A stretch of 24,509 nt of DNA from positions 1 through 24,509 of the IMG/VR virus record IMGVR_UViG_3300032233_001346; one strand, given 5' to 3'. Position numbers and translations under genes: made by a program. Numbering within the stretch: the first letter of the stretch is position 1; each line of letters opens with the position of its first letter. This DNA is from a virus (lineage: Duplodnaviria > Caudoviricetes). The notes under the pieces are model-generated. The model was not told the origin of the DNA. It saw nothing but the letters and a program-made list of their open reading frames with translations, and searched no databases. This document shows positions 1-24,509 of this stretch, piece by piece.

Positions 1-2214
1 ATTTGTACAGATTGCAATATTACCTCCGCCAGTATTATAAACCAAACTTACAGTATTGCCACTCACAACTGTCGTTTTTTCACCAACAGATTGAATGCGA
101 GTATCAGTTGCAGTTATAACACCAGAAACATTTAAATTAGCACCATTAACTAAAGAGATATCCCCATTTGTTAGAATTGATCCGTCATTATAAAGTGTAT
201 AGGCGGTAAGATTTTGGAATCTTCCAATAACCATTGCCTCAGTTCTGCTGCTACCTAAATCATCAATTCTTGCTCTATAAAATCCTGTGGATTTTCCACC
301 ATAATCCGATCCTTGTATAACAGCTCCAACACCAGGATATCCTGCATTAACTGTTAAATCATCATTTACAAATAAATTTCCAGCAACAGTAAGAGTTGTA
401 TTAGGAGTAATTGTTGATTGATTGACCGAAAGTGATCCTAAAGTAGAAACACCAGAAACTGTTAATTGGTTTGCAAAAATTGTTGACTGGAAAGTAGAAA
501 TACCAGTAAAAGTTGATATTCCAGAAACGCTTAACTGGTTTGTGAAGGTAGTTCCAGTGACTGTTACACCAGCACCGATAGTTTGTAATTTTAAATTATT
601 TTGAGAGTAAAGACTTACATTTGTGTCATCAAATCTTGCTCTAAACGCAGAAGCATTATTATATTGCTCCAAGTCAATTCCCAACTCAGAATCCATACGG
701 ATTCTCCCGTTAGCAAATATATTTCTAATTCTAACATTTGGTGAATCAGATGCTCCAACATCAAATTGTAAGCGACTATTATTACCAAAATTTGCATAGT
801 TTCCATAAGAAGAAAAACTACCACCAACATTCAATCTTTTTTCAATCCCAACTCCACCTTCAATAATAACTGCTCCACTATCTTTATCTGTCGAATCTGT
901 TGTGTTTGTAAAATTGGTAACTCCCGCAATCGTAGGAATTGTAGAAACACCAGAAACATTTAATGCCGTAACTGATGCAATGCCACCTATTACATTTGTT
1001 GAAATTCCAGCCTTAGTCGCATAAGTGGCAATACCAGCAGTAGAAGCATATCCTGATATATTTGCAATTCCTGAGTAGGTAGAGATACCACTAGAAGTTG
1101 AATAAGTGGAAAATCCACTAACTGGTGCATAAGTAGCAATACCCGAAACTTGTGAGTAAGTAGCAATACCACTAGAGGTTGCATAAGTTGCTGATGATAC
1201 AGTACCATTGAATGTAGTTGCAGTAACTGTAGTATCAGTAATTTGAACTCCACCAACAGCAAGTCTCACACCATTAGGAACTTGTGTGCTACCGATACCA
1301 ACTCCATAATTAAATAACCAAGCATCAGTAAGTCCAGCACCAATAGTGTCTCCCTTAAACCACATAATTTTCTTATATGTGGATGGATTAGTTTCACCAG
1401 GAACGATATTCAGATCCACAAGAGGCGTTCCTTCCGTTGATGCAATCGCAATACCACCGTGATTTGCAGTATTATCTGTTGAACCAAATGAAGTTCCAAT
1501 ACCCAATACAATATCGGGATCCGCAATCTGAAGTTGTTGAGTATTCAGTTGTGTTGTTGTGCCGCCAAAAGAAATATTACCACTTACATATAAGTCACCA
1601 ACAACGGAAAGAGCGCTAGTTGTTGATATTCTATTCTTATCAATAGTTCCCGTAATTATATTTGCAGCGTCGGAAAGATATGTTGAAGTTGAAGCTATAC
1701 CAGCTATTGCAGCATATCCAGCAGAGAGTGCATATCCAGTAGTGCCTAAAACGACAGGTGAAACATCTATCGTCACTCTACCAACACCATCAGGTCCAGA
1801 AGATACGATATTTGCGCCAAAGTTCAATTCTCTTGCAACACCTCTTCTTACATTATCATCAAGAACTTCAAGTCCACCAACAACTGCAGTTACATTAGTA
1901 AGTTGAGAACCATCACCAACAAATTGAGTTGCGGTAACAACTCCAGTTGAAGTGATATTTCTGACTTGTATATGTTCAGTGGTTGTAATTCCAGTATTTG
2001 AAACACCACCAACGTTGATAACTGGATTTCCTGTTAAGTTTCTTGCAACTGTAGATATTCCTGCAGTACTTGCATAACTTGTTACACTAGTTCCATCCCC
2101 AAAAGTATTATAAATTTCTTGGAAGTTACTATTAATCTTCCCCATTGCAATTCTTAATGGATCACCCTGTCCATCATTTGGATTATTACCTGTATTGATG
2201 CCCAGTCTAGACAT
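1..2214 (-). CDS. Tail fibre / baseplate-anchored structural protein, 3'-truncated by the window edge (738 codons in window)
   Basis: ATG at 2214 with GAGG RBS and upstream late promoter. N-terminus MSRLGINTGNNPNDGQGDPLRIAMGKINSNFQEIY resembles the T4 gp9/gp10-type N-terminal motif. Gly/Thr/Ser-rich; the same frame reads ...GGGNIAICTN at position 1. Missing from the ORF track because there is no stop in the window. Confidence 0.85.
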   Translation of the reverse strand, partial: MSRLGINTGNNPNDGQGDPLRIAMGKINSNFQEIYNTFGDGTSVTSYASTAGISTVARNLTGNPVINVGGVSNTGITTTEHIQVRNITSTGVVTATQFVGDGSQLTNVTAVVGGLEVLDDNVRRGVARELNFGANIVSSGPDGVGRVTIDVSPVVLGTTGYALSAGYAAIAGIASTSTYLSDAANIITGTIDKNRISTTSALSVVGDLYVSGNISFGGTTTQLNTQQLQIADPDIVLGIGTSFGSTDNTANHGGIAIASTEGTPLVDLNIVPGETNPSTYKKIMWFKGDTIGAGLTDAWLFNYGVGIGSTQVPNGVRLAVGGVQITDTTVTATTFNGTVSSATYATSSGIATYSQVSGIATYAPVSGFSTYSTSSGISTYSGIANISGYASTAGIATYATKAGISTNVIGGIASVTALNVSGVSTIPTIAGVTNFTNTTDSTDKDSGAVIIEGGVGIEKRLNVGGSFSSYGNYANFGNNSRLQFDVGASDSPNVRIRNIFANGRIRMDSELGIDLEQYNNASAFRARFDDTNVSLYSQNNLKLQTIGAGVTVTGTTFTNQLSVSGISTFTGISTFQSTIFANQLTVSGVSTLGSLSVNQSTITPNTTLTVAGNLFVNDDLTVNAGYPGVGAVIQGSDYGGKSTGFYRARIDDLGSSRTEAMVIGRFQNLTAYTLYNDGSILTNGDISLVNGANLNVSGVITATDTRIQSVGEKTTVVSGNTVSLVYNTGGGNIAICTN
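1000..1200 (-). repeat. Imperfect 9-aa (about 27-nt) tandem repeat, consensus SGI(A/S)TYAxx, within the tail fibre
   Basis: Minus-strand translation: ATYATSSGIATYSQVSGIATYAPVSGFSTYSTSSGISTY...TAGIATYATKAGIST. Confidence 0.7.
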
Positions 2215-2243
2215 TAAGTTTCCTCATTATATCCCTATTTTTA

Positions 2244-2251
2244 TATTTATT
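2244..2251 (-). promoter_or_regulatory. T4-type late promoter (AATAAATA) for the tail-fibre gene
   Basis: Reverse complement of TATTTATT, about 30 nt upstream of ATG 2214. Confidence 0.7.
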
Positions 2252-2286
2252 GGTTCTTATAAGTATTAGTAGAATGGTGCAGAACA

Positions 2287-2721
2287 ATGCAATTCAATTT
2301 TAATTTTGGTAAGAAGAAACCAACAATTATACAGTATGCAATTATAGGCACAGTTCTTACCGGTATTATATCATCTTTTGCTGCCTGCACCAAGTTAAAC
2401 GAAAACCAGATTTGGGACTTGTTAGATGAGATCCAAAGAGTATTCCATATTAGTATCCTCAATGATTTTATTATCACGGACCCTGAAAAATTGGATAGAA
2501 GAATCAAAAGAGACGTAGATAGAGCTATAGAAAATATCACACCAGAATATAATCGTATCATAGAAAATGCAGATAAAAAATACAAACCGAAATATATGGA
2601 TTTGGAGAATGATGGAACTTTATGTCACTCGGAAGACTGCAAGCAACTTGCACCACCAATGAGAATGTGTTCTCCAGTTTTTGAAGGAAGTGATTGCAAT
2701 TGGAAACCTGAGGATAAATAA
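2287..2721 (+). CDS. Hypothetical membrane protein or lipoprotein
   Basis: 144 aa; KKK, hydrophobic stretch, then FAAC (lipobox-like); helical middle; four Cys near the C-terminus. Confidence 0.7.
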   Translation: MQFNFNFGKKKPTIIQYAIIGTVLTGIISSFAACTKLNENQIWDLLDEIQRVFHISILNDFIITDPEKLDRRIKRDVDRAIENITPEYNRIIENADKKYKPKYMDLENDGTLCHSEDCKQLAPPMRMCSPVFEGSDCNWKPEDK

Positions 2722-2724
2722 ATA
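2713..2724 (+). promoter_or_regulatory. T4-type late promoter (overlapping GATAAATA/AATAAATA)
   Basis: GATAAATAAATA about 30 nt upstream of ATG 2755. Confidence 0.65.
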
Positions 2725-2754
2725 ACAATATAAACGTACTTTTGCTGCAGTAAA

Positions 2755-4365
2755 ATGAGAGAACAGGAAATTCGTGGTATTATGGAGGCTTATGCCCAGG
2801 TCTATAGTGGTCCCGAGGAGTTGAGTGAAGGAAATCCCTATGCGAATAAACCAGATTCTCAACTTACAGCTAATGAATTGTTAAAGAAAAGAGATCCAAA
2901 TTATGGTAAACCATCTCCACAACAAGTAAAACAGTCACAAGGTACTAATAGAGCCCTTGAACAAGGTAAACAAATCGGAATGAGTGGTGGTTTATTTGGA
3001 ACTAATCAGGCTAGATTGAAACTTGATTCTTCTGCAACTAAAAGTTCTGGAAGAACTACATTAAGAGCTACACCAGATACTGGCGTTAATCCTGCTTCTT
3101 TAGATAGATCTATGAGAGTTGGTGGAAAAGCTTATGATAGACTAACTAAAGATGGTAAAGTTAGTTATTTGGAAAGAAAACCTGCATCAACACCTGCAGC
3201 AAAACCATCACCTACATCAACTTCTGCAGCACCAAAACCCTCTGCACCCTCTGCAGCAGCAAAACCCTCTGCACCCTCTGCAGCAGCAAAACCTGCACCC
3301 TCTGCAGCACCAAAACCCTCTGCAACCACAGAAAAAGATCCTATGAAGGTCTGGGCTGCTGCTCATCCTGATCTTGCTGGTAAAGTAAAACCAGGACAGT
3401 CTGGTTATAATTCAATTCAACAACAAAGAAATACAGCTTCTCTAAGTGCTGCAGCGAAACCATCTGCATCATCAACTCTTGGTAAAACAGTTGCTACAGC
3501 AACTGCAAAACCACTTGGAGCTAATTTTAATCCAAGTCCTACTGCTGCACCAAAACCTGCTACACCTGCACCTGTTGCAGCTGCACCAAAACCTGCTACA
3601 CCTACTCCTGCTGCAGCGCCTGCACCTGTTGCAGCTGCGCCTGCACCAAAACCTACACCTGTTGCAACTGCCCCTGTCGCTGGAAGATCTGAACTAATGA
3701 AAAAACAACTCAATCAAGAAGACCTAGACATCTTTGATATTGTAAAAGGACATCTTCTAGATGAAGGTTATGCAGAGACCGAAGAAGCTGCAATCGTCAT
3801 GATGGCAAATATGAGTGAAGAGTGGAGAAATTCCGTTCTTGAAAGTTATGGTATTGATATTCAAGAAACCAAAAGATGGTGGGATGATGATGGAGATAAT
3901 ATTGGTTATGAAAAGGGAGAAGTATCTGGTAGGTTTAAGAAAAAAAAGAAAAAAGTAACCAAAGAAGAACTAGAAGCATGGGTAAATGAACTCGTTGCAG
4001 AAGGTTATGATTTCTCTGATTATACTTGGGAAGAAGTTGCTGAGATTTATGTTCAGGAACTTGAACTACTTGATGAAGATAGTGCTAGACTTGCTGCTTC
4101 TTCTAGAAAAAGAGCAGAAGAGATGGGTAGAAAGAGAAGATCCACCAAAGAATATAAGCAAGGTGGAAATCGTGGAACTGGAAGAAATGAGAGAGCAGCA
4201 TACAATTTAAGCAACGCTCAAAGAAGTGCCGCTGCTAATCCAGATCTTCAAACAACTCGTTCAAGAAAACCTTCACACTATGATAGTGGAATGCATCAAG
4301 GTGATTATGATAGATACAATAGAAACGATCCAAAGAAAAATCCAAAACACGAAGCAAATAAATGA
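2755..4365 (+). CDS. Putative virion (internal head) protein with Pro/Ala/Lys-rich linker
   Basis: 536 aa, late promoter; cyanophage-type helical modules (DIFDIVKGHLLDEGYAETEEAAIVMMANMSEEW; EELEAWVNELVAEGYDFSDYTWEE); gp21-like xxE sites. Confidence 0.7.
   Translation: MREQEIRGIMEAYAQVYSGPEELSEGNPYANKPDSQLTANELLKKRDPNYGKPSPQQVKQSQGTNRALEQGKQIGMSGGLFGTNQARLKLDSSATKSSGRTTLRATPDTGVNPASLDRSMRVGGKAYDRLTKDGKVSYLERKPASTPAAKPSPTSTSAAPKPSAPSAAAKPSAPSAAAKPAPSAAPKPSATTEKDPMKVWAAAHPDLAGKVKPGQSGYNSIQQQRNTASLSAAAKPSASSTLGKTVATATAKPLGANFNPSPTAAPKPATPAPVAAAPKPATPTPAAAPAPVAAAPAPKPTPVATAPVAGRSELMKKQLNQEDLDIFDIVKGHLLDEGYAETEEAAIVMMANMSEEWRNSVLESYGIDIQETKRWWDDDGDNIGYEKGEVSGRFKKKKKKVTKEELEAWVNELVAEGYDFSDYTWEEVAEIYVQELELLDEDSARLAASSRKRAEEMGRKRRSTKEYKQGGNRGTGRNERAAYNLSNAQRSAAANPDLQTTRSRKPSHYDSGMHQGDYDRYNRNDPKKNPKHEANK
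3223..3327 (+). repeat. 27-bp coding tandem repeat x4 (SAA[P/A]KPSAP)
   Basis: TCTGCAGCA(C/G)CAAAACCCTCTGCACCC at 3223, 3250, 3277 (24-bp variant) and 3301. Confidence 0.85.
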
Positions 4366-4373
4366 TTAAACAG

Positions 4374-4397
4374 GGGGGTTGACTAACCCCCTTTTTT
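4374..4397 (+). terminator. Intrinsic terminator
   Basis: GGGGGTT-GACT-AACCCCC followed by T6, just after stop 4365. Confidence 0.85.
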
Positions 4398-4408
4398 ATG
4401 ACTATAAT
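4379..4408 (+). promoter_or_regulatory. sigma70-like promoter overlapping the terminator
   Basis: TTGACT-N18-TATAAT. Confidence 0.6.
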
Positions 4409-4427
4409 AACTCTGTAGGGGTTCAAA

Positions 4428-4435
4428 GATAAATA
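4428..4435 (+). promoter_or_regulatory. T4-type late promoter
   Basis: GATAAATA about 25 nt upstream of ATG 4460. Confidence 0.6.
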
Positions 4436-4459
4436 AGGCTCATAGAATTTTAGAGCTTT

Positions 4460-4897
4460 ATGAGCTATGAGAACCCTTGGATATACCTTGGAGAAATTTT
4501 TGAGTCTGATCATATTCAAGATCATTTTGGTTTTGTTTATCGTATTGACTGTGATACAACTGGTCGGAGCTACCTTGGTAGAAAATATTTCTGGAGTTTC
4601 CGCAAGAAAAAGGGCGCTAGTAGAAGAAGTAAATCGGAGTCTGATTGGAAAAAGTATTACGGATCCTGCCCAGAGCTCAAAGAAGATATAAAAAAGTATG
4701 GAAAAGATAAGTTCAAAAGGTCTATAATATCTTTACACGACACTGTAGGACAAACAAACTACGCAGAGACTCGTCAGTTGTTTGTGAATAATGTCCTGAT
4801 TGAATCCCTTGACAATGGGGAACCCAAGTACTACAATAGCAATGTTCTTGGTCGTTACTACAGGAAGGATTACTTTCATGGAAAACCAACTGACTGA
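4460..4897 (+). CDS. GIY-YIG family (Seg-like) endonuclease
   Basis: GFVY-x10-YLG motif, YYGS, KYGKDKFKR, conserved Glu (YAETRQL) and YYN. Confidence 0.8.
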   Translation: MSYENPWIYLGEIFESDHIQDHFGFVYRIDCDTTGRSYLGRKYFWSFRKKKGASRRSKSESDWKKYYGSCPELKEDIKKYGKDKFKRSIISLHDTVGQTNYAETRQLFVNNVLIESLDNGEPKYYNSNVLGRYYRKDYFHGKPTD

Positions 4898-5039
4898 TGT
4901 TGATTTAAAAGACAGTATCATTGACCGAATTCATTATCTCTCAGAAATGGGAGATTATATGAGTGCTTGTGCAGTTTATAGTGAATTTAGAGAAACGATC
5001 TTGAATAAACATATGGGTGATTGTCACAAAACTAAATAA
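4878..5039 (+). CDS. Hypothetical protein (53 aa)
   Basis: MENQLTDVDLKDSIIDRIHYL...; ATG 4878 preferred over the ORF-track start at 4800 because the overlap is shorter. Confidence 0.5.
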   Translation: MENQLTDVDLKDSIIDRIHYLSEMGDYMSACAVYSEFRETILNKHMGDCHKTK

Positions 5040-5080
5040 TCACTTATTATGTACTAGATCATGAGATCTTGACGTGACAT

Positions 5081-5146
5081 TAGAGCCGTGGAAAGTGCCC
5101 ACCGAGAGATGGGTATACCCCCTTTCTATACGGATGCCGAATTCTA
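5081..5146 (+). promoter_or_regulatory. Structured 5' leader upstream of the lysozyme gene
   Basis: Nested pairings TAGAG/TTCTA, CCGT-GGAAAG/CTTTCT-AT-ACGG and TGCCCA/TGGGTA capped by a GAGA loop; GC-rich in an AT-rich context. Confidence 0.55.
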
Positions 5147-5155
5147 TTAAACTTA

Positions 5156-5800
5156 ATGCTAAACTACTTTACAACTGTAGCCGTTTCTACTTTAGCAACG
5201 GTTGCAACGCAAGCAGCAACACTGCCTGAGTTCAAGATGCAAGGACCTCCTCCTCCAGTACATTACAGTATTATTAAAGAGGAACCTTCAGTAAAAACAA
5301 AGACAGCGCCTGAAGAGGTTGCTCCCGTTAAAAAAGAAAAGACGCTTATTTGTAAGGGGTGTAATGAAAGAGAAAATGTCGCCCTGAAATATTTTCAGGA
5401 CATTGGAATTAAAGACAGAAACGCCCTTGCTACTATTATGGGCAATATTAAACAGGAATCAACATTCCAGTCTAATGTTTGCGAAGGTGGTAGCAGAACC
5501 TCATATCGTAATTGCTACGGCGGTTATGGTTTGATTCAGTGGACATCTGCCAATCGTTATTATGGATTGGGTGAATTCGCTAGAAAATATGGTGGTTCGC
5601 CATCATCCATTGAAACACAACTTCGTTATCTTACAAGTGAAGTCCAATGGAAAAAGATTGAGGAGAAAATGAAAACTCCAGGTCGATCAATCTATTCTTA
5701 TATGGACTATGCTTATAACTGGATTGGTTGGGGATATCATGGTGCTCGTACATCTTATGCCCATGAATATGCTTCTAAACTAGTCTCAGTGGAAGTTTAA
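5156..5800 (+). CDS. Phage lysozyme (Phage_lysozyme2 / tail-tip-lysozyme-like) with signal peptide
   Basis: ALATIMGNIKQES (catalytic Glu), GYGLIQWT and QLRYL motifs; hydrophobic N-terminus ending AQAA; Pro-rich linker. Confidence 0.85.
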   Translation: MLNYFTTVAVSTLATVATQAATLPEFKMQGPPPPVHYSIIKEEPSVKTKTAPEEVAPVKKEKTLICKGCNERENVALKYFQDIGIKDRNALATIMGNIKQESTFQSNVCEGGSRTSYRNCYGGYGLIQWTSANRYYGLGEFARKYGGSPSSIETQLRYLTSEVQWKKIEEKMKTPGRSIYSYMDYAYNWIGWGYHGARTSYAHEYASKLVSVEV

Positions 5801-5812
5801 AATTGTGAGACT

Positions 5813-5849
5813 GGGGGACTTGACGGTCCCCCTTCTCGTTTGGTATAAT
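5813..5849 (+). promoter_or_regulatory. Terminator-like hairpin with embedded sigma70 promoter driving the tRNA cluster
   Basis: GGGGGAC-TTGACG-GTCCCCC-TTCT; TTGACG-N18-TATAAT with extended -10 TG. Confidence 0.7.
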
Positions 5850-5858
5850 ACAGAGATC

Positions 5859-5940
5859 GGGTAGGTGTCCGAGTGGTTAATGGAGGCGGACTGTAAATCC
5901 GCTGGCTCTGCCTACGGGGGTTCAAATCCCTCCCTGCCCA
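5859..5940 (+). tRNA. tRNA-Tyr(GTA)
   Basis: Acceptor GGGTAGG/CCTGCCC, anticodon arm GCGGA-CTGTAAA-TCCGC, long variable arm, GGTTCAAATCC. Confidence 0.95.
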
Positions 5941-5942
5941 TA

Positions 5943-6014
5943 GGGAGATTAGCTCAGCGGTAGAGCAACGTGCTGATAACGCGGAGGCCACTAGTTCAAA
6001 TCTAGTATTTCCCA
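5943..6014 (+). tRNA. tRNA-Ile(GAT)
   Basis: Acceptor GGGAGAT/ATTTCCC, anticodon loop CTGATAA, T arm ACTAG-TTCAAAT-CTAGT. Confidence 0.93.
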
Positions 6015-6015
6015 C

Positions 6016-6048
6016 TTGACAATCAAATCCTAAATTGGTATGATTGTC
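6016..6048 (+). promoter_or_regulatory. sigma70 promoter with flanking inverted repeat
   Basis: TTGACA-N17-TATGAT; GACAATCA/TGATTGTC inverted repeat. Confidence 0.7.
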
Positions 6049-6052
6049 CCAT

Positions 6053-6126
6053 GTTTCGGTAGCTCAGTTGGATAGAGCATCTGCCTTCTAAGCAGTTGGT
6101 CACAGGTTCAAGTCCTGTCCGAAACG
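6053..6126 (+). tRNA. tRNA-Arg(TCT)
   Basis: Acceptor GTTTCGG/CCGAAAC, anticodon arm CTGC-CTTCTAA-GCAG. Confidence 0.95.
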
Positions 6127-6134
6127 TTTAACAA

Positions 6135-6142
6135 AATAAATA
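6135..6142 (+). promoter_or_regulatory. T4-type late promoter
   Basis: AATAAATA 20 nt upstream of ATG 6163. Confidence 0.65.
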
Positions 6143-6162
6143 CTTAAAAAAGTACTTTAAGT

Positions 6163-7254
6163 ATGACTATTCAGAGAATTGTAAAGAAAAATATAGGAAC
6201 AGCAAATCCAACAACTTATGTGGGAAATCCTGGTGATGTATTTCTAGATCAAACTGTTCCAATATTAAAATTATCTGATGGGTCTACTCCTGGTGGATTG
6301 GCTCTTGGATTGGGTCAAAGTCTAGATCAAATACTTTCATATGGAAGTACCTCCACACGACAAATGACTGTTGGTGGATTGAAAGTCACTGGTATTACAA
6401 GTTTTTATACTGCAGTTCATTTTGAAGATAATGTTACATTAAACATTGGTGATAATGATGAATTGCAAATTTTTCATAATGGTGTCAATAGTTACATTGA
6501 TAATTCCAGTAGTGGTAATTTAATTATTCGTGATGGTGGAACTGGTATTCAACTCAGAAGGAGTGGTGGTGGTCCGAATGCAGGACTTATGGCTGCTTTT
6601 AACAATAATGCAGGAGTGGAACTTTATTACGATGGTGTTATTAAGTTCCAAACATTTTCAAATGGAGTTGCAATCAATGATTCGGTAGGTATTGGAAGTA
6701 CCGCTGGAAATCCTCCTTATAGACTTACAGTAAGTGGAGTAGGTGCAACAATTACTTCTGGACTTGCAAATGCAATTGCGGATTTGACTTCTAGTGTCAA
6801 TGGATATGGTCAAGTCAATATCCGAAATTCTTTTGCAGGATCAAATTCTTCTGGGGATTTAGTTGTTACTGCAAACAATGGAACTGATACCACAAATTAT
6901 ATTGATTTGGGTATTAATAATAGTGGATTTACTACCACAAGTTGGACAGTTAATGGTGCAAGTGATGGTTACTTATATACTTCTGATGGTAACCTGTCTA
7001 TAGGTGCTGCAAGTAATAAGTATGTTTCTATTTTTACTGGTGGTACTTTAGCTGCAAATGAAAGAATCCGAGTGACTGGCATTGGATCTGTGGGTATCGG
7101 TACTACACAACCAACTGCGGGTGTAGATATTCGTTCAGATTTGAGAGTTGGTATTAATACTTCTCAAGGTCTTCTTCTTACAGATGCTTTAGGTAAGAAG
7201 TGGAGATTGGGAGTTTCTACTACTGGTACTTTATTCACTACACTAGTCCCTTGA
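6163..7254 (+). CDS. Tail-fibre / virion fibre-like protein
   Basis: 363 aa, Gly/Thr/Asn-rich; N-terminal GDVFLD..LKLSDGSTPGG motif; fibre motifs LQIFHNGVNSYI, VELYYDG and ERIRVTGIGSVGIGTTQP; late promoter. Confidence 0.8.
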   Translation: MTIQRIVKKNIGTANPTTYVGNPGDVFLDQTVPILKLSDGSTPGGLALGLGQSLDQILSYGSTSTRQMTVGGLKVTGITSFYTAVHFEDNVTLNIGDNDELQIFHNGVNSYIDNSSSGNLIIRDGGTGIQLRRSGGGPNAGLMAAFNNNAGVELYYDGVIKFQTFSNGVAINDSVGIGSTAGNPPYRLTVSGVGATITSGLANAIADLTSSVNGYGQVNIRNSFAGSNSSGDLVVTANNGTDTTNYIDLGINNSGFTTTSWTVNGASDGYLYTSDGNLSIGAASNKYVSIFTGGTLAANERIRVTGIGSVGIGTTQPTAGVDIRSDLRVGINTSQGLLLTDALGKKWRLGVSTTGTLFTTLVP

Positions 7255-7279
7255 CAATAGATTCAAAGTCTGTTACTAT
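7251..7279 (+). promoter_or_regulatory. sigma70 promoter
   Basis: TTGACA-N17-TACTAT with extended -10 TG. Confidence 0.7.
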
Positions 7280-7307
7280 ATAAAAGTGATGGGGATTCAT
7301 CATTTAT

Positions 7308-7379
7308 TCCCCTATAGCTCAACGGCAGAGCAGAGAGCTGTTAACTCTAAGGTTCCTCGTTCGAATCGAGGTGGGGGAG
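7308..7379 (+). tRNA. tRNA-Asn(GTT)
   Basis: Acceptor TCCCCTA/TGGGGGA, anticodon arm AGAG-CTGTTAA-CTCT. Confidence 0.95.
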
Positions 7380-7382
7380 TTG

Positions 7383-7442
7383 AAAGGTAAGGAAAGTAAA
7401 AGGAGCATGGGAACCAGTAATGGAGATACCGCACCTGCCTTT
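7383..7442 (+). ncRNA. Candidate structured small RNA between tRNA-Asn and tRNA-Leu
   Basis: Closing stem AAAGGT(A)AGG/CCTGCCTTT, apical CCA-GTAA-TGG GNRA hairpin, purine-rich internal loop. Confidence 0.4.
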
Positions 7443-7447
7443 TTAAA

Positions 7448-7530
7448 GCTCTAGTGGTGGAACGGTAGACACAGCGGACTTAGAATCCGCCGCCTTTAAA
7501 AGCGTGGAAGTTCAAATCTTCTCTGGAGCA
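7448..7530 (+). tRNA. tRNA-Leu(TAG)
   Basis: Acceptor GCTCTAG/CTGGAGC, anticodon arm GCGGA-CTTAGAA-TCCGC, long variable arm. Confidence 0.95.
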
Positions 7531-7531
7531 C

Positions 7532-7564
7532 TTGACAATCAAACTTAAAGGGTTTATGATTGTC
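7532..7564 (+). promoter_or_regulatory. sigma70 promoter with the same inverted repeat as at 6016
   Basis: TTGACA-N17-TATGAT; GACAATCA/TGATTGTC. Confidence 0.7.
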
Positions 7565-7570
7565 TCACAA

Positions 7571-7642
7571 GCGGAATTAGTTCAGTGGTAGAACGCCATC
7601 CTTCCAAGTTGGATGTCACCGGTTCGAATCCGGTATTCCGCT
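7571..7642 (+). tRNA. tRNA-Gly(TCC)
   Basis: Acceptor GCGGAAT/ATTCCGC, anticodon loop CTTCCAA, U73. Confidence 0.95.
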
Positions 7643-7685
7643 CTTGGTAGTCTTTAGGCATATAGCCTAGAAAGACGCCAACCTA

Positions 7686-7757
7686 GGGCGATTGGCGCAG
7701 CGGTAGCGCAGCTGCTTTACACGCAGACGGTCATTGGTTCGAATCCGATATTGCCCA
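7686..7757 (+). tRNA. tRNA-Val(TAC)
   Basis: Acceptor GGGCGAT/ATTGCCC, anticodon arm CTGC-TTTACAC-GCAG. Confidence 0.95.
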
Positions 7758-7759
7758 CT

Positions 7760-7767
7760 TATAAATA
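7760..7767 (+). promoter_or_regulatory. T4 late promoter (exact TATAAATA) for dps
   Basis: TATAAATA 20 nt upstream of ATG 7788. Confidence 0.75.
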
Positions 7768-7787
7768 CTTGAAAAAGTATCTGTATA

Positions 7788-8321
7788 ATGGAAAAACTTT
7801 TTAAACAACTTAGTGATACTCAGGCAACTCTGTTTCATCTCTTCCAAAAAACTTGGATCTATCATTGGGATGTTGTAGGACCTGATTTTTATCAACTTCA
7901 TACTGTTTTCGGAAATCAGTATGAGACTATGTTTGAGGAGATTGATACTCTTACAGAACATATGAGATATTTGGGTATGAGACCCGTAAGTACTCTTACA
8001 CGAGTTGTAGAAGTATCTCATATTGATGGAGCATCAAACAGTAATCAAATGGTTGATGCTGATGGAATGGTTGCTCAGTTGTTGTCGGACAATAAAAAAA
8101 TTATTGAGATGTTGACAGATGCTTCAGAAGAAGCAGACAAACAAAAACAATATGCTACGGCAAATCTTGTCCAAAGCATAATGGAGACACATGGTAAGTT
8201 TGTTTGGATGTTAAGATCTTTTACTGAAAAGTCTCCTAAGAATGTAAAGGAAGACGTTCAGATTATTCAACCAGAAGTTGAAGAAGAGATTGTTGAAGAA
8301 GAAATTCAAACTGAAGAGTAA
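7788..8321 (+). CDS. dps: Dps-family ferritin-like protein
   Basis: HWDVVGPDFYQLH, EIDTLTEH and KFVWML motifs; Glu-rich C-terminal tail. Confidence 0.92.
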   Translation: MEKLFKQLSDTQATLFHLFQKTWIYHWDVVGPDFYQLHTVFGNQYETMFEEIDTLTEHMRYLGMRPVSTLTRVVEVSHIDGASNSNQMVDADGMVAQLLSDNKKIIEMLTDASEEADKQKQYATANLVQSIMETHGKFVWMLRSFTEKSPKNVKEDVQIIQPEVEEEIVEEEIQTEE

Positions 8322-8333
8322 TTAATTAAGGAT

Positions 8334-8600
8334 TTGAAAATGTTAAAAATAAGATGTAAGGTGTGTAACACCGAGTTGGAAGGTCATCCAACGAGAACAA
8401 AATGTTGTGGATGTGATAACTTGATGACAATTAAGGGTGATAATATTACCGCTATTGACTTATCTCAGGTTATTATGTTAAACTCTATTGTAGAAAATAA
8501 AACTAAAAATGTTTTAAGTTCTGAAGATCTAAAATTTCAAGAAGATCGTCGTAAAAGAAAAATTAATAAAGGTCTTCTAGACTCTGTTCAAATAAAATAG
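8334..8600 (+). CDS. Small Cys-rich (zinc-ribbon-like) hypothetical protein
   Basis: CKVC...CCGCDN; start is TTG 8334 or ATG 8340. Confidence 0.75.
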   Translation: MKMLKIRCKVCNTELEGHPTRTKCCGCDNLMTIKGDNITAIDLSQVIMLNSIVENKTKNVLSSEDLKFQEDRRKRKINKGLLDSVQIK

Positions 8601-8604
8601 TTTT

Positions 8605-9306
8605 ATGCAAAATAATCTAAATCCTTATCCTAAGGATGAGTTTAGAGAAAAATTTAAAAAAACAGATTTGTTTGAAAAAATTCATAAGGATCTTCTAATA
8701 CCAACATTCACTGATTATCTAACTTTTCCAAAAAGAATGAAAATCAAAAGAATGGCGGAAAAACAAGATCATATTGAACCTAGAGAAGTTGATATAATGG
8801 GACTATTTTCCGTAGTACCCTTTTATTACCTAGAGTTTTTGACAAAACATAATCCATCAAAAATTTATGATCTTGGATGTGGACTAAATCTTTTTAAAAG
8901 ATATATTCCAAATATAATTGGAGTAGACTCCAATCCTTTGAAAAAAGGATTTTGTGATATAGTGGATACTATTGATGATGAATACATAAAAAATCATCAA
9001 AATTCATTTGAGTCTGCATTTTCCATATGTGCATTGCACTACATCCCTCTCTCTGATATTAGAAAAAGAGTTATTGATTTTTCCTCAATGATATCTTCTG
9101 GTGGTCATGGATTTCTGGCTTTAAATCTGACAAGAATGTTAGAAGTAGATTGGGAAAGATTTGCAGAGTTCTCTACTGAAAAATTGGAAATTTGGGTAAG
9201 AACCGAATTGGATGATTTGCCTTTTGAATTGCAAGTCTTTGATTTAAATTTTTCAGTTCTTGAATGCCCATTAGATGGCAATATAAAGTTGGTTTTTAAA
9301 AAATAA
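8605..9306 (+). CDS. Class I SAM-dependent methyltransferase
   Basis: IYDLGCG motif I, IGVD, FESAFSICALHY. Confidence 0.75.
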   Translation: MQNNLNPYPKDEFREKFKKTDLFEKIHKDLLIPTFTDYLTFPKRMKIKRMAEKQDHIEPREVDIMGLFSVVPFYYLEFLTKHNPSKIYDLGCGLNLFKRYIPNIIGVDSNPLKKGFCDIVDTIDDEYIKNHQNSFESAFSICALHYIPLSDIRKRVIDFSSMISSGGHGFLALNLTRMLEVDWERFAEFSTEKLEIWVRTELDDLPFELQVFDLNFSVLECPLDGNIKLVFKK

Positions 9307-9311
9307 ATAAT

Positions 9312-9403
9312 GGAGGATTGGCAGAGTTAGGTTTAATGCAGGGGATTGCTAATCCCCCGATGTACTTCAAGTACATCCGTTGGTTCAAATCCAACATCCT
9401 CCG
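9312..9403 (+). tRNA. tRNA-Ser(GCT)
   Basis: Acceptor GGAGGAT/ATCCTCC, anticodon arm GGGGA-TTGCTAA-TCCCC, long variable arm GATGTAC/GTACATC. Confidence 0.95.
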
Positions 9404-9406
9404 TAT

Positions 9407-9492
9407 GGAAGATTGGCCGAGTGGTTGATGGCGATAGTCTTGAAAACTATTAACGTTAGTAGCGTTCCAGGGTTCGAATCCCTGATCTTCCT
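9407..9492 (+). tRNA. tRNA-Ser(TGA)
   Basis: Acceptor GGAAGAT/ATCTTCC, anticodon arm ATAGT-CTTGAAA-ACTAT, long variable arm. Confidence 0.93.
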
Positions 9493-9605
9493 TTTAAATT
9501 AGTTACAAATTTAACAATTTCTTTATCAGTGTTATGGTATGAACACATATGTTGACTTCTTGGTATTGGAGACTATTATATAATAGTATCCAATCTAAAA
9601 ATCAA

Positions 9606-9758
9606 ATGGATCAACACACCTACGATAATTGGGTGAAAATAAAAGAAACGTTTGAAAAATCTGGTAATATGAATAATATGTTCTACAAAAGAGCGTGTGC
9701 AATAGTTAAAACAGGAAAAGATCCTTTAGAAAAGTATCTTGGGGGTGAAAAAATATGA
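9606..9758 (+). CDS. Small cyanophage-type hypothetical protein
   Basis: MDQHTYDNWVKIKETFEKSG...; ATG 9606 lies downstream of a TTGACT promoter-like element at 9552. Confidence 0.7.
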   Translation: MDQHTYDNWVKIKETFEKSGNMNNMFYKRACAIVKTGKDPLEKYLGGEKI

Positions 9759-9949
9759 AAGACGAAATGTGGAAAAAAAGACAATTTATTCTTAGTTCTT
9801 TTTTCAGATTAAAAATTAGCCTATGTAGTAATGTGTATAAATTTGTAGATCATATGATAATGTATAATTACATTCCTACTAATGATCGTTTAGAAGAAGT
9901 TGATGTTATAATTCGTGAAGAATACTATAAGTACTTGAACAATGGATAA
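9755..9949 (+). CDS. Hypothetical protein
   Basis: 64 aa; ATGA coupling to the upstream ORF. Confidence 0.6.
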   Translation: MKDEMWKKRQFILSSFFRLKISLCSNVYKFVDHMIMYNYIPTNDRLEEVDVIIREEYYKYLNNG

Positions 9950-10091
9950 AGAAGAAGTGCAACAAATGATTGATCAATCCATAGCAACTGCAATGGATAA
10001 ACATAATATCCAAGCATCTTTAATTAGTGCCGTACTTGGATTTACTTTACTGGCATTCTACGCACACGGAGTAATTGCATTGGTCAAATGA
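9942..10091 (+). CDS. Small membrane protein (49 aa), not in the ORF track
   Basis: MDKEEVQQMIDQSIATAMDKHNIQASLISAVLGFTLLAFYAHGVIALVK; fills the gap and is ATGA-coupled to the next gene. Confidence 0.7.
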   Translation: MDKEEVQQMIDQSIATAMDKHNIQASLISAVLGFTLLAFYAHGVIALVK

Positions 10092-10279
10092 AACAAGCAT
10101 TTATACTTTCACTTTGTTTTTTGCCTCTTGCGATTATCTATATAATAATGAAAATATCTTTATGGATATCAACTAGTATCTCAGAAACAAACTATGTCAG
10201 AGAAGATGCAAAACGACCCCACGGACCCTACTTGGACGACGTATATGCAGACATTGACAAAGAGAATGAGGAATATTGA
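10088..10279 (+). CDS. Small membrane hypothetical protein
   Basis: N-terminal TM helix, acidic C-terminus. Confidence 0.65.
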   Translation: MKQAFILSLCFLPLAIIYIIMKISLWISTSISETNYVREDAKRPHGPYLDDVYADIDKENEEY

Positions 10280-10418
10280 GATCTCTGAAATTATAGATCA
10301 AGCTTTATGGGAATGGTATTCTGAAAGAGGTCTTGAAGTTCCCAATTGGAAATCTCCCCCAGAACCAGAATGGTGGCAAAAACAAATAGGAACTTGGGAA
10401 GACCCTGACGATCAATGA
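10266..10418 (+). CDS. Trp-rich hypothetical protein (50 aa)
   Basis: MRNIEISEIIDQALWEWYSERGLEVPNW...; ATG 10266 preferred. Confidence 0.6.
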   Translation: MRNIEISEIIDQALWEWYSERGLEVPNWKSPPEPEWWQKQIGTWEDPDDQ

Positions 10419-10552
10419 TATTTAAAGCAATAGAATTTGTTCTAAATAATCCCATATCACTTTTTATCATAGGTGTGGGGTTGACAGTTGTTCCTACAGT
10501 GGGTATAATGATCATACATTCACCAAAGGATGAAAAAAACAACGGTGTGTAG
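10415..10552 (+). CDS. Small membrane protein (45 aa), not in the ORF track; stop overlaps tRNA-Pro
   Basis: MIFKAIEFVLNNPISLFIIGVGLTVVPTVGIMIIHSPKDEKNNGV; ATGA-coupled. Confidence 0.55.
   Translation: MIFKAIEFVLNNPISLFIIGVGLTVVPTVGIMIIHSPKDEKNNGV
10481..10509 (+). promoter_or_regulatory. Consensus sigma70 promoter
   Basis: TTGACA-N17-TATAAT upstream of tRNA-Pro. Confidence 0.8.
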
Positions 10553-10614
10553 CGCAGCGGTAGCGCGCCTGCTTTGGGAGCAGGATGTCGCAGGTTCGAT
10601 CCCTGCCACGCCGA
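10543..10614 (+). tRNA. tRNA-Pro(TGG)
   Basis: Acceptor CGGTGTG/CACGCCG, anticodon arm CCTGC-TTTGGGA-GCAGG. Confidence 0.95.
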
Positions 10615-10633
10615 CTTAAACCCCTTATCAATC

Positions 10634-10843
10634 ATGCAAAAATTTACAGTAGAAGAATTCCAATCAGACTTTGATAATCTCCTTGAACGTGTAGAGAATG
10701 GAGAGTCATTTATCATTACTAATGAAGGGAGTGAAGTTATGATGATACCTGCAAAATATTATGAATGTTCTATAGAAACAGTTAATGGCGTAGTGGATGA
10801 GGAAGTCATACGCATCCACACTGATCACGAAGAAGGTTCGTGA
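10634..10843 (+). CDS. Phd/YefM-like antitoxin (orphan)
   Basis: MQKFTVEEFQSDFDNLLERVENGESFIITNEGSEVMMIP fits the Phd N-terminal pattern; acidic tail; true start 10634 (the track start lies inside the tRNA). Confidence 0.7.
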   Translation: MQKFTVEEFQSDFDNLLERVENGESFIITNEGSEVMMIPAKYYECSIETVNGVVDEEVIRIHTDHEEGS

Positions 10844-10850
10844 GTTTTAT

Positions 10851-10938
10851 GCGAGTGAGACTTGGTAGTCAGAGGAGTCTTATAAACTCTTTCCGCCAGA
10901 TTAGCGGCTTTGACCTGGTTCGAATCCAGGCACTCGTA
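10851..10938 (+). tRNA. Atypical tRNA with UAU anticodon (Ile-type)
   Basis: Acceptor GCGAGTG/CACTCGT, minimal D arm GACT-TGGT-AGTC, anticodon arm GAGT-CTTATAA-ACTC, long variable arm CCGC/GCGG, T arm CCTGG-TTCGAAT-CCAGG. Confidence 0.75.
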
Positions 10939-10967
10939 TTGTTATTCGCCATTTGCGAATAGCAAAT

Positions 10968-11040
10968 GCTCCTTTAGCTATCTGGTGAAAGCAGCGAACT
11001 CATAATTCGCCTCAGGTGGGTTCGATCCCCTCAAGGAGCA
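10968..11040 (+). tRNA. tRNA with CAT anticodon (elongator Met or Ile2)
   Basis: Acceptor GCTCCTT/AAGGAGC, anticodon arm GCGAA-CTCATAA-TTCGC; lacks initiator features. Confidence 0.9.
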
Positions 11041-11065
11041 TCAGACAGTTATCCAACTGTCTCCC

Positions 11066-11094
11066 TTGACTTCTCAAGGTTTAACCCCTATAAT
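11066..11094 (+). promoter_or_regulatory. sigma70 promoter
   Basis: TTGACT-N17-TATAAT, preceded by the palindrome AGACAGTT-ATCC-AACTGTCT. Confidence 0.75.
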
Positions 11095-11117
11095 AATCAG
11101 GTAAACATTCAAAACCA

Positions 11118-11336
11118 ATGTCACTCACAGTTAAATTCAAAAAAGACATCAATACATTGAAGTCTGCTGCGAACAAAGAATTTTTTCTTGATGTAAAGAA
11201 TCCGAAACTTTACAAAAAAGTTCGTCGTTTTTATGAAAATGAGGGTGTAGTATTCTCCGGCGATCCTCTTGATGATTATGATATTCTCGTTGAGTATATC
11301 TATCAAGACCTTGAGAATGAAGGAGTTCTTGCTTGA
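11118..11336 (+). CDS. Cyanophage-type hypothetical protein
   Basis: 72 aa, NPKLYKKVRRFYENEGV...DDYD; directly downstream of a promoter. Confidence 0.75.
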   Translation: MSLTVKFKKDINTLKSAANKEFFLDVKNPKLYKKVRRFYENEGVVFSGDPLDDYDILVEYIYQDLENEGVLA

Positions 11337-11590
11337 TGACAACTACACTTCCCAAAGTTCTACTTGAACGTGAAGGATTTCGTTTTGTGGAAAAAGGTAT
11401 CATTGAACTCAATGGTAAACCTGATTTCCGTCTTCAAATGCAAGATCAATATACTAGAAGGTGGCATGACGTTTATCTCTTTGATAATTCTATGCAATGT
11501 TCTCTTGCAATGGAAGATATTGAGTATGCAAAATGGTTGACGGATCAACCTTGTTATATGGATCCTAATGATATTGAATATTGGGATTAA
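11336..11590 (+). CDS. Cyanophage-type hypothetical protein
   Basis: TGATG coupling; GFRFVEKGIIELNGKPDFRLQ... Confidence 0.75.
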   Translation: MTTTLPKVLLEREGFRFVEKGIIELNGKPDFRLQMQDQYTRRWHDVYLFDNSMQCSLAMEDIEYAKWLTDQPCYMDPNDIEYWD

Positions 11591-11591
11591 T

Positions 11592-11778
11592 AGTCACGGG
11601 ATGACTTAAAACTCGCCCTGGTCGGGAGCAACCCCTTCAGTCACGGAGAGACTTTAAAAGTACTGGTGGAGTCATATGACCCTCTTAAGAGTTTCCAATC
11701 TCTCCAAAGGATTGGTGGTGCGGATGGGGAAACCCCGCCTGGTTTCCAATTTCCAGTCAAAGAATTGGTGGCGTGCAT
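11592..11778 (+). ncRNA. Tandem pseudoknot ncRNA, manA/wcaG RNA-motif-like
   Basis: Four modules of about 47-50 nt, each followed by TGGT/TGGYG; compensatory changes between modules 3 and 4; lies upstream of an NAD-dependent epimerase near tRNAs, the context I recall for the Rfam wcaG/manA motifs. Confidence 0.75.
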
Positions 11779-11791
11779 GAAAGACCTAATA

Positions 11792-11818
11792 GGAGAGTTG
11801 CATAAACTCTCCTTTTTT
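11792..11818 (+). terminator. Intrinsic terminator after the ncRNA
   Basis: GGAGAGTT-GCATA-AACTCTCC followed by T6. Confidence 0.85.
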
Positions 11819-11826
11819 AGTATAAT
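11798..11826 (+). promoter_or_regulatory. sigma70 promoter for the glycan operon, embedded in the terminator
   Basis: TTGCAT-N17-TATAAT. Confidence 0.65.
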
Positions 11827-11859
11827 ATATACTATACAGATTATTCATTCTGATCATTT

Positions 11860-12915
11860 ATGAGTCAATATACTAAGACTGCACTTGTTCTCGGTGCAGG
11901 TGGCTTTATTGGAAGTCATATGGTTAAAAGACTACGTTCCGAAGGATATTGGGTACGTGGTGTGGACCTTAAGAGACCTGAGTATTCTCCCACTGAAGCG
12001 CATGAATTTATTCAGGGAGATCTTAGAGACGTAGATTTTGTTCGTCGTGTTCTTGAATTTAAAGGCGACCAAGGAAACTTCTATAATTCAGTTCCTTATC
12101 GTTATATTCAAACATTTGATGAGATCTATCAGTTTGCTGCTGATATGGGTGGTGCTGGATTTGTCTTCACTGGTGAGAATGATGCAGACATTATGCACAA
12201 TTCAGTTACAATTAATCTCAACGTTCTTGAGATGCAACGTAAAATGAATGAAGATAAAGGTGTAAATGCCACTAAGATTTTCTATTCTGGATCTGCGTGT
12301 ATGTATCCAGAGCATAATCAATTAGATCCCGATAACCCTGATTGCCGTGAAGAATCCGCTTATCCTGCTAACCCAGATTCCGAATATGGATGGGAAAAAC
12401 TTTTTTCTGAACGTCTCTATTTTGCTTATCACCGTAATTATGGTATTCCTGTACGTGTGTCTAGATACCACAATATTTTTGGTCCCGAAGGAACATGGGA
12501 AGGTGGACGTGAGAAAGCACCAGCCGCAATCTGTCGTAAGGTAGCGTATCTTCCAGAAGAGGGTGGTACGATTGAAGTTTGGGGAGACGGAAAACAAACT
12601 CGTTCATTCTTGTACATTGATGAATGTATTGAAGCAACACGAAGATTGATGGATTCCGAATTTATTGGACCAGTAAATATTGGTTCTGAAGAAATGGTTA
12701 CCATCAACCAACTTGTAGAGACCGCTGCTAAAGTTGCCAACAAACAAGTAGAAAAGAATCATATTGATGGTCCTCTTGGAGTTCGTGGACGTAACTCTAA
12801 TAATGATGTAGTTCGTAGAGAACTTGGTTGGGATTATTCTCAACCCCTTGAAGAAGGTATTCGTAAAACATACGAATGGATTAGTGAACAAATTGCAAAA
12901 GGTACTAATGGTTAG
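11860..12915 (+). CDS. GDP-mannose 3,5-epimerase-like extended SDR
   Basis: GAGGFIG; AADMGGAGF; SGSACMYP; YGWEK; RYHNIFGP; GGREKAPAAICRK, all GME-type signatures. Confidence 0.88.
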   Translation: MSQYTKTALVLGAGGFIGSHMVKRLRSEGYWVRGVDLKRPEYSPTEAHEFIQGDLRDVDFVRRVLEFKGDQGNFYNSVPYRYIQTFDEIYQFAADMGGAGFVFTGENDADIMHNSVTINLNVLEMQRKMNEDKGVNATKIFYSGSACMYPEHNQLDPDNPDCREESAYPANPDSEYGWEKLFSERLYFAYHRNYGIPVRVSRYHNIFGPEGTWEGGREKAPAAICRKVAYLPEEGGTIEVWGDGKQTRSFLYIDECIEATRRLMDSEFIGPVNIGSEEMVTINQLVETAAKVANKQVEKNHIDGPLGVRGRNSNNDVVRRELGWDYSQPLEEGIRKTYEWISEQIAKGTNG

Positions 12916-13612
12916 TTGGAGAGGGGGTACATTACCCATTTTATTTGAAGAGAATAATACGTTTTCTTCGGAACAATTACTTGATATGGATGTTTATGAG
13001 TTTGGGGTTTTTAATGGAGACTCTATGAAAGAACTTGCTGGTATCTTAAATTCAAAAAAGATTGAAGTAAATTCTTTTTATGGTTTTGATGTTTTCACTG
13101 GAATGCCCAAAGAAACCGCAGAACCTATTTTTCAAGATGCTTGGGATCCAGATCTTATGCCTGATGCATTTAATGCAGTAATGAAAATGGGTTTTGATAC
13201 TCCAGAAGGTGTTGCAAAACATATTGAATCTGAAGTTCAAGAAGTTTTTGGTTCAAGAGGAGTTAATACTAAAGTTTCTATCATTGCTGGGCTTGTTGAA
13301 GAAACAATGCAAAAACAAAGTGATTATAAGAAAGCTTTCTATGTTGACTTTGACCTAGACATTTACTCTCCGACAAGATATGCTTTTGAGTTTCTTGCAA
13401 AAAACAATTTAATTGTTCCAGGAACTATTATTGGATACGATGATTGGGGTGGTACACCACATAAGAATTTTGAACATGGAGAATCTAGAGCTCATAAAGA
13501 AGTTTCGGATCTTTATGGAATTGAGATGACAAAACTTTACGAAGGTGGTCAAGGCGATCCACATGTTCAAACTGTTTGGATAGTAAATGAGGTAAATTCT
13601 AATGAAAATTGA
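12908..13612 (+). CDS. TylF/MycF-like sugar O-methyltransferase
   Basis: YEFGVFNGDS, YGFDVFTGMP, VDFDLDIY, GTIIGYDDW; ATG 12908 preferred. Confidence 0.8.
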   Translation: MVSWRGGTLPILFEENNTFSSEQLLDMDVYEFGVFNGDSMKELAGILNSKKIEVNSFYGFDVFTGMPKETAEPIFQDAWDPDLMPDAFNAVMKMGFDTPEGVAKHIESEVQEVFGSRGVNTKVSIIAGLVEETMQKQSDYKKAFYVDFDLDIYSPTRYAFEFLAKNNLIVPGTIIGYDDWGGTPHKNFEHGESRAHKEVSDLYGIEMTKLYEGGQGDPHVQTVWIVNEVNSNEN

Positions 13613-14171
13613 AATTGTAAAAGAAGAAGTTAAAAATCTTGATCTAGAACATCTTAGGAAGATCTCTTTAAATCCAAATGACTGGCAATCTGCTGGAGTG
13701 AGTGAGTATAGACTTTATGCCTACCTCTCCACATTCTTTAAAAATTCCACCATTCTTGATATTGGTACTCGTACTGGTGGATCTGCTCTTGCTCTTTCTT
13801 ATAATCCAACTAACCAAGTTATCAGTTACGATCTTGTAGAACAGGGTGCAAGTAATATTAAAAAAGAAAATATTACTTGGAAAATTAAAGATTTTATGGA
13901 AGATGAAACTCTTGATTGGGATAATATTCCCATCGTTATGATTGATGTTGACCCTCATGATGGTGCTCAAGAACGGGTAATGATGGATTGGTTGAGAGAA
14001 AAAGAGTGGAAAGGTATTCTAATTCATGATGATATTGGTCCTGGTTGGCCTGATATTCAACTAATGTGGGATGAAATTCCCGAAGAGAAGTTTGATGTAA
14101 CTGAGATTGCTCATTTGAGTGGTACAGGTATCGTCAATTTTGGAAACGCAAACGAAATTAGTATTGTCTGA
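13602..14171 (+). CDS. Class I SAM methyltransferase (Methyltransf_24-like)
   Basis: ILDIGTRTGGSA, SYD, IDVDPH, LIHDDI. Confidence 0.75.
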   Translation: MKIEIVKEEVKNLDLEHLRKISLNPNDWQSAGVSEYRLYAYLSTFFKNSTILDIGTRTGGSALALSYNPTNQVISYDLVEQGASNIKKENITWKIKDFMEDETLDWDNIPIVMIDVDPHDGAQERVMMDWLREKEWKGILIHDDIGPGWPDIQLMWDEIPEEKFDVTEIAHLSGTGIVNFGNANEISIV

Positions 14172-15028
14172 TGAAAGTTACTATCTTAGGATCCAGTGGG
14201 CAGATCGGTGCCTATCTCTCAGAATATCTTCGCAGTAAAGGTCACACAGTTATTGATTTTGATAAGGTGGAAACTCCTAATCATGATATGACTGTTATTC
14301 CTAATCAATATCTTGAGAATGCAATTGAGACTGCAGACTTTGTATTCTTTCTTGCATTTGATGTTGGTGGATCACGTTATCTCAAAAAGTATCAACATAC
14401 TTTCCAGTTCATTGATAACAATGCTCGTTTGATGACAAATGCTTTTGGACTTCTTCAAAAGTATAATAAGAGATTTGTTTTTGCTTCATCTCAAATGAGT
14501 AATATGAGTTACTCTCCATACGGAGTTCTCAAGAACGTTGGTGAACTTTATACCAAATCACTCAAAGGACTGATTGTCAAGTTCTGGAATGTTTATGGTA
14601 TTGAGAAGGATCACGAAAAAGCACACGTCATCACTGACTTTATTCGTAAGGGATTTGAGACTGGTGTGATTGATATGCTTACTGATGGTGAAGAGGAACG
14701 TGAGTTTCTTTATGCTGAAGATTGTTGTGAAGCACTTGAAGCCATTATGGAAAACTACACTGACTTCACTTCAGAAGACAATCTTCACATTACTAGTTAC
14801 CATTCCACCAAGATTAAAGATATTGCTGGTATTATTATCGGTCAATTTAATTTAATCGGTAAGTATGATGTGAAGTCCCAACCTTCCACAGAAAAAGATA
14901 GTGTGCAAATGGACAAGAAAAATAGACCAGATACTTATTTGATGAAATGGTGGCAACCAAAAACTACTATTGAACAGGGTATCGCTAAAGTATTTGAGGC
15001 AATGAAGAATGAGCAAGTTCAAGATTAA
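14171..15028 (+). CDS. NAD-dependent epimerase/dehydratase
   Basis: GSSGQIG, YGVLK, NVYG, REFLYAED. Confidence 0.88.
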   Translation: MKVTILGSSGQIGAYLSEYLRSKGHTVIDFDKVETPNHDMTVIPNQYLENAIETADFVFFLAFDVGGSRYLKKYQHTFQFIDNNARLMTNAFGLLQKYNKRFVFASSQMSNMSYSPYGVLKNVGELYTKSLKGLIVKFWNVYGIEKDHEKAHVITDFIRKGFETGVIDMLTDGEEEREFLYAEDCCEALEAIMENYTDFTSEDNLHITSYHSTKIKDIAGIIIGQFNLIGKYDVKSQPSTEKDSVQMDKKNRPDTYLMKWWQPKTTIEQGIAKVFEAMKNEQVQD

Positions 15029-15809
15029 TCTATATTGCAACGATTCTCTTCTTCCCTCAACCTCAGATAAAAACACTTCTAAGTTTACTGAGTGGGTTTA
15101 TGATGGTTCTGGTGCGGTAAGTCTTTATGTGAATCAAAGATCTTTAGATGTGCTTCAGGATGTTTCATCCACACCTAAGTATATCTGGCTTCTAGAATCA
15201 AAACAAATTATTCAAGGAGTCTATGATTGGATTCTTGCAAACTATGAGTTTGTTGCATCTAGAGTGGACGGCATTTTTTCACCAGATAAAGAACTTTGTG
15301 AAAAGTATCCCAAGTTTCAGTATTCACTTAGTAATGCAGCTCCTTGGGTTATAGATCGTCAGATTTTTGAAAAGACTGAATTGGTATCAATGATTTCTTC
15401 AAACAAATCAATGGTTCCTGGTCATCGTAAGAGACTGGAATTTGTGAATAAATTTAAAGATCAGGTTCATCTTTATGGTAGAGGTTTTAGAGATCTTGCT
15501 GCAAAAGAAGATGGACTTCGGGATTATATGTTTTCTATTGCAGTAGAGAACGCCGTGTATGATACATACTTTACTGAAAAACTTACGGATTGTTTTGCCA
15601 CAGGCACAATCCCAGTTTTCTATGGATGTAAAGGAGTTACTGAGTACTTTAATGAAGATGGAATTATATTCCTAGATGATGATTTTGATGTTTCTACTTT
15701 GACAAAAGAACTTTATTATTCTAAAATGGAAGCGATTAAAGATAACTTTGAACGTGCAAACAATCTTCCTGTCGCAGAAGATTATCTATTTACAACCTAT
15801 TTTCAATGA
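15009..15809 (+). CDS. GT10 (alpha-1,3-fucosyltransferase-like) glycosyltransferase
   Basis: YMFSIAVENAVYDTYFTEKLTDCFATGTIPVFYG motif. Confidence 0.85.
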   Translation: MSKFKINLYCNDSLLPSTSDKNTSKFTEWVYDGSGAVSLYVNQRSLDVLQDVSSTPKYIWLLESKQIIQGVYDWILANYEFVASRVDGIFSPDKELCEKYPKFQYSLSNAAPWVIDRQIFEKTELVSMISSNKSMVPGHRKRLEFVNKFKDQVHLYGRGFRDLAAKEDGLRDYMFSIAVENAVYDTYFTEKLTDCFATGTIPVFYGCKGVTEYFNEDGIIFLDDDFDVSTLTKELYYSKMEAIKDNFERANNLPVAEDYLFTTYFQ

Positions 15810-16453
15810 GCCAATATAGTTATTTTGGTAATAATAATGTTACTTTGAAAGGAGTAATTCACGTTGGTGCTCATCGTGGAGAAGAGATATTTGACTATGA
15901 AAATCTTGGAGCAAAACAAGTAATTTGGATTGAAGCAAATCCAGATGTATTCAAAGAACTTCAAGTTGCTTTAGAACGTGCTCAAAGTTCCGTTGAGTCT
16001 CACGGATTTTGTCTTGCAGCAAGTGATGTTGATGACCAAGAAGTAGATTTTCATATTTGTTATGGTCCAGATGCTAAGTTTATGTCGGGCAATAAGGGAT
16101 GTTCATCTCTATTAAAACCAAAAGGAAGATTTGAAGAATGGTACAAAGAAACAATTAAAGTTGAAACAATTAAGTTGGATACTTTATTTGAAAGAAATGA
16201 ATTTGATTTCAATGATTTTGATCTTCTAGATATGGATACACAAGGAGCAGAACTTCTTGTTTTGAAAGGATCATCAAAAGTTCTTGAAAACGTAAAATAT
16301 GTTACAACTGAAGCTACCTGGGACAATCCAGATTATATTGGTAACGTAATGTTTGATGAACTTACTGAATATTTGGAGACATTTGGATTTAAACAGAAAG
16401 AAACATATCACCATGATGTGAACTGGGGAGATGTTTTGTTTGTAAAAGAATAA
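15806..16453 (+). CDS. FkbM-family methyltransferase
   Basis: IHVGAHRGE, IEANP, SSLL, LDMDTQGAELLVLKG. Confidence 0.88.
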   Translation: MSQYSYFGNNNVTLKGVIHVGAHRGEEIFDYENLGAKQVIWIEANPDVFKELQVALERAQSSVESHGFCLAASDVDDQEVDFHICYGPDAKFMSGNKGCSSLLKPKGRFEEWYKETIKVETIKLDTLFERNEFDFNDFDLLDMDTQGAELLVLKGSSKVLENVKYVTTEATWDNPDYIGNVMFDELTEYLETFGFKQKETYHHDVNWGDVLFVKE

Positions 16454-16458
16454 ATTTA

Positions 16459-16488
16459 TTGACAAATATTAGTTTCATATAATAAAAT
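16459..16488 (+). promoter_or_regulatory. Internal sigma70 promoter upstream of nadE
   Basis: TTGACA-N18-TAAAAT; GGAG RBS before ATG 16510. Confidence 0.55.
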
Positions 16489-16509
16489 AGTAGATATTAC
16501 TGGAGAACA

Positions 16510-17298
16510 ATGAACCGTATTGATAATTATAAGGGACTTGCAGATAGAATTGTAAATTGGATTTGCGATTATGCTTCCGAATATAATATTAAATCACTTG
16601 TAGTGGGAGTTTCTGGTGGAATTGACTCCTCTGTTGTTTCCACTCTTTGTGCAAGAACTGGTCTTCCAACTTATGTGATTGGTATGCCTATTAATCAAAG
16701 AGATGAACAGGAAGCTCTTTCTGATACTCATGGAGAGTGGTTGCAAAAGAAATATACAAATGTGCGATTTATTAAAGTAGATTTAAGTTCGGTAAATGAT
16801 TTGTTCCTTGCAAATGTAAATCTTCAAGTTGGAGAAAGATTTGCGACAAATAAACTTGCACAAGCTAATACTCGTTCTCGTTTGAGAATGGTTACCTTGT
16901 ATCAAGTTGCAACAACAGTTGGTGGTATTGTTGTCGGTACTGGTAACAAGGTTGAAGATTATGGTGTAGGTTTCTATACCAAGTATGGTGATGGTGGAAT
17001 TGATATTGCACCCATTGCTGACCTCTACAAGACCGAGGTATGGGAACTTGGTAAGTATATTGGAGTGGATGAACGTATTATTGATGCACCACCAACTGAT
17101 GGTCTCTGGGATGATGGACGCACTGATGAAGACCAGATTGGTACTTCCTATGAAATGCTTGAATGGGTAATGGAAGAGGGTCTCCAAACTCCTCCAGAAC
17201 AACTCAATGAAGAAGAACTTAATGCTATTAATGTATACACCAAGTTCAACACTCAAAACAAACACAAAATGGTTTCTATTCCTACATTCAAACTATGA
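16510..17298 (+). CDS. nadE: NH3-dependent NAD+ synthetase
   Basis: GVSGGIDS, ANTRSRLRM, GTGNKVE, GFYTKYGDGG, PIADLYKTEV, PTDGLW; no glutaminase domain. Confidence 0.95.
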   Translation: MNRIDNYKGLADRIVNWICDYASEYNIKSLVVGVSGGIDSSVVSTLCARTGLPTYVIGMPINQRDEQEALSDTHGEWLQKKYTNVRFIKVDLSSVNDLFLANVNLQVGERFATNKLAQANTRSRLRMVTLYQVATTVGGIVVGTGNKVEDYGVGFYTKYGDGGIDIAPIADLYKTEVWELGKYIGVDERIIDAPPTDGLWDDGRTDEDQIGTSYEMLEWVMEEGLQTPPEQLNEEELNAINVYTKFNTQNKHKMVSIPTFKL

Positions 17299-18440
17299 AA
17301 ATTGGATTAATCGGCGCTGGAAGATTGGGTATCTGTCTCGCACTCCTAATGGAGAATGCGGGATATGATGTTTTGGTCTCTGATATTCGTGAGGATTATG
17401 TAGAAAACCTCAATAAAAAAATCATCACAACTGCAGAACCTCATGTTACCGAACATCTGAAGAAGGCTACTAATCTTGAAGCAACTACAGATAATAAAAA
17501 AGTCATTGATGAATGTGACATCATCTTTACTTTAGTTGCAACTCCATCATCACCCGATGGTTCTTATGATGTAAGTGCGGTTTGGAATGTGGTACGGGAC
17601 TTCCAAGAAACTCAGAACGTTAGTGGAAAGACTTTAATCGTTGGTTGTACTACTAATCCTGGAGATTGTGAAAGGTTCCAAGAACAACTCAAGTCTTATG
17701 GTGTGAGTGTAATCTATAATCCAGAATTCATTGCACAAGGTTCCATCATCAAAGATTTGACCAACGCAGATATGGTTCTCATTGGCGGTGACAATGAGGA
17801 AGTGATGGATATTCTTTCGGATATGTATAAGAAAATCCAAGTTATTAAACCAAAGATTAGTCGTATGTCATTGACTGCTGCGGAACTTGTGAAACTTGCA
17901 GTCAATTGTTATCTGACTACCAAGATCAGTTACGCTAATATGCTTGGTGAAGTTATGACAATGGCAGGCCTTGAAGATGAGATTGAGAATGTTCTGAATG
18001 CCATTGGGAACGACTCTAGAGTAGGAACTAAATATCTCAGATACGGATATGGATTTGGTGGTCCTTGTTTACCAAGGGATAATAGATCTTTCGCAGCATT
18101 TGCAAAGAAACTTGGATTGACTTATAATCTAGGGGAGACTACAGATAACTTCAATTTTGAACACGCCAAGTTCCTTAAGAAGTATTTCATTCAAAAGAAT
18201 GTAGACAAACTACCATTCTATTTCAGTTATGTTTCCTACAAGAAAGGAACTGATATTCTGACAGAAAGTCAACAATACATTCTCTGTCAGGATTTACTTG
18301 ATCAAGGTTATACTGTTTATATTGATGATATTGATTATATCAATAGTCAAGTTAAATCTCAATTAAGTCAATTTTACGGTGACAAACTTAAATTTGGGAA
18401 ACCACCTGGAAATATTAAAACATTTGCAATTAATTTATGA
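17295..18440 (+). CDS. UDP-glucose/GDP-mannose 6-dehydrogenase family protein
   Basis: IGAGRLG, VATP, YNPEF, AELVKLAVN, GFGGPCLPRD. Confidence 0.92.
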   Translation: MKIGLIGAGRLGICLALLMENAGYDVLVSDIREDYVENLNKKIITTAEPHVTEHLKKATNLEATTDNKKVIDECDIIFTLVATPSSPDGSYDVSAVWNVVRDFQETQNVSGKTLIVGCTTNPGDCERFQEQLKSYGVSVIYNPEFIAQGSIIKDLTNADMVLIGGDNEEVMDILSDMYKKIQVIKPKISRMSLTAAELVKLAVNCYLTTKISYANMLGEVMTMAGLEDEIENVLNAIGNDSRVGTKYLRYGYGFGGPCLPRDNRSFAAFAKKLGLTYNLGETTDNFNFEHAKFLKKYFIQKNVDKLPFYFSYVSYKKGTDILTESQQYILCQDLLDQGYTVYIDDIDYINSQVKSQLSQFYGDKLKFGKPPGNIKTFAINL

Positions 18441-19297
18441 TTGGATATAATAGACTAGGAAGTAATGGTCGTCTGGGAAATCAGATGTTTCAGTACGCAG
18501 CACTTAGAGGTATTGCTGCAAAACATGGTTATGATTGGGTTATTCCGCCAGATACTTATGACCATAAGGATAATTATGGATTATTTGAAACATTTGAACT
18601 TACAAATGTTAAATCAGAAAATATTGGATTTGTAAATGGAAATTCTATAGAAGAGAATGACCATTGTTTTATTCCAGATTTTTTTGAACAGTGTCCTGAT
18701 AATGTAAGTTTGGAGGGATATTTTCAAACCGAAAAATATTTTGATCATATTGCAGATGAAATTCACGCAGATTTCACCTTTAAAAAAGATTACTTGGATC
18801 CTTGCAAAGAGTATATCAACTCATTGGATACTGCTCCTATTTTTCTTCACATTCGTCAGAGTGATAATATTGGACGAGAACAATATCACCCAATCCTCCC
18901 CATCTCATATTTTGAAGAAGCCTTAACTCAATTTCCCGAAGATACACAATGTTTTGTTTTCACGGATGATATTGAGTGGTGTAAGAATCAAGAATTTTTT
19001 AAACAGGATCGTTTCTTGTTTAATGAGAGTAATGGTAGATATACCAATAGAACTATTGATGGACTTGGAAAACTTCAAAATACTCTTCTTCCTCAAGTTG
19101 ATTTGTGTTTGATGTCTTTGTGTTCTGGTGCTATCATTGCAAACTCATCATTCTCTTGGTGGGGTGCTTGGTTGCAGAACGACACTGGTAAAGTGGTTGC
19201 TCCAGATCCTAAGAAATGGTTTGGTACTGCAATGACACATCTAGATACTTCGGACATTGTTCCCGAACGTTGGACTATTCAAGAATGGAGTAAGTGA
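18437..19297 (+). CDS. GT11 alpha-1,2-fucosyltransferase-like (copy 1)
   Basis: GRLGNQMFQYA, GYFQTEKYF, LHIRQSD, IIANSSFSWWGAWL. Confidence 0.9.
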   Translation: MIGYNRLGSNGRLGNQMFQYAALRGIAAKHGYDWVIPPDTYDHKDNYGLFETFELTNVKSENIGFVNGNSIEENDHCFIPDFFEQCPDNVSLEGYFQTEKYFDHIADEIHADFTFKKDYLDPCKEYINSLDTAPIFLHIRQSDNIGREQYHPILPISYFEEALTQFPEDTQCFVFTDDIEWCKNQEFFKQDRFLFNESNGRYTNRTIDGLGKLQNTLLPQVDLCLMSLCSGAIIANSSFSWWGAWLQNDTGKVVAPDPKKWFGTAMTHLDTSDIVPERWTIQEWSK

Positions 19298-20193
19298 TGG
19301 CTATTTCTTTTAAAGGTTTAGGTAATGAAGGTCGTCTGGGAAATCAGATGTTCCAGTATGCATTTATCAGAGGTGTTGCTGCAAATCGCGGATTTGATTG
19401 GGTAATTCCGCCAGAAGATGCAGACCGTATGGATAATTACGGTCTCTTTGATGCATTTGAACTTAAAAACTGTGATAGAGAAAGGAACACTGGTGAACCT
19501 TTTTATAAGACAGTTGAATATCGTGATATGCACTTCAATGAAGAGATCTTCAATAAGTGTGAAGATAATACTAATTTCTCTGGTAACTTTCAGACCGAGA
19601 GATACTTTGAATCTATTTCTGATAGTATCCGAGAAGATTTTACTTTCAAGAGTTACTATCTAGAACCCTGTCAGGAGTATATTGATTCTCTTGGTGGTAG
19701 AGAGAACTGCATCTTCTTACATGTTCGCCGTGGATCTCCGAATCTGACTGGTCGCAGAGGAGAAAAGTGGTCCTACCAAATGGTTCAGGAGTATCACCCT
19801 CTTTGTAAGAAAGAGTATTATCTTGAAGCCTTGAAACAGTTCCCAGAAGATAAAACTGTGATTGTTGTATCGGATTTGATTGATTGGTGTAAACGTCAAG
19901 ATTGGTTGCAAGGGGATAGGTTCCAATTCTCCGATTCATCTTATGAGACCTTCGGAGACGGTGCTGCCGTCCCTTACATTGATCTTTGTCTGATGTCTCT
20001 ATGTGGTGGTGCAATCATTGCTAACTCTTCTCTGAGTTGGTGGGGCGCTTGGTTGCAGAACGACACTGGTAAAGTGGTTGTCCCTGATCCTTGGTTTGGT
20101 CCTGCATATGCACATTACAATATGAAAGATATGGTCCCAGAAAGGTGGATCAAACTTCACAATGATCCATCTCCGGTACCCGCAGAACGATGA
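19297..20193 (+). CDS. GT11 alpha-1,2-fucosyltransferase-like (copy 2)
   Basis: GRLGNQMFQYA, LHVRRG, IIANSSLSWWGAWL. Confidence 0.9.
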   Translation: MAISFKGLGNEGRLGNQMFQYAFIRGVAANRGFDWVIPPEDADRMDNYGLFDAFELKNCDRERNTGEPFYKTVEYRDMHFNEEIFNKCEDNTNFSGNFQTERYFESISDSIREDFTFKSYYLEPCQEYIDSLGGRENCIFLHVRRGSPNLTGRRGEKWSYQMVQEYHPLCKKEYYLEALKQFPEDKTVIVVSDLIDWCKRQDWLQGDRFQFSDSSYETFGDGAAVPYIDLCLMSLCGGAIIANSSLSWWGAWLQNDTGKVVVPDPWFGPAYAHYNMKDMVPERWIKLHNDPSPVPAER

Positions 20194-21011
20194 AAGATTT
20201 AACATTCCTACTTCCCTGTAGAATTGAGTCTGAAGATAGACTTAGAAATGTAGTTACTTCTGTTACTTACCTTCTTACTAATTTTCCAGAAGCGAAAGTA
20301 ATCGTCAAAGAAGTAGACACACATTCACATTTTAAATTCAGAGCTCTTCCTGCGATCAGTAATTATGTAAATACTGATCAACTCACTCACATTTATGAAG
20401 AGAATGATGATAAGTTCTTTCATAAAACTCGTATTCTAAATGATCTTCTAGTTGCTTCTGAAACGGAGATCGTTTATAATCATGATGTAGATATTGTTTT
20501 GCCAGTATCCAGTTATCATTATGCTTATGATGGTATTAAAAACAGAGGTGCAGATGCAGTCTATCCTTTTGGATGTGGAGTGTATCAGTGGGCAGTAAAT
20601 TATTCAGAACAAGTATTCAGTCAATTTTTGGATTCAAAATTTGACTTTAAAGTTCTTGATGATACTAAGTTCCGTGTTGCATCTTCTATTGGTTGGGGTC
20701 AAATGATCAAACGTCAAGTAGAGATTGATATCGGGCTTTGGAATGAAAACTTTATATCTTGGGGTGCAGAAGACTGTGAGTTTTATTTCCGTCTAAATGC
20801 ACTTGGGTATCAAGTTGGTAGAATTAATGATGACATCTATCACTTTGAACACGGTAGAACTTTTAATTCTCATTATCACAATCCTAAATTTATGGATAAT
20901 CATAATCTCTGGCAAAGCATTAGAACTTGGGATCCAAATAAATTGAAAACTTATTATTCACAACAATCTTATATCCAAAAACGGGGGAAACAACTCAATG
21001 TTAGCGTTTAA
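20190..21011 (+). CDS. GT-A fold glycosyltransferase (GT2/GT7C-like)
   Basis: HDVD (DxD) and GLWNENFISWGAED motifs. Confidence 0.82.
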   Translation: MKDLTFLLPCRIESEDRLRNVVTSVTYLLTNFPEAKVIVKEVDTHSHFKFRALPAISNYVNTDQLTHIYEENDDKFFHKTRILNDLLVASETEIVYNHDVDIVLPVSSYHYAYDGIKNRGADAVYPFGCGVYQWAVNYSEQVFSQFLDSKFDFKVLDDTKFRVASSIGWGQMIKRQVEIDIGLWNENFISWGAEDCEFYFRLNALGYQVGRINDDIYHFEHGRTFNSHYHNPKFMDNHNLWQSIRTWDPNKLKTYYSQQSYIQKRGKQLNVSV

Positions 21012-21852
21012 TGAATTAGGTAATAACGGTCGTTTGGGAAATCAAATGTTCCAGTATGCTGCTTTGCGTGGTATCGCATCTGCAAAAGGATATGATTGGT
21101 GTATTCCTCCCTTTACCACTAAGAGAATTGATAACTATAGTCTTGCAAATTGTTTTATTCTTGGAAGTGTAAAACCAAATAATCAATATATTCTTGATCG
21201 TGGATTCGCTCCTATCGTAATGGAGAAACACTTTCATTTTGACAATGAACTTCTAGAACTTTGTCCTAACGATGTTTCTATTCATGGATTTTTCCAAACT
21301 GAAAAATACTTTAAACACATTGAAAGTGAAATTAGATCTGATTTTACTTTCCATCAGGACTTGGTTACACCTATTACTGGATTTCTTTCTGAACTAAAAG
21401 ATCCAATCTTCCTTCATGTTCGTCGTGGAGATCCAAATCTTGTAGATGCTCGTGGATTTAAGTGGTCTTACACACAATGTTCAGATCAACATCCTCCACA
21501 ACCACTTGAGTATTATGAAGAAGCACTGAAACTTTTCCCAGAGGACCAAGAAGTTGTTGTTGTTTCTGATTCTCCTGAGTGGGTTATGGAACAAGAACTA
21601 TTCAAACCTGATCGTTTCTACGTTTCTACTCCAGAAGAAAAGTATCCAGATGGTTCTTATACTCCTTATGTAGATCTGTCTATTATGGCTCATTGCAAAG
21701 GTGGTATTATTGCTAATTCCACTCTTTCTTGGTGGGGCGCCTGGTTACAAAATAATGTAGGTAAAATTGTAGCACCTAAAATGTGGTTTGGACCTGCATA
21801 TGCTGATAAAGAAACTAAAGATCTTTACCCGGAGACTTGGACTGTACTGTGA
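20998..21852 (+). CDS. GT11 alpha-1,2-fucosyltransferase-like (copy 3)
   Basis: GRLGNQMFQYA, LHVRRGD, IIANSTLSWWGAWL. Confidence 0.9.
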   Translation: MLAFNELGNNGRLGNQMFQYAALRGIASAKGYDWCIPPFTTKRIDNYSLANCFILGSVKPNNQYILDRGFAPIVMEKHFHFDNELLELCPNDVSIHGFFQTEKYFKHIESEIRSDFTFHQDLVTPITGFLSELKDPIFLHVRRGDPNLVDARGFKWSYTQCSDQHPPQPLEYYEEALKLFPEDQEVVVVSDSPEWVMEQELFKPDRFYVSTPEEKYPDGSYTPYVDLSIMAHCKGGIIANSTLSWWGAWLQNNVGKIVAPKMWFGPAYADKETKDLYPETWTVL

Positions 21853-22643
21853 TGGATAAGAATAAGGCTGCTTATAAACTTAAAGGAATTGGACCTATTT
21901 ACTATCTCAATCTGGATGGACAACCAGAACGTAGACAGTATATGGAAGAACAATTTGCGTATTGGGAAGTTGAAAACTATGAACGCATCTCTGCCTATGA
22001 TGGTAGAGATGATGATTTGAGTGATATTCTTCATGGCAGATATCCTGAAAATATGAGTTCTGGTGAGATTGGTTGTGTAACTTCTCACCTTAAAGCACTC
22101 AAACATTTCTTAGAAACATCTGATGCACCTTATTGTGTGATGATGGAAGACGATATTGATCTGAGTACAGTTCAATATTGGAACTTTACTTGGAATCAAT
22201 TTGTTGCAAGACTTCCTTATGACTATGATGTAACTCAACTTGCAATTATTTGTCCAGGAACTTTGCACGTAACTCTACATCGTAGATTTGTAAATGATTT
22301 TTCTACGGCATGTTACATCATTACTCGTCATCATGCTGAAAAAGTAGTTAGATTGCATTGTAAAGGTGAAAAGTATAAACTTGATTATCCTATTAAACCT
22401 CGTGCAGTTGCAGATGATCTGATTTATAATTCTGGAAATACTTTTGCTATTCCTATCTTCCTTTATAAAATTGAATTAGGATCTTCTATTCATCCAGAAC
22501 ACATTGAGATTTTCCATAGAGGAAGTCATAATGGACTTACAGAATTGTGGCAGACTCGGGGATCGGATTTGGAACTTGCAAAACTTATGGATTATGATCC
22601 TTATTTGGGTAGAACTTCTGAGGTTCAACAATCCCAAGAATAG
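21852..22643 (+). CDS. GT25 family glycosyltransferase
   Basis: YYLNLD..ERR, ERISAYDG, GEIGCVTSH, MEDD; ATG 21852 (TGATG coupling). Confidence 0.85.
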   Translation: MDKNKAAYKLKGIGPIYYLNLDGQPERRQYMEEQFAYWEVENYERISAYDGRDDDLSDILHGRYPENMSSGEIGCVTSHLKALKHFLETSDAPYCVMMEDDIDLSTVQYWNFTWNQFVARLPYDYDVTQLAIICPGTLHVTLHRRFVNDFSTACYIITRHHAEKVVRLHCKGEKYKLDYPIKPRAVADDLIYNSGNTFAIPIFLYKIELGSSIHPEHIEIFHRGSHNGLTELWQTRGSDLELAKLMDYDPYLGRTSEVQQSQE

Positions 22644-24263
22644 ATGAGGGTACTGTCTATTCATAATGGTCATGATTCATCATTATGCGTTTATAATGAT
22701 GGGGAGATTGAAACATATCTCCTATCTGAAAGATTTACTGGAAAAAAGAATGATAATAATCGTTCTGTCATTGATCTTTTATTGAAAAAAATACCCATAT
22801 TTAATAAAAAAATTGACTTAAAACTGCAGAGTAATTTTGATGAACACCATCATATTCACCACGCAGCAATTTCTTTTTATAATAGTGGATTTGAAGAATC
22901 TTTAGTTATAGTTGTAGATGGTAATGGAGCTGAAATAATTTCCGATAGAATACGTTTTGCGGAAAAAGAGACAATTTATTTTGCAAAATATCCAGATATT
23001 TTTATTCCTCTCTATAAAAATTTTTCTGGAGAACATATTGATCAAAGTTTTATTAAAAATACTGAAGATCAAATTGATTCAAAAGAAATAATTAAATATT
23101 TTTTACAACATAGAAGTAAGTATGAAAGTGAATTTTCTTTTTCAATAAAGAATTTAAAAGAAAGATTAAATTTTGAGTTGGACTGTACCACTATTTTTGG
23201 AATAGGTGATTGTTATACTGACGCAGCAAATTTAATTGGAACCAGTCCTCTTGAATGTGGAAAAGCAATGGGGTTATCTTCCTATGGTAAACCAATTCCA
23301 AATTTTCCAAAATTATTTGAAAAAAATATTGTCAAACAATTTGGGAGATTTGAATATTCAATTAAACCAACATTCAAAATTACAAAAGAAAATTATCAAC
23401 CTTATGCTGATTATTGTTATGAGGTTCAAAGACAAACCCAAGAATCAGTTTGTCATCTTATAAGAAAAGCTATTTCTAAACATGAATGTAGAAATATTTG
23501 TATAAGTGGTGGATATGGAATGAATATCGTCGCAAATCATTATTATCTACAACAATTTCCAGAAATCAATTTTTATTTTGAACCTTTATGTGATGATGGT
23601 GGACAGTCTATAGGTCAATCAATGCTTCATTATAGGAGGGAAACCCAAGACAAAAACATCTATCCAATTCAAACCACATCATTTCATGGTATTAAATATG
23701 ATGTTTCAAAATATAGTGGAATACCTTCTTCAATAAAAGAAATTGCAAAAATACTTTCTACGGATAAATCTGTTGCAATTTATACTGGACTTGCAGAGGC
23801 TGGGAAAAGAGCTTTAGGAAATAGATCCATTTTCTTCAATGCACTTAATCCAGATGCAAAAGAAATTGTTAATCAAATAAAAAAAAGAGAATGGTATCGT
23901 CCATTTGCTGCTGTAGTTTTGGAAGAAGATTCAAACATATATTTTGATATGGGTAAAATAAAATCTTCTCCATGGATGACTATATGTTTTCCTGTGAAAA
24001 ATGAATATATTGATATTATTCCTGGTGTTGTGCATGTGGATAACACTTGTAGAATCCAAACAGTATCCAGTAAAGATGGGTACTTATATGAACTTCTCTT
24101 AGAAGTTAAAAAACTAACCAGTCACGGTATACTTTTGAATACTAGTTTTAATCTTGCAGGATATCCATTAGTTGAAACCCCAAAAGATGCCTTTAATACA
24201 TTGAGTAATTCTTCATTGGACTACTTGTGGTTTGAAGAAACTGGTCAGTTATTTGAATCTTAA
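22644..24263 (+). CDS. Carbamoyltransferase (NodU/CmcH/TobZ family)
   Basis: GHDSS, ERFT, HHIHHA, VVDGNG, GKAMGLSSYG, SGGYGMN, DGGQSIG, GKRALGNRS, KKREWYRPFA, HVDNTCRIQT, LLNTSFN. Confidence 0.92.
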   Translation: MRVLSIHNGHDSSLCVYNDGEIETYLLSERFTGKKNDNNRSVIDLLLKKIPIFNKKIDLKLQSNFDEHHHIHHAAISFYNSGFEESLVIVVDGNGAEIISDRIRFAEKETIYFAKYPDIFIPLYKNFSGEHIDQSFIKNTEDQIDSKEIIKYFLQHRSKYESEFSFSIKNLKERLNFELDCTTIFGIGDCYTDAANLIGTSPLECGKAMGLSSYGKPIPNFPKLFEKNIVKQFGRFEYSIKPTFKITKENYQPYADYCYEVQRQTQESVCHLIRKAISKHECRNICISGGYGMNIVANHYYLQQFPEINFYFEPLCDDGGQSIGQSMLHYRRETQDKNIYPIQTTSFHGIKYDVSKYSGIPSSIKEIAKILSTDKSVAIYTGLAEAGKRALGNRSIFFNALNPDAKEIVNQIKKREWYRPFAAVVLEEDSNIYFDMGKIKSSPWMTICFPVKNEYIDIIPGVVHVDNTCRIQTVSSKDGYLYELLLEVKKLTSHGILLNTSFNLAGYPLVETPKDAFNTLSNSSLDYLWFEETGQLFES

Positions 24264-24341
24264 CCAAACCTTAGTTGACAAAACTTAAAAAGTACTCTAA
24301 GATACTCACATCTTAAGAGTTTCTTAAGACACTCTAAATAA
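24259..24341 (+). promoter_or_regulatory. Porin promoter with Pho-box-like 11-bp-period repeats
   Basis: CTTAACCA (24259)/CTTAGTTG (24270); TTGACA-N17-TAAGAT (24275-24303); CTTAAGAG (24312)/CTTAAGAC (24323)/CTAAATAA (24334). Confidence 0.55.
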
Positions 24342-24400
24342 CGAAGGTTTACTCTGTTGTAAATCTTCACATTGTCGTTTAGTACAAAAAAACAAACTTT

Positions 24401-24509
24401 ATGAAAATCAAACAACTGATGCTTGCACCTGTTGCTCTTGGTATGATTGCTCCTGTTGCTGCGAATGCCGCAGACCTTAACTTGGCAGCAGTCAATCAAT
24501 ACTCAACTG
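24401..24509 (+). CDS. Cyanobacterial Som-type outer-membrane porin, N-terminus only (truncated by the window edge)
   Basis: MKIKQLMLAPVALGMIAPVAANAADLNLAAVNQYST resembles the signal peptide and mature start of picocyanobacterial porins. Confidence 0.7.
   Translation, partial: MKIKQLMLAPVALGMIAPVAANAADLNLAAVNQYST

Follow-up and report, generated by a model that had tools for sequence, protein, structure and literature searches.

A T4-like cyanophage carries, just upstream of its LPS/sugar operon, an array of four tandem pseudoknots, and after each of these comes a tail (UGG plus 8 nt) whose sequence reverse-complements the 3' end of a cyanobacterial tRNA. Judging from this complementarity, tRNA 3' ends are very probably the partners of the tails, and we favour, with moderate confidence, the view that the array would act during infection as a multivalent trap for host tRNAs reading GC codons (Pro, Ala, Leu and Arg). 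With slightly less confidence, we propose that the modules would be programmable RNA clamps, in which a pseudoknot cap and an anti-acceptor tail capture chosen host isoacceptors at the CCA end. Such clamps would provide a protein-free host shut-off based on codon bias, shifting translation towards phage genes, and would join the T-boxes as another natural class of regulatory RNA that binds tRNA; the captured tRNAs would be the ligand of the orphan RNA family wcaG.

The array and its setting

The window, by which we mean the whole 24.5-kb stretch of DNA analysed, is a fragment of a T4-like cyanophage genome (its virus record is estimated to be 12% complete) with tail genes, 12 tRNA genes and an LPS/sugar operon. 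A ferritin/Dps-like gene lies within the tRNA cluster (7788-8321), a Phd/YefM-like antitoxin gene without a toxin partner at 10574-10843, and a NAD synthase gene within the sugar operon (16510-17298). The features in and around the array are the following.

11066..11094, + strand: sigma70-type promoter (TTGACT-17-TATAAT, 11/12; putative start site) of a two-gene unit whose 3' end is likely formed by the array
11118..11336, + strand: small conserved cyanophage gene, PHROG 552, no assigned function
11333..11590, + strand: small conserved cyanophage gene, PHROG 481, whose stop codon abuts module 1
11592..11618, + strand: module 1 pseudoknot; 4-bp stem, 7-nt loop, loop-tail pairs 6-24 and 9-23
11619..11634, + strand: tail 1, UGG + UCGGGA; complement of the tRNA-Pro(CGG) 3' end, 9 bp (by-hand comparison); partly in a short hairpin
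11639..11663, + strand: module 2 pseudoknot; 4-bp stem, 7-nt loop, loop-tail pair 6-22
11664..11682, + strand: tail 2, UGG + UGGAGUCA; complement of the tRNA-Ala(GGC) 3' end, 11 bp including one G-U (by-hand comparison); bulged hairpin
11689..11715, + strand: module 3 pseudoknot, unit 1 of Rfam wcaG, with a strong stem 2 and a weaker stem 1
11716..11738, + strand: tail 3, UGG + UGCGGAUGGGGA; complement of the tRNA-Leu(CAG) 3' end, 15 bp (by-hand comparison); bulged hairpin
11739..11768, + strand: module 4 pseudoknot, the second unit of Rfam wcaG
11769..11779, + strand: tail 4, UGG + CGUGCAUG; 10/11 pairs to the 3' ends of tRNA-Arg(CCG) and of tRNA-Arg(ACG) (by-hand comparison)
11791..11818, + strand: intrinsic terminator; 9-bp stem, U tract
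11798..11826, + strand: sugar-operon promoter, -35 within the terminator hairpin (TTGCAT 11798-11803, 17 nt, TATAAT 11821-11826; putative start near 11833)
11860..12915, + strand: NAD-dependent epimerase/dehydratase, gene 1 of the LPS/sugar operon; a neighbour, likely not a target

The module letters quoted in the initial annotation are all found where it had placed them. A consensus promoter scan gave no promoter belonging to the array itself; as the array also starts 1 nt past the stop codon of the two-gene unit, it is a 3' UTR unless processed. Contigs of one RNA run (X1, share 0.04) cover the array in relatives, these contigs carrying no level, strand or ends. A homologue of the PHROG 481 gene ends at most 150 nt upstream of the array at 42 of 103 loci, and a Pfam scan assigned no family to the two upstream proteins or to the small proteins inserted in other arrays. 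More generally, 78 of 151 arrays begin at -12 to 15 nt from a stop codon and, for those next to a tRNA, 7 of 7 begin at -2 to 6 nt from its end, as would be expected if the array were a nuclease roadblock or a processing signal stabilising small mRNAs of the phage and precursors of tRNAs. However, tight gene packing is usual in phage genomes, and such a signal would not need four distinct conserved tails, so that this explanation appears extremely improbable.

Homologous loci comprised 120 viral loci fetched by the wcaG linker pattern (out of about 2100 stretches), 120 fetched by the module-2 pattern (out of about 970), 5 phage records and 4 MAG contigs; 211 of the 249, with G+C at most 0.48, were kept. 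They were de-duplicated by sequence only, are related to each other, and include some contigs present in both sets. The relatives of the region include 124 phage records, namely 112 named Synechococcus phage, 10 Cyanophage and 2 Prochlorococcus phage Syn1, the recorded host of the last being Synechococcus. In small samples, one or two modules were found in 4 of 5 further Synechococcus phages, and all 3 Prochlorococcus phages examined lack the array at this position, with one lone match inside a P-SSM7 gene. The core pattern was absent from the cyanobacterial genomes among 185,579 species genomes searched, where it matched only 4 contigs, all from non-cyanobacterial MAGs. Three of these score as wcaG and are probably mis-binned phage DNA and the fourth is a chance match; a host origin of the array was rejected.

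A module finder tuned on these shapes and run on both strands of the window returned exactly four modules, the number of H-type pseudoknots first proposed; of 1000 shuffles of the region, 994 gave none and 6 gave one. For module 4, 79 distinct segments following the linker were collected without any requirement to pair, and the 54 of the window's length were aligned with the window; the 25 excluded were length variants, false anchors and seven apparent knots without UGG. Across 51-54 distinct equal-length homologues, 561 of 561 cells are paired, 9 of the 11 pairs change on both sides, and controls with slid registers pair at 33-54%. Covariation across homologues, whose absence the initial annotation had named as grounds for abandoning its reading, is thus present. 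For module 3 (49 of 120 segments, equal length), stem 2 is paired in 328 of 343 cells. The compensatory changes claimed for modules 3 and 4 hold in these stems but less well in stem 1 of module 3, which is weaker in a fixed register (117 of 147 cells paired, against 89-108 when slid). In the module-1 type, with its stem 1-4/12-15, 98% of cells are paired, and loop-tail pairs 6-24 (CG/UA) and 9-23 (GC/AU/UA) are each kept in 31 of 31 cases; the module-2 type keeps its loop-tail pair 6-22 in 61 of 66. Both module types are pseudoknots with compensatory changes, the short stem of module 3 being the least secure. Minimum free energy folding of the whole region, by a program unable to form pseudoknots, was not unusual (z -0.97).

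Several related structures were seen. Seven loci (L003, L021, L071, L084, L119, L123 and L235) have, in the segment after the linker hairpin, terminal pseudoknots that keep the pairing and lack UGG and tail, which counts against the tRNA trap favoured here. A fifth module type, missed by the finder, consists of an AGUC/GACU stem, a 10-nt loop and then AAACUAGA-UGGU with a variable tail; it heads the array in Syn9, S-RIM2, ACG-2014d, S-RIM12 and S-RIM4, and lies approximately at L734:3893-3930, L735:5115-5150, L737:4553-4585, L738:4520-4555 and L003:1430-1462. In ACG-2014f, the only module bears another tail (UGGUGCGCCGG) and stands before a terminator (L736:4446-4500). CsrA-type binding sites are characterised by GGA in loops; this candidate was dropped, as loops such as UCGGUAA contain no GGA.

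Complementarity of the tails to tRNA 3' ends

For the picocyanobacterium Cyanobium gracile PCC 6307, the supplement of PMC5733544 gives 44 tRNA genes, with which the window tails were compared by hand; this strain and Synechococcus WH8102 and WH5701, with tRNA lists taken from the literature, serve as stand-ins for the host. Each tail had one best amino-acid family among the 44 genes. Tail 1 pairs with Pro(CGG) over 9 bp, and the common Pro allele UGGUCGGGAUG over 11. Between tail 2 and Ala(GGC) there are 11 bp, one of them G-U, the next best tRNA reaching 5/8. Tail 3 forms 15 Watson-Crick bp with Leu(CAG), 11 bp with Leu(GAG) and 10/11 with Gly(GCC), and tail 4 pairs at 10/11 with both Arg(CCG) and Arg(ACG). 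Variant tails, UCGGUGA and UGGAUCCA, also occur. The reverse primers for tRNAs of Synechococcus WH8102 and WH5701 in Table S3 of PMC11726456 yield the same Ala, Arg(CCG) and Gly ends. The Arg(CCG) gene of these strains recurs in 114 of 115 metagenome loci fetched by its primers, and the Leu and Pro ends matching the tails recur in Anabaena.

The match is also specific to amino-acid classes. On viral contigs, tRNAs with the tail-1 end are Pro in 98 of 105 cases, those with the tail-3 end Leu in 68 of 78, and those with tail-4 ends Arg in 33 of 45. As judged on 636 bystander tRNAs, only 3 of the 1024 five-mers are complementary to half or more of the tRNAs in an amino-acid class; the Pro and Ala tail families account for two, and the third (Gly) is one letter off tail 3. 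In the loci fetched by the module-2 pattern, which were not selected on tail letters, the Ala, Leu and Arg tails are 87-100% conserved up to position 11 except at two biallelic Arg sites, position 11 corresponding to CCA, N73 and 7 bp of the acceptor strand. Beyond it, conservation falls to about 50% at position 12 for Ala and Arg and fades by 14 for Leu; Pro tails decay after position 9. By four independent tests on the sequences, namely the five-mer count, this extent of conservation and, given below, the wobble positions and the rarity of repeated tails, the complementarity between tails and tRNAs is not due to chance.

The same data bear on the suggestion, made in the initial annotation, that the array is a protein sponge or a mimic of the ToxI type, a reading that can be widened to an acceptor-stem decoy for tRNA-acting toxins or synthetases. 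The ToxI repeats of type III toxin-antitoxin systems, and phage pseudo-ToxI, are tandem H-type pseudoknots of about 30-40 nt; the repeats are near-identical and bind a protein. The tandem pseudoknots, the likeness of the tail hairpins to acceptor stems and the antitoxin gene nearby would suit such a role. However, near-identical repeats are not what we find: the units differ, each with a distinct tRNA-complementary tail, and a tail family is repeated in only 2 of 150 multi-module arrays among the matches listed, against 74 expected. A decoy of the acceptor stem should copy its 5' strand and carry CCA on the 3' side, whereas here UGG stands on the 5' side and, at the G-U wobbles of the tRNAs, the tails, as read from their letters, are complementary to the 3' strand instead of repeating the 5' strand. 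In the Ala tails, A rather than G stands opposite U70 (position 3) in 100 of 104 cases, the base being mostly unpaired in the tail's own hairpin (P 0.19); in the Arg tails, A stands opposite U71 in 60 and G in 1. As each tail differs and complements a tRNA 3' end, the likely partner is an RNA, and we consider a protein partner very unlikely. A search for ToxN in the 24.5-kb fragment gave no match, but its control matched nowhere either.

Tail order is permuted (Pro-Ala-Leu-Arg 18 times, Ala-Pro-Leu-Arg 12 times, two other orders 3 times each), and pseudoknot types are exchangeable between tails. The Arg tails have two alleles (58 and 56 modules), either of which mispairs at a single position with Arg(CCG) and at a single position with Arg(ACG), the perfectly complementary Arg allele occurring in only 2 of 122 modules among the matches listed. 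Perfect complements are thus mostly avoided, as also with the G-U of the Ala tail, a pattern that suits reversible sensing as well as trapping. Cofolding, which leaves tertiary structure aside, predicted favourable strand exchange (-9 to -14 kcal/mol) with the matched Leu, Pro(CGG) and Arg tRNAs.

Terminator, promoters and neighbouring genes

As the initial annotation had noted, a terminator follows the array and the downstream operon has its own promoter; both prove to be conserved. Among 106 distinct array ends, a terminator is present at 89 (shuffles, 0-2) and a sigma70 promoter at 77 (shuffles, 6-15), in 74 cases with 17-nt spacing; the -35 lies inside the terminator hairpin at 74. The promoter at 11798-11826 had been missed by the consensus scan, yet it belongs to this conserved set. 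TTGCAT, the commonest -35 at array ends (40 of 77), is possibly a phage early-promoter variant, and in the window both promoters (11060-11094 and 11791-11826) have their -35 inside or overlapping a hairpin.

This arrangement is relevant to the idea, put forward for wcaG in 2010, of a metabolite riboswitch for the sugar operon. Of 61 downstream ORFs found, 56 were scanned and 43 of these are sugar-metabolism genes, and modules 1 and 2 are compact and aptamer-like. However, the terminator that holds the next promoter cuts the array off from the epimerase; neither an expression platform in the array loci nor an antiterminator co-adapted with the terminator arm (89 arms, cognate against foreign) was found; P-SSM2 has the same gene order into the epimerase without an array; a gene is inserted between modules in 51 split gaps; and complementarity to tRNAs would be left unexplained. 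We therefore regard a metabolite riboswitch as highly unlikely, and the layout agrees with the earlier proposal of a multivalent RNA rather than a cis-regulator.

A second form of cis regulation would keep the binding to tRNAs: in a T-box-like sensor, uncharged tRNA would open the tail hairpin and thereby affect translation of the next gene, mRNA stability or read-through. The tails do lie in bulged hairpins that could be switched, their imperfect complementarity suggests reversible binding, and the tail allele of the window's module 1, which contains GGGAG, precedes an ATG by 17-24 nt in 22 of its 29 occurrences. However, in pairing with the array upstream of them, cognate terminator arms do not surpass foreign arms (mean rank 0.60, with 3 of 89 in the best tenth), the downstream gene has a promoter of its own at most array ends, about 10 of 106 arrays run, by eye, directly into a tRNA gene, and no ORF follows modules 1-3 in the window. 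Such a sensor is, in our judgement, rather unlikely. Taken together, the sequence tests argue against the cis regulation proposed for wcaG, at least here.

The inserted genes fall into several kinds. In split arrays (L009:1587-1817, - strand, and about 25 others), a hydrophobic protein of roughly 75 aa, not assigned to a Pfam family, begins about 20 nt past the UGG of a Pro tail. Because the window's tail allele precedes an ATG in most of its occurrences, the window genome may have lost this gene. Another small inserted protein (MTPYELRFEIFKQA...), with an (AC)n-rich leader, lies between modules 2 and 3 (L192:1525-1778, L036, L050, L068, L186), and a CTAAATA site resembling a late promoter is present in a further insert family (11 of 51 gaps).

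Proposed mode of action and related RNAs

Four covarying pseudoknots are each followed by UGG; UGG plus the next base complements the NCCA of a tRNA, and the next 5-11 nt complement the 3' strand of its acceptor stem. Starting from these features, we propose that the RNA would form the 3' end of a transcript made early from the two-gene unit, would end at the terminator, and may be trimmed free. UGGY would serve as a toehold on NCCA, from which the tail would invade the acceptor stem while opening its own bulged hairpin; by analogy with T-boxes, stem 2 of the pseudoknot would stack on A76 and favour uncharged tRNA. Loss of the isoacceptors for CCG, GCC, CUG/CUC and CGG/CGC would then slow translation of GC-rich host mRNAs, and would leave synthetases and amino acids to the isoacceptors encoded by the phage.

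Codon usage is consistent with such a role. The targeted codons CGG, CGC, CCG and CUG hold ranks 1-4 and GCC rank 6 in host-over-phage bias, although these ratios are inflated, since the host-like set (11 high-GC metagenome loci) was filtered for GC-rich third positions; AGC, the fifth, has no module. In the published WH8102/Syn9 table (PMC11726456), the host bias calculated by hand is 9.2 for CGG, 8.2 for CCG, 7.0 for GCC and 5.4 for CGC, but only 1.7 for CUG. The phage's own Pro, Leu and Arg tRNA ends pair with the tails at 4/8, and the Pro(UGG) genes beside arrays carry the end needed by the main Pro tail in only 1 of 45 cases among the matches listed. The phage itself often uses GCU, CUU and CGU (134, 180 and 75 of 6329 codons), which the targeted host tRNAs can read, so that capture may be partial; partial capture would fit the mismatches built into the tails.

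The same complementarity could also serve as a sink for uncharged tRNA that mutes the stringent response, or a defence sensing stalled translation, rather than starving host codons. Anti-defence neighbours would suit this (a Phd/YefM-like antitoxin gene within the fetched flank at 57 of 137 array loci), as would tRNA genes near the array at 82 of 103. However, such a sink offers no explanation why only isoacceptors for host-biased codons are covered, and phage translation would presumably starve AT-codon tRNAs first; we judge it to be unlikely. A trap directed at host GC-codon tRNAs accounts for the choice of tails, and it is this reading that we compare with known RNAs.

The initial annotation had likened the region to both manA and wcaG. 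The second likeness is correct: 11687-11782 is Rfam wcaG (RF01761; 97.3 bits against a gathering threshold of 42, model 1-98). The 2010 alignment already draws the module-4 pseudoknot and contains rows whose first unit is of the module-1/2 type (PMC2864571, Weinberg et al. 2010). The covarying pseudoknot of the second unit is present here as well, together with a cyanophage carrier and, by position only, polysaccharide genes downstream. However, the wcaG model spans two of the four modules and describes a probable cis-regulator or riboswitch, whereas here it forms the end of a permutable, terminator-ended array with predicted tRNA-end partners.

The manA model (RF01745), in contrast, had no covariance-model match in the window even at E 10, although manA is likewise a cyanophage orphan RNA in tRNA clusters and, in S-CREM1, lies 370 nt after wcaG. 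It forms RNA cages in vitro (bioRxiv 10.64898/2026.07.01.735769). The S-CREM1 manA RNA (L002:2069-2283) abuts tRNA-Leu and tRNA-Asn and contains UGGUGCCCGCU, which pairs, by hand, at 8/8 (two G-U) with the Cyanobium Leu(UAG) end and at 7/8 with Val(UAC); manA may share the tRNA-end trick.

In the T-box discriminator, UGGN beside a helix pairs with tRNA NCCA, stacks on A76 and sterically rejects charged tRNA (PMC7583486). The array resembles it in its letters and its predicted working, having UGGN complementary to tRNA NCCA beside a helix, but it lacks Stem I, anticodon reading and an antiterminator and has no Rfam T-box match; its specificity would come from invasion of the acceptor stem, with four specificities per RNA, and it is borne by phages. 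The array is thus not a T-box but would, by prediction, work like a stripped T-box discriminator or a primer-binding site. Primer-binding sites of retroviruses and LTR retrotransposons consist of UGG and then 8-18 nt complementary to a tRNA 3' end, and open the acceptor stem. In the array, however, a pseudoknot sits where the primer would be extended, and no reverse transcriptase was found among 30 window proteins scanned. RNA C and RNA D of T4, also non-coding, without assigned role and from the tRNA region of a T4-like phage, were rejected as homologues, as the sole finder match in that locus lies outside both.

No described wcaG ligand, and no phage RNA capturing tRNA ends, was found in the literature covered, in which subscription journals and some supplements are thinly represented. 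Half of the array sequence belongs to a catalogued family; the novelty would lie in the predicted mode of action. A riboswitch candidate without a ligand since 2010, wcaG continues to be cited as regulating polysaccharide genes in cis; the tails name its predicted partners down to the isoacceptor. If the proposal is true, the modules would provide a short, retargetable scaffold for binding tRNAs, and their action would add to what is known of tRNAs carried by phages and of resistance through the loss of host tRNAs (PMC11726456). For AT-rich phages, the array would then be an RNA-only way to exploit the codon gap with GC-rich Synechococcus.
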